A stretch of DNA of 1,545 bases, from assembly GCF_054482525.1 (NCBI RefSeq), contig NZ_JBTHVG010000001.1; one strand, 5' to 3'. This stretch comes from a plasmid. Below the pieces are notes generated by a model. The model worked only from the letters and a program-made list of their open reading frames with translations, was not told the origin of the DNA and searched no databases. Below are positions 1 through 1,545 of this stretch, one piece after another (positions within the stretch are counted from its first letter, which is position 1; each line of letters opens with the position of its first letter). The translations under genes were made by a program, and so were the position numbers.

Positions 1-49
1 ATGTGCAAATGTAATACCGTCACCCGCGACGATATTCCGTTTGCCATCT

Positions 50-74
50 GGTCAGGGCTTCGCCCCGACACCCC
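50..74. repeat. Left copy of a perfect 25-bp inverted repeat (ggtcagggcttcgccccgacacccc)
   Basis: Exact reverse complement of 1366..1390, verified base by base; the match stops on both sides. Confidence 0.9.
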
Positions 75-110
75 GCATCAGTGCGTACGTGCTCAATGTG
101 GTTTCCCGTT

Positions 111-172
111 CTCTTCCGCTTCCTCGCCCACTCGCTCACTAACGTTCGGTCGCTGGGGCTGCGGCGAGCGGT
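111..172 (+). other. ColE1-type primosome assembly site (pas/ssi)-like segment
   Basis: Exact 17-mer ctcttccgcttcctcgc (111..127) and exact 16-mer ggctgcggcgagcggt (157..172), separated by 29 nt of related sequence. This matches my recollection of the pMB1/pUC region just downstream of the ColE1 origin, where the spacing is 27 nt. A short ccgcatcag string sits just upstream (73..81), as in pBR322. Confidence 0.6.
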
Positions 173-476
173 GCCACCTCTCGCATGTTGTCGGTGATTC
201 CGCTGTTGTTCTTCTGGGGATGAGTCGTCAGACAGCCCTTCAAACGCGCTCAGAAGCTCTCAGACGCACGAAACGGGATTTAAATGCCCGTCAGGGCATG
301 GAAGGCGCGAAAAACGCTTACAGAGCGTTTCAGGAGGTCAGGCGCGCCGATACCCCTAGCCAGGGGCTTTCAGGTCGCCAGGAACCGCGTCAGCCCCCTG
401 CAAAGCCCATTTGCACGGTACAGGCAGCCACTCGGTTGGTAGGTGGTCGTAGACCGTCGGTGTTACAGCGATGGGG

Positions 477-526
477 GTCTGGGGTTCTCCCCAGACGGTT
501 TCCGGTTGCGCTCAAGGCGCTGCCGG
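477..526. other. Two adjacent strong stem-loops in a GC-rich, probably non-coding region (candidate structured RNA or origin secondary structure)
   Basis: Stem-loop A: gtctgggg (477..484), loop ttct, ccccagac (489..496), 8 perfect base pairs. Stem-loop B: ccggttgcgc (502..511), loop tcaag, gcgctgccgg (517..526), 10-bp stem with one mismatch and one G-T wobble. Further hairpins at 286..297 (gcccgtcagggc) and 312..330 (aaacgct / agcgttt). Confidence 0.45.
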
Positions 527-666
527 AACCGTGGCGGCTCGGTCGTTCTGGAGATCGGGGAGCAAAAACACGCAAGGGATTTTGAGGCGGCAAAAGAGCA
601 ATGCAGGATAGACAATCATGGTCAGAACGTTAACACGTAACCCCTGATTGTCCGCCTGCCGCTGGC

Positions 667-1146
667 TCAATTTGAAAACATGGCCATGATTCGGCGCTGA
701 ATATCACCGTCTTTGTTGACCAGTGTTTTAGTGACAAACGCCGCGTAGTTTTTAGATGTGTTGTATCCCTTCCAGACTTCATGTGGATCGAGTGCATACG
801 CACAAACCTTACCGGCAACAGGAATTCTGACTAACGCGTTTTTTGATTCTAAGTAGTTGAGCCAGCGCTTAATTGTGCTTCGGCTAACACCCAATTTATC
901 TGCTAAAAACTGCTGATCGGCAACAACAGCACCGCATGAGGGATCTATGTGCTCAGCTAAAAACGAGTAAAGCGGTATTGCTACAACTCCCTGCTTGTCC
1001 TTCGACAGTTCTCGGATCCTTTCCCAGCCCTTCTGATAAACCTGGGTGAATGGGCCGTTATTTTTCGGATCTGGTTCCGATTCTTTGTTTAATTTTTCCA
1101 GTTCTTTTAGACGCTTTTTTCGCTGCTCTTCAGTCCCGATATACAT
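667..1146 (-). CDS. Putative winged-helix DNA-binding protein, 159 aa; candidate plasmid replication initiator and/or autoregulator (Rep-like). Family not verified.
   Basis: Complete ORF on the minus strand: ATG at 1146..1144, stop TGA (tca on + strand) at 667..669, in-frame stop upstream at 1174..1176. GGAG Shine-Dalgarno (ctcc at 1154..1157 on + strand) 7 nt upstream of the ATG. The protein has a charged helical N-terminus (EEQRKKRLKELEKLNKESE) and a typical helix-turn-helix with following wing (ADQQFLADKLGVSRSTIKRWLNYLESKNALVRIP). The Rep function is inferred from context (upstream repeats, AT-rich tract, flanking pas-like and oriT-like DNA), not from recognised sequence homology. Confidence 0.8.
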   Translation of the reverse strand: MYIGTEEQRKKRLKELEKLNKESEPDPKNNGPFTQVYQKGWERIRELSKDKQGVVAIPLYSFLAEHIDPSCGAVVADQQFLADKLGVSRSTIKRWLNYLESKNALVRIPVAGKVCAYALDPHEVWKGYNTSKNYAAFVTKTLVNKDGDIQRRIMAMFSN

Positions 1147-1205
1147 GGTAAATCTCCACGGTCTAATGATGGCTCAAATATAAGCCATCATAGCTCAAAC
1201 GTAAA
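1147..1205 (-). promoter_or_regulatory. Candidate sigma70 promoter and RBS for the 667..1146 gene
   Basis: On the minus strand: -35 TTTACG (+ coords 1200..1205), 17-bp spacer, -10 TATATT (+ coords 1177..1182), then GGAG RBS (1154..1157) 7 nt before the ATG. The -35 is a 4/6 match to consensus; spacing is ideal. Prediction by eye only. Confidence 0.4.
1166..1191. promoter_or_regulatory. Perfect palindrome (9-bp arms atgatggct / agccatcat, 8-bp spacer) overlapping the candidate -10; putative operator
   Basis: Arms at 1166..1174 and 1183..1191 are exact reverse complements; the spacer caaatata (1175..1182) contains the candidate -10 of the minus-strand gene. This arrangement is typical of autoregulated plasmid rep or regulator genes. 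The palindrome is seen directly; operator function is inferred. Confidence 0.5.
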
Positions 1206-1222
1206 CCATGATAGGTCGACCT

Positions 1223-1272
1223 AGCTCACACATGCGTGAGCTAACCTTAGACCATGCATGCGTGAGCTAACC
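1223..1272. repeat. Iteron-like repeat cluster: two identical 16-bp direct repeats (catgcgtgagctaacc) 26 bp apart, the first embedded in a 7-bp-arm palindrome
   Basis: Exact copies at 1231..1246 and 1257..1272. Palindrome agctcac / gtgagct at 1223..1229 and 1236..1242. The core agct(c/a)a recurs at 1192, 1223, 1239, 1265 and 1284. Located just upstream of the candidate -35 of the HTH gene and next to an AT-rich tract (1276..1330). Confidence 0.75.
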
Positions 1273-1335
1273 CATAATGCAAGTAGCTAAAAAATCAATA
1301 ACTTACAAAATCGCCCTTAAATATCTTTTCTGCTG

Positions 1336-1365
1336 AAAGTGTTGCGCAAAGCGGAACACTTTTTT
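1336..1365 (+). terminator. GC-containing hairpin followed by a T-run; intrinsic-terminator-like on the + strand, or alternatively an oriT-proximal inverted repeat
   Basis: Stem aaagtgttgcgc (1336..1347) pairs with gcggaacacttt (1351..1362) with one mismatch, loop aaa, followed by further T residues to 1365. No convincing + strand transcript feeds into it, so function is ambiguous. Confidence 0.3.
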
Positions 1366-1390
1366 GGGGTGTCGGGGCGAAGCCCTGACC
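1366..1390. repeat. Right copy of the perfect 25-bp inverted repeat; coincides with the 5' part of the bom/oriT-like sequence
   Basis: ggggtgtcggggcgaagccctgacc is the exact reverse complement of 50..74. Confidence 0.9.
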
Positions 1391-1428
1391 CAGTCACAGA
1401 GCGATAGCGATGTGTATACTGGCTTAAT
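1366..1428 (+). other. ColE1/pMB1-type bom (oriT)-like sequence including the conserved nick-region motif gtgtatactggcttaa
   Basis: Recalled from the pBR322/ColE1 bom region: shared strings gggtgtcggggcg, tgacccagtcac, agcgatagcg and gtgtatactggcttaa occur in the same order and spacing, with scattered substitutions. By analogy the nick would lie in ctgg/ctta at about 1422/1423. Homology is from memory, not a computed alignment. Confidence 0.65.
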
Positions 1429-1545
1429 CATCTGCAAGCCTTGTCAGCCGTGATTTTTGCCAGATTTCGCGCTCTCCACGTTCAACAGCTCCATCATGGT
1501 TTTGCCGTCCGTTCACCGTTAAAACGCCTCAGAAATCGGGACAGG

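Follow-up and report, generated by a model that had tools for sequence, protein, structure and literature searches.

Small Plasmids with Several Transfer Origins

Small plasmids that have no relaxase and carry foreign oriTs are mobilized in trans (PMC4743918), and of the Escherichia coli plasmids that have an oriT, ~12% have two or more (PMC10123127). In PMC4743918 and PMC9282650, pEC156 and pKPN2 are described as combining an F-type with an R64-type oriT and pSe-Kan as combining a ColE-type with an F-type oriT, and pBuzz is cited as having two inversely oriented I-complex oriTs (PMC9282650). The R64-type oriT of pEC156, 83.9% identical to that of R64, supports mobilization by R64drd11 (PMC4743918). 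Carrying multiple oriTs without a relaxase is an ordinary, known way for gene-poor plasmids to ride bigger ones.

The window analyzed here, that is, the whole stretch of 1545 bp to which all positions below refer, is a complete circular replicon and is 100% identical to plasmid unnamed4 of E. coli EC130. Like pBuzz, pEC156, pKPN2, and pSe-Kan, it is small, relaxase-less, and apparently equipped with two oriTs, although those four plasmids are known to be mobilized in trans, whereas the origins here are read from sequence. Unlike in the four, the pair would consist of a ColE1-type and an R64-type oriT in a convergent arrangement, 119 bp from nick to nick, and the two origins have an identical terminal module—hence a perfect inverted repeat.

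The pKL1-Type Replicon

The window belongs to the pKL1/Col(MG828) plasmid family, with at least 80% of its length covered by each of 26 plasmid records, those listed being 1.5–3.0 kb in size and mostly 1.55–1.57-kb plasmids of the Col(MG828) type. The coding capacity consists of one replication protein, without a relaxase, and mob genes were not found within the window. The repA gene (667–1146, minus strand) encodes a 159-aa helix-turn-helix initiator of the pKL1 family (Pfam HTH_36 at 4e-6) that is identical to pKL1 RepA at 127 of 162 aligned positions; an annotation of RepA is also present in AP026470. Upstream of repA, direct and inverted repeats at 1166–1272 (repeat families D1, D2, D5, I2, and I20) are presumed to be RepA binding sites and to mark oriV, as in pKL1, where oriV lies upstream of rep together with Rep binding sites (PMC3832669). 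The initiator, the upstream repeats, and the size of ~1.5 kb are all those of a pKL1/Col(MG828) replicon. An Rfam E-value scan of the window returned a chance-level proV match inside repA as its sole match, with none over the repeats or over the region that the preliminary description had called structured, and gathering-threshold scans of the records L007, L172, L041, and L063 detected no RNA family.

More detailed comparison with pKL1 itself (E. coli KL4, 1549 bp, NC_002145) showed the two plasmids to be colinear, with the RepA helix-turn-helix initiator, the repeats upstream of repA, a pas-like stretch, and a two-oriT cassette in the same order. However, overall nucleotide identity is only ~82%, the NikB-type oriT of pKL1 has different repeat arms and a T variant of the 25-bp module described below, and, relative to the 25-mer, the ColE1-side module as recorded for pKL1 has one base inserted and one deleted. 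In plasmids of this kind, a "rep protein" open reading frame annotated over the oriT is probably spurious.

The 25-bp Inverted Repeat

A repeat search recovered a pair of arms at 50–83 and 1357–1390 (34 nt, 88% complementarity), within which the core 50–74 (GGTCAGGGCTTCGCCCCGACACCCC) is the exact reverse complement of 1366–1390 (GGGGTGTCGGGGCGAAGCCCTGACC). In 1545 bp of the composition of the window, chance would produce only ~1e-9 perfect inverted pairs of 25-mers, so the view of the preliminary description that the repeat is not accidental is upheld, as is its account of the flanks: a ColE1-type bom comes after the right copy, and GCATCAG and a pas-like stretch after the left copy. An assembly artefact was ruled out, since many complete records and contigs, independent of one another, contain the arm pair. 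Indeed, the pair is found with an identical 204-bp spacing in four independent complete plasmid records (L002, L004, L008, and L009), and also in pKL1 and in many genome and metagenome contigs. Because the window is a circular plasmid, the relevant interval is not the 1291-bp long arc but the 204-bp short arc (1391–1545 and 1–49) that the arms also bracket across the window ends.

The ColE1-Type Origin

The ColE1-side copy of the module (1366–1390, plus strand) forms the distal end of a bom/oriT, as the preliminary description had recognized, and an identical 25-mer occupies the same place in the mob-encoding ColE1-like plasmid L003 (3004–3028). The module is followed by a ColE1-type nick region (1391–1427, plus strand) reading CAGTCACAGAGCGATAGCGATGTGTATACTGG/CTTAA, with the slash marking the putative nic between 1422 and 1423. 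We take nic to lie at CTGG/CTTA, as in ColE1 MbeA work, which gives this position on the plus strand. The nic sequence lies within GTATACTGGCTTAA, which is matched exactly at 1414–1427 and is shared with ColE1 (NC_001371) and L003. Upstream of nic, the conserved bom is also present, with the module followed by CAGTCAC and GCGATAGCG, and the segment 1363–1431 is 92.8% identical to the bom of the mob-encoding plasmid CP088798. The plasmids matching the bom encode MobC, MbeB, MbeD, and Rop, and carry the identical 25-mer.

Compared with the bom/oriT of ColE1, the substrate of the MbeA relaxase, the window has the same succession of module, CAGTCAC, and GTATACTGG/CTTAA with equal spacing; 4 of 32 positions upstream of nic differ, and ColE1 itself has a module variant with two mismatches. 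The order of bom followed by pas is likewise that of ColE1-like plasmids. The stretch at 75–173 (plus strand), outside the repeat, contains the GCATCAG junction and the pas-like segment (a ColE1-like primosome assembly site), with 111–173 being 96–98% identical to ColE1-like plasmids (compare L003, 3070–3215). In ColE1-like plasmids, however, this junction directly follows nic, whereas ~184 bp, including the R64-type oriT, intervene between nic and the GCATCAG/pas junction in the window. Also unlike ColE1, the window has no mbe/mob genes, no rop, and no RNAI/RNAII replicon that Rfam could find. On the other side, directly outside the module, lies a terminator-like hairpin followed by a T run (1336–1365, plus strand; inverted repeat I9, 1336–1347/1351–1362, then TTTTTT).

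The R64/IncI1-Type Origin

On the minus strand, a nick region of the RP4/R64 type (containing CATCCTG/T) extends from 1537–1545 across the circle junction to 1–8, where it matches TTGCACATCCTGTCCCG exactly and reads TTGCACATCCTG/TCCCG; the nick motif ACATCCTG/TCCCG itself spans the 1545/1 boundary. The probable R64-type nick would thus fall at 1542/1541 of this strand, which puts it 119 bp away from the ColE1-type nic. The TTGCACATCCTGTCCCG nick region is identical in R64 and in L001, the closest conjugative match in the plasmid collection, and the rotated relative L008 has the stretch uninterrupted. Alignments matched it to R64 and to the sequence immediately preceding nikA-nikB in an IncI-gamma/K plasmid.

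The rest of the R64-type oriT occupies 1–49 (minus strand), comprising the end of the nick region (1–8), a 17-bp inverted repeat, and a linker. The right arm of the 17-bp repeat, repeat A (5–21), overlaps the nick region and is followed by a spacer (22–27), the left arm (28–44), and the 5-bp linker (45–49), all on the minus strand, and then by the R64-side copy of the module (50–74, minus strand), which is the left arm of the reported 25-bp repeat. Repeat A, the NikA-binding arm according to literature cited in PMC4743918, lies 8 nt from the nick and differs from repeat A of R64 by one mismatch. The arms 5–21 and 28–44 are complementary at 14 of 17 positions, with a spacing to the nick as in R64.

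The order of module, 17-bp inverted repeat, and nick is that of the R64/IncI1 oriT, the module is exactly that of R64, and repeat A together with the nick region is nearly identical (GTGACGGTATTACA[A/T]TTGCACATCCTGTCCCG). R64 (NC_005014) carries the identical 25-mer in the same position relative to oriT and nikA, and the 25-mer at 50–74 contains a predicted hairpin corresponding to the distal inverted repeat. We take this stretch to be the "8-bp inverted repeat" of the R64 literature, a part of the minimal oriT, which reportedly improves termination, that is, recircularization, according to the R64 work of Furuya and Komano. Unlike R64, the window has neither nikA nor nikB, and the module is followed by GCATCAG and pas, whereas R64 has the nikA ribosome-binding site there. 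Also unlike R64, to which it is a poor match, the left arm of the 17-bp repeat matches IncI-gamma/K plasmids (98.7% identity to L001). Positions 1–75 as a whole are 98.7% identical to 4001–4075 of L001, a stretch ending 14 bp before nikA, and match more than 1300 conjugative IncI-type plasmids at 89–98.7% identity, in an unannotated gap.

Of the readings in the preliminary description, that of a second oriT-like element in opposite orientation came closest, but not its interpretation as a duplicated, nick-less half-site: the element appears to be a complete oriT of another family, the R64/IncI1 (NikA/NikB) type, and has both a nick motif and a 17-bp inverted repeat of its own. This origin had gone unrecognized because the R64-type oriT spans the window ends.

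Origin of the Inverted Repeat

Taken together, these features suggest that the plasmid carries two complete convergent oriTs, one of the ColE1 type and one of the R64/IncI1 type, which share a nick-distal 25-bp module, with the inverted repeat as a by-product of their placement; we assign this reading a probability of about 0.85. The two origins point at each other within a compact cassette of 254 bp. On the plus strand, the module (1366–1390) precedes nic (1422/1423); on the minus strand, the module (74–50) is followed by the 17-bp repeat (44–5) and the nick (1542/1541). Since both oriT families start nick-distally with the same module, head-to-head placement automatically creates a perfect 25-bp inverted repeat. 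That R64 has the identical 25-mer between oriT and nikA, and ColE1-like plasmids have it in bom, points to such a by-product. By contrast, the idea that one copy was duplicated from the other did not survive comparison, as R64 and a mob-encoding ColE1-like plasmid each carry the exact 25-mer independently.

Seven relatives, among them a lineage of ~90% identity, keep this layout of module, ColE1 nic, ~204 bp, IncI nick, and module. The spacer between the nick regions (1428–1536) is conserved within the family, as seen in alignments of the window with L002, L004, L005, L006, L008, and L010, and had no match outside the family. A hybrid oriT in L010, raised by a short BLAST match, was ruled out by alignment as a chance similarity of GACGCTATCGC.

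In many relatives the arms differ at 1–5 positions, without a compensating change in the other arm. Where a cassette combines an exact arm with an arm of the single-mismatch T variant, the T lies on the IncI side, and L001 (98.7%), the closest conjugative match in the plasmid collection, has the T variant as well, whereas R64 has the C variant. The consistent IncI-side location of T, together with the arm differences, indicates separate ancestries of the arms and no selection for them to match. Pairing or recombination from arm to arm is without a demonstrated role. That the arms are perfectly identical here, despite the T variant in L001, could be the result of gene conversion between them; if so, the arms interact at least occasionally.

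The preliminary description had also considered the repeat as a substrate for, or footprint of, inversion, in which recombination flips the 204-bp (equivalently, the 1291-bp) arc to yield two isomers. The 25 bp of perfect identity are near the minimum for homologous recombination, and the C variant in the IncI-side arm, against the T of L001, is compatible with arm conversion, although R64 itself has the C variant, making conversion unnecessary to explain it. Furthermore, in other backbones (L007 and L011) the pas flank (GCATCAGTGCG...) abuts the ColE1-side module instead of the IncI-side one, an arrangement expected from a single exchange at the module; in the course of evolution, recombination there or close by has thus probably happened. 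However, sequenced relatives do not show both orientations. Among 72,556 plasmids, none covered 80% or more of a chimeric query built for the repA-side junction that an inverted isomer should have, and the pas-side junction occurs only in foreign backbones or in a cointegrate, a 2967-bp molecule with a different plasmid that provided the only near-full match. There is no recombinase gene, and inversion leaves the convergent layout unchanged and hence would have no obvious phenotype. Overall, inversion is improbable.

Less likely still is that the two copies pair in the transferred single strand and that this pairing is a selected function, either holding the two T-strand ends, 5′ and 3′, close to each other or presenting the nick sites in a 204-nt loop. 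On either T-strand, one copy would lie ~170–200 nt from the 5′ end and the other 32–53 nt from the 3′ end, and the 254-nt cassette folded as single-stranded DNA forms the full 25-bp stem (−61 kcal/mol; z-score −8, with 0 of 200 shuffles as good). This z-score is, however, a trivial consequence of a perfect repeat, and a cruciform with a 204-bp loop is not expected in duplex DNA. Relatives tolerate the 1–5 uncompensated arm differences, and one copy is enough for ColE1-like and IncI plasmids to function. The earlier proposal correctly placed the copies on either side of the nick region in the short arc, but the long stem that it envisaged, although thermodynamically possible in single-stranded DNA, is unsupported by conservation, because the arms of relatives differ.

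A miniature transposable element of 254 bp (e.g., Tn3-derived), suggested by outer ends that start GGGG in both arms, as in Tn3-family terminal repeats, and by exact 25-mers in unrelated chromosomal intergenic regions, can practically be dismissed, since paired terminal repeats with a target-site duplication are lacking (TTTTT versus GCATC at the outer ends, consistent with the earlier remark that neither a transposase nor a target duplication is present), the 25-mer is single-copy in ColE1-like, IncI, and MobQ plasmids with a fixed position and orientation relative to the nick site, and the interior is fully accounted for by the two oriTs.

Proposed Mobilization

Under the two-origin reading, both origins are presumably active and the module functional, as judged from their sequence features. 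In a cell that also harbors an IncI-complex plasmid, NikA/NikB would act in trans to nick the minus strand, with the ColE1-type region leaving first; with a ColE1-type mob set and a conjugative helper, an MbeA-type relaxase would nick the plus strand. With either origin, transfer would begin with the spacer 1428–1536. The module belonging to the active origin would lie on the transferred strand, 32–53 nt upstream of the nick, and would, for that reason, enter last.

The eye-catching perfect repeat would then be explained as a by-product of plasmid parasitism, in which a 1.5-kb, one-gene replicon keeps two entry tickets, one to IncI-complex helpers and one to ColE1-type mobilization systems. 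These may help to explain the presence of the family in E. coli, Klebsiella, Shigella, and Salmonella. Such plasmids can also be mistyped: in MOB-suite typing via PLSDB, near-identical relatives are called both "mobilizable" and "non-mobilizable."

The 25-bp Module in Other Origins

The module is G+C-rich and contains an 8-bp imperfect hairpin, GTCGGGGC-GAA-GCCCTGAC, with a predicted stability of −6.6 kcal/mol as single-stranded DNA. It occurs in NikB-type MOBP origins, including diverged ones in Dickeya, Yersinia, Rahnella, Erwinia, and Citrobacter, in ColE1 MbeA-type origins, and in MobQ/RSF1010-like origins; across these oriT contexts, found in scans for exact matches only, it is 100% identical, whereas the adjacent specificity repeats are unrelated. 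Module variants are changed mainly in the loop and at position 1, and one stem pair is changed on both sides (G6 to T with C24 to A). One MobQ plasmid has a different hairpin in place of the module.

We tentatively raise the possibility, which we regard as somewhat doubtful, that the module is a sharply bounded, portable hairpin (GGGGT, GTCGGGGC-GAA-GCCCTGAC, and C) at the nick-distal end, always in one orientation, of the origins of at least three relaxase groups, with a function independent of the relaxase. If so, that role might be in termination or as a hairpin protecting the 3′ end of the transferred strand; a trailing-end priming signal or a 5′-UTR stem-loop of a divergent mob operon would be other candidates. 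The module would then also be exchanged between origins by recombination. A hairpin module common to several oriT families offers a concrete, cheap target for work on the role of the nick-distal part of oriT.

A literature text search for the 25-mer sequence returned only pBR322/pUC vector listings, and the L048-type MobQ-like oriT had no match in a BLAST search against plasmids. The 25-mer had 0 matches in viral contigs, and a phage origin was rejected. Separately, the same 25-mer was seen next to diverged oriTs of the NikB and MobQ types, with signs that its hairpin is under selection, and exact copies also turn up in a few intergenic regions on chromosomes from distant phyla.

Two Transfer Origins with a Shared Distal Module

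The 25 bp at window positions 50–74 (GGTCAGGGCTTCGCCCCGACACCCC) are the exact reverse complement of positions 1366–1390 (GGGGTGTCGGGGCGAAGCCCTGACC), with about 1e-9 such pairs expected by chance in 1545 bp of this composition; a repeat search and sequence check bore out the coordinates and flanks assigned to this perfect inverted repeat in the preliminary description. Because the molecule is circular, 1291 bp lie between the arms on one side and only 204 bp on the other (1391–1545 plus 1–49). With a probability of roughly 0.85, the repeat represents the distal module that two facing transfer origins have in common.

The left arm belongs to an R64/IncI1-type origin on the minus strand. A megablast comparison of the window with 72,556 plasmids matched 2533 records, 1397 of them conjugative; among the rows listed, large conjugative plasmids matched window 1–75 alone, with 88–98.7% identity and in an unannotated gap. 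In L001, an IncI-gamma/K conjugative plasmid, this gap ends 14 bp before nikA, followed by nikB, the two being annotated as IncI1-type relaxosome accessory protein and relaxase, respectively. The same arrangement is found in R64 (NC_005014), which carries the window's 25-mer exactly and reads GGGGTGTCGGGGCGAAGCCCTGACC-AGATGGCAATTGTAATAGCGTCGCGTGTGACGGTATTACAATTGCACATCCTGTCCCG from nikA to the nick region. Across the circle junction—contiguous in rotated records of relatives such as L008—the minus strand of the window reads GGGGTGTCGGGGCGAAGCCCTGACC-AGATGGCAAACGGAATATCGTCGCGGGTGACGGTATTACATTTGCACATCCTGTCCCG, with the same module and nick region as R64 and a 17-bp inverted repeat (44–28 and 21–5, minus strand). 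The R64 nick lies 8 nt past repeat A, at ACATCCTG/TCCCG, which puts the putative R64-type nick of the window at 1542/1541 (minus strand). In the sequenced member of the 1552-bp subgroup (L004, AP026470.1), the IncI-type nick motif, equivalent to window 1542–1545, lacks 1 bp (CATC-TG/TCCC versus CATCCTG/TCCC); this loss may inactivate the origin, leaving the ColE1-type origin intact.

The right arm belongs to a ColE1-type origin on the plus strand. The bom region of a MobC-, MbeB-, MbeD-, and Rop-encoding plasmid, in which an identical 25-mer is followed by CAGTCACGTAGCGATAGCGGAGTGTATACTGGCTTAA, shows 92.8% identity to window 1363–1431. ColE1 proper has the same nick region as the window and a module with two mismatches. 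The ColE1 nic is CTGG/CTTA, which places the putative nic of the window at 1422/1423 on the plus strand, 119 bp from the putative R64-type nick. The origins are convergent. Both origins carry the sequence-level features that define R64-type and ColE1-type oriTs. The earlier suggestion of a second oriT-like element in opposite orientation was right in essence, but what lies there is an entire origin from a different family rather than a half-site without a nick.

The module is common to both oriT families, lying at the nick-distal end and facing the nick in the same direction in each. A pair of such module-ended origins, set head to head, necessarily forms a 25-bp inverted repeat, which therefore did not arise by duplication inside the plasmid. 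The resulting 254-bp cassette (module, ColE1 nic, ~204 bp, IncI nick, module, then GCATCAG and the pas) is kept in seven relatives, one lineage of which is only ~90% identical, and also in pKL1. The arms differ from each other at one position in six loci (L005, L006, L012, L023, L032, and L044), at two in L040, and at ~5 in L010. Where one arm is exact and the other is the single-mismatch T variant (GGGGTGAAGCCC), it is the IncI-side arm that has the T, and the T variant was also found in L001; comparison of these sequences therefore indicates that each arm evolves with its own origin.

The two-oriT cassette was further observed on 1.3–2.3 kb genome contigs (L014, L016, L017, L020/L021, L025, L027, L036, L012, and L040), with assembly labels of Flagellimonas, Micromonospora, Clostridium, Aurantibacter, Rhizobium, Bradyrhizobium, Acinetobacter idrijaensis, Streptococcus parasanguinis, and Paramuribaculum. 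Such contigs are most likely contaminants.

Alternative Explanations of the Repeat

Pairing of the two arms into a long stem on the short arc of the circle had also been proposed. The 254-nt cassette, as single-stranded DNA, is indeed predicted to fold with the full 25-bp stem (−61 kcal/mol), but the arms are not conserved as a pair, which argues against selection for such a structure.

For inversion between the two copies, both junctions of an inverted isomer were constructed as queries: the repA-side junction had no record with at least 80% query coverage among the 72,556 plasmids, and the single near-full match to the pas-side junction, the 2967-bp Klebsiella plasmid L009 (NZ_CP138471.1), looks from its sequence like a cointegrate in which a window-like plasmid is joined to a 1.4-kb plasmid resembling L007. 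In L009 the ColE1-type nic site occurs twice, as a direct repeat, and the window homology ends 4 nt past nic, a pattern as expected from relaxase-mediated oriT–oriT recombination or an assembly join. Because the pas flank is joined to the ColE1-side module in L007 and in L011, a ColE1-like concatemer, exchange at or next to the module probably occurred in the past, rather than as an ongoing flip in the window's plasmid family.

L007 itself (CP066327.1, Salmonella) is a 1395-bp circle without an annotated gene, convincing ORF, or RNAI. It contains convergent ColE1-type and NikB-like (GATGTATCTTG/TCCCG) oriTs with the module on both outer sides, and a pas-like stretch adjoins the ColE1-side module.

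Probable Mobilization in Trans

The relaxase gene is absent from the plasmid, and helpers in trans would therefore be needed. For the minus-strand origin, both NikA/NikB and the transfer machinery would come from an IncI-complex plasmid, and the plus-strand origin would rely on a ColE1-type mob plasmid together with a conjugative helper; on our analysis, mobilization by such helpers is most likely how the plasmid would work. Plasmids that lack a relaxase and carry multiple oriTs are already known. Dependence on helpers is established for relaxase-less oriT plasmids: pEC156, with an R64-type oriT only 83.9% identical to that of R64, is mobilized by R64drd11 (PMC4743918), and more than one oriT occurs in ~12% of oriT-bearing E. 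coli plasmids (PMC10123127). The literature searched, made up of papers other than the original pKL1 ones, yielded no description of a convergent ColE1-type and R64-type pair with a shared terminal module. MOB-suite typing in PLSDB divides plasmids with nearly the same cassette (L002, L006, and L009 versus L004, L005, L008, and L174) between "non-mobilizable" and "mobilizable."

The Module in Other Plasmids and Genomes

The 25-mer holds a predicted imperfect 8-bp hairpin with a GAA loop. In exact-match scans it turned up at 35 loci among contigs representing one genome per species, and in metagenomes at 120 loci or more. Classed by the sequence after the module, the metagenome matches listed whose downstream flank was 80 nt or longer comprised 76 R64-type, 38 ColE1-type, and 3 other NikB-type origins by pattern, with 26 left unassigned; such scans are biased by design, and the share of origins without the module per class is not derivable from these counts. 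By eye, the remaining and the genome-contig matches included more NikB-type origins, with long repeats unrelated to those of R64, in Dickeya, Yersinia, Rahnella, Erwinia, and Citrobacter. They also included RSF1010/MobQ-type origins (an inverted repeat, then TAAGTGCGCCCT) lying directly against the module. At locus L108, a MobA/MobL-like relaxase gene (MAIYHLSVK...) begins ~17 nt outside it, and a Comamonas plasmid contains, in series, an annotated MobQ relaxase gene, a one-mismatch module, and a MobQ-type oriT. In an E. coli MobQ plasmid, the module's place is taken by another hairpin, GGGTG-CAGGGTT-TT-AACCCTG-CC.

Changes among module variants fall mostly in the loop and at position 1, and in four variants G6->T is paired with C24->A, a pattern that fits selection for the hairpin. 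One tentative and rather doubtful proposal is that the module serves as an oriT accessory hairpin that is portable and independent of the relaxase.

At window 50–74 and 1366–1390 and at further loci (L013, L030, L034, L035, L042, L043, L045, L046, L048, L058, L061, L063, L071, L090, L108, L112, L113, L163, and L170), the module lies on the nick-distal side of diverged NikB-type, ColE1-type, and MobQ/RSF1010-like oriTs, with constant orientation and unrelated neighboring repeats. Where mob genes are encoded, ~11–25 nt separate its outer end from the start codon of the first mob gene, which is divergent. Intergenic and apparently chromosomal DNA from distant phyla contains a few exact copies as well—in Methylobacterium (L033, between def and a GST gene), Clostridia MAGs (L039/L041), Phycisphaerae MAGs (L015/L019), Ferrimonas (L024), and a Rubrivivax MAG (L026)—with no recognizable oriT features beside them; at three such loci, another hairpin, GGGAT-CCAAGGG..CCCTTGG-T, directly precedes the 25-mer. 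A literature text search found the 25-mer sequence in no paper.

The Plasmid Backbone

The backbone is that of pKL1/Col(MG828). From end to end, the window shows 100% identity to NZ_CP182202.1, a circular plasmid (1545 bp) of the pig isolate E. coli EC130. At least 80% of the window is covered in 26 plasmid records, those listed being 1.5–3.0 kb and mostly 1.55–1.57-kb circles typed Col(MG828). The group archetype, pKL1 (NC_002145, 1549 bp), is colinear with the window, and the two RepA proteins are identical at 127 of 162 aligned positions. Among the records listed, the sole annotated gene in Col(MG828)-typed relatives encodes a 159-aa helix-turn-helix protein, in which Pfam detected an HTH_36-type domain only.

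A 194-aa "rep protein" ORF is annotated by RefSeq at window 1–585 (plus strand), the record beginning at its ATG; since it runs through the R64-type oriT, the module, and pas-like DNA, it is probably spurious. Just 3′ of the repA stop codon, a stretch is replaced or deleted (window ~616–653 versus 616–673 in the relative L002), accounting for the 20-bp shortfall relative to the 1565-bp relatives. Here the window agrees with the 1552-bp subgroup, and therefore looks, by sequence, like a mosaic of the two subgroups. Window 83–635, comprising the pas-like stretch and the "structured region," is shared as a block with 88–92% identity by plasmids of 4237 bp (H53), 79.8 kb (H54), and 2543 bp (H55), the listed match stopping short of repA in each; this block may therefore form a module of its own, perhaps an origin or a region for priming. 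Finally, in an E. coli chromosome (L173, NZ_CP146250.1, locus 2244–5341), a full copy of a 1565-bp relative is flanked by two IS26 elements in direct orientation, an insertion that looks like an IS26-mediated cointegrate.

Follow-up and report, generated by a model that had tools for sequence, protein, structure and literature searches.

A ColE1 ssiA/n'-pas-like hairpin, predicted to serve as a primosome-assembly site, in a 1545-bp plasmid of the pKL1/Col(MG828) family

The stretch of DNA analysed here, called the window in its full length of 1,545 nucleotides, contains close to its left end a hairpin element that is homologous to the ssiA/n'-pas region of ColE1, shares its structure, is present in a single copy, is conserved throughout its plasmid family and obeys a rule of orientation with respect to replication genes. 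Based upon these observations, we propose that the element is probably a PriA-type primosome-assembly (single-strand initiation) site of the ColE1 ssiA/n'-pas family, which would be active on the minus strand and exposed by synthesis coming from the rep side.

The host plasmid and the match to ColE1

The window is a complete circular plasmid of 1545 bp, a cryptic member of the pKL1/Col(MG828) family from E. coli. In relatives its end is joined directly to its start, some 25 E. coli and Klebsiella plasmids (~1.56 kb) match it over the full length at 96-98% identity, and another 1545-bp record, NZ_CP182202.1, shows 100% identity to it across the 86 nt that were compared, with coordinates unchanged. 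Plasmid pKL1 (NC_002145, typed as Col(MG828)) shows 78-91% identity to the window, which has the further marks of this family, namely a circle of about 1.5 kb, a single HTH RepA gene and repeats upstream of it.

The rep gene is the sole supported gene in the window, where neither an HUH nor a Rep_trans initiator was evident. Its product displays ~86% amino acid identity to pKL1-family Rep proteins (tblastn), substitutions in the gene are concentrated at third codon positions (490/423/831 by position), and it shares its strand with the form of the hairpin that is predicted to be active. An Rfam scan of the window revealed neither RNAII nor RNAI, and nothing else of relevance, the only hit being a weak match to proV (16 bits). 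According to the literature on pKL1, its oriV is situated upstream of rep and has sites for Rep as well as an IHF box (PMC3832669). The corresponding presumed origin of the window (1170-1300) is ~1 kb from the element in the direction of rep and ~400 nt from it the other way round the circle. GC skew was uninformative on the direction of replication for a circle of 1.5 kb.

The limits of the element were given as 111-172 in an earlier note and as 113-174 by the covariance model described below. The window contains a single instance of the gapped pattern CTCTTCCGCTTCCTCGC-N(25-31)-GGCTGCGGCGAGCGGT (111-172, plus strand), whereas shuffles contain none (0 of 200), and the predicted active form, on the minus strand, reads 5'-(GCA)CCGCTCGCCGCAGCCCCAGCGACCGAACGTTAGTGAGCGAGTGGGCGAGGAAGCGGAAGAG-3'. 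The earlier note had described two exact blocks of 16-17 nt shared with pMB1-type origins at the same spacing. The blocks are real: positions 111-127 (17 nt) and 157-172 (16 nt) are identical in a pUC/pMB1-type vector sequence (L020, a contaminant contig). The spacing had to be corrected, since the blocks are 29 nt apart in the window but 27 nt apart in pMB1 and in ColE1; alignment columns 29 and 41 each hold one extra base in the window.

Positions 1367-1308 of ColE1 (NC_001371) align with 111-172 of the window at 82% identity (E 2e-10, pairwise blastn), ColE1-type plasmids in a 7.3-Gb plasmid database match at E 1e-8 to 1e-20, and the copy in pF95-10, a ColE1-like Mob+/Rop+ plasmid, is 98.4% identical to that of the window. 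A covariance model derived from 52 variants scored the window at 77.7 bits (E ~1e-19) and ColE1 at 77.4 bits. It located one copy in each and no second, diverged copy analogous to ssiB. The similarity is far beyond chance; it is also not of low complexity, as the match spans the variable middle of the element, where pairing is kept by compensatory changes. Common ancestry with the ColE1/pMB1 priming signal, as originally suggested, is supported by homology, by the position of the ColE1 copy and by a shared covarying hairpin. A scan for DnaA boxes found none adjoining the element and box counts at chance level in the window.

In the ColE1 record RNAI is found at 645-749 on the minus strand, so that RNAII and the leading strand primed by it follow the plus strand, through ori (~1195) into 1306-1367. 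This puts the ColE1 element at 110-170 nt downstream of ori and on the strand that RNAII-primed synthesis displaces; bom and then rop come next along the leading-strand path. This displaced plus strand corresponds to the minus strand of the window. Reviews locate ssiA/n'-pas in the origin-downstream region of ColE1, beside a DnaA box, and describe how extension by Pol I exposes it, whereupon PriA is recruited for lagging-strand synthesis; ssiA is kept in vectors with a pBR322 origin and in those of the pUC type, the latter having lost ssiB, which lies further downstream (PMC3167613, PMC3640518). The pMB1 segment of pUC-type vectors starts exactly at the element, as seen at the vector junction in L020. 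The limits assumed here for ColE1 ssiA follow indirect statements in reviews, and we take AAGCGG to be the motif on its active strand.

The window also carries a ColE1-type oriT (bom); oriT and element are colinear, arranged and oriented as they are in ColE1. Relative to the element, the oriT match, in the plus orientation, starts at about -160 nt in ColE1 types, at -216 in pF95-10 and at -300 in the pKL1 family. The position of nic in this oriT is presumed from the ColE1 nic sequence. The plasmid has no mob genes, and its oriT would therefore depend on ColE1-like Mob proteins supplied in trans; pKL1 is typed as mobilizable in PLSDB.

Two further repeats were noted in this region. Through a 34-nt inverted repeat (50-83 and 1357-1390; 88% complementary, with an exact core of ~25 nt), the oriT hairpin recurs in reverse at 50-83, ~40 nt to the left of the ssiA-like element. 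The two copies flank ~200 nt across the circular junction, and pKL1-family plasmids keep the reversed one, at which no second nic-like sequence was evident, at -67 to -71 nt relative to the element. Just upstream of oriT is an imperfect 12-bp hairpin (AAAGTGTTGCGC/GCGGAACACTTT; 1336-1364, plus strand) followed by a T run, with AAGCGG included in its loop. A terminator is one possible role for it, a further single-strand signal of the transferred strand another; it was neither recognised by the covariance model nor listed by the terminator scan.

Structure and conservation of the hairpin

Homologues of the element were gathered by two pattern scans, and after removal of chance matches and vector contaminants 96 distinct variants were obtained, of which 52 were aligned. 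The matches discarded from the scan of genome contigs were chance or coding matches in high-GC genomes and cloning-vector contamination. The features are collected in Table 1.

Table 1. Coordinates of the hairpin and of other features in the window, together with filamentous-phage loci that carry the element.
Feature	Position	Strand	Basis or remarks
ssiA/n'-pas-like hairpin element	111-174	- (predicted active strand)	Homology to ColE1 1306-1367; single copy; ColE1 geometry; orientation rule
Outer stem P1, 5' arm CCGCT	116-120		Pairs with 167-171
Internal loop, 5' side TCCTCG	121-126		Invariant in 52/52 distinct variants, partly by construction (block forced by the search patterns)
Inner stem P3, 5' arm CCCAC	127-131		Pairs with 152 and 154-157; C153 bulged
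Conserved apical region TCGCTCACTAACGTTCGGTC, 20 nt, with two-pair mini-stem 138-139/144-145	132-151		Covariation
Inner stem P3, 3' arm G-c-TGGG	152-157		Covariation
Internal loop, 3' side CTGCGGCG	159-166		Near-invariant (positions invariant or at least 90% conserved); block not forced by the metagenome search pattern
Outer stem P1, 3' arm AGCGG	167-171		Covariation
rep, 159-aa helix-turn-helix RepA, pKL1/Col(MG828) family	667-1146	-	ORF list; HTH annotation in near-identical plasmids; tblastn
Repeats and inverted repeats upstream of rep (TAGCTCACACATGCGTGAGCTAACC, two copies); presumed Rep-binding/origin region	1170-1272		Repeat search; pKL1 literature
ColE1-type oriT (bom), inverted repeat GTCGGGGCGAAGCCCTGAC then GTGTATACTGGCTTAA; nic-like GTGTATACTGG/CTTAA	1367-1431	+	91% identity to ColE1 1521-1457
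Filamentous phage and prophage loci with the element (other records)	L156 2210-2940; L193 6530-6585; L202; L212; L250 6001-6057	Packaged strand	Genes for pII nickase, pI/Zot and pIV secretin

Both stems and one apical pair covary among the 52 variants, which is the stem-loop expected of a primosome assembly site. In P1, 96.9% of cells are paired and the two outer pairs covary (C-G 31, A-T 8 and G-C 7 at one; C-G 44 and T-A 6 at the other). In P3, double-sided changes were seen at five of the six pairs tested, with arms such as CTCAT/ATGAG, GTCAT/ATGAC, GTTTAT/ATAAAC and CCTGT/ACAGG; the inner stems of the window and of pKL1 differ in a fully compensating manner (CCCAC/G-TGGG versus GTCGAT/ATCGAC). 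The apical pair 138:145 is G-C in 30 variants and A-T in 20, and covaries across different stem classes. Taken over the 52 variants, 86.5% of cells are paired, versus 74.3±0.8 in shuffles, and 104 cells carry double-sided changes, versus 34±6, a number reached in 0 of 500 shuffles. The covariation score is 0.383, compared to 0.172 in shuffles and at most 0.117 in slid controls. The TCCTCG of the internal loop belongs, on the minus strand, to GAGGAAGCGG.

Folded as a single DNA sequence, neither strand was more stable than shuffles (z = 0.3-1.2), so that thermodynamics alone would have missed this hairpin. The choice of strand was undecided by counts of G-T against A-C appositions (4 vs 6), and the paired minimum free energies of both strands indicated equal folding (p = 0.10). 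Since wobble counts and energies do not pick a strand, the geometry of replicons and phages was used for this purpose.

Within the pKL1 family, positions 91-180 are conserved at 90-94%, versus 55-80% for rep. Judged by this conservation and by the compensatory differences in the stems, the element is under selection in the family.

Adjoining it is a non-coding, GC-rich block (173-600) with many short perfect hairpins (for example at 285-300, 311-331 and 476-497), which was found in 674 plasmid records and shows the highest conservation within the plasmid family (85-94%, versus 55-80% for rep). It gave no Rfam match, and it is joined to the element also in plasmids with a different, RepL-annotated rep gene. 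A 194-amino acid ORF (1-585, plus strand) covers the element; some database records, among them certain RefSeq ones, name it 'rep protein', and the labels 'replication protein' and 'hypothetical protein' are also in use. Coding was considered as the cause of the conservation and rejected, as relatives contain stops and frameshifts in this frame and substitutions show no codon-position bias (197/247/214). The ORF is probably not a gene, and the 'rep protein' of some RefSeq records, which comprises the element and the adjoining block, is thereby corrected as a likely mis-annotation.

Distribution, orientation and proposed function

The element was found near the origins of ColE1-like, ColE2-like, Rep_3, pHW126/RepL-like, pKL1-like, IncX and IncI2 replicons. 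The strand reading 5'-CCGCTCGCCGCA...GAGGAAGCGG-3', which is the minus strand of the window, coincides with few exceptions with the sense strand of rep, RNAII or phage genes, and would be the displaced strand in plasmids or the packaged strand in phages. In the orientation of the window, ColE1 ori homology lies to the right of the element, at +97 to +139, wherever it adjoins, and without exception in the same orientation among dozens of cases. Counting elements, which are not independent plasmids, the ColE2-type rep is on the opposite strand in 53 of 55 and ends 110-260 nt to the right; at its end, ~85 nt from the element, is a sequence which we take, from its motif, to be a ColE2-like origin. 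The same relation to the element holds for the pKL1-type rep (26/29), the Rep_3 initiator (13/18), the pHW126-like or RepL-annotated rep (7/7), two types of small HTH rep (8/8) and the pII gene of filamentous phages (6/6). It also holds for the IncX-like, IncX4 and IncI2 plasmids (3/3).

The exceptions are 5 of the 18 Rep_3 cases, 2 of the 55 ColE2-type cases and L217, a plasmid with a pKL1-type Rep in which elements occur in both orientations. The latter, the main exception to the rule, has three copies per unit of ~5.6 kb, one of the CTCAT type and two of the CCCAC type with a duplicated TCGCTC in the apex. The three larger plasmids (L246, IncX-like; L247, IncI2; L248, IncX4; 34-40 kb) have a previously unannotated element 0.7-0.9 kb from rep, with rep on the opposite strand; the IncX-like and IncX4 plasmids are typed as conjugative and the IncI2 plasmid as mobilizable.

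In filamentous phages and prophages the element occupies the gene I-IV spacer, with all phage genes on the opposite strand. Filamentous phages package their coding strand, and the 5'-CCGCTCGCCGCA...GAGGAAGCGG-3' form is thus on the DNA that needs conversion to duplex, the sole strand where priming of a complementary strand can take place. This placement agrees, independently, with the geometry of ColE1 and suggests that the active form is the window minus strand. One filamentous-phage contig has three tandem copies 339 nt apart, and one chromosomal filamentous prophage of E. coli with the element adjoins dinG-ybiB. Matches to the element are present in 2115 of 5426 complete E. coli genomes, and 209 chromosomal places were counted in this set of complete genomes. 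Matches in the phage database were solely mislabelled plasmid or vector fragments.

From this comparison we propose the following. Once single-stranded, the minus strand would fold into an imperfect hairpin with a 5-bp outer stem (116-120/167-171), a 5-bp inner stem (127-131/152-157) and a 20-nt apex, in which the invariant internal loop presents CGCCGCAG opposite CGAGGA. By homology with ColE1, PriA would bind this hairpin and, with PriB, DnaT and DnaC, load DnaB and then DnaG, and the primosome would start the complementary (lagging) strand on the displaced strand. If the displaced strand is the rep-sense (minus) strand, leading-strand synthesis should arrive from the rep side, that is from the right; the entry from the right suggested in the earlier note accords with an independent, cross-replicon strand rule. 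A leading strand proceeding rep-wards from the repeats upstream of rep would reach the element after ~1 kb and expose the minus strand. Assembly of a primosome at this point could start the copying of the displaced stretch and provide DnaB for the remainder of the circle. Were replication of a strand-displacement or rolling-circle-like mode, the element would act as a single-strand origin.

Several points count against a priming site. While the strand of the element fits the comparative rule (rep-sense), the presumed origin is ~1 kb away, versus 85-170 nt in ColE1 and ColE2 types, and there is no adjacent DnaA box. An iteron or HTH-Rep plasmid may load DnaB at its origin, with no need for a PriA site. 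Plasmids like pHW126 can dispense with a similar ssi-like palindrome, and its loss leads to higher copy number and multimers (PMC6854812; bioRxiv 10.1101/2022.12.05.519187), which need not represent a simple priming defect.

A wider reading, which we consider unlikely, is that the hairpin is an orientation-locked 'second-strand start' module of at least eight unrelated replicon types and of filamentous phages. In the pKL1 family it would form the left edge of a ~500-bp non-coding block (~90-600) which is better conserved than rep and has been swapped between plasmids with different Rep proteins. If true, this would mean strand-displacement or rolling-circle-like replication with the element as single-strand origin, or a portable cis-acting replication core.

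Perhaps the element serves mobilization and not vegetative replication, the oriT-ssiA block priming the retained donor strand as the plus (T) strand is unwound from nic (~1420) rightwards, or a plus-strand form priming in the recipient. The colinear and co-oriented arrangement of oriT (1367-1431) and element, as in ColE1, is consistent with this, as are the lack of mob genes, which means that the oriT must be served in trans, and the near identity (98.4%) of the element to that of the mobilizable pF95-10, which suggests exchange of an oriT-element block. We nevertheless hold this to be improbable, since the element is present with no nearby ColE1-type oriT in ColE2-, Rep_3-, pHW126/RepL- and IncX-type replicons and in filamentous phages, its orientation in these oriT-less contexts tracks the replication genes, and pKL1-Rep plasmids with no adjacent oriT retain it (L164, L210). 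Priming in the recipient is excluded unless the plus form is also active, because the active form is, by homology, on the non-transferred strand.

It is very improbable that the element is a passenger, acquired with oriT from a ColE1-like plasmid and unused by the replicon of the window. Order and orientation as in ColE1, the distance of the presumed origin and the dispensability for replication of similar ssi-like sequences in pHW126-like plasmids (PMC6854812) would all suit such a relic, but the element lies within the best-conserved part of the family, the stem differences among family members are compensatory and do not resemble decay, and its orientation relative to rep is the same in 26 of 29 pKL1-Rep contexts.

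We give least credence to a structured RNA within the rep-sense transcript or to a duplex or cruciform protein-binding site for control of copy number or multimers: the element is on the rep or RNAII sense strand in nearly all contexts and so could be transcribed, deletion of the ssi-like palindromes of pIGRK and pIGMS31 results in higher copy number and multimers, and covariation alone does not distinguish DNA from RNA hairpins, but there is no match to an Rfam family, G-T(U) pairs, at 4 of 471 cells, are nearly absent, which is unusual in RNA stems, the placement relative to rep (on its 3' side, on its 5' side, or between genes in phages) is too variable for any one role in a transcript, the packaged-strand position in filamentous phages fits a function in single-stranded DNA, and reviews describe the ColE1 homologue as a single-strand DNA primosome site (PMC3167613, PMC3640518).

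Comparison with known systems

The closest known system is ColE1 ssiA (rriA; the n'-pas or factor Y site of pBR322 and pMB1), to which the window element is homologous, with the same hairpin architecture and the same invariant internal-loop sequences. As in the window, ColE1 has one copy per plasmid and its oriT is on the same side and in the same orientation. The replicons differ: that of the window is of the Rep/repeat type of pKL1, with neither RNAII/RNAI nor an adjacent DnaA box, and the origin, 110-170 nt away in ColE1, is presumably ~1 kb away in the window. The ColE1/pMB1 subtype has two mismatched pairs in the inner stem, whereas the inner stem of the window is well paired (CCCAC/G-TGGG) and the element has 2 extra nt.

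Palindromes termed ssi-like have been described in pHW126, pIGRK, pIGMS31 and ColE1-like plasmids of Rahnella and Citrobacter. The pHW126 family resembles the window plasmid in that its members are small enterobacterial plasmids with an HTH Rep and repeats, and has such a palindrome near its origin. Loss of the pHW126-type ssi raises copy number and causes multimers and instability (PMC6854812; bioRxiv 10.1101/2022.12.05.519187). Among our loci, L062, L166 and L244 have variants with the same flanks (CCGCTTCCTCG...TGCGGCGAGCGG) 200-250 nt upstream of a pHW126-like or RepL-annotated rep. From these relatives it would appear that the published pHW126/pIGRK ssi belongs to the same family as the window element, though the former is directly upstream of origin and rep and the latter ~500 nt downstream of rep.

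The primosome assembly site of phiX174, a hairpin between genes F and G, has the same proposed mechanism, being a PriA-recognised hairpin of single-stranded DNA that nucleates the PriA-PriB-DnaT-DnaC-DnaB-DnaG primosome. No similarity of sequence or structure to phiX174 was detectable, the best score with the covariance model being 8.5 bits (E 0.4). The single-strand origins (sso) of rolling-circle plasmids and the minus-strand origins of filamentous phages are likewise orientation-specific hairpins on the displaced or packaged strand, from which the complementary strand is started, but are considered here only as functional analogues: classical sso types and the Ff minus origin employ RNA polymerase and not PriA, and their sequences appear unrelated to the element.

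Set beside these systems, the element falls into a known class as an ordinary and very widespread member, previously unannotated in these records, and the understanding of ColE1-type priming is unchanged by it. A well-conserved cis element is now annotated in cryptic E. coli plasmids that belong to a very common family. Plasmid biologists gain, as by-products, a consensus structure backed by covariation and a strand rule with respect to rep, RNAII and phage genes, by which the displaced strand, and hence the direction of replication, can be predicted in uncharacterised small replicons.

Follow-up and report, generated by a model that had tools for sequence, protein, structure and literature searches.

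Which sequence occupies the place of the replication origin in a plasmid whose flanking signals are those of ColE1? The question is raised by a 1.5-kb circular plasmid of E. coli, whose entire sequence of 1,545 nucleotides is the window analyzed here. The plasmid carries a ColE1-type oriT and a ColE1-type primosome assembly site (pas) in the same order as ColE1. A previous, sequence-only reading had expected the ColE1 origin and its primer RNA at positions 175-640, transcribed from the minus strand, and took what it found there as an origin that had been lost or had strongly diverged. The features relevant to this question are the following, with the strand given where one can be assigned.

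1-585, plus strand: open reading frame annotated as "rep protein" (RefSeq NZ_CP182202.1)
83-172, minus strand: ColE1-type pas (phiX174/n'-type ssi), the left half of the proposed cassette, with GAAGCGG at 116-122 of the minus strand
175-279: "B block," a variable spacer between the pas and the three-hairpin element
280-374, plus strand: three-hairpin element, from covariance model R1 and covariation in 62 members
284-289/294-299, plus strand: hairpin 1, ATGCCC/GGGCAT
298-305, plus strand: invariant ATGGAAGG, following hairpin 1
305-310/343-348, plus strand: helix 2, GGCGCG/CGCGCC, enclosing 32 variable nucleotides
353-357/362-366, plus strand: hairpin 3, CCCCT/AGGGG
398-407, plus strand: CTGCAAAGCC, candidate primase start (CTG), the same 10 nucleotides as the primer start of phage G4
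408-473, plus strand: "C block" tail, a conserved extension defined by homology to an IncFII-like RepA locus (L003)
474-537: "D block," two adjacent GC-rich hairpins (477-484/489-496 and 497-505/523-530, with an inner helix at 508-511/517-520)
561-660, minus strand: "E block," a long imperfect hairpin (603-660) beside the repA stop codon (667-669)
667-1146, minus strand: repA, pKL1-type HTH replication initiator of 159 amino acids, from its identity to pKL1 RepA and an HTH_36 domain
1150-1335: oriV, with inverted and direct repeats (1157-1272), an A+T-rich stretch (1275-1325), and an IHF consensus (1293-1305)
1365-1431, plus strand: ColE1-type oriT (bom), 91% identical to ColE1 1457-1521 over 1367-1431

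Replicon identity and the absence of ColE1 origin features

The plasmid belongs to the pKL1 / Col(MG828) family of small cryptic plasmids, which were reportedly characterized by Burian and colleagues in 1997, 1999, and 2003, and it shares their replicon type and shows no substantial difference from them. Positions 38-1545 align collinearly with pKL1 (82% overall), the RepA proteins share 124 of 159 residues (78%), and the repA product contains a Pfam HTH_36 domain (E = 4e-6). The backbone of the family is likewise present upstream of repA, in the repeats at 1157-1272 and the IHF consensus at 1293. For pKL1, oriV is reported to precede rep and to contain an IHF box and RepA sites, and pKL1 relatives replicate through RepA (PMC3832669). 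The sequence-only reading had proposed that ColE1-like pas and oriT modules are combined with a Rep protein and repeats; the collinearity with pKL1 supports this description as correct, and since the plasmid falls within the pKL1 / Col(MG828) family, the arrangement is already known and does not constitute a new chimera. A 1,197-bp "plasmid" record (NZ_CP027139) considered as a natural minimal replicon is linear and incomplete and proved uninformative.

Region 175-640 is GC-rich and structured, as previously described. Its GC content is 57.9%, compared with 43.8% in repA and oriV (667-1300) and 51.3% in the whole window, and it is rich in hairpins. As single-stranded DNA, positions 100-660 fold modestly better than shuffled sequences (z = −2.3 for the plus and −2.6 for the minus strand), while single hairpin regions stand out more (280-410, z = −3.0; 470-535, z = −4.7; 598-665, z = −4.9). 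None of this structure corresponds to a ColE1 origin. BLASTN against ColE1 (NC_001371) at word size 7 matches the window in three places only, namely at 1367-1431, at 111-172, and at 50-73, the last being a copy of an oriT arm, and finds no match for 175-640. Neither of the pMB1 core motifs, ttccataggctcc and ctataaagatacc, occurs in the window with up to three mismatches allowed. An Rfam search of the window (E<=10) returns no RNAI (RF00106) and no credible family, although RNAI is readily found in ColE1 itself (73.8 bits, E = 2e-13), and no sigma-70-like promoter is predicted inside 175-640. The earlier reading, which had suggested covariance-model and BLASTN searches, is right that 175-640 holds no RNAI/RNAII origin; its minus-strand transcript finds no support from promoter prediction or from any RNA family. 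The three short resemblances to pMB1/p15A that it listed do exist, at slightly different coordinates: attccgctgtt lies at 197-207 (not 204-214), cagccact at 425-432 (not 427-434), and aagggattttg at 574-584 (not 575-585). All three fall outside every ColE1 alignment and are therefore taken as chance matches.

A degenerate ColE1 origin in 175-640 was thus rejected on the BLASTN, core-motif, and Rfam searches, the last with a working control. Compared with ColE1/pMB1, the flanking pas (111-172, 82%) and oriT (1367-1431, 91%) are alike and stand in the same order, whereas the origin, RNAI, and RNAII are missing and replication would proceed through RepA and repeats as in pKL1. Other candidate elements were also sought. 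An Frpo-type single-stranded promoter is not supported, since 175-640 has no promoter-like hexamers and its GC-rich hairpins are only 5-8 bp long; neither XerC/XerD arms with a spacer of 6-8 nucleotides nor an ArgR box of a cer/Xer site occur in the window, mismatches allowed; and a search of the window for DnaA boxes found none.

The open reading frame annotated as "rep protein" across the left part of this region is, on comparative grounds, spurious. Among 64 relatives with 85% identity or more, 58 carry stops or frameshifts within this frame; its substitutions number 607, 938, and 668 at codon positions 1, 2, and 3, and it has no NCBIfam or Pfam match. A coding gene at 1-585 is excluded by the disrupted frames, the indels, the lack of third-position bias, and the lack of a family match.

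A conserved three-hairpin element beside unrelated origins

Region 175-640 is matched by 834 PLSDB plasmid records, and 280-540 is found in 558 of 5,426 complete E. coli genomes, where 714 of 718 places are on plasmids. It adjoins the origins of unrelated replicons, including IncX4, IncX1, an IncFII-like RepA replicon, RepL replicons, and Sodalis pSG1, and in all of these the pas (83-172) and the blocks downstream of it are conserved together. Relatives differ by indels of 1, 2, 4, 5, 7, 8, and 10 nucleotides, which points to noncoding DNA. Judged from these comparisons, 175-640 is a conserved noncoding module common to many unrelated plasmids; rather than a ColE1 origin lost or diverged beyond recognition, it is a separately conserved unit that sits beside non-ColE1 origins and has a covarying core of its own. 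In IncX4 plasmids, the order is rep, DnaA boxes with five iterons, an A+T-rich region, pas, B block, and hairpin 1. These plasmids carry three to four copies of the element on both strands, with the origin-proximal copy ~6 kb from taxA and ~0.7 kb from rep. At the IncFII-like locus L003, which is 80% homologous across 284-473, the order is repA, DnaA boxes with an AT-rich region, element, and pas, and the element lies on the leading-strand template, provided that the fork moves as in R1. A BLAST search of a phage collection returned only mislabelled copies of this plasmid. Scanning genome contigs for ATGCCN{6,8}GGCATGGAAGGCG gave mostly chance matches in GC-rich genomes, which later served as a negative control, as well as Pantoea and contaminant copies of the element.

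The core of the module occupies 280-407 of the plus strand and consists, in order, of hairpin 1, ATGGAAGG, helix 2, hairpin 3, and CTGCAAAGCC. Covariance model R1 finds a single copy in the window (122 bits). In an alignment of 62 distinct family members, which had been fitted to the model, 96% of cells are paired and both partners change in 10 of the 17 pairs; none of 500 shuffles reaches the observed value, and slid controls pair at 35-59%. Whole stems are replaced with preservation of geometry: hairpin 1 occurs as ATGCCC/GGGCAT, ATGCCGC/GCGGCAT, ATCCGC/GCGGAT, or ATGCGC/GCGCAT; helix 2 as GGCGCG/CGCGCC, GGGGCG/CGCCCC, GGCGG/CCGCC, or GGCCA/TGGCC; and hairpin 3 as CCCCT/AGGGG, CCCGC/GCGGG, or CCGGC/GCCGG. 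The same architecture, with compensatory changes, is present in the R100, IncX4, Sodalis, and Pantoea copies. Within helix 2, the 32-nucleotide interior varies freely (L003), and short forms (L024, L166) lack it. A hairpin seen in the window at 312-330 is not conserved, as positions 316 and 326 are G:G in 62 of 93 relatives. The counts of G:T and A:C mismatches (13 versus 17) do not reveal which strand is functional; hairpin 1 of the origin-proximal IncX4 copies contains an A:C mismatch, which would become a G:T pair on the opposite strand.

Beyond the hairpins, CTGCAAAGCC is conserved at 0.84-0.96 across 93 relatives and occurs once in the window, compared with 0.01 matches expected. Its CTG (398-400), one of only six on the plus strand of 175-640, is conserved at 0.95-0.96, and the IncFII-like locus retains the start as CCCCCTGCTAAGC.

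The core is flanked by further blocks, of which D and E are conserved hairpin regions. The B block (175-279) is present in IncX4, IncX1, and most small relatives, is replaced or interrupted in L003, L009, L010, L012, and Sodalis L135, and has no motif, promoter, or ORF support; it weakly resembles R100 4333-4385, "CGCGCxCAGAAGCTCTC" (E = 0.04). In the C block, a small hairpin GCAAA/TTTGC (400-404/410-414) persists with variable loops. The D block shows compensatory changes in L154 and L211 and an inverted loop or inner arm (flip-flop) in L209, L211, and L213; it is absent from L003 and IncX4 and partial in IncX1. The E block folds strongly on the minus strand (z = −4.9), where its hairpin is followed by ATTGCTCTTTTG, and it may act as a repA terminator, although a scan for terminators gave no call there. 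IncX1, IncX4, and a Yersinia pestis plasmid contain parts of this block in other contexts.

Relation to G sites, phage G4, and the transferred strand

A covariance model built without R100 was used to search 58 kb of that plasmid and gave two full-length matches. The better one (L014, 4428-4523, minus strand; E = 0.0024-0.0055) lies on the leading-strand template, ~415 nucleotides past oriR, and its end reads ...GCCGG-TA-CTG, and the other (L013, 49846-49941, minus strand; E = 0.0085) lies in the leading region. The former is presumably the published G site(R100/R1) of Masai and Arai (1989), Bernander (1992), and Tanaka (1994). On the leading-strand template, the G site is placed some 400 bp past oriR, which agrees with the position and strand of the R100 element. 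G sites are said to be primase-dependent single-strand initiation signals of R1/R100, reportedly from work of Masai and Arai in 1989, Bahk in 1988, and Tanaka and colleagues in 1994, and their domain II is reportedly not essential, which fits the dispensable interior of helix 2.

The window and R100 elements appear to share the order hairpin 1, GGAA, helix 2 with an interior of ~32 nucleotides, GAAG/GATA, and hairpin 3, and both end in CTG; in addition, the L003 element is positioned likewise with respect to repA and ori. Metagenomic sequences L155, L152, and L177 represent bridge types that combine a window-type 5′ half with an R100-type 3′ half, "GAAG CCCGC GTCA GCGGG." Without a structure term, overall sequence similarity is not significant: a sequence-only nhmmer search with the window family profile gives no significant link to R100 (E = 5.4), nor to G4 or ColE1, and a BLAST search with the R100 region shows no bridging sequences among the more than 5,000 IncF records listed. 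Unrelated control loci that carry the 24-26-nucleotide pattern of hairpin 1 plus GGAAGGCG by chance score mostly 12-18 bits and up to about 21-23, so the 23.2 bits of the 4428-4523 match and the 20.6 bits of the leading-region match largely reflect that motif. The CTG lies 31 nucleotides past hairpin 3 in the window but 2 in R100, and the host replicon also differs, being here of the pKL1 type with an HTH RepA and oriV upstream of repA.

The complementary-strand origin of phage G4 offers a second, narrower parallel. The G4 record places the primer at 3970-3997 and the origin at 3998, with the sequence ...ccctaCTGCAAAGCC. The 10 nucleotides of CTGCAAAGCC at the primer start are identical, and in both systems the template strand has stem-loops 5′ of them, whereas the stem-loops themselves are unrelated and only the start is common; G4 has no match to model R1 and no BLAST similarity. 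Paired signals of this general kind are familiar from other plasmids: ssi signals have been described for R6K, R100, ColE1, ColE2, ColIb, and RSF1010 (PMC7690428). As proposed for the window, ssiA/ssiB of RSF1010 and other paired ssi place two priming signals on opposite strands beside an iteron/A+T-rich origin. The RSF1010 signals differ in being 40-nucleotide repeats recognized by the plasmid's own RepB' primase, while the window has no plasmid primase and its two signals differ in kind.

The two signals lie on opposite strands. The pas is 82% identical to ColE1 1308-1367 over 111-172, and GAAGCGG is found on its minus strand only. This motif has a defined orientation in phiX174 and ColE1, by analogy with which the active strand of the pas would be the minus strand. 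A nick is predicted at the oriT between 1422 and 1423 of the plus strand, which would make the plus strand the transferred one; the ColE1 minus strand has CTGG/CTTA at 1469-1462, presumably the MbeA nick site (Varsaki et al. 2003). Since the element is on this same strand, it would enter a recipient ~400-520 nucleotides into the leading end. The leading-region copy of R100 and the extra IncX4 copies, which are opposite to the coding strand, fit the same transferred-strand pattern. In the window and IncX4, the pas is what a fork leaving the A+T-rich region on the short path would encounter on its leading-strand template, so that L003 alone shows a clear R1-like geometry.

Proposed single-strand priming and its alternatives

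The reading favored here, with a probability of roughly 60%, is that the pas and the G-site-like element together form a single-strand DNA priming cassette, which would also act on the strand transferred from a ColE1-type oriT. The cassette, of which 175-640 would form the right-hand part, would pair the minus-strand pas (83-172) with the plus-strand three-hairpin element (280-407) and its terminal G4-like CTG. Once the DNA is single-stranded, the element would fold and be recognized, most likely by DnaG primase with SSB as at a plasmid "G site," and a primer would be laid from the CTG at 398-400 towards lower coordinates. The single-stranded state may arise (i) behind a helicase loaded by RepA at oriV, as part of vegetative replication, or (ii) on the transferred strand that reaches a recipient after ColE1-type mobilization, where priming would serve establishment. 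On the opposite strand, the pas would load a PriA primosome for the other strand.

The least remote alternative, though clearly the less probable one, is that the plus-strand element is itself a PriA-dependent pas of the phiX174 type, making the cassette an oppositely oriented pas pair as in ColE1/pBR322. The n' site motifs are GAAGCGG and GAAGCGCGG, and the conserved flank GGAAGGCGCG resembles them; pBR322 has GCCCGTCAGGGC near its second n' site, presumably the same stem-loop core as hairpin 1, and two signals on opposite strands fit the geometry. However, the architecture is that of the R100 element at the position reported for the G site, on the leading-strand template and with a TA-CTG end, the G4-identical CTGCAAAGCC is conserved, and BLAST finds no alignment of the element to the ColE1 region. 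Primer RNA from a badly diverged ColE1-type origin is very improbable: the region does occupy that origin's place relative to pas and oriT, but 175-640 lacks BLASTN similarity, core motifs, RNAI, and promoters, the same module occurs in IncX, IncFII-like, and RepL replicons, and pKL1 relatives replicate via RepA (PMC3832669). Hardly any weight falls on a cer-like multimer resolution site or a real rep gene at 1-585. High-copy small plasmids usually need a resolution site, yet XerC/XerD arms and an ArgR box are lacking in the window and nothing in it resembles the cer-containing ColE1 record; the RefSeq label stands against a frame that is broken in 58 of 64 close relatives, without third-position bias or a family match.

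Two further readings bear on what the conserved helices might be for. The element could be a hairpin recognized by a relaxase or HUH nuclease, that is, an orphan oriT mobilized by IncX, IncF, and other conjugative plasmids. Such sites usually consist of a hairpin followed by an invariant single-stranded stretch, here ATGGAAGG, the R100 and IncX4 copies include some in or near leading regions, and small plasmids with two oriTs, such as pBuzz, are known. This reading is nevertheless unlikely. IncX4 plasmids hold three to four copies on both strands, one of them origin-adjacent, ~6 kb from taxA and ~0.7 kb from rep, on which grounds an IncX oriT was rejected; one R100 copy lies downstream of oriR and far from oriT; and the module tracks replication genes over five Rep types. 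Equally unlikely is that the region encodes a structured RNA, be it a regulatory small RNA or a set of transcription terminators and insulators past the end of repA. Helix covariation suits RNA as well as single-stranded DNA, and the hairpin at 603-660 comes immediately after the repA stop, with a short T-rich run behind it. Against this, 175-640 has no promoter-like site and no Rfam family, the sense strand of the element is opposite to that of repA, copies occur in either orientation to neighboring genes and beside A+T-rich origin regions, and the hairpins at 477-530 lack U-tracts.

A broader interpretation of the priming cassette is tentative and somewhat doubtful in its entirety. The pas and the three-hairpin element may form a replicon-independent, horizontally exchanged cassette, and the element family, which runs from hairpin 1 through ATGGAAGG and helix 2 to hairpin 3 and has long and short forms, may represent a widespread and currently unannotated class of single-stranded DNA signals. 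Vegetative origins would employ it, and so would leading regions (R100, IncX4, Pantoea), with several copies on their transferred strand. In relaxase-less hitchhiker plasmids such as this one, it might provide a complementary-strand origin for establishment after mobilization and before RepA is made. The double hairpin at 474-537, with its flip-flop inversions, could be a further undescribed signal. No new field is opened by these findings, since knowledge of single-strand initiation signals dates back to the 1980s.

The element is nonetheless carried on a plasmid in about one in ten complete E. coli genomes, and annotation pipelines leave it blank or overlay it with a spurious "rep protein." Its reading as a priming cassette would explain how strands are initiated in a 1.5-kb plasmid with a single gene and why the same noncoding block moves among IncX, IncF-like, RepL, and pKL1-type replicons. 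It also predicts a cis-acting determinant for the establishment of oriT-only hitchhiker plasmids after mobilization. The covariance model could serve to annotate priming signals, together with leading- and transferred-strand polarity, in thousands of plasmids.

Replicon identity and the annotated ORF

The window is a complete circular plasmid of 1,545 bases. Neither its family nor its Rep-based replication is new. NZ_CP182202.1 (E. coli EC130, pig) has the same length and coordinates and is identical over the queried part, 280-540, while about 25 plasmids of 1,560-1,566 bp share 96-98% identity. The experimentally studied pKL1 (NC_002145) is collinear (82% overall, 91% over 38-506), with 124 of 159 RepA residues in common, and replicon typing assigns the relatives to Col(MG828). 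The main features are:

50-83: inverted copy of one oriT arm
111-172: ColE1-type primosome assembly site (pas), 82% to ColE1
667-1146, minus strand: repA (HTH_36), the sole real gene of the plasmid
1150-1335, upstream of repA: oriV-side repeats, A+T-rich stretch and IHF consensus
1367-1431: ColE1-type oriT, 91% to ColE1

The sequence-only reading had proposed a Rep-protein-plus-repeat replicon with ColE1-like pas and oriT modules, which these features bear out. The layout upstream of repA agrees with that reported for pKL1, in which an oriV with RepA sites and an IHF box precedes rep (PMC3832669). Positions 50-83 and 1357-1390 form a 34-nt inverted repeat (88% complementary), the former being a second, inverted ColE1-type oriT arm, and the two copies flank the nick region across the circular junction.

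Two 4.9-kb Salmonella and E. coli plasmids (L008 and L137; typed Col(MG828) plus rep_cluster_2392) carry a pKL1-type HTH RepA gene directly beside a Rop gene and seem to be hybrids between these replicon types. Three phage-collection records (H71-H73, "Escherichia phage", 1.4-1.9 kb) are the window plasmid. Copies of it or of IncF DNA in assemblies labelled Streptococcus parasanguinis, Flagellimonas pelagia, Streptomyces capoamus, Streptomyces morookaense and a Lachnospiraceae MAG (L053, L056, L067, L028, L079) are probably contamination.

The RefSeq record NZ_CP182202.1 begins at the ATG of a plus-strand ORF, 1-585, called "rep protein" (WP_224706374.1), which spans an oriT arm, the pas and the putative priming element. 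This ORF is rejected as a coding gene: it is interrupted in 58 of 64 relatives (at least 85% identical), substitutions at codon positions 1/2/3 number 607/938/668 across these 64, indels of 1, 2, 4, 5, 7, 8 and 10 nt are common, and its product has no match in NCBIfam or Pfam. The annotation is spurious and the region non-coding. In the ColE1 RefSeq record, a CDS for a 52-aa "replication initiation protein" lies within the RNAII region (L006 784-942) and seems to be a further legacy mis-annotation of an origin.

Region 175-640 and its distribution

Region 175-640 is GC-rich (57.9%, versus 43.8% in repA plus oriV). Folded as single-stranded DNA, it beats shuffles by a modest margin only (z about -2.3 to -2.6), its single hairpins being much stronger than the whole (z = -3.0 to -4.9). 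Within it, BLASTN at word size 7 found no ColE1 similarity, the pMB1 core motifs are absent even at three mismatches, a promoter scan gave no promoter-like sites, and neither RNAI nor any other Rfam family was detected at E<=10; the same Rfam search on ColE1 returned RNAI at 73.8 bits. The earlier description of a structured, GC-rich region lacking a recognizable ColE1 core and RNAI/RNAII is thus upheld. Its three short pMB1/p15A-like matches are present, although their positions are off by 1-7 bases and they are part of no alignment. The trinucleotide CTG, relevant to primase, occurs 6 times on the plus and 18 times on the minus strand (as CAG on plus) of the region.

Alignment of diverse copies divides the module, a conserved mosaic, into blocks:

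83-172: pas
175-279: B, a variable spacer
280-473: C
474-537: D
561-660: E

PLSDB holds 834 records matching 175-640, and 280-540 occurs in 558 of 5,426 complete E. coli genomes, nearly always on plasmids. The pas and C blocks adjoin the origins of plasmids whose initiators are unrelated:

IncX4: rep, two DnaA boxes, five 22-bp iterons, A+T-rich stretch, pas, B, start of C
IncX1: pas and C blocks beside the origin
IncFII-like locus (L003; RepA NF040977, E = 5e-15, below the curated cutoff): C about 100 bp past the DnaA-box/AT-rich ori downstream of repA, then pas
RepL plasmid: pas and C blocks beside the origin
Sodalis pSG1: two copies, beside a broken replication initiator gene

This placement argues against the lost or diverged ColE1 origin suggested previously, and for a self-contained, replication-tied cis-acting cassette.

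IncX4 plasmids have three to four element copies (three strong, one weak by covariance model), and the relaxosome gene taxA lies 6 kb from the origin-side cassette. In NZ_CP119125.1 (L247) the copies are at 2580-2673 and 4660-4753 (plus), 6472-6568 (minus) and 856-925 (minus); two identical ones occupy intergenic gaps between taxA and rep, opposite the coding strand, and one is beside the iteron origin. Within about 500 bp, an IncF plasmid (CP027641.1; L136 3836-4400) combines a pas with one element of each type, on opposite strands: a window-type copy whose hairpin 1 is damaged, and an R100-type copy.

The D block is a pair of strong hairpins with compensatory stem changes in relatives, and no known counterpart of this double hairpin was found. 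At window 477-530, relatives L209, L211 and L213 show exact loop or inner-arm inversions (TTCT to AGAA; TTGCGCTCAAGGCGCTG to CAGCGCCTTGAGCGCAA), and L154 and L211 compensatory changes; because of such changes and flip-flop inversions, the hairpins are probably extruded in vivo. The E block, pieces of which are present elsewhere in IncX plasmids, ends in a long imperfect minus-strand hairpin (603-660, z = -4.9). This hairpin, which comes right behind the stop codon of repA and precedes ATTGCTCTTTTG, may terminate repA transcription; a consensus terminator scan did not flag it.

The three-hairpin core and R100

The core, 280-407 on the plus strand, comprises:

284-299, plus: hairpin 1, ATGCCC-GTCA-GGGCAT
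298-305, plus: invariant ATGGAAGG
305-310/343-348, plus: helix 2, GGCGCG ... CGCGCC around 32 nt
between helix 2 and hairpin 3, plus: GATA
353-366, plus: hairpin 3, CCCCT-AGCC-AGGGG
between hairpin 3 and CTGCAAAGCC: 31-nt gap
398-407, plus: CTGCAAAGCC

A covariance model built from 14 window-family sequences detects a single copy in the window (122 bits). It also matches more distant copies, whose stems have changed in a compensatory way, in IncX4, Sodalis, IncX1 and an IncF plasmid. Among 62 distinct members, aligned by fitting to the model and so leaning towards structure, 96% of cells pair and both sides change in 10 of 17 pairs; 0 of 500 shuffles reach this level, and slid controls pair only 35-59%. 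The helix 2 interior is unrelated sequence in L003 and is cut to a 3-nt loop in the short forms L024 and L166. The window hairpin at 312-330 is not kept in relatives and is no conserved part of the element.

R100 was picked beforehand because its basic replicon holds a primase "G site". Searching 58 kb with the model, which contains no R100 sequence, gave exactly two matches, both full length. Much of the R100 score stems from the hairpin-1 plus GGAAGGCG motif, since unrelated GC-rich loci carrying this pattern by chance score mostly 12-18 bits and up to about 21-23; the other top scorers in that control were copies from Pantoea plasmids and IncF contaminants. The first match (L014 4523-4428, minus; 23.2 bits, E = 0.0024) reads ATGCCGC-ATCA-GCGGCAT-GGAA-GGCGG-(33 nt)-CCGCC-GAAG-C-CCGGC-GTAA-GCCGG-TA-CTG, with CTG 2 nt (TA) after hairpin 3, as against 31 nt in the window. 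This CTG lies about 415 nt past the DnaA boxes and AT-rich DNA of oriR, on the strand that templates the rightward leading strand, which is presumably the place of the G site and in vivo leading-strand start reportedly described for R1/R100 (Masai & Arai 1989; Bernander et al. 1992; Tanaka et al. 1994). The second match (L013 49941-49846, minus, E = 0.0085) falls in the leading region, flanked by a DUF932 gene and the lytic transglycosylase gene; compared with the first, both its helix 2 and its hairpin 3 carry compensatory changes.

In three metagenomic variants (L155, L152, L177) the 5' half is of window type and the 3' half, "GAAG CCCGC GTCA GCGGG", of R100 type; nhmmer alone did not connect the window family with R100 (E = 5.4). 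Window 225-277 weakly matches L014 4333-4385 (E = 0.04, centre CGCGCxCAGAAGCTCTC), adjoining the three-hairpin element in both plasmids, on opposite sides.

The 10-mer CTGCAAAGCC, with a chance expectation of 0.01 in the window and kept in relatives, recurs unchanged at the primer start annotated in the phage G4 origin of complementary-strand synthesis, whereas the element itself has no covariance-model match in G4. This agrees with reports that the likeness between phage and plasmid G sites is confined to the neighbourhood of the start.

Strand geometry and interpretation

In phiX174-type pas, the motif GAAGCGG is on the active strand. The window has it on the minus strand and the three-hairpin element on the plus, so that a fork travelling towards lower coordinates would place the element on the leading-strand and the pas on the lagging-strand template. 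L003 has this arrangement, while R100 has its mirror image. In the window, a fork of this kind would set out from oriV and cross repA co-directionally with its transcription, plus being the repA template strand; the shorter path, from the A+T-rich stretch through oriT, would meet the pas first with opposite polarity, as in IncX4.

CTGG/CTTA on the minus strand of the ColE1 record (1469-1462) matches the MbeA nick site; that strand corresponds to the window's plus strand, with a predicted nick at 1422/1423. Plus would thus be the transferred strand, the element lying 400-520 nt behind its 5' end. In R100, too, the leading-region copy sits on the transferred strand, and IncX4 seems to repeat the pattern, its two additional copies being opposite the coding strand of an apparent leading region. 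A priming signal so placed would convert the incoming strand to duplex DNA.

Region 175-640 is therefore read, with a probability of about 0.6, as mainly a single-stranded DNA priming cassette, its core grouping in one family with the element downstream of oriR in R100 and most likely being a primase G site. The closest rival, that the three-hairpin core is a PriA-type pas, is unlikely. Distinctly less probable still are an orphan oriT or HUH recognition site, disfavoured by copy number and location beside rep genes, and a structured RNA, which the absence of promoters and the orientation pattern speak against. A diverged ColE1 origin is very improbable given the BLASTN null and the Rfam RNAI null with its positive control, and the same holds for a cer site or coding gene taken jointly, both tested and unsupported, the ORF being broken in most relatives.

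The region would be a new member of the single-strand initiation signals, an already known kind of element, and is no ColE1 relic. The element is of moderate interest because it is common, structurally well defined and unannotated.

Follow-up and report, generated by a model that had tools for sequence, protein, structure and literature searches.

A cryptic 1,545-bp plasmid of the pKL1 family in which a replication cassette and a shared scaffold probably have separate histories

In the IncI1 plasmid R64, oriT is located immediately upstream of nikA. In the basic replicon of plasmid R1, a G-site, which serves as a priming signal, lies between pas sites about 400 bp downstream of oriR. In the small plasmid pKL1 (NC_002145.1, 1549 bp, E. 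coli KL4), oriV lies upstream of rep and contains an IHF box, Rep-binding sites and an inverted repeat (PMC3832669). The size of pKL1 is also mentioned in PMC12839544; in the literature consulted we found little on pKL1 beyond these two papers, and nothing on the function of the GC-rich block described below. Plasmids of 1.5 kb with Rep_HTH_36 and without MOB have been recorded in ST131 (PMC4270462).

The DNA analyzed here (1,545 nucleotides, called the window) is 100% identical to NZ_CP182202.1 from E. coli EC130, a plasmid that has already been sequenced. It is a complete circle: when two copies of the window were joined end to end and aligned with L011, the match was unbroken across 1545/1. 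Thus, the window is a complete cryptic plasmid of 1,545 bp and a member of the pKL1 / "Col(MG828)" family. Mosaicism in such a plasmid is ordinary and our finding is mainly confirmatory. The window resembles pKL1 in architecture, size and GC profile, and the scaffolds are 90-97% identical. Moreover, the origin layout of pKL1, with the IHF box and repeats upstream of repA (PMC3832669), is found in the window as repeats with a palindrome (1166-1272) and an IHF match (1293-1305) upstream of repA. In contrast, the two plasmids cannot be aligned over the N-terminus of RepA, the promoter and the repeats (1050-1350, about 45-55% identity), the repeats being of two different types (CATGCGTGAGCTAACC and GGATGCGACA), and the inner part of the IncI-type oriT (1-45) is a different variant. 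The features of the window are collected in Table 1. A scan of genome contigs for wider diversity gave, for the most part, nearly identical pKL1-like contigs from assemblies that are unrelated, apparently contaminants, and four chance 20-mer matches.

Table 1. Features of the 1,545-bp window and the evidence for them
Positions	Strand	Feature	Evidence or remark
1-75	-	IncI1/R64-type oriT, main part	92% over 88 nt together with 1533-1545, contiguous across the record start
1533-1545	-	IncI1/R64-type oriT, nick-region side	alignment runs on through 1545/1
1-585	+	RefSeq 'rep protein' ORF (WP_224706374.1), probably no gene	no coding signal; frame broken in relatives
50-74		25-nt repeat GGGGTGTCGGGGCGAAGCCCTGACC, inverted copy	partner at 1366-1390; one copy per oriT
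83-543		conserved GC-rich non-coding block, GC 0.614	86-99% identical across plasmids with differing rep modules
111-172		ColE1-type primosome assembly site (pas) hairpin	82% identical to ColE1 1367-1308
544-668		AT-richer scaffold tail, palindrome 611-652 centred on GTTAAC	common to plasmids with unrelated Reps up to ...GCCGCTGGCTC
667-1146	-	repA, 159-aa winged-HTH initiator, pKL1 family	ORF, HTH_36, pKL1 RepA homology
669-1361		exchangeable replication cassette (repA, promoter, repeats, AT-rich region)	plasmids with other, unrelated Reps are homologous up to 668, a sharp limit, and again from 1362
1166-1272		iteron/operator-like repeats	21-nt repeats 1166-1221; 25-nt repeats 1222-1246 and 1248-1272
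1177-1205	-	promoter-like site upstream of repA, TTTACG-17 nt-TATATT	consensus scan; evidence of position only, not of function
1273-1335		AT-rich stretch, GC 0.30	holds the sole IHF consensus match of the window, 1293-1305
1336-1365	+	hairpin then T-run, right cassette edge	inverted repeat; pKL1 class has a hairpin of other sequence there
1367-1431	+	ColE1-type bom/oriT	91% identical to ColE1 1521-1457

The initial annotation had noted, by eye, a compositional break between a GC-rich scaffold and an AT-richer module of gene and repeats. The computed values bear this out: GC falls from 0.586 in 1-640 to 0.443 in 641-1340 (Fisher p=1.9e-7), and both the repA coding sequence (0.444) and the repeats upstream of it (1147-1365, 0.406) are AT-richer, with the minimum of the window at 1273-1335. 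The drop itself is real, but it does not lie at position 640 as had been proposed. A maximum-likelihood segmentation with two boundaries separated 17-563 (GC 0.618) from the remainder (0.456) with a log-likelihood ratio of 18.7, as compared with 10.7 for the best of 200 shuffles. Because the composition of 564-640 (0.429) is already like that of the gene (p=0.9) and unlike that of 17-563 (p=0.002), the left boundary is placed near 563. Similarly, the stretch 1366-1440, which had been called clearly GC-rich, deviates in the expected direction but only modestly (0.573, n=75), being weakly above 1147-1365 (p=0.015) and 641-1340 (p=0.038). The remaining 1441-1545 (0.514) does not differ significantly from the gene module (p=0.17).

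Composition was also compared with that of the host, using 547-nt windows from a 50-kb sample of E. coli K-12 (mean GC 0.512, sd 0.033, maximum 0.601). The GC-rich block (0.618) lies about 3.2 sd above this mean and is equaled by no window of the sample. The Rep module (0.44) lies about 2.2 sd below it, and equally low values occur in 2-3% of the K-12 windows. Both thus depart from the host and from the neighboring DNA, and relative to K-12 the deviation of the block exceeds that of the Rep module. The proposal that composition marks the Rep module as the acquired part is therefore not sustained: both modules reassort, as described below, and the direction of acquisition is unreadable from GC. 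The suggested k-mer analysis, run as dinucleotide signatures, did not separate the modules either (delta* 0.126 between block and cassette; 0.123, sd 0.041, between random K-12 fragment pairs), the segments being too short for a powerful test. Nor do the change in composition (about 563) and the recombination junction (about 668) fall at the same position. The GC of the conserved block is 0.60-0.63 whichever Rep cassette adjoins it, that of the cassette genes is 0.27-0.46, and pKL1 shows the same step and profile. In other words, the GC step is the composition of the scaffold against that of the cassette, it is a constant trait of the family, and by itself it cannot prove a foreign origin.

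RepA scores 28.2 bits against the HTH_36 profile (cut-off 25). It is 79% identical over its full length to the RepA of pKL1 (WP_000469298.1), and it is 99% identical to that of a class of 1565-bp plasmids. The variable sites of repA fall 22/15/67 on the three codon positions (154 each), a strong third-position bias (p=1e-13). From homology to pKL1 only, we infer that RepA would form hexamers, repress its own gene and be required for replication. The 25-nt repeats upstream of repA hold the palindrome TAGCTCACACA/TGCGTGAGCTA; the pKL1 class has other repeats at the location of 1166-1272. The window contains no DnaA box within 1 mismatch and no cer/Xer-like site within 12 mismatches, and an ArgR box was rejected on inspection by eye only. 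The single Rfam match at E<1 in the window, a proV match inside repA, was judged to be due to chance.

The scaffold had been described as ColE1-like. This description holds for the pas and the bom/oriT (Table 1), which occur in the window in the same order and relative orientation as in ColE1 (NC_001371.1) (91% identity over 65 nt for bom/oriT, 82% over 62 nt for pas). It does not hold for 1533-75, which is an IncI1/R64-type oriT, nor for 173-543, which has no RNA I and no likeness to RNA II/ori. Moreover, the window possesses neither rop nor mob genes, and the gap between bom and pas, which is about 90 bp in ColE1, is about 225 bp in the window and contains the IncI-type oriT. Replication of the window plasmid is predicted, by homology to pKL1, to depend on Rep. 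The pas and bom/oriT downstream of ori are present but accessory, and they are insufficient for membership in the ColE1-type replicons. Matches to the bom/oriT occur in over 4,000 plasmids, and almost all of these are predicted to be mobilizable. The segment 111-172, which from established knowledge of ColE1 and pBR322 we take to be the n'-pas, shows homology, too, to the pas adjoining a genuine RNA I/RNA II replicon (L009), and its stem shows compensatory changes at three pairs, all from one lineage of 5 sequences.

The IncI-type oriT matches, over 88 nt, a stretch of an IncI-gamma/K1 plasmid whose end is 14 bp upstream of nikA, and 1-75 matches about 1,400 conjugative plasmids. The 92% identity to the IncI1/R64 oriT includes the 25-nt repeat GGGGTGTCGGGGCGAAGCCCTGACC. 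Unlike R64, the window contains neither nikA nor nikB, and this oriT faces the ColE1-type oriT, which bears the same repeat inverted. Because nikA and nikB are absent, the predicted NikAB-type oriT could be used only in trans, with a helper plasmid.

Comparison of the plasmids module by module revealed that cassette and scaffold do not share one history. More than 560 plasmids, with at least 5 different replication modules among them, carry the block at 86-99% identity; at a query coverage of at least 80%, the block was found in 566 plasmids and the Rep cassette of the window in 27. Elsewhere, the block is joined to a 146-aa wHTH protein (22% identical to the RepA of the window), to two RepL-like proteins or to the 95-aa ORF of pMG828-1. 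The same RepA (WP_000469298.1) resides on scaffolds that are 95.7% identical (L002 and L005), and the same 146-aa Rep (WP_000031238.1) on scaffolds that are 94.4% identical (L004 and L001). The scaffold of L002, on the other hand, is 99.2% identical to that of L003, which has a different RepA, and 99.2-99.5% identical to those of L004 and L014, which have an unrelated Rep. In four classes the junctions are sharp: the left one follows GGCTC (668) and the right one precedes TTTGGGGTGTCGGGG (1362). For example, pMG828-1 (NC_008486.1, 1902 bp), the Col(MG828) reference, shares with the window 42-671 (93%) and 1362-1545 (92%). These stretches comprise both oriTs, the pas and the block, and their junctions are those of the window. 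Its cassette, in contrast, is wholly different: AT-rich (0.24-0.44), with a 95-aa ORF without a family match and two 24-nt tandem repeats.

The window itself is a recombinant. Against the pKL1 class, identity is 98-100% over 1-700, falls from 92 to 68% across repA, is about 45% over 1050-1350 and recovers to 84-91% over 1351-1545; against the 1565-bp class, it is 100% over 701-1350 and 66-69% over 601-700. Accordingly, the plasmid carries the Rep cassette of the 1565-bp class together with 601-700 of the pKL1 class. The scaffold tail shows the same pattern: in 544-668 the 1565-bp class differs from the window, the pKL1 class agrees with it, and an 87% copy is found in an IncX4 plasmid. The block is dispensable for RepA replicons, because minimal plasmids with RepA (1240 and 1316 bp; RepA 71-76% identical) possess bom and lack both pas and block. 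In a plasmid of P. aeruginosa, a RepA gene of 71% identity (GC 0.48-0.57) sits in a backbone of 0.70-0.77. Plasmids of different classes also occur in the same cell: isolate IN07 has a 1552-bp and a 1506-bp plasmid, and RHB41-C14 has a 1565-bp and a 1552-bp plasmid. This co-residence in one strain suggests that the window type and the pKL1 type may be compatible. Because the scaffolds of the co-resident pairs are not especially alike (99.0% and 95.5% identical), recent exchange inside those cells is not demonstrated.

The separate derivation of modules proposed in the initial annotation was therefore borne out by incongruent identities and sharp junctions, and neither a lack of GC shift nor modules always co-occurring with the same relationships was found. 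We consider it probable that this pKL1-family plasmid is built of parts with separate histories, a Rep cassette and a shared scaffold, and that the cassettes are exchanged at fixed junctions. One part, at about 669-1361, would be a self-sufficient replication cassette of repA, promoter, iteron/operator repeats and the AT-rich region with the IHF site; like the cassettes of all relatives examined, it is AT-richer (0.30-0.46). The other part would be the scaffold of bom (1367-1431), IncI1/R64-type oriT (1533-75), pas (111-172) and GC-rich DNA (173-543, 370 bp). The simplest route of such exchange would be homologous recombination within the scaffold that plasmids of one cell have in common, although this route is inferred.

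The same composition might arise in a single co-evolving lineage, if the GC difference were purely functional, that is, an AT-rich gene and unwinding region beside hairpin-rich non-coding DNA. The constancy of the GC step across the family and pKL1 and the similar dinucleotide signatures of the modules would fit this explanation, and for the AT-rich 1273-1335 a function-linked composition is plausible. A single lineage is nevertheless highly improbable: the module histories are incongruent, the sharp cassette junctions are common to unrelated Rep genes, and there are RepA homologues without the block and blocks without RepA. We regard it as improbable, too, that the block is a diverged ColE1-type primer-RNA/origin, a second and Rep-independent replicon which would account for its use as the Col(MG828) 'replicon' marker. 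With respect to pas and bom, the block does occupy the place and the orientation of ori/RNA II in ColE1; all plasmids examined with the block were typed Col(MG828) and those without it were not; and pMG828-1 and the 1822-bp class carry the block and no recognizable Rep. However, no RNA I (RF00106) was found at E<1 in the window, while the same search gave 80.8 bits in the true ColE1 replicon of L009, and window 700-76 (minus strand) aligned with that replicon at the pas only (score 78; shuffle maximum 31). The block has no structural covariation, and the consensus scan placed no promoter-like site in it or facing it. Moreover, the 24-nt tandem repeats and the 95-aa ORF in the AT-rich region of pMG828-1 could be the replicon of that plasmid.

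Least probable of all is that the GC richness reflects a real gene, ORF 1-585, whose 194-aa 'rep protein' would be rich in Arg, Gly, Ala and Pro. The frame is open for 194 codons, both NZ_CP182202.1 and NZ_CP060962.1 label it 'rep protein', its product falls in a cluster of 726 proteins, and an open frame of at least 100 codons is kept in most relatives. Yet its variable sites (67/74/64 of 195 per codon position, p=0.55) show no third-position excess, whereas the repA control does. The frame overlaps oriT and pas, is shifted by indels in L004, L005, L009, L027 and L036 and is truncated in pKL1. The product matches no Pfam or NCBIfam family, and its Arg content (27/194) is as expected from translated GC-rich DNA.

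In the conserved block we found no RNA I, no Rfam match, no RNA II similarity and no coding signal, and 173-543, the part which Col(MG828) typing tracks, showed no likeness to any characterised sequence. We tentatively suggest, with some doubt, that the block may be a cluster of cis-acting priming or strand-conversion signals which extends the pas. Such a cluster would come into play once RepA has opened the origin or once the plasmid has entered by conjugation, and the high GC would follow from its richness in hairpins. The order iterons, (oriTs), pas and block is kept in the window and in four relatives (L001, L007, L008 and L042). Plasmid R1 offers a functional analogy only: in the window, a Rep-opened origin would lie about 375 bp (from 1280, through the record start, to 111) ahead of a pas and further conserved hairpin-rich DNA. 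Homology or covariation supports the pas alone, the block alignment gave no compensatory pairs outside it, single-strand folding of 76-600 barely beat shuffles (z -1.8 and -2.5), and the existence of RepA plasmids without the block speaks against the idea.

More specific candidates were rejected. One long Frpo-like single-strand hairpin was discarded on the same folding of 76-600, and a conserved RNA or ssDNA structure on the RNAalifold result (-49.6 and -47.6 kcal/mol for the two strands), in which the covariation terms were positive, that is, unfavourable. A search of a phage collection for an origin of the phage G4/phiX type gave vector-like pas matches only, and small conserved ORFs in the block (for example, 284-442) contain stop codons in L009 and L013. 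Parts of the block are also found elsewhere: 114-331 lies next to the IncX4 origin region, and 295-472 forms 206-nt direct repeats on either side of a ccdAB cassette. It is conceivable, though rather unlikely, that 83/173-543 is a cis-acting element of a new kind, neither gene nor ColE1 primer region, which moves as a unit or in sub-blocks. Its role might be priming, strand conversion or another maintenance function, and it might be essential in pMG828-1-like plasmids without a recognizable Rep.

A strongly conserved non-coding sequence of 370 bp is thus present in hundreds of complete enterobacterial plasmids. In RefSeq, a probably spurious ORF over oriT, pas and block is called 'rep protein', and the real initiator is merely a 'helix-turn-helix domain-containing protein'. 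The widely used Col(MG828) replicon type tracks the non-coding accessory block and not a replication gene. Consequently, this type groups plasmids with unrelated initiators, which are able to co-reside, and misses the minimal RepA plasmids without the block.

The plasmid has been sequenced before: over its full length it shows 100% identity to NZ_CP182202.1, a circular 1,545-bp plasmid carried by E. coli EC130, which came from a pig in Guangxi. The match to IncI plasmid sequence is continuous over the 1545/1 junction, and circular completeness is therefore confirmed. The closest relatives are 1565-bp plasmids (96-98%) and the pKL1 class of 1549-1553 bp. RepA of pKL1 (NC_002145.1) is WP_000469298.1. 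The pKL1 oriV lies upstream of rep and has an IHF box as well as Rep-binding sites (PMC3832669), and the region upstream of repA in the window agrees with this description. The plasmid belongs to the known pKL1 family, as an uncharacterised variant in Rep and repeats. Its features are collected in the table.

Features of the 1,545-nt plasmid (window positions)
Feature	Position	Strand	Remarks
repA	667-1146	minus	159-aa winged-HTH protein; HTH_36 score above the cut-off; 79% identity to pKL1 RepA
Promoter-like site			upstream of repA
21-nt and 25-nt repeats with palindrome	1166-1272		upstream of repA
AT-rich stretch	1273-1335		GC 0.30; sole IHF consensus match of the window at 1293-1305
Hairpin and T-run	1336-1365		
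ColE1-type bom/oriT	1367-1431		91% identical to ColE1
IncI-type oriT	1533-1545 and 1-75		92% identical to IncI-gamma/K1 plasmid sequence whose end lies 14 bp upstream of nikA
pas	111-172		82% identity with the primosome assembly site of ColE1

The initial annotation had proposed that 1-640 and 1366-1440 are GC-rich and that the gene and its repeats are AT-richer. By sliding-window and segment GC, the discontinuity is real: GC is 0.586 in 1-640 versus 0.443 in 641-1340 (Fisher p=1.9e-7). In an unbiased likelihood scan with two boundaries, the GC-rich segment was delimited as 17-563 (GC 0.618; elsewhere 0.456), with a log-likelihood ratio of 18.7 against 10.7 for the best of 200 shuffles. Because 564-640 (GC 0.429) could not be separated from the gene module, the boundary lies near 563 instead of 640. 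The enrichment of 1366-1440 (GC 0.573) is weakly significant (p=0.015-0.038), and 1441-1545 is not separable from the gene module. For comparison, 547-nt windows in a 50-kb sample of E. coli K-12 had a mean GC of 0.512 (sd 0.033, maximum 0.601). Relative to this sample, the gene module deviates by about -2.2 sd and the GC-rich segment by about +3.2 sd; therefore, the latter is the stronger outlier. The suggested k-mer analysis added nothing beyond GC: in dinucleotide relative abundance the two modules are as far apart (0.126) as fragments paired at random from K-12 (0.123). The GC profile of pKL1 is the same (0.54-0.64 in the first 600 nt, 0.37-0.50 in the Rep region). Thus, the discontinuity is a family trait. 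The conserved GC-rich non-coding block (core 83-543) keeps a GC of 0.60-0.63 with every partner replication module, and the partner genes have 0.27-0.46. In the P. aeruginosa plasmid p5 (65% GC; L045, 885-1783), a RepA homologue (71% identical) adjoins an MliC-family gene and has a GC of 0.48-0.57 within a 0.70-0.77 backbone, the rep region being about 20 GC points lower. The Rep gene is again compositionally distinct there and has spread far beyond where the block occurs.

The proposed mosaic origin was examined by comparison of the modules separately. At a query coverage of at least 80%, the block was found in 566 plasmids and the Rep cassette of the window in 27. The block is coupled to replication modules of at least five kinds: the RepA of the window, pKL1 RepA, an unrelated wHTH protein of 146 aa (22% identity), two distinct RepL-like proteins and the 95-aa ORF region of pMG828-1, the Col(MG828) reference plasmid. 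The same RepA protein occurs on scaffolds (block, pas and both oriTs) only 95.7% identical to each other, and the same 146-aa Rep on scaffolds 94.4% identical, whereas different or unrelated Reps occur on scaffolds that share 99.2-99.5% identity. Thus, the modules do not all co-occur with the same relationships, and the histories of scaffold and Rep are incongruent. Four classes share exactly the same two end points of homology to the window, after GCCGCTGGCTC at 668 and before TTTGGGGTGTCGGGG at 1362, and these common junctions define an exchangeable cassette at about 669-1361. At junction 668, two of the unrelated genes have their stop codons no more than 1-2 nt away. The pKL1 class shows a graded, not sharp, left edge: identity to the window is 98-100% up to 700, falls through 92, 88, 82, 74 and 68% along repA to about 45% in the RepA N-terminus and repeats, and returns to 84-91% past 1350. 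The 1565-bp class is 100% identical to the window over 701-1350 but just 66-69% over 601-700, where the window matches the pKL1 class; therefore, the window is itself a recombinant. The same block occurs with different cassettes within single isolates (1552-bp and 1506-bp plasmids in IN07, 1565-bp and 1552-bp plasmids in RHB41-C14), and this co-residence gives an opportunity for recombination. Plasmids of 1240 bp and 1316 bp possess RepA homologues (71-76% identical) and bom without pas or block. Therefore, the cassette is a self-sufficient replicon to which the block is accessory. That the Rep module was the part acquired is not inferable, because both parts reassort.

The scaffold had been called ColE1-like. 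ColE1 homology is confined to bom/oriT and pas, and the label therefore holds for about 130 nt only, not for 173-543 or the IncI-type oriT. The mosaic reading is correct in substance, but was mislabelled and is not derivable from GC alone. The bom/oriT matches more than 4,000 plasmids, mostly mobilizable, and about 1,400 conjugative plasmids match the IncI-type oriT; the site directly upstream of nikA is where the IncI1/R64 oriT lies. A 25-nt repeat is common to both oriTs in inverted orientation (50-74 and 1366-1390). The two oriTs, IncI1/R64-type and ColE1-type, are about 200 bp apart over the record start, on opposite strands. MOB-suite calls close relatives inconsistently, either mobilizable or non-mobilizable, despite the two oriTs.

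Several further observations concern the family. Directly 3' of repA, a palindrome of about 42 bp lies at 611-652 (GACAATCATGG...CCnTGATTGTC about GTTAAC); the 1565-bp class has another palindrome plus 20 bp in its place, and an intergenic copy (87%) is present in an IncX4 plasmid (L012, 1708-1768). A full-length plasmid copy (96.5% identical) is reported within an E. coli chromosome record (NZ_CP146250.1, 1218136-1219708), reflecting integration or misassembly. Tiny contigs with pKL1-like sequence, often at sub-1x coverage, were found by the genome-contig scan (L016-L039) in unrelated assemblies, including Streptomyces, Streptococcus, Clostridium, Bradyrhizobium, Micromonospora, Mycobacterium and Flagellimonas. 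Contamination of laboratories or reagents with small E. coli plasmids is the most likely source.

RefSeq (NZ_CP182202.1) labels an ORF at 1-585 (plus strand) "rep protein", and its protein cluster has 726 members. Among 30 distinct relatives, variable sites were spread evenly over the codon positions of this ORF (67/74/64 of 195 each, p=0.55), whereas repA, tested likewise, gave 22/15/67 of 154 (p=1e-13). Furthermore, the ORF overlaps the IncI-type oriT as well as pas, indels disrupt its frame in several relatives, it is truncated in pKL1, and no family profile matches it. It is most likely an artefact of GC-rich DNA translation. The actual initiator is repA, which RefSeq calls "helix-turn-helix domain-containing protein".

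The block is very highly conserved, with near-invariant stretches over 295-470, and all architectures examined retain the order iterons, (oriTs), pas, block. IncX4 plasmids have a homologue of 114-331 (pas plus the first 160 nt of the block; 81%) about 660 bp upstream of their pir-like replication gene (L012, 3924-4138). In pSTEC640_3 (30.6 kb; L013), the homologue of 295-472 forms 206-nt direct repeats (98% identical; 3977-4182 and 4833-5038) flanking a ccdAB toxin-antitoxin cassette, and the record holds a third copy. The block has no coding signal, and in 173-543 there was neither an Rfam family match nor a promoter-like site. Its folding is marginally better than that of shuffles (z -1.8 and -2.5); no compensatory pairs were found outside pas, and the three within pas all come from a single lineage. 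The tip of a hairpin, CGGTTTCCGG...CCGGAACCG (about 508-520), is inverted in one relative (L017; GCGCTCAAGGCGC to GCGCCTTGAGCGC) with the stem intact, as a palindromic hairpin predicts.

Our leading suggestion, although we would not call it probable, is that the block may be a cis-acting priming/strand-conversion signal extending pas. Such a signal might come into play once RepA has opened the origin or following conjugative entry. Plasmid R1, whose priming site is situated about 400 bp from oriR, offers an analogy and not a test. A less likely reading is that the block is a Rep-independent replicon, based on where it sits with respect to pas and bom and on the existence of pMG828-1-type plasmids without a recognisable Rep. 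However, it is without every sequence hallmark of ColE1 priming: 173-543 did not align to RNA II/ori of a genuine ColE1 replicon and showed no RNA I similarity. In pMG828-1 itself (L042, 461-508 and 1464-1751), the 95-aa ORF has no family hit and is accompanied by two 24-nt tandem repeats in an AT-rich region.

We compared plasmid typing across loci L001-L010, L042-L045 and L050. All block-bearing plasmids were typed Col(MG828), including a ColE1 cointegrate with just 178-538. The RepA plasmids of 1240, 1316 and 2953 bp and a 1542-bp plasmid with only 1-182, all without the block, were not. Therefore, the Col(MG828) marker follows the block, not a replication gene. Unrelated initiators share one Col(MG828) type, and minimal RepA plasmids without the block are given no type.

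Follow-up and report, generated by a model that had tools for sequence, protein, structure and literature searches.

The open reading frame at 667-1146 of the window, by which we mean the whole 1,545-nucleotide stretch of plasmid DNA analysed here, very probably codes for RepA, the initiator of the plasmid's own replication. This RepL-like single-winged-helix protein, orthologous to the RepA of pKL1, would be the sole protein product of the plasmid. A first-pass annotation made from the letters alone had named this protein the best candidate for the initiator and had likened the layout to RepA-dependent cryptic plasmids of about 1.5 kb in Enterobacteriaceae. The former proposal is supported by the orthology to pKL1 RepA and by an origin layout found across the family, and the resemblance was borne out by a whole-length collinearity with pKL1.

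The 1545 bp represent an entire circular plasmid and are the same at every base as RefSeq NZ_CP182202.1 (plasmid unnamed4), which belongs to E. coli EC130, a strain taken from a faecal swab of a pig in China. About two dozen plasmids of 1560-1566 bp from E. coli and Klebsiella align with it end to end at 96-98% identity. pKL1 (NC_002145, 1549 bp) aligns with window 38-1545 in a single block at 82% identity; the backbones of the two plasmids are 90-98% identical, and plasmid size and gene order are equal. PMC3526173 describes repA as the only gene of pKL1. The PLSDB type of pKL1, and of plasmids 92-98% identical to the window, is Col(MG828), a replicon type that the window would thus take by proxy. 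These comparisons support the identification of the 667-1146 product as the RepA of an already known family of cryptic E. coli plasmids of about 1.5 kb (pKL1 / Col(MG828)). Of 5426 complete E. coli genomes, 331 (~6%) contain the rep/ori module of this family, with nearly all copies plasmid-borne, and 32 of those 331 contain the subtype of the window. A record of 1197 bp whose RepA is the same was considered as a natural deletion derivative; being linear, and hence incomplete, it was rejected as such.

The 159 aa reading frame was confirmed from ATG to stop and lies on the minus strand, which the first-pass annotation had not specified. Its product is a basic protein of 18.2 kDa (pI 9.4). In a full-length BLASTP alignment with pKL1 RepA, 124 of its 159 residues are identical (78%), with one 1-residue gap and E=4e-94. 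The identity is distributed unevenly. Residues 59-159, comprising the winged helix and the C-terminal part, are about 95% identical, with a dN/dS of 0.043 at a dS of 0.71, and the first 58 residues have diverged strongly (dN 0.44, dS saturated); the overall dN/dS is 0.13. A GGAG Shine-Dalgarno motif read from the sequence (1154-1157, minus strand) stands 7 nt ahead of the start codon at 1146-1144. The low dN/dS against pKL1 repA, the GGAG ribosome-binding site and 697 homologues establish repA as a real gene under strong purifying selection.

Pfam HTH_36 matched RepA residues 59-102 (E=4e-6), beside many weaker HTH families, and RepL (PF05732) matched residues 59-134 below threshold (E=0.014, 15.4 bits). 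An AlphaFold2 model built from 62 diverse relatives reached a mean pLDDT of 87, with residues 31-140 mostly above 88. The model contains one winged helix at residues 51-119, consisting of a helix (51-65), a strand (73-77), a second helix (78-85), the recognition helix (89-101) and two wing strands (105-111 and 114-119). This domain is flanked by a charged N-terminal helix (6-23) and C-terminal helices (129-158). Structure prediction, proposed earlier as a check, therefore yields a confident winged helix, which is central and not C-terminal as the first-pass annotation had it. A Foldseek search of the PDB with the model returned MarR/ArsR-type matches at a TM of ~0.36, with nothing beyond 'winged helix', and a PDB sequence search with the family profile gave generic HTH matches only (E>=0.008) and no solved relative. 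NCBIfam matches were weak HTH-only regulator matches, scoring 12-17 bits against cut-offs of 60-420. No profile assigns RepA to a non-replication family, the outcome that had been named as counting against an initiator; the GntR, MarR and HutC matches span only the ~30-residue HTH.

The 697 homologues of RepA lie nearly all on contigs of 0.5-7 kb and form 345 clusters at 50% identity. Among 62 diverse members, HTH_36 was matched in 41 and RepL (E<=1e-3) in 29, the best at 4.5e-10, and relatives 45-51% identical to the RepA of the window carry a RepL annotation. These family-level matches and annotations suggest that the pKL1 RepA group forms the proteobacterial wing of small, single-winged-helix RepL-like initiators. 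The single-winged-helix class is treated in a recent preprint as one of two superclades of winged-helix initiators (bioRxiv 10.1101/2024.09.03.610885). An hhalign comparison of the RepA family with the 'RepL' of plasmid L005 was weak (probability 15%) and covered the recognition helix, the wing and a Y-x-[LI]-[DN]-P motif. The most conserved motif of the family, AYALxPxEVW, is located just after the wing, and Y117 within it is nearly invariant.

The region 5' of the repA start codon contains the operator-like palindrome, the iteron-like repeats and the AT-rich tract that the first-pass annotation had placed before the gene. Its further statement, of a gene co-directional with the origin-like region and just upstream of it, is wrong, since repA is on the minus strand and is transcribed away from the repeats. 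A sigma-70 consensus scan found a sole minus-strand match in the plasmid, the putative repA promoter at 1177-1205, with a -35 element TTTACG (1205-1200), a 17 nt spacer and a -10 element TATATT (1182-1177). A TGAGCTA half-site lies within the spacer. The promoter is enclosed by two 21 bp direct repeats on the minus strand (1166-1186 and 1187-1207), each with TTTGAGCYA, which we propose as the RepA operator, and a perfect 9 bp inverted repeat (1166-1174 / 1183-1191; hairpin z-score -3.8) brackets the -10 box. The promoter sequence ATGATGGCTTA.ATTTGA.CCA is kept in pKL1, within surroundings that are only 42-68% identical.

Two 24 bp palindromes follow, both built on the half-site GTTAGCTCA with arms of 8-11 bp, and both are candidate RepA sites. 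The proximal palindrome, CTAGCTCACACATG/CGTGAGCTAA at 1221-1244, is composed of 14-mers at 1221-1234 (plus strand) and 1231-1244 (minus strand). The distal palindrome is imperfect, is located 26 bp from the proximal one at 1247-1270, and contains 14-mer copies at 1247-1260 (plus strand, 3 mismatches) and 1257-1270 (minus strand, exact). The 14-mer TTAGCTCACGCATG occurs in 4 copies at <=3 mismatches against 0.12 expected. TGAGCTA occurs in 4 copies within 79 bp against 0.09 expected, a number reached in 0 of 200 shuffles. The repeats at 1166-1272, where 21-nt and 25-nt direct-repeat families accompany a 24 bp palindrome, are real and far beyond chance.

The only exact match to the IHF consensus AATCAATAACTTA in the plasmid (WATCAANNNNTTR; 0.07 expected, with at least one in 14 of 200 shuffles) is located at 1293-1305 on the plus strand, and the aligned sequence of pKL1 reads AACAACCACTTAC. 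An A+T-rich tract at 1271-1335 is a candidate DNA-unwinding region, and the G+C content of the plasmid is at its minimum, 37%, over 1251-1350. A stem-loop, AAAGTGTTGCGC-AAA-GCGGAACACTTT followed by a T run (1336-1365, plus strand), marks the edge of the rep/ori module; its DNA fold has an energy of -10.9 kcal/mol and a z-score of -4.3. DnaA boxes were matched 4 times at <=2 mismatches against 3.5 expected, none better than chance. PMC3832669 places the oriV of pKL1 upstream of rep and lists in it an IHF box, an inverted repeat of 16 bp and several sites bound by Rep. The IHF box, inverted repeat and putative Rep sites at 1166-1305 appear to match this layout.

The comparison with pKL1 reveals an architecture that is shared and a sequence that is not. 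Both plasmids have a hairpin, an A+T-rich tract with an IHF-like site, two adjacent palindromes, promoter-proximal half-sites and a ribosome-binding site; the pKL1 hairpin has a different sequence at the place matching 1336-1365. The origin DNA, in contrast, is only 42-54% identical, and the palindromes differ completely: that of pKL1 (GTTGTCGCATCC) is built on GTTGTCGCA with 12 bp arms, as against GTTAGCTCA and its shorter arms in the window. Judged from these sequences, the two origins probably represent separate specificity or incompatibility types. The same architecture extends to nine family plasmids from Escherichia, Klebsiella, Yersinia, Serratia and Paracoccus, in which two adjacent palindromes lie ~70-150 nt upstream of rep and further half-site copies lie closer to the start codon. 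A palindrome analogous to that at 1221-1244 occupies the same place in pKL1 and in 7 other family plasmids.

The half-sites vary among these plasmids around a common skeleton, GTTnnnnCA, with a variable 4 nt centre. The centre is AGCT in the window, GTCG in pKL1 and pKPHS6, GTTG in Yersinia pB-8086-5, GAGA in Serratia pXQ, ATGA in JML285_P8 and TCAG in pAES1. Across 8 family plasmids, GTTnnnnCA reaches 16.2/kb in the 170 nt upstream of rep versus 1.7/kb elsewhere (~10x), a descriptive figure, as the pattern was derived from these same sequences. The half-site centres of the window and pKL1 differ at 3 of 4 positions and their recognition helices at one residue (K93 vs I); pKPHS6 and pKL1 share the half-site and have different recognition helices. 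In the comparison of these three plasmids, no simple rule ties residues of the recognition helix or the N-terminus to the centre of the half-site. Three relatives of 1.3-1.4 kb (pKPHS6, JML285_P8 and Yersinia pB-8086-5) have only rep in common with the window and lack the backbone, apart from a 24 nt match to window 284-307 in two of the relatives of this size. All three retain two palindromes and promoter-proximal half-sites upstream of rep, which argues that rep and its upstream region constitute the replicon and that the remainder of the plasmid is dispensable.

We propose the following mechanism. repA would be transcribed leftwards, starting from the promoter at 1205-1177, and its translation would start at the ATG at 1146. 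RepA, which in pKL1 is reported by citing papers to be essential for replication, active in trans and hexameric, would bind the GTTAGCTCA-type half-sites in the two palindromes (1221-1270) through its winged helix. IHF would bend the DNA at 1293-1305, the adjoining A+T-rich tract would open, and helicase loading would allow host replication proteins to begin synthesis, presumably in the theta rather than the rolling-circle mode. The half-site recurs inside the promoter region (1166-1207), so excess RepA would shut off its own transcription and set the copy number without antisense RNA, as in the general picture of RepA autoregulation. Such control accords with what is stated of pKL1. PMC12361487, summarising Burian 1999, attributes the pKL1 copy number to Rep autoregulation and presents the plasmid as an example of 'Rep-only' control, in which surplus Rep binds origin elements non-productively; 'Rep-only' plasmids are described there as having neither iterons nor antisense RNA.

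The proposed mechanism resembles that of the iteron initiators (pPS10 RepA, F RepE and R6K Pi; Rep_3), in which a winged helix binds repeats beside an A+T-rich region with the help of IHF and the initiator represses its own promoter by way of a copy of its binding site, inverted or repeated. The iteron initiators, however, possess WH1 and WH2 domains and belong to Rep_3 (PF01051), whereas the model of RepA has one winged helix and the protein was not matched by Rep_3 even at E<=10. Their origins contain at least three direct iterons; the window has two palindromes and two 21 bp promoter repeats, and no DnaA box was found in it.

An unlikely alternative is that RepA acts as a rolling-circle or hybrid initiator, nicking one strand at or near hairpin-extruded palindromes, a mode proposed for RepL/pSN2 and pHW126-like plasmids, instead of melting the A+T-rich region for theta replication. 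The affinity to RepL, seen in 29 of the 62 family members, speaks for it. RepL initiators of the staphylococcal pSN2 family are, like RepA, proteins of ~18 kDa with a single HTH, come from the smallest plasmids that their hosts carry and belong to plasmids classed as rolling-circle (PMC5703833), and both RepL and RepA fall among the single-winged-helix initiators (bioRxiv 10.1101/2024.09.03.610885). The hosts of RepL are Firmicutes, unlike that of the present plasmid, and pSN2 plasmids have a double-strand origin and ssoA (PMC5703833), whereas no such elements, and no nick site or single-strand origin, were recognisable in the window. RepA also lacks an H-x-H throughout its length, and thus the HUH motif, and Rep_1, Rep_2 and Rep_trans are absent from its Pfam matches. 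The pHW126-like Reps (pIGMS31 RepM and pIGRK RepR) also speak for this alternative, having demonstrated relaxase activity though they lack HUH motifs; pIGMS31 shows both theta and rolling-circle intermediates. These Reps, likened to RepA here by their description, come from small enterobacterial plasmids, have a central winged helix, autoregulate and are said to be distantly related to RepL, but are ~200 aa long and are accompanied by four 20 bp iteron-like repeats and a conserved region. In single-stranded form the palindromes of the window have strong folds (z-scores -5.5 and -4.3), and across the family it is their structure and not their sequence that is kept; the nearly invariant Y117 just after the wing may be read in the same sense. 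On the other side, the IHF box and Rep-binding sites of the pKL1 oriV (PMC3832669) and Rep autoregulation (PMC12361487) are theta-type features. We tentatively retain theta-type initiation by RepA as the preferred reading.

A second alternative, and a very unlikely one, is that RepA is only a regulator or copy-number repressor, with replication driven by a ColE1-like RNA primer or by the product of ORF 1-585. RefSeq labels the ORF at 1-585 (plus strand) 'rep protein' and that at 667-1146 'helix-turn-helix domain-containing protein'; 'Col' opens the name of the replicon type, some of the backbone comes from ColE1-type plasmids, and the best NCBIfam and PDB sequence matches of RepA are regulators (HutC, DeoR and AsnC). 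ORF 1-585, which on the circle runs from 1441 to 585 (229 aa), is not a gene in either form. Its substitutions against 7 relatives are spread over codon positions 1, 2 and 3 as 75, 106 and 87, with no codon-position bias. Indels of 1-2 nt interrupt it in pKL1 and in the relatives L009, L013 and L005, and in-frame stops in L009, L010, L013 and L005. No Pfam or NCBIfam family was matched even at E=10, the database 'homologues' have 117-283 aa with ragged coverage, the hypothetical product has a pI of 11.4 and 14% Arg, and the frame overlaps the IncI1-type transfer origin. We rejected it as a second gene on these grounds, so the earlier judgement that 667-1146 is the only credible gene holds against RefSeq. 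A primer of ColE1 type fares no better: an Rfam scan of the window at E<=1 gave one chance-level match (proV, E=0.83) and neither RNAI nor another RNA family, and the ColE1-like pieces correspond to a transfer origin and its adjoining segment, not to the primer region. With the regulator matches confined to the HTH at scores far under their cut-offs, and with 1.3 kb family plasmids that lack the whole backbone retaining rep and the upstream repeats, a purely regulatory role for RepA is close to refuted.

Outside repA and the origin, the plasmid is non-coding and carries two borrowed transfer origins, one of IncI1 type and one of ColE1 type. Window 1-75 is 88-92% identical to intergenic DNA directly upstream of nikA in ~1400 IncI-type conjugative plasmids, and the IncI1-type match runs over the record junction into 1533-1545. 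The ColE1-type transfer origin at 1363-1431 matches small ColE1-like plasmids at ~93%, where it lies beside rop and mbe/mobC genes. The two transfer origins have a stretch of 25-34 nt in common, in inverted orientation. A GC-rich, non-coding segment at 83-635 is common to small plasmids with unrelated or distant Reps, and window 111-171 also adjoins the transfer origin in the ColE1-like pVR50D. The GC-rich segment may resemble the stretch of pBR322 just downstream of ori that serves as a PriA primosome assembly site.

The plasmid is a mosaic. Against L002, a plasmid of the pKL1 type, the window is 98-100% identical over 1-700; through repA the identity declines smoothly from 92% to 68%, reaches 42-54% over the RepA N-terminus and the origin (1050-1350) and recovers from 1351, at the transfer origin. 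Compared with the 1565 bp type, the window shows the reverse: rep/ori is identical, but a 21 nt indel sets the two apart and changes cluster at 601-660, where the window agrees with the pKL1 type. These reversed patterns of divergence indicate that the window is a recombinant of the pKL1 type and the 1565 bp type. The same backbone in L010 and L013 carries Reps only ~51% identical. A possible explanation, which we advance tentatively, is that the rep/ori module is under diversifying selection to escape incompatibility, on a near-invariant non-coding backbone that carries the transfer origins. That the N-terminal 58 residues and the origin have diverged together may have a functional basis or may reflect mere physical linkage.

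The present analysis adds little new biology on the initiator itself, as pKL1 RepA was reportedly characterised by Burian et al. in 1997, 1999 and 2003 and the exact plasmid sequence was already in RefSeq. The RefSeq annotation is nevertheless misleading and worth correcting for a family present in ~6% of E. coli genomes, because the real initiator is under-named and a non-coding ORF is called 'rep protein'. With a single gene and two borrowed transfer origins, the plasmid represents an extreme form of mobilisable element. If diversifying selection does act on the rep/ori module, the family would be a natural series of orthogonal initiator/origin pairs, and the specificity code would lie beyond the recognition helix alone. 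The half-site differences within the family could supply compatible miniature replicons for vectors, if the differences in specificity are confirmed.

The open reading frame at 1–585 on the plus strand is labelled 'rep protein' (WP_224706374.1) in the RefSeq record NZ_CP182202.1, and this name has been propagated to many database records. The real initiator, RepA, is labelled there only as 'helix-turn-helix domain-containing protein'. The frame at 1–585 was rejected as a coding gene, since comparison with its relatives gave 75, 106, and 87 substitutions at the three codon positions, the relatives contain frameshifts and in-frame stops, and the frame matched no protein family. A GC-rich (approximately 60%) non-coding segment at 83–635 is 92% to 100% identical between plasmid subtypes, an identity above that of repA synonymous sites. 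The same segment occurs in small plasmids with unrelated or distant Reps (L005, L010, and L013). Positions 111–171 are found again in a ColE1-like plasmid, beside its transfer origin, and may resemble the primosome assembly site of pBR322.

Two transfer origins were located. The ColE1-type origin (bom/nic region) at 1363–1431 on the plus strand shares approximately 93% identity with small ColE1-like plasmids, in which its counterpart adjoins rop and the mbe/mobC genes. It is because of this origin that the plasmid is typed as 'mobilizable' without a relaxase gene. The IncI1/R64-type origin, on the minus strand, comprises 1533–1545 joined to 1–76 and is 88% to 92% identical to the DNA directly upstream of nikA in approximately 1,400 IncI-type conjugative plasmids. 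The similarity spans the start point of the record (...cgggacagg/atgtgcaa..., with the slash at the start point). A 34-nt inverted repeat (50–83 and 1357–1390; 88% complementary), with a perfect 25-nt core (GGTCAGGGCTTCGCCCCGACACCCC), represents the portion common to the IncI1-type and ColE1-type origins, which point in opposite directions. This repeat is a likely recombination point through which a ColE1-type backbone acquired the IncI1 origin.

The best conserved motif across the whole RepA family is not the recognition helix but AYALxPxEVW, which directly follows the wing (residues 113–128, window 763–810). Within the family, Y117 is at least 90% conserved and W125 is invariant. A similar pattern, Y-x-[LI]-[DN]-P-x-x-V-[WF], was noted in the 'RepL' of L005, a seemingly unrelated protein.

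RepA-like proteins have also been deposited under other host names, namely Corynebacterium evansiae, Acinetobacter baumannii, Pseudomonas aeruginosa, and a Bacteroidales metagenome-assembled genome (P0018, P0025, P0035, and P0052). Identity was 97% to 98% for three of them and 78% for the Bacteroidales one, and every one lies on a contig of approximately 0.6 to 1.8 kb. They appear to reflect a high-copy E. coli plasmid that was carried over, and not true hosts. Four further matches (H61, H62, H68, and H69) are partial copies of the C-terminal half of RepA, covering residues 45–158 or 98–158 at 75% to 82% identity within 73- to 328-kb E. coli and Vibrio plasmids; these are probably relics of miniplasmid cointegration.

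At the outer edge of the origin, a stem-loop precedes a run of T (1336–1365). In pKL1 (L003), a hairpin of different sequence occupies the matching position, 199 to 227 nt upstream of repA; structure, rather than sequence, thus seems to be conserved here. The element may act as a terminator that insulates the origin, or else as a signal for priming. Judged by sequence comparison, the window is a mosaic, in which the rep/ori module derives from the 1,565-bp subtype (L001) and 601–660 from the pKL1 type; the latter stretch lacks a 21-nt insertion relative to L001 and matches the pKL1 type. Over 700–1350, identity to a pKL1-type plasmid (L002) drops smoothly from 100% to approximately 42% towards the origin, the kind of graded loss that diversifying selection would be expected to leave around its target.

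Follow-up and report, generated by a model that had tools for sequence, protein, structure and literature searches.

The upstream region of repA in a 1,545-bp plasmid of the pKL1 family: a probable replication origin and probable self-repressed promoter

Results

A small plasmid with a single credible gene

The window, by which we mean the whole stretch of 1,545 nucleotides analysed here, is the complete circular plasmid NZ_CP182202.1 of Escherichia coli EC130 (pig, China), with identity over the tested stretch and the same coordinates. The only credible gene of the plasmid is repA, and the control region considered in this study lies directly upstream of it (Table 1). The source record annotates a second ORF (1-585), which does not behave as coding. 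This record applies the label 'rep protein' to ORF 1-585 and describes the repA product as an 'HTH domain-containing protein'; the true initiator is the latter, and not the ORF that carries the name 'rep protein'. In two relatives (AP026470 and CP047681), the homologous product is named 'RepA plasmid replication protein'.

The prototype of this family is pKL1 (NC_002145, 1549 bp), from E. coli KL4. Judged by its sequence, the window plasmid is a member of the pKL1 or Col(MG828) family, a common group of cryptic one-gene plasmids: it is a circular plasmid of about 1.5 kb on the shared backbone, rep is its sole functional gene, and a homologous initiator, repeated sites upstream of its gene and an IHF box are all present. 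In PLSDB, 26 records cover at least 80% of the window; these are typed as Col(MG828), are mostly plasmids of 1565 bp and include the plasmid of E. coli ABU 83972. Of 5426 complete E. coli genomes, 33 contain the control region itself, at 98-100% identity, and in all 33 it is without any annotation. The Col(MG828) literature that we found consisted only of epidemiological typing papers. A ColE1-type replicon was considered and rejected: an Rfam scan of the window (E up to 1) detected no RNAI, RNAII, ctRNA or related family, its sole match being a sub-threshold, chance one inside rep, and the segment shared with ColE1-like plasmids is only the bom/oriT-like one.

Table 1. Features of the repA gene, its product and the upstream control region (positions in the window)
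Feature	Position	Strand	Sequence	Remarks
repA	667-1146	minus		ORF; 159-aa proposed initiator/autorepressor; Pfam HTH_36, E 4e-6
Predicted recognition helix	RepA residues ~89-101		STIKRWLNYLE	
RepA model helices	RepA residues 38-47, 51-65, 78-85			followed by the recognition helix (89-101) and a beta-hairpin wing (106-118)
Shine-Dalgarno	1154-1157	minus	GGAG	7 nt 5' of the repA ATG; read from the sequence
Three 21-bp-phased units	1159-1221	minus (rep-sense)	GGTCGACCTATCATGGTTTAC / GTTTGAGCTATGATGGCTTAT / ATTTGAGCCATCATTAGACCG	proposed RepA operator array
Operator palindrome (proposed)	1166-1191		ATGATGGCT-N8-AGCCATCAT	brackets the -10
Candidate -10	1177-1182	minus	TATATT	within the 8-bp spacer of the palindrome; read from 1182 to 1177
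Candidate -35	1200-1205	minus	TTTACG	read from 1205 to 1200; 17-bp spacing to the -10
12-bp perfect palindrome	1212-1223		TAGGTCGACCTA	links the promoter array to tandem unit 1
Tandem unit 1	1222-1247		TAGCTCACACA / TGCGTGAGCTA + ACCT	near-perfect palindrome; holds 16-mer 1231-1246
Tandem unit 2	1248-1273		TAGACCATGCA / TGCGTGAGCTA + ACCC	hemi-palindrome; holds 16-mer 1257-1272
AT-rich tract	1274-1335			candidate DNA-unwinding element
IHF consensus	1293-1305	plus	AATCAATAACTTA (WATCAANNNNTTR)	preceded by an A6 tract (1289-1294)
Hairpin	1336-1365	plus	AAAGTGTTGCGC-AAA-GCGGAACACTTT into T6	outer border of the divergent module; terminator-like

The predicted structure of RepA

An AlphaFold model of RepA, built from a family alignment of 10 sequences, predicts a core composed of a single winged helix (pLDDT 85-93 over residues ~41-110), with termini that are poorly predicted. 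When this model was compared with the PDB, the nearest folds were generic regulators of the MarR/ArsR/CodY type, together with TubR, none of them at E <= 0.001, and the Rep_3-type initiators (RepE, pi and pPS10 RepA) were absent from the top 50 matches. A PDB sequence search with the RepA family profile gave no significant match. The modelled fold says nothing beyond 'winged helix'. Among Pfam families, RepA has no match to Rep_3 (PF01051), nor to Rep_1, Rep_2, Rep_trans or the other HUH families, and no H-hydrophobic-H motif was seen on direct reading of the sequence; its match to RepL (PF05732) is weak (E 0.014), and it comes near no NCBIfam cutoff.

The candidate repA promoter lies within an array of phased half-sites

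The initial annotation had placed a palindrome with 9-bp arms on the candidate -10, in what it considered a classic layout for autorepression. This palindrome is present: its arms (1166-1174 and 1183-1191) are 100% complementary and the -10 hexamer falls in the spacer between them. Perfect inverted repeats with arms of 9 bp or more and a loop no longer than 10 arose in 51 of 1000 dinucleotide shuffles of the window and in 7 of 1000 shuffles of the region, and the palindrome alone is only moderately unusual. The promoter that it would control matches the consensus at 9 of 12 positions and is one of only two promoter-like sites found by a scan of the window; it is also the sole sigma-70-like site on the minus strand of the window, and is correctly placed for repA.

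The palindrome belongs to a larger arrangement, in which it is made by the last two of three half-sites phased at 21 bp. On the rep-sense strand, the three units that carry these half-sites run from 1221 to 1201, from 1200 to 1180 and from 1179 to 1159 (period 21, identity 71-81%), each bearing a TGAGCTA or TGAGCCA half-site, with the -35 and -10 hexamers falling in successive units. As the half-sites are exactly 21 bp apart, they lie on one helical face. The TGAGCCA variant of the heptamer is found at 1170, and the 12-bp palindrome that adjoins tandem unit 1 is possibly a degenerate pair of half-sites. The half-sites TGAGCCA, TAGACC and TAGGTC were assigned by eye, and the definition of a half-site beyond TGAGCTA is soft.

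Tandem 26-bp units built from inverted half-sites

Two identical 16-mers, CATGCGTGAGCTAACC, noted initially as too long and exact to be a product of chance, occupy 1231-1246 and 1257-1272. Not one of 1000 dinucleotide-preserving shuffles, whether of the window or of the region, contained an exact direct repeat of at least 16. Each 16-mer forms the exact core of one of two 26-bp units, which stand in tandem and are 84% identical over 25 nt. In unit 1, the palindromic extension that had also been proposed pairs 1222-1232 with 1233-1243 at 10 of 11 positions, the first 16-mer forming the right half. Each unit is an inverted pair of TGAGCTA-type half-sites, of which the outer arm in unit 2 has degenerated to TAGACCA. 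The exact repeat extends to 20 bp in two 1565-bp relatives (L001 and L003); it is shorter in the window because of a 2-nt change at 1255-1256. The heptamer TGAGCTA, or its complement TAGCTCA, occurs four times in the window, always within 1191-1269, against 0.14 copies expected (whole-plasmid count).

An AT-rich tract with an IHF box, bordered by a hairpin

Beyond the repeats, as the initial annotation had indicated, the DNA becomes rich in A+T (70% over 1273-1335, compared with 49% in the window). Of all 40-bp stretches of the plasmid, the one at 1288-1327 is the least stable; its dG of -43.9 lies 2.8 sd from the mean of -56.1 (sd 4.4). Within the AT-rich tract, the IHF box is the sole perfect match to the consensus in the window, where 0.07 would be expected. 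No DnaA box was found in the control region: sequences matching TTWTNCACA with at most one mismatch occur only at 2-10 and 1411-1419, fewer than chance would provide.

The hairpin that follows has a predicted fold dG of -16.4 (z -2.2). A structurally equivalent hairpin of different sequence is found in pKL1 and in relative L002, and the hairpin is missing from several other relatives. Neither a promoter scan nor reading by eye revealed a plus-strand promoter able to feed it.

A divergent module on a shared backbone

When the window was compared with a pKL1-type plasmid, the backbone proved to be 98-100% identical over 1-700; identity then declines through the 5' two-thirds of rep to about 50% (unalignable) over 1201-1350, and afterwards returns to 84-91%. 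RepA is 81% identical to the RepA of L002 and about 78% identical overall to pKL1's own RepA (about 80% in round figures). By segments, residues 61-159 are 94-97% identical to pKL1 RepA and residues 1-25 just 38%; 14 positions differ in residues 26-58, and a further difference, K93I, lies in the recognition helix. Among codons for identical amino acids, about half or more differ from the pKL1-type gene in residues 1-92, and 3 of 32 differ in residues 126-159. From this drop in identity and these codon differences, we conclude that the N-terminal two-thirds of RepA and the control region form a module that diverged long ago and sits on a common backbone.

The plasmid and pKL1 share a near-identical backbone, a single gene, a homologous RepA and the -10 block ATGATGGCTTAKATTTGA, which is conserved between them although its flanks are unalignable. 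The order of elements is also the same in both, namely the hairpin, the AT tract with its IHF box, two tandem units of 25-26 bp, the promoter half-sites and repA. At the homologous position, pKL1 and L002 have GTTGTCGCATCC-N-GGATGCGACAAC and, 25 bp away, a second, half-degenerate copy. However, the pKL1 half-site (TGCGACA/GCAACA) is unrelated to the TGAGCTA of the window, and the IHF box of pKL1 has one mismatch, whereas that of the window is perfect. Furthermore, the 9-bp-arm palindrome over the -10 is absent from pKL1, where the best inverted repeat has arms of 4 bp. Thus, the operator layout seen in the window, for all that it is present there, is not a constant of the family.

Across nine divergent relatives, the layout of the control region recurs with half-site sequences that are unrelated. 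In seven of the nine family members compared, tandem palindromic units of 24-26 bp lie between -113 and -160 relative to the ATG, and homologues of tandem unit 1 are present in pKL1 and in seven other relatives. Of 11 members, 10 have an IHF-like box that departs from the consensus at no more than one position; in nine of these it has the same orientation and lies 159-195 bp upstream of the ATG. In the nine members, the half-site hexamer of each plasmid is private to its own control region or to its specificity group. The helix STIKRW goes with the TGAGCTA half-site in the window and in pSYM4, the helix STIIRW goes with GCGACAAC/GCAACAAC half-sites in pKL1 and in a plasmid of K. michiganensis (L004), and the remaining recognition helices pair with other half-site words. 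In these pairings the half-site type tracks the recognition helix of RepA, and the RepA of the window appears to read a different DNA word from that read by pKL1's.

Also with the STIKRW helix, pSYM4 (NZ_KM107840, 1304 bp, from E. coli G3/10) contains GAGCTA seven times. Its tandem units are 26 bp long and share the core CATGCGTGAGCTA with those of the window, and TAGACCA...TGAGCTA is found in both of the pSYM4 units. The 21-bp register is also present (TGAGCTA at -108, -87 and -66), as is a palindrome, GGTAGCT-tatttttg-AGCTACC, whose 8-bp T-rich spacer makes it the equivalent of the -10 palindrome in the window. Unlike those of the window, the tandem units of pSYM4 are in the opposite orientation to rep and all six TGAGCTA copies are direct; its backbone is also different, and its RepA has a shorter N-terminus.

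Finally, a conserved 60-bp block at 1360-1427 is the sole non-rep DNA common to all of the small family members compared (1240-1443 bp). The same block is found in mobilizable ColE1-like plasmids of 3-6 kb that have other replication systems, and its distribution fits an oriT; in principle the block might also belong to the origin and not be an oriT alone.

Discussion

A control region that would serve both replication and autoregulation

We consider it likely that 1159-1335 is a cis-acting control region in which the vegetative origin and the self-repressed repA promoter of a pKL1-family plasmid are combined. In such a region, RepA would recognise the TGAGCTA-type heptamer, and the tandem 26-bp units would act as an array on the origin side, on which RepA would form a nucleoprotein complex. 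RepA bound to the phased sites over the -35 and -10 would occlude RNA polymerase and so turn off its own synthesis, by which the copy number would be set. Bending by IHF, together with the RepA oligomer, would open the AT-rich tract, where the host replisome could load.

The sequence features, their statistical enrichment, the layout retained across the family with co-varying sequence and the presence of two specificity types in one strain are observed directly; RepA binding, autorepression and initiation at the AT-rich tract in the window variant are inferred by homology with a system that is already known. In the passages of PMC3832669 that concern pKL1, which cite Burian et al. (2003, Biochemistry 42:10282), oriV is placed upstream of rep and is reported to contain an IHF box as well as binding sites for Rep, and hexamers of pKL1 RepA are likewise reported (PMC3832669). 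For the relative pAES1, the same source describes inverted repeats in an analogous place and a cloned REP region that served as the replicon in shuttle plasmids (PMC3832669). The mechanism in the window follows this published pKL1 paradigm, and the plasmid is an uncharacterised specificity variant within it. The suggestion in the initial annotation that operator and origin roles may coexist agrees with this picture, and with the retention of the layout in nine relatives while the half-sites change with the recognition helix. In the pKL1 papers of Burian et al., autoregulation by RepA has reportedly been shown.

Classical iteron origins, such as those of pSC101, R6K, F, RK2 and pPS10, place repeats for a Rep_3 initiator beside an AT-rich unwinding element, contain an IHF site and have at the rep promoter an inverted repeat, akin to the origin repeats, that serves autorepression. 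The control region of the window shares this functional logic: its repeats adjoin an AT-rich element, it contains an IHF site, and an inverted repeat overlies the rep promoter. However, it lacks DnaA boxes, and its 159-aa initiator is a single winged helix (HTH_36), in contrast to the WH1-WH2 Rep_3 type. An iteron array would comprise at least three direct repeats of 17-22 bp; repeats are present in the window, as two 26-bp palindromic units and three 21-bp-phased units, though they do not make up a uniform direct array. The proposed origin would work like a classical iteron origin but stands outside that class: its initiator is of another type than Rep_3, there are few units and these are palindromic, and no DnaA boxes accompany them. 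The initial comparison with iteron-type origins therefore holds in the functional sense and does not extend to Rep_3 iterons. RepL (PF05732) replicons offer a more distant likeness, in that a relative with 51% identity (L012) is annotated as RepL and shows repeats together with palindromes on the upstream side of its rep gene; here the half-sites and backbone differ, and the protein of the window falls below all NCBIfam cutoffs.

Other readings of the region

The region might instead be no more than the repA promoter with its operators. The origin would then have another site, of which the 1360-1427 block and the GC-rich, ColE1-like backbone (1-600) are examples. That the 1240-1443-bp members have no conserved non-rep DNA other than the block speaks for this, as does the lack of a DnaA box in the control region, and positions ~100-180 of the backbone presumably resemble, by comparison with pBR322, the part of ColE1 downstream of bom, which we have counted on the same side. 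Several observations make it an unlikely reading, however. The block is shared with mobilizable ColE1-like plasmids that replicate by other systems, which fits an oriT, and an Rfam scan detects neither RNAI nor RNAII. The tandem units, the IHF box and the AT tract lie 75-190 bp upstream of the promoter, farther than a simple operator needs, in a layout that the family conserves, and window-type and pKL1-type plasmids, which share a backbone, coexist, so that specificity must sit in the divergent module. The reported position of the pKL1 oriV, as given in PMC3832669, with its Rep sites and IHF box upstream of rep, also stands against an origin in the block or backbone.

A further possibility is that the palindromic units form the double-strand origin of a rolling-circle plasmid, with RepA nicking inside the palindrome or next to it and the hairpin or backbone providing the single-strand origin. 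Historically, the RepL/pSN2 family has been placed among the rolling-circle plasmids, and to this family point both the weak Pfam match of RepA and the RepL annotation of relatives with about 51% identity; palindromes and hairpins are, moreover, typical of dso and sso elements. Yet RepA matches none of Rep_1, Rep_2, Rep_trans and HUH, shows no H-hydrophobic-H motif on direct reading, and is modelled as a plain winged helix, with MarR/ArsR-type regulators as its closest structural matches. The combination of phased, repeated half-sites with an IHF box and an AT tract is the signature of a theta origin melted by its initiator, and the pKL1 literature, as represented in PMC3832669, describes an oriV with Rep-binding sites; rolling-circle replication from the palindromic units is, in our judgement, highly improbable. 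As for the repeats being accidents of chance or scars of recombination without function, the 9-bp palindrome taken by itself does reach a frequency of about 5% in whole-window shuffles. The 16-mer and heptamer counts given above do not behave in this way, the layout recurs with different sequence in nine relatives, and the region is all but invariant (98-100% identical) in the 33 E. coli genomes. The shuffles and the nine-member comparison effectively refute a chance or scar origin of the repeats.

Specificity, coexistence and plasmid typing

E. coli O7:H4 strain MIN14 (PMC8703133) carries a window-type plasmid of 1565 bp (RepA WP_000275450.1) together with a pKL1-type plasmid of 1552 bp, which encodes exactly the RepA of pKL1 (WP_000469298.1). 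A third Col(MG828) plasmid of this strain, of 1507 bp, encodes a distant winged-helix Rep of 146 aa and has a GATAAC-type palindrome. MIN14 is the one strain in which co-residence of the window-type and pKL1-type plasmids was verified; CP027128 and CP027131, considered as a second case, come from separate sources (AR_0374 and AR_0372). Since plasmids that share a backbone coexist, replicon specificity must sit in the divergent module, and coexistence is what would be expected if that module bears the determinants of replicon specificity and incompatibility.

The control region of the window opens no new biological question, and the practical value of the analysis is modest: it supplies a site-by-site annotation for a region that was bare in 33 complete E. 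coli genomes, and it corrects the labelling of the initiator in the source record. In addition, several Rep/site specificities, found together in one strain, all fall under the Col(MG828) type, which matters for plasmid typing and for the prediction of incompatibility.

We would go one step further only tentatively, and with rather more doubt than conviction, in suggesting that the window-type (TGAGCTA) and pKL1-type (GCGACA) RepA/site modules are natural, orthogonal initiator/origin pairs that have been retargeted by very few residues (K93I and those in 26-58), a switch that would be what allows as many as three 'Col(MG828)' plasmids to live in one cell. If this were true, the PlasmidFinder type Col(MG828) would lump together several mutually compatible replicons, and the 1.5-kb family would provide a very compact model for the co-evolution of initiators with iterons and for escape from incompatibility. 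Within the TGAGCTA group itself, the half-sites are fixed and it is the spacer between them that varies (ACAC versus ATGC).

Mosaic structure and other features of the plasmid

On sequence comparison, the window departs from its 1565-bp relatives, which are plasmids of the same type, immediately downstream of the repA stop codon (611-652 and ~653), where it carries a 21-bp deletion together with clustered substitutions. Here the window agrees with the pKL1-type backbone rather than with the 1565-bp relatives, and is thus a mosaic in which a window-type rep/origin module adjoins pKL1-like sequence 3' of rep. The features of this region, and others considered here, are collected in the table.

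Features of the window and of a related chromosomal locus
Feature	Position	Strand	Remarks
GC-rich ORF	1-585	+	labelled 'rep protein' in source record (WP_224706374.1)
Imperfect hairpin	611-621 / 642-652		at mosaic region 3' of repA
Perfect inverted repeat, 11 nt	660-670 and 857-867		CGCTGGCTCAA / TTGAGCCAGCG
Hairpin, 12-bp stem, then T6	1336-1365	+	terminator-like on + strand
Conserved block, ~60 bp	1360-1427		inverted copy within 48-83
Locus with window-type plasmid, repA WP_000275450.1	1216598-1222708		L020, E. coli L26 chromosome NZ_CP146250.1

The 11-nt inverted repeat includes TGAGCCA, a variant of the half-site proposed as the RepA-binding word, and its copies lie on the repA stop codon and within repA itself. 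These could be additional RepA sites, or the repeat could have arisen by chance.

The conserved block is the sole non-rep DNA common to the window and the smallest family members (1240-1443 bp), and is found too in mobilizable ColE1-like plasmids of 3-6 kb. The block, which contains TATACTGGCTTAA, resembles the bom (oriT) region of ColE1/pBR322. Its inverted copy comprises 34 nt at 50-83 with 88% complementarity and, as the plasmid is circular, a segment of ~204 bp is therefore flanked by inverted repeats. A hairpin also occurs in L002/pKL1 at the position equivalent to that of the T6-tailed hairpin, with a different but compensating sequence. A promoter scan found no + strand promoter upstream of the window hairpin, which may act as a terminator or as a signal for single-strand initiation, or may mark a module boundary.

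The reading frame of the GC-rich ORF is broken in pKL1 and in two other relatives (L010 and L012), and its substitutions favour codon position 2, not position 3 (5/14/6, 10/18/13, 9/15/15 and 12/19/15 for positions 1/2/3). This ORF is probably not a gene, and its label is misleading for that reason. In the same source record, the true homologue of pKL1 RepA is named only 'helix-turn-helix domain-containing protein'.

Related replicons in E. coli MIN14 and L26

Three plasmids of 1565, 1552 and 1507 bp (L014, L015 and L018), all typed Col(MG828), occur together in E. coli MIN14 (PMC8703133). Their Rep/site modules differ from one another; the 1507-bp plasmid encodes a distant winged-helix Rep of 146 aa and has a promoter overlain by a long GATAAC palindrome. 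It appears that the Col(MG828) replicon type tracks the shared backbone and not Rep specificity.

The window-type plasmid in the E. coli L26 chromosome is flanked by two copies of IS26. The boundary between plasmid and IS26 corresponds to approximately window position 1235, the centre of the tandem palindromic unit 1, and the putative origin is therefore divided at that point in this locus.

Follow-up and report, generated by a model that had tools for sequence, protein, structure and literature searches.

Comparative evidence for a conserved stem-loop between the predicted origin and a putative transfer origin of a pKL1-type plasmid

Plasmids of the pKL1 / Col(MG828) family are very common and well-known cryptic plasmids of enterobacteria, about 1.5 kb in size. 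Single-strand initiation signals, among them G4-type sites, phiX-type primosome sites and DnaA-box 'A site' hairpins, occur near origins and oriTs. As summarized in PMC3832669, the replication origin of pKL1 (oriV) lies upstream of rep and holds an IHF box and Rep-binding sites, and a stem-loop goes unmentioned in that summary. A second described system, pEC156, is a small plasmid with two functional borrowed oriTs (PMC4743918). The stretch of DNA analyzed here, referred to throughout as the window (1,545 nt), shares with the pKL1 summary an origin that precedes rep and combines Rep-binding repeats with an IHF box, and unlike that summary it includes a stem-loop, at the boundary between an A+T-rich control region and an oriT-like site where the original prediction had correctly placed it.

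The plasmid family, the replicon type and both oriT types found here are already known, and the stem-loop is a minor cis element of a familiar sort. Like intrinsic terminators, it combines a stem-loop and a T run on one strand with a free loop, a covarying stem base and tolerated G·U pairs; unlike them, it has an internal mismatch, an A/T-rich stem base and 1–3 unpaired T before a G run. Like the repeat of ColE1 (bom)- and R64-type oriTs, it is an inverted repeat that lies 5′ of the nick and is more stable on the nicked strand, whereas it is unconserved among plasmids with the oriT and is not adjacent to the nick region. Like single-strand initiation signals, it is a one-strand hairpin beside an unwinding region and an oriT, but it spans 27 nt only, lacks a DnaA box and a conserved CTG start, and has variable loops.

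By comparison with database records, the window is in essence an entire cryptic plasmid, small and circular, that belongs to the pKL1 / Col(MG828) family. Its whole-length matches, at 96–98% identity, are circular plasmids of 1,560–1,566 bp from E. coli and Klebsiella that are typed Col(MG828) and have one annotated gene each, for a helix-turn-helix protein. The ends of the window join, since a sequence built to span them matches a relative without interruption (99.3%). On the minus strand, repA (667–1146) encodes a predicted 159-residue replication protein with the Pfam domain HTH_36; the homologue in sister plasmids of 1,546–1,553 bp is annotated 'RepA plasmid replication protein'. The tie to pKL1 consists of the Col(MG828) typing and of RepA residues 26–159, which are 86% identical (tblastn) to those of the common 1.55 kb plasmids. 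We regard repA as the sole gene of the plasmid, accompanied by an iteron/IHF/A+T-rich origin and two relaxase-less oriTs. A plus-strand ORF at 1–585 (194 codons), called 'hypothetical protein' in some records, has no Pfam match; it is probably not a gene, because it has no family match, it overlaps the R64-type oriT and a stop interrupts its version in the E. albertii relative (L053).

Proceeding away from repA, the elements of the putative origin follow in the order promoter-like site, repeats, A+T-rich stretch with an IHF-like site, and hairpin. The promoter scan places the repA promoter-like site on the minus strand, with its -35 element at 1205 to 1200 and its -10 element at 1182 to 1177, and it is overlapped by 21-nt direct repeats (1166–1231). 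These, together with the inverted and direct repeats TAGCTCACACATGCGTGAGCTAACC at 1222–1272 (pair TAGCTCAC..GTGAGCTAACC), are taken as RepA-binding sites. The A+T-rich stretch (1273–1335) and, within it, the IHF-consensus-like site AATCAATAACTTA (1294–1306) are both conserved across the Rep family. The window thus has an HTH RepA with putative Rep-binding repeats and an IHF-like box upstream of its gene.

Beyond the hairpin, on the plus strand, lies a second inverted repeat, GGGGTGTCGGGGC-GAA-GCCCTGACC (1366–1390), itself a hairpin and common to thousands of ColE1-type and IncI-type oriTs. It is followed by CAGTCAC..GTGTATACTGG/CTTA, within a ColE1/MbeA-type nick region (CAGTCACAGAGCGATAGCGATGTGTATACTGG/CTTA, 1391–1426). 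This ColE1 (bom)-type oriT is matched by 4,338 plasmid records, 4,007 of them typed mobilizable, and the sampled matches adjoin MobC/MbeD genes and carry MOBP typing. By analogy with ColE1 we take the nick to fall between 1422 and 1423. The plus strand is the one that a ColE1-type relaxase would nick and transfer, the usual arrangement being a repeat 5′ of the nick. The other oriT, of the IncI/R64 NikAB type, occupies 1–74 on the minus strand, with a copy of the repeat at 74 to 50 and then a NikA-type repeat and nick region at 45 to 1, and crosses the circular junction into 1545–1537 (..ATTTGCACAT|CCTGTCCCG). The region beside nikA-nikB in a conjugative plasmid of the IncI-gamma/K1 type matches it at 92%, and matches to it were found in 1,912 conjugative plasmids. 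The plasmid would accordingly be classed as a relaxase-less hitchhiker with two oriTs; the literature found on MG828 with oriT consisted of surveillance papers only. The two oriTs are convergent, at 1366–1426 (plus) and at 74 to 1 with 1545 to 1537 (minus), and the distal repeat of both is one perfect 25-nt inverted repeat, GGGGTGTCGGGGCGAAGCCCTGACC, at 50–74 and 1366–1390, whose copies bracket about 205 bp across the junction.

The stem-loop between these regions (plus strand, 1336–1362) consists of the arm AAAGTGTTGCGC (1336–1347), the loop AAA (1348–1350) and the arm GCGGAACACTTT (1351–1362). Eleven of the 12 positions pair, G1344 and G1354 being mismatched, and the inverted-repeat search gives the 12-nt arms as 92% complementary. 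The run of six T at 1360–1365 overlaps the stem: 1360–1362 are stem bases that pair with AAA, and only 1363–1365 are unpaired, followed by GGGG. As RNA the hairpin folds with a centroid energy of -14.4 kcal/mol, and the 50-nt region has z = -2.6, with 1 of 200 shuffles folding equally well; as plus-strand single-stranded DNA, the hairpin and the neighboring oriT repeat together give z = -5.1, a stability reached by 0 of 200 shuffles. The window contains no second hairpin with 12-nt arms, at most one mismatch and a loop of 3–8 nt, and a comparable one arises in 3 of 300 dinucleotide-preserving shuffles of the window (1%). Arms, fold and shuffles all bear out the hairpin and T run that had been proposed at 1336–1365. 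An Rfam search of the whole window (E up to 10) returned chance-level matches only, none of them at the hairpin.

The two strands differ in folding. For hairpin and oriT repeat together as single-stranded DNA, the plus strand of the window folds at -18.5 kcal/mol versus -13.4 for the minus strand, and in the common sister lineage (lineage B, below) the values are -20.6 and -16.0, an advantage of 4.6–5.1 kcal/mol that comes from imperfect pairs being G·T when read on the plus strand. The majority T·G allele of lineage B is a wobble on the plus strand and C·A on the minus strand. This bias fits either a plus-strand RNA or plus-strand single-stranded DNA.

Metagenome contigs scanned with the IHF-like site and the oriT repeat as anchors yielded 34 loci which, combined with plasmid records, provide 12 distinct variants in four lineages: A, that of the window; B, a common sister (e.g., L002); B', the lineage of L053 from E. 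albertii; and C, represented by L052, a bacteriocin plasmid of 2.8 kb. The lineage B hairpin in L002, AAGGGTGTTGCG-CGCAA-CGCAACGCCCTT, has the same place and register and only T or TT before the G run, and that of lineage C reads AATAGTGTTGC-GCGTTAA-GCAACACTATT. Across the 12 variants the common structure pairs in 97.9% of cells, versus 33–60% when the partner is slid by 1–3 columns. Alignment pair 16-40 is G-C, A-U or U-A, pair 17-39 is G-C or A-U, and pair 19-37 is U·G, U-A or C-G, and the one wobble in lineage B, T·G, is restored to a Watson-Crick pair by two routes, C-G in some plasmids and T-A in others. Beyond these covarying pairs the remaining variation sits in the loop, which changes freely (AAA, GAA, CGCAA, TGCAA, TGAAA, CGCGA, TTGCG, GCGTTAA). 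Neither of the two outermost stem pairs is ever G-C; both are A-T in nearly all variants, except that the outermost is G·T in the two rows of lineage A. On the 3′ side of the stem TTT and then G is found in all variants; the T run is T6 in the window and T3–T4 in lineages B and C, and the commonest lineage has 1–2 unpaired T. The distance from the hairpin to the IHF-like site is a constant 56 nt in lineages A and B. The hairpin is real, and these comparisons are good evidence that selection maintains its fold and not its sequence alone, the independent lineages being few (three or four). Two natural deletion variants, L055 and L056, retain the hairpin and are uninformative on its role; L055, a linear record from which the iterons are missing, is possibly an assembly artefact. 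A further copy of the hairpin core GTGTTGC is present on the minus strand in lineages B and C (L002 1212–1218 and the equivalent places of L052 and L053), where it overlaps the likely -35 region of the repA promoter; it is absent from the window.

A segment-by-segment comparison of the window with L002 shows how the stem-loop is inherited. Identity is 97–99% over 1–666, falls to 80% in repA codons 26–159 and to 51% in codons 1–25, is 50% in the promoter and iterons and 51% in the A+T-rich stretch, stands at 67% in the hairpin, and then returns to 94% over 1363–1430 and 87% over 1431–1545. The breaks lie at the repA stop codon and at 1362/1363, between the stem and the free T run. Since a divergent cassette (667–1362) is thus set within a backbone of about 850 bp that is 87–99% identical, these plasmids are mosaics, and the stem-loop forms the outer end of a replicon cassette comprising repA, the RepA-binding repeats, the IHF/A+T-rich region and the stem-loop itself. 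The pattern suggests that whole replicon cassettes have been exchanged between near-identical backbones.

The hairpin goes with rep and the origin, not with the flanking backbone; it adjoins the ColE1-type oriT without belonging to it. Among the 4,338 oriT records, 358 reach the hairpin (covering at least 80% of the 1320–1430 query), a number close to that of the records carrying the replicon (364 and 37), and most oriT alignments begin at window positions 1359–1367. The DNA 5′ of the shared oriT repeat is unrelated between plasmids and often has a short T run and G just before the repeat, so the T run may lie partly within the oriT edge. The hairpin is kept in L054, which has lost the ColE1 repeat and nick region, and it is also kept where other DNA follows, in a copy at position 1 of L025 and in L026. 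In L054 the deletion of the ColE1 repeat and nick region lies between two short TTTG repeats. In the metagenome locus L026 the hairpin and repeat are joined directly to the R64-type arm, the segment between being inverted or deleted there. No family match of use was obtained for the ORFs that adjoin the additional hairpin copy of L025, a contig that may be chimeric. At about 10700–10770 (plus strand) L025 also has a different 10-bp hairpin (TAGGTGATTG..CAATCACCTA) and T8 right before the same GGGGTGTCGGGGC repeat, a case in which the arrangement of hairpin, T run and oriT recurs with unrelated sequence.

How far the stem-loop resembles a terminator was gauged with an approximate d'Aubenton-Carafa-type index, computed with modern energy parameters, so that its values serve for rough ranking only. 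On this scale the plus strand of the window (lineage A) scores +3.8, two variants of lineage B -5.9 and +6.8, lineage B' +0.3 and lineage C -10.1, and the window hairpin read on the minus strand -42. The borderline value sets it apart from the trpL attenuator, rrnB T1 and T7 Te, the controls, which score 22–36, as does its position with no upstream gene or promoter in the same orientation. The terminator scan did not call the site in the window or in L002; it passed over the window site because of the internal G·G mismatch in the stem. The stem itself is a stable, G+C-containing stem-loop conserved by compensation.

That no obvious plus-strand promoter feeds the hairpin had been noted in the original prediction, and the promoter scans agree: no promoter at the scan's consensus threshold lies upstream of it on the plus strand in the window or in L002, and neither a plus-strand gene nor a consensus promoter is found within 1.2 kb upstream. 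Relaxed scans returned TAGACC-19-CATAAT in the window and CTTACA-17-TATTCT in lineages B and C; being weak and unconserved between lineages, these were not accepted as evidence of a feeding promoter. The sole consensus-like plus-strand promoter, GTCACA-16-TATACT at 1393–1420, lies inside the oriT and reads away from the hairpin, which it would reach only around the circle from about 1.46 kb upstream; L002 has TTCACA-16-TATACT in the same place, with 10/12 consensus matches. The resemblance to a plus-strand intrinsic terminator that was originally proposed thus survives as a possible weak one, the borderline index and the T3–T4 of the commonest sister lineage telling against anything stronger. 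As a terminator the hairpin is at best weak, and in the plus orientation only.

Our preferred reading, which we hold tentatively, is that the stem-loop is a weak, plus-strand-specific intrinsic terminator or insulator. It would most likely act as a plus-strand RNA hairpin, stopping polymerase that crosses the origin on the plus strand before it enters the oriT and its internal promoter. The transcription to be stopped would originate in read-around from the 1393–1420 site or in adventitious starts within the A+T-rich region, and we infer that plus-strand RNA is made at the hairpin and ends there. In favor of a terminator we count the T's on the plus side only, the A-T outer pairs, the free loop and the RNA-compatible wobble; two things weigh heavily against it: no promoter was found to feed the hairpin, and its T run is short. 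A hairpin acting at the DNA level in the origin or on the transferred strand is nearly as likely as a weak terminator.

The origin-based alternative, possible although on balance we think it unlikely, holds that the sequence forms a hairpin or cruciform at the distal border of the A+T-rich unwinding region, where it would limit or stabilize opening by RepA and IHF or provide a plus-strand helicase-loading or priming site. Its inheritance with repA and the origin, with the mosaic breakpoint right after it, its survival of oriT deletion or replacement, the unchanging distance of 56 nt that separates it, in lineages A and B, from the conserved IHF-like site, and the retention of the core GTGTTGC/GCAACAC across lineages all point in this direction. 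So do some of the more distant relatives, for which the region downstream of the IHF-like site was compared in plasmids whose RepA is 51–84% identical. Here L013 and L014 have, in an analogous place, mutually compensated hairpins of unrelated sequence, AGATCTC..GAGATCT and AGATCCCG..CGGGATCT, which stand nearer to the IHF-like site by a few bases and lack T runs. The hairpins of L009 and L011 are small, and in the L003 group a hairpin with T5 is the start of a much longer inverted repeat. Against this stand L003, L004, L010, L012 and L015–L017, in which no hairpin was found within 70 nt of the IHF-like site; with so many members of the Rep family lacking one there, replication in the family would need no hairpin. 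Among these relatives, a hairpin beyond the A+T-rich stretch is recurrent, not universal, and need not look terminator-like where it recurs. Also unfavorable to a role in the origin are the missing DnaA box in the stem, the missing conserved CTG beside it, and the absence of such a mechanism from the pKL1 account as summarized in PMC3832669. A DnaA-box hairpin or G4-type priming site is in particular unlikely, with no DnaA box in the stem and the 5′ CTG triplets absent in lineage B. A 72 kb IncF plasmid contains a truncated remnant of a pKL1-like Rep with no origin, which is uninformative here. Several of the smaller relatives (L003, L004, L009, L010 and L014; 1.24–1.44 kb) carry, on the far side of the origin and about 210–330 nt upstream of rep, a different conserved module that, read away from rep, is made up of a CCCGCC..GGCGGG hairpin, a long inverted repeat GGGCATTTTTG.GGTCAAGG ... 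CCTTGAC.CTCAAAAATGCCC and, last, a GGTGGTTGTGATCACGCAGTGAGCGCAACCACC hairpin, after which comes a ColE1-type oriT.

A more specific proposal, which we consider improbable, is that the stem-loop is a DNA-level signal that ends an exchangeable cassette of about 0.7 kb (repA, origin and hairpin), its position coinciding with the breakpoint at which cassettes are swapped among hitchhiker backbones that carry two oriTs and are otherwise nearly identical. The plus-strand fold at the edge of the unwinding region would then be, for example, a helicase-loading or priming site, and the hairpins of L013 and L014 would be the same device in other lineages.

To this we give about the same low credence as to a transferred-strand hairpin, standing at the trailing 3′ end of the plus strand in tandem with the relaxase-recognition hairpin, which could help termination or recircularization, or complementary-strand priming in the recipient. 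The two adjacent plus-strand hairpins with TTT(T) between them, their joint z of -5.1 and their greater plus-strand stability through G·T pairs would suit such a role, as would the lifestyle of a relaxase-less hitchhiker with two oriTs, like pEC156 (PMC4743918). However, more than 90% of plasmids with the ColE1-type oriT lack the hairpin, it diverges with the replicon and not with the oriT, and it is kept in L054 despite deletion of the ColE1 nick region. It also lies beyond the canonical repeat, 27–30 nt farther upstream than this nick-adjacent element and 60–86 nt from the predicted nick.

Covariation of this kind can be mimicked by symmetric changes in the half-sites of a duplex palindrome, and GTGTTGC-N7-GCAACAC, with 7-mer half-sites and a 7-nt spacing alike in four lineages, could be bound by a dimeric protein such as a host factor, RepA or an accessory protein of the helper. 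We consider this quite improbable. The third GTGTTGC near the repA promoter of lineages B and C would favor it, although the window has no such copy; the palindrome is asymmetric, the right half-site being GGAACAC in the window and GCAACGC in lineage B; and covariation is seen at positions beyond the conserved core, as a stem would predict. We know of no protein with the site GTGTTGC-N7-GCAACAC. Binding of RepA is unlikely, as the repeats of lineages A and B differ (AGCTCA versus GCGACA cores) and the hairpin core is shared.

Still less probable is that the stem-loop has no function and is a chance or relict palindrome carried at a module junction. Within the Rep family a single clade has it, and only three or four independent lineages were sampled, as such a relict would allow; but a hairpin of this kind is found in just 1% of shuffles, its pairing is preserved at 97.9% although the flanks are about 50% identical, and it shows three Watson-Crick pairs at one position and a wobble repaired in two independent ways. 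Least credible, and contradicted by the comparisons, are the two other roles first suggested, an oriT inverted repeat 5′ of the nick or a minus-strand insulator of the rep promoter against transcription from the right: the hairpin is indeed an inverted repeat 5′ of the ColE1-type nick and on the nicked strand, but the canonical repeat is 1366–1390, the homology of other oriTs starts at about 1359–1367 and the hairpin diverges with rep and the origin, and in the minus orientation CAGCAGAAAAG follows it, a T run is lacking and the index is -42, which excludes it as an intrinsic terminator of transcription entering from the right.

Taken alone, the hairpin matters little, being a small and fairly ordinary structural element. 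For annotation, it marks the end of the pKL1-type replicon and the start of the borrowed oriT, and the comparison shows these plasmids to be mosaics that combine a replicon cassette with a double-oriT backbone. Were replication, or establishment after transfer, to depend on the hairpin, it would be a new cis element in one of the smallest known theta replicons and would help to explain the persistence of relaxase-less hitchhiker plasmids. Of more interest than the hairpin are the convergent oriTs that share a perfect 25-nt inverted repeat and the apparent swapping of cassettes.

Two further features of the window were noted. Positions 100–190 (CTCTTCCGCTTCCTCGCCCACTCGCTCACTAACGTTCGGTCGCTGGGGCTGCGGCGAGCGG) resemble what we take to be the bom-to-ori stretch of pBR322, which in ColE1-type plasmids holds a primosome assembly site; such a stretch is otherwise unexpected in an iteron plasmid. 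Downstream of repA, at 616–653, the window lacks about 21 nt (AAAAACGGGGTTTTTGCCTGT) relative to plasmids of 1,565 bp in the lineage to which it belongs (L001) and has clustered differences from them; over this interval it agrees instead with lineage B (L002), a second small patch of apparent recombination.

Follow-up and report, generated by a model that had tools for sequence, protein, structure and literature searches.

A complete 1,545-bp plasmid with RepA as its sole credible gene product carries facing ColE1-type and R64-type origins of transfer

Identity and gene content of the plasmid

The stretch of DNA analyzed here (the window; 1,545 bases) is a complete circular plasmid record, 100% identical over its full length to NZ_CP182202.1, plasmid unnamed4 of Escherichia coli EC130, whose source was a pig fecal swab in China. 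Its nearest relatives are plasmids of 1.55 to 1.57 kb from E. coli, Klebsiella, Salmonella, and Shigella that are typed Col(MG828), among them 1,565-bp plasmids 96 to 98% identical to the window. Several hundred complete records from these same hosts match most of a 571-base or a 216-base part of the window, and 1.5-kb plasmids of the family are also frequent in gut metagenomes. The replicon is of the Col(MG828)/pKL1 type, as judged from its small HTH-containing RepA, the repeats upstream of the gene, and the typing of the relatives, the likeness to pKL1, a small natural plasmid of 1,549 bp (PMC12839544), being by description only.

The coordinates of all features are collected in Table 1. repA, which was annotated as encoding an HTH protein in all relatives examined, is the sole credible gene of the plasmid, and its product is not a relaxase. 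It was the only window open reading frame (ORF) with a family match, and no ORF of the window yielded an NCBIfam match near the curated cut-off or a match to a relaxase family. A further ORF at positions 1 to 585 (194 aa) carries the RefSeq annotation "rep protein"; it was not counted as a gene because it has no family match and is broken in four of eight relatives, where it is shortened to 26 to 73 aa. The repeats upstream of repA look like iterons or an operator and would provide the replicon with its context. Two other candidates in this part of the plasmid were rejected: the region 173-666 as a homologue of the ColE1 ori/RNAII, since its local alignment score was no better than those of shuffles, and a sub-threshold Rfam match to proV inside repA.

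Because the whole plasmid encodes no relaxase, it is an oriT-only plasmid and not one of the mobilizable (pMOB) ColE1-like plasmids; neither an mbeA of its own nor accessory genes were found. Its origins are homologous to those of pMOB and conjugative (pCONJ) plasmids and are accompanied by neither a relaxase nor a T4SS, which places it with the plasmids that rely on a relaxase in trans (pOriT).

Table 1. Features of the 1,545-nt window (coordinates on the minus strand descend in the direction of reading)
Feature	Position	Strand	Remarks
R64/I-complex-type oriT, main part	1..75	-	GC hairpin, repeats B and A, start of the nick region
R64-type oriT, remainder across the circular junction	1533..1545	-	Rest of nick region ACATCCTG, then TCCCG
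GC hairpin (the "8-bp" repeat of R64)	74-50	-	Identical to R64
Repeat B, GCAAACGGAATATCGTC	44-28	-	Differs from R64 at 4/17 positions
Spacer	27-22	-	6 nt
Repeat A, GACGGTATTACATTTGC	21-5	-	16/17 identical to R64
Nick region ACATCCTG (8 nt), then TCCCG	4-1, then 1545 downwards	-	Identical to R64
ssi/primosome-assembly-site-like block	111..172		82% identical to ColE1 1367-1308; collinear with the post-bom block of ColE1
repA	667..1146	-	159 aa; Pfam HTH_36, E = 4e-6
Direct and inverted repeats	1166..1272		Repeat families D1, D2, D5, and I2; upstream of repA
Hairpin followed by a T-run, terminator-like	1336..1362	+	Inverted repeat I9 and predicted fold; directly upstream of the ColE1-type oriT
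ColE1/pMB1-type oriT (bom)	1366..1431	+	Orphan
Distal GC-rich hairpin, GGGGTGTCGGGGCGAAGCCCTGACC	1366..1390	+	Single-stranded DNA fold
Nic-proximal imperfect inverted repeat (CACAG AGCGATAGCG ATGTG)	1395..1414	+	Predicted fold
Nick-region core, GTGTATACTGGCTTA	1412..1426	+	Exact match to a ColE1 15-mer
Non-coding DNA between the facing oriTs	1432..1532		No ColE1 homology; about 91% conserved in the family

Two facing origins of transfer of different types

Pairwise BLAST of the window against ColE1 (NC_001371) returned three blocks, 1367-1431, 111-172, and 50-73. The first of them aligned to ColE1 1521-1457 with 59 of 65 positions identical (E = 3e-21). The nick-region 15-mer that it contains occurred once in the window, against 0.00 expected from 200 shuffles, and once in ColE1, on the minus strand at 1476-1462; the longer motif gtgtatactggcttaa sits at 1412-1427. 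These results bear out the first-pass annotation, which had recognized a ColE1-family bom/oriT with its nick motif and had placed it at 1366-1428, essentially the exact extent of the alignment. It had also noted that the sequence departs from ColE1 after the nick, and homology indeed ends at 1431, the next homologous stretch being 111-172, on the far side of the circular junction. Its remark that no mob gene was visible is now strengthened, the window being the complete plasmid and HTH_36 RepA its sole family match.

The anatomy of the block is that of a ColE1/pMB1-type oriT, with the nick core, the whole alignment of about 65 bp, and both upstream inverted repeats present. Folding of 1330-1440 as single-stranded DNA predicted three hairpins (overall z of -4.0), namely, the terminator-like one at 1336-1362, a GC-rich one at about 1365-1392 that includes the conserved element 1366-1390, and the nic-proximal one at 1395-1414. 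We take the MbeA nick, CTGG|CTTA, to fall between 1422 and 1423 on the plus strand, as placed from ColE1, so that the nic-proximal stem would end 8 nt before it. In ColE1 itself, the nick was reportedly mapped by Varsaki et al. in 2003 to 5'-(1469)CTGG/CTTA(1462)-3', and the predicted position in the window is consistent with where, and on which strand, the motif lies in NC_001371. The same position also fits the rule that mob genes enter last. A consensus terminator scan made no call at 1336-1362, and a promoter-like GTCACA-16-TATACT at 1393-1420, overlapping the nick region, was dismissed because such hits occurred at chance number in the scan.

Beyond ColE1, the bom core matched that of a 3,372-bp Mbe+ plasmid over 61/61 positions at 96.7% identity and was 92.8 to 96.7% identical to those of other Mbe+ plasmids. 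A distant-mode search with 1330-1545 matched 4,342 plasmid records, 4,011 of them typed mobilizable; among the matches listed for this query, outside the close relatives of the window, the matched span was about 1359-1434. Annotated example plasmids with the bom block carry mbeA and mbeC adjoining it. Alignment and anatomy, together with the family-wide conservation described below, support the assignment of 1366-1431 as a bom/oriT of the ColE1/pMB1 family that has no relaxase in cis.

The second origin lies on the opposite strand and spans the circular junction. Read from 75 to 1 and on from 1545 to 1533, the minus strand aligned to R64 (NC_005014) 17034-16947, the block directly upstream of nikA, with 81 of 88 positions identical (92%; E = 3e-32), and it matched the oriT of an IncI-gamma/K1 plasmid equally well. 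The nick region, the 17-bp repeat with its 8-nt spacing, and the GC repeat that characterize an R64/I-complex-type oriT are all present, and the stretch 1533-1545 is identical in R64, the IncI1 plasmid of EC130, and pEC29-3. The two 17-nt arms, B and A, are complementary at 14/17 positions. By analogy with R64/RP4, the nick presumably falls between 1542 and 1541 on the minus strand, 8 nt from repeat A. This strand folded into the two expected hairpins (z of -3.5). In R64, the strand bearing ATCCTG runs 5' to 3' towards ssb, psiB, and ardA, i.e., the leading region, a gene order with which the orientation of the origin in the window is consistent. The homologous block abuts nikA in R64, pEC29-3, and EC130 unnamed2, whereas the window copy does not stand immediately upstream of nikA-nikB; since the plasmid has no nik genes, it is an orphan copy. 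The presence of this origin in the window accounts for the 1,397 conjugative plasmids among the 2,533 records matched in a whole-window search. Its departures from R64 (4/17 positions in repeat B and 1/17 in repeat A) may weaken termination or the binding of NikA.

The two origins face each other on opposite strands with their hairpins outermost, in the order hairpin (1366-1390), repeat (1395-1414), nick (1422|1423), nick (1541|1542), repeats (5-44), and hairpin (50-74). Between the predicted nicks lie 119 nt (1423-1541), which a recipient would receive ahead of all other plasmid DNA whichever route was used. At the outer ends, a 34-nt inverted repeat (50-83/1357-1390) is 88% complementary. 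Within it, the minus-strand GC hairpin 50-74 repeats 1366-1390 perfectly in inverted orientation; in the BLAST against ColE1, 50-73 matched the first 24 nt of bom, likewise inverted. The 25-nt hairpin arms are 96 to 100% conserved in relatives, and the flanks are about 85% identical. As seen for 1366-1390, it is the stems that are conserved and the loop that varies, and the loops of the two copies vary independently. A reading of 50-74 as a stray inverted duplicate of bom was discarded on this ground and because the element is the own hairpin of the R64-type oriT. The GC hairpin is common to ColE1 bom, the R64 oriT, where it is identical to 1366-1390, and, in diverged form, the CloDF13 oriT.

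Beyond the R64-type hairpin, the block 111-172 is 98.4% identical to the 3,372-bp Mbe+ plasmid and 75% identical to CloDF13. Single-strand initiation (ssi) sites of ColE1-type replicons have been described (PMC5935869). The predicted single-stranded fold of 111-172 was not better than those of shuffles (z of 0.0), and the block could act as an ssi site by analogy with ColE1. Its active strand would presumably be the minus strand of the window, as we reason from the direction of ColE1 leading-strand synthesis. If so, a priming site would lie near the 3' end of the strand transferred by NikB.

Conservation of the origins and their likely helpers

To score conservation, full-length sequences of 20 distinct family members were aligned. 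They had been gathered by means of a 21-nt anchor in the R64-type nick region, so that this stretch is biased and the ColE1-type block is not. Invariant columns made up 83% of 1366-1431, 24 to 32% of repA and the iteron region, and 8% of the AT-rich spacer just upstream of 1366-1431. The ColE1-type block is the most invariant family feature that was not used for sequence selection, amid a heavily diverged replicon, and few parts of the plasmid family are as well conserved as the two oriTs. Conservation in 1391-1431 passes beyond the hairpin into two elements without an R64 counterpart, the nic-proximal repeat and the nick core. A wider set comprised 87 modules of metagenomic or plasmid origin; wherever the ColE1 nick motif was present in it, i.e., in more than 50 relatives, the motif was invariant. 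The R64-type origin occurs in relatives with at least four alternative types of 17-bp repeat; in each of them both arms have changed together and the spacing to the nick is fixed, the pattern expected of a protein-binding repeat whose specificity is being swapped. MOB-suite types near-identical members of the family inconsistently, as either mobilizable or non-mobilizable.

The window differs from ColE1 and from every close relative at two dinucleotides of the nic-proximal stem, GT>AG at 1398-99 and GA>AT at 1410-11, which occupy symmetric positions. Among close relatives, this AG..AT allele is found in the window alone. The same allele, CACAGAGCGATAGCGATGTG, is carried by the 3,372-bp plasmid, a ColE1 replicon that encodes MbeA, MbeB, MbeC, and MbeD, and it is therefore not a product of decay. 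Most of the 147 plasmid records that contain it are 3.37-kb plasmids from E. coli and Salmonella, and 145 of the 147 are typed as mobilizable. The relaxase domain of MbeA (first 250 aa) from this 3.37-kb lineage is 82 to 84% identical to those of ColE1 and of 5.6- to 5.9-kb plasmids, users of the GT..GA allele whose domains are 98 to 100% identical to each other. We infer that the window acquired this part by recombination with the 3.37-kb lineage, to whose 3,372-bp plasmid the ssi-like block 111-172 is also closely similar. On the basis of these two lineages, the likeliest cognate relaxase is the MbeA of the 3.37-kb plasmids and not that of ColE1 itself.

Circumstantial support for Mbe-dependent mobilization comes from the ST131 strain JJ1886. 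Its family member, pJJ1886_1, carries both origins and shares an identical 61-nt ColE1-type oriT core with the co-resident Mbe+ plasmid pJJ1886_3. In the EC130 assembly, no Mbe+ plasmid was found. The other plasmids of this strain include two of 151 kb and 99 kb and an IncFII plasmid of 66.5 kb; the 50 kb of the latter that were examined contain F-type tra genes annotated from traM to traH. The 99-kb plasmid is of the IncI1 type and encodes a NikA identical to that of R64, plus NikB. Its pore is probably defective, since traQ-traU are missing beside IS100 in comparison with R64.

Proposed mobilization in trans and comparison with known systems

The ColE1/pMB1 oriT is acted on by MbeA (MOB-HEN/MOBP5) together with MbeB and MbeC, and the R64 oriT by NikA/NikB (MOBP12). 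We consider it likely that this complete RepA-only mini-plasmid can be mobilized by Mbe- and Nik-type helpers in trans through its two cis-acting oriTs. At the first origin, the nick at 1422/1423 would be made by an MbeA-type relaxase acting with MbeB and MbeC, all three coming from a small Mbe+ plasmid in the same cell, and a conjugative plasmid would provide the pore for the subsequent piloting of the plus strand; the likeliest source of the Mbe proteins would be the 3.37-kb lineage, with which the window shares its oriT allele. At the second origin, where the same GC hairpin is followed by the 17-bp inverted repeat, 8 nt, and ATCCTG|T, the nick at 1542/1541 would be introduced by NikA and NikB from a conjugative plasmid of the IncI complex, and the minus strand would be transferred. 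By either route, the hairpin and the inverted repeats would arrive last and, by analogy with R64, could serve termination and recircularization, whereas the block 111-172 would help to prime complementary-strand or lagging-strand synthesis.

The first-pass annotation had held the element to be mobilizable only in trans by a ColE1-type, MbeA-like relaxase. The lack of a relaxase in cis stands, but the word "only" does not, given the 81/88 match to the R64 oriT: since the second oriT is of the R64 type, a single I-complex conjugative plasmid could also be the helper. Likewise, a ColE1-type relaxase remains the expected one for the first origin, but the AG..AT allele makes the 3.37-kb lineage a likelier source than ColE1's own MbeA lineage. 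In EC130 itself, neither route may be operative, because no Mbe+ plasmid is found there and the IncI1 plasmid has lost traQ-traU.

The relatives hold two MbeA-type nic-proximal alleles. A broader reading, which we put forward tentatively as one that may or may not hold for the family at large, is that the abundant Col(MG828)/pKL1 plasmids are dual-helper hitch-hikers, with two facing oriTs that belong to different MOB families, dispatch opposite strands, and track local helpers by allele swaps, and with the GC hairpin as a common module for termination or recognition.

Three other explanations were weighed against mobilization through both origins. The ColE1-like block could be a decaying, non-working remnant of recombination with a ColE1-type plasmid, the family having spread vertically or by transformation or transduction. 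The lack of a relaxase in cis and of an Mbe+ helper in the EC130 assembly would agree with this, as would the MOB-suite typing of some near-identical relatives as non-mobilizable and the description of Col(MG828)/pKST21-type mini-plasmids as "only transferable by vertical inheritance" (PMC8148099). A remnant, however, would hardly be expected to be the most invariant of the features not used for selection while the replicon around it diverged heavily, nor to keep an invariant nick motif, and the allele in the window is an intact copy of the oriT of a living Mbe+ lineage rather than a product of random decay. Orphan oriTs of these types have, moreover, been mobilized experimentally in other plasmids (PMC4743918, PMC9282650), and we regard the remnant explanation as unlikely.

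The block might instead be retained for its hairpin or its neighborhood, e.g., as part of a large palindrome for termination, with the R64-type oriT being the only one used. This would require a single helper, of which EC130 has the nikAB genes and which belongs to a very common group (a search with the R64-type oriT matched 1,912 conjugative records), and the two hairpin copies do form a conserved 25-nt inverted repeat. The conservation of 1391-1431 nevertheless extends past the hairpin into sequence that R64 lacks, the independent variation of the loops indicates that the two copies are not strictly constrained to pair with each other, and replacement by the nic-proximal repeat of an Mbe+ lineage is hard to explain without selection related to MbeA; exclusive use of the R64-type origin thus appears quite improbable. 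Finally, the GC hairpin could be the nick site of a CloDF13-type MobB/MobC system. In CloDF13, the nick site, GGGTG|GTCGGG (PMC5935869), is located within the homologous hairpin, the oriT hairpin GGGTGGTCGGGCGTGAGCCTGAC is visibly related to GGGTGTCGGGGCGAAGCCCTGAC of the window, and the window has two copies of the element. That exact nick sequence does not occur in the window, however, where one G is missing, and BLAST against CloDF13 aligned the ssi block alone (E up to 0.1) and nothing of the oriT. With a hairpin likeness by eye only, the window was not assigned a CloDF13-type oriT, and nicking by such a system is very improbable.

Mobilization in trans through two well-preserved oriTs would explain the wide spread of a single-gene plasmid whose family is usually treated as cryptic and sometimes as non-transferable. 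In the searchable literature, we found no description of a facing pair of ColE1-type and R64-type oriTs in the Col(MG828)/pKL1 family and no experiment on the transfer of this family. The plasmid would offer a compact natural system for relaxase-in-trans mobilization by two classes of helper, and the inconsistent classing of near-identical relatives calls for caution in relaxase-based mobility typing. The concepts themselves are unchanged, since orphan oriTs and multi-oriT plasmids are already established.

Compared with bom of ColE1/pMB1 (pBR322), the window has a 65-bp core at 91% identity, an identical nick motif, the same layout of hairpin, repeat, and 8 nt, and the same ssi block downstream on the same strand. 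It differs in lacking mbe genes in cis, in its nic-proximal AG..AT allele, and in its replicon, which is of the Rep/iteron and not the RNAI/RNAII type. The distance from nick to ssi block is 232 nt, versus about 98 in ColE1, and this stretch holds the foreign oriT. The resemblance to R64 (IncI1), whose oriT features, the 17-bp repeat and the second "8-bp" repeat, have been described (PMC3817090, PMC4743918), covers 88 nt at 92% identity, with the same nick region, GC hairpin, and 8-nt spacing and with repeat A conserved at 16/17 positions. In contrast to R64, there is no adjoining nikA, 4/17 positions of repeat B are changed, and past the nick the window shows no relationship to the leading region of R64.

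Plasmids with two orphan or inversely oriented oriTs have been described and shown to move (PMC4743918, PMC9282650, PMC11389934). pEC156, as well as pKPN2 and pSe-Kan, resembles the window in being small, in having no mob genes, and in bearing two orphan oriTs of different types, one of them R64-type; that of pEC156 is 83.9% identical to the R64 oriT and was mobilized by R64drd11 (PMC4743918). In this group, however, the second oriT is F-type, the replicon is of ColE1, and the plasmids are larger and carry cargo. pBuzz (Moran & Hall 2019) and pCERC7 are pOriT plasmids whose oriTs derive from the I-complex; the likeness to the window lies in a tiny cryptic plasmid, two inversely oriented oriTs, a relaxase provided in trans, and an I-complex helper (as cited in PMC9282650 and PMC11389934). 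According to citing papers, pBuzz is a rolling-circle replicon (PMC9282650) whose oriT region came from its B/O helper plasmid (PMC11389934), whereas the oriTs of the window come from different MOB families and its replicon is of the RepA/iteron type.

Relaxase-less pOriT plasmids with a ColE1-like oriT are common in E. coli and have been called "hyper-parasites" dependent on a pMOB as well as on a pCONJ (PMC10123127). Small pOriTs are derived mostly by relaxase loss from ColE1-like ancestors (Ares-Arroyo, Coluzzi & Rocha 2023; PMC10123127), whereas the backbone of the window is an unrelated replicon that acquired oriT blocks. A plasmid with a ColE-type oriT and no mob operon was not moved by IncP functions alone (PMC9282650), so that Mob proteins are needed in trans. 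A plasmid with an orphan mob-associated oriT has been reported to co-transfer with a Mob+ plasmid and an IncI1 plasmid (Oliva et al., as cited in PMC9282650).

R64-type oriT and its repeat variants

The R64-type oriT of the mini-plasmid, itself an orphan, was found in facing orientation to the ColE1-type oriT (see the table). Its nick is predicted between positions 1542 and 1541. Variants collected from metagenome sequences and plasmid relatives (L022, L026, L036, L008, and others) revealed at least four alternative types of 17-bp inverted repeat in the region homologous to window 5-44, with co-varying arms and constant spacing to the nick. These alternative repeats presumably match different NikA specificities. 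R64-type oriT sequence also occurs at three places, inverted copies among them, in a different 1.5-kb plasmid without Col(MG828) typing, pR15.1832_1.5k of S. sonnei (L012; 1542 bp).

Features of the mini-plasmid outside the ColE1-type oriT and repA (window coordinates)
Feature	Position	Strand	Remarks
Second orphan oriT, R64/IncI-complex type	1-75 + 1533-1545	-	92% identity with the R64 oriT
ColE1-like ssi/primosome-assembly-site block	111-172		Sequence identity of 82% with ColE1 and 98% with 3.37-kb Mbe+ plasmids
194-aa ORF, RefSeq label 'rep protein'	1-585	+	Overlaps oriT and ssi

Candidate helper plasmids in the hosts

In the ST131 strain JJ1886, the family member pJJ1886_1 (L093), which carries both oriTs, is accompanied by the Mbe+ plasmid pJJ1886_3 (L094), and the two share a ColE1-type oriT core of 61 identical nucleotides. 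EC130 itself hosts a 99-kb IncI1 plasmid, unnamed2 (L090/L091), which encodes NikB and a NikA identical to that of R64, and whose oriT is 92% identical to that of the window. This plasmid has lost traQ-traU beside IS100 and is therefore probably transfer-defective. Separately, an E. coli chromosome record (NZ_CP146250.1, 1218136-1219708) is reported to contain the mini-plasmid over its full length at 96.5% identity, reflecting either integration or an assembly artefact.

Non-coding DNA, the annotated ORF, and mosaic structure

The 194-aa ORF is probably not a gene, because no family match was found for it and, in four of the eight relatives compared, truncation leaves 26-73 aa of it. For pKST21, a need for 'two rep genes' has been published, which may reflect a cis-acting site. 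Window 173-666, GC-rich and non-coding, is conserved at 94-95%, more than any other long segment in the family; it had no match in Rfam, does not resemble the ColE1 ori, and is possibly the vegetative origin. A non-coding stretch of an IncX4 plasmid (L095, 2501-2709), located ∼650 nt upstream of its rep gene, matches positions 114-325 at ∼82% identity. Conservation drops to ∼56% in window 974-1290, spanning the repA N-terminal part and the iteron region, versus 84-95% over the remaining plasmid. This mosaic structure suggests that replicon specificity has been exchanged within the family. Just downstream of the repA stop (616-653), the window lacks 20 nt of the 1565-bp relatives and differs from them at most positions of a ∼30-nt stretch.

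Comparison with known replicons and oriT families

Unlike ColE1, the window combines its ColE1-like ssi block with a Rep/iteron replicon. One GC-rich hairpin is common to three oriT families, namely CloDF13 (L020, 9752-9774), ColE1 (1521-1498), and R64 (L092, ∼17034-17010), with CloDF13 having a diverged form. The relaxases acting on these families are unrelated or distant, and the nick mapped in CloDF13 falls within the hairpin.
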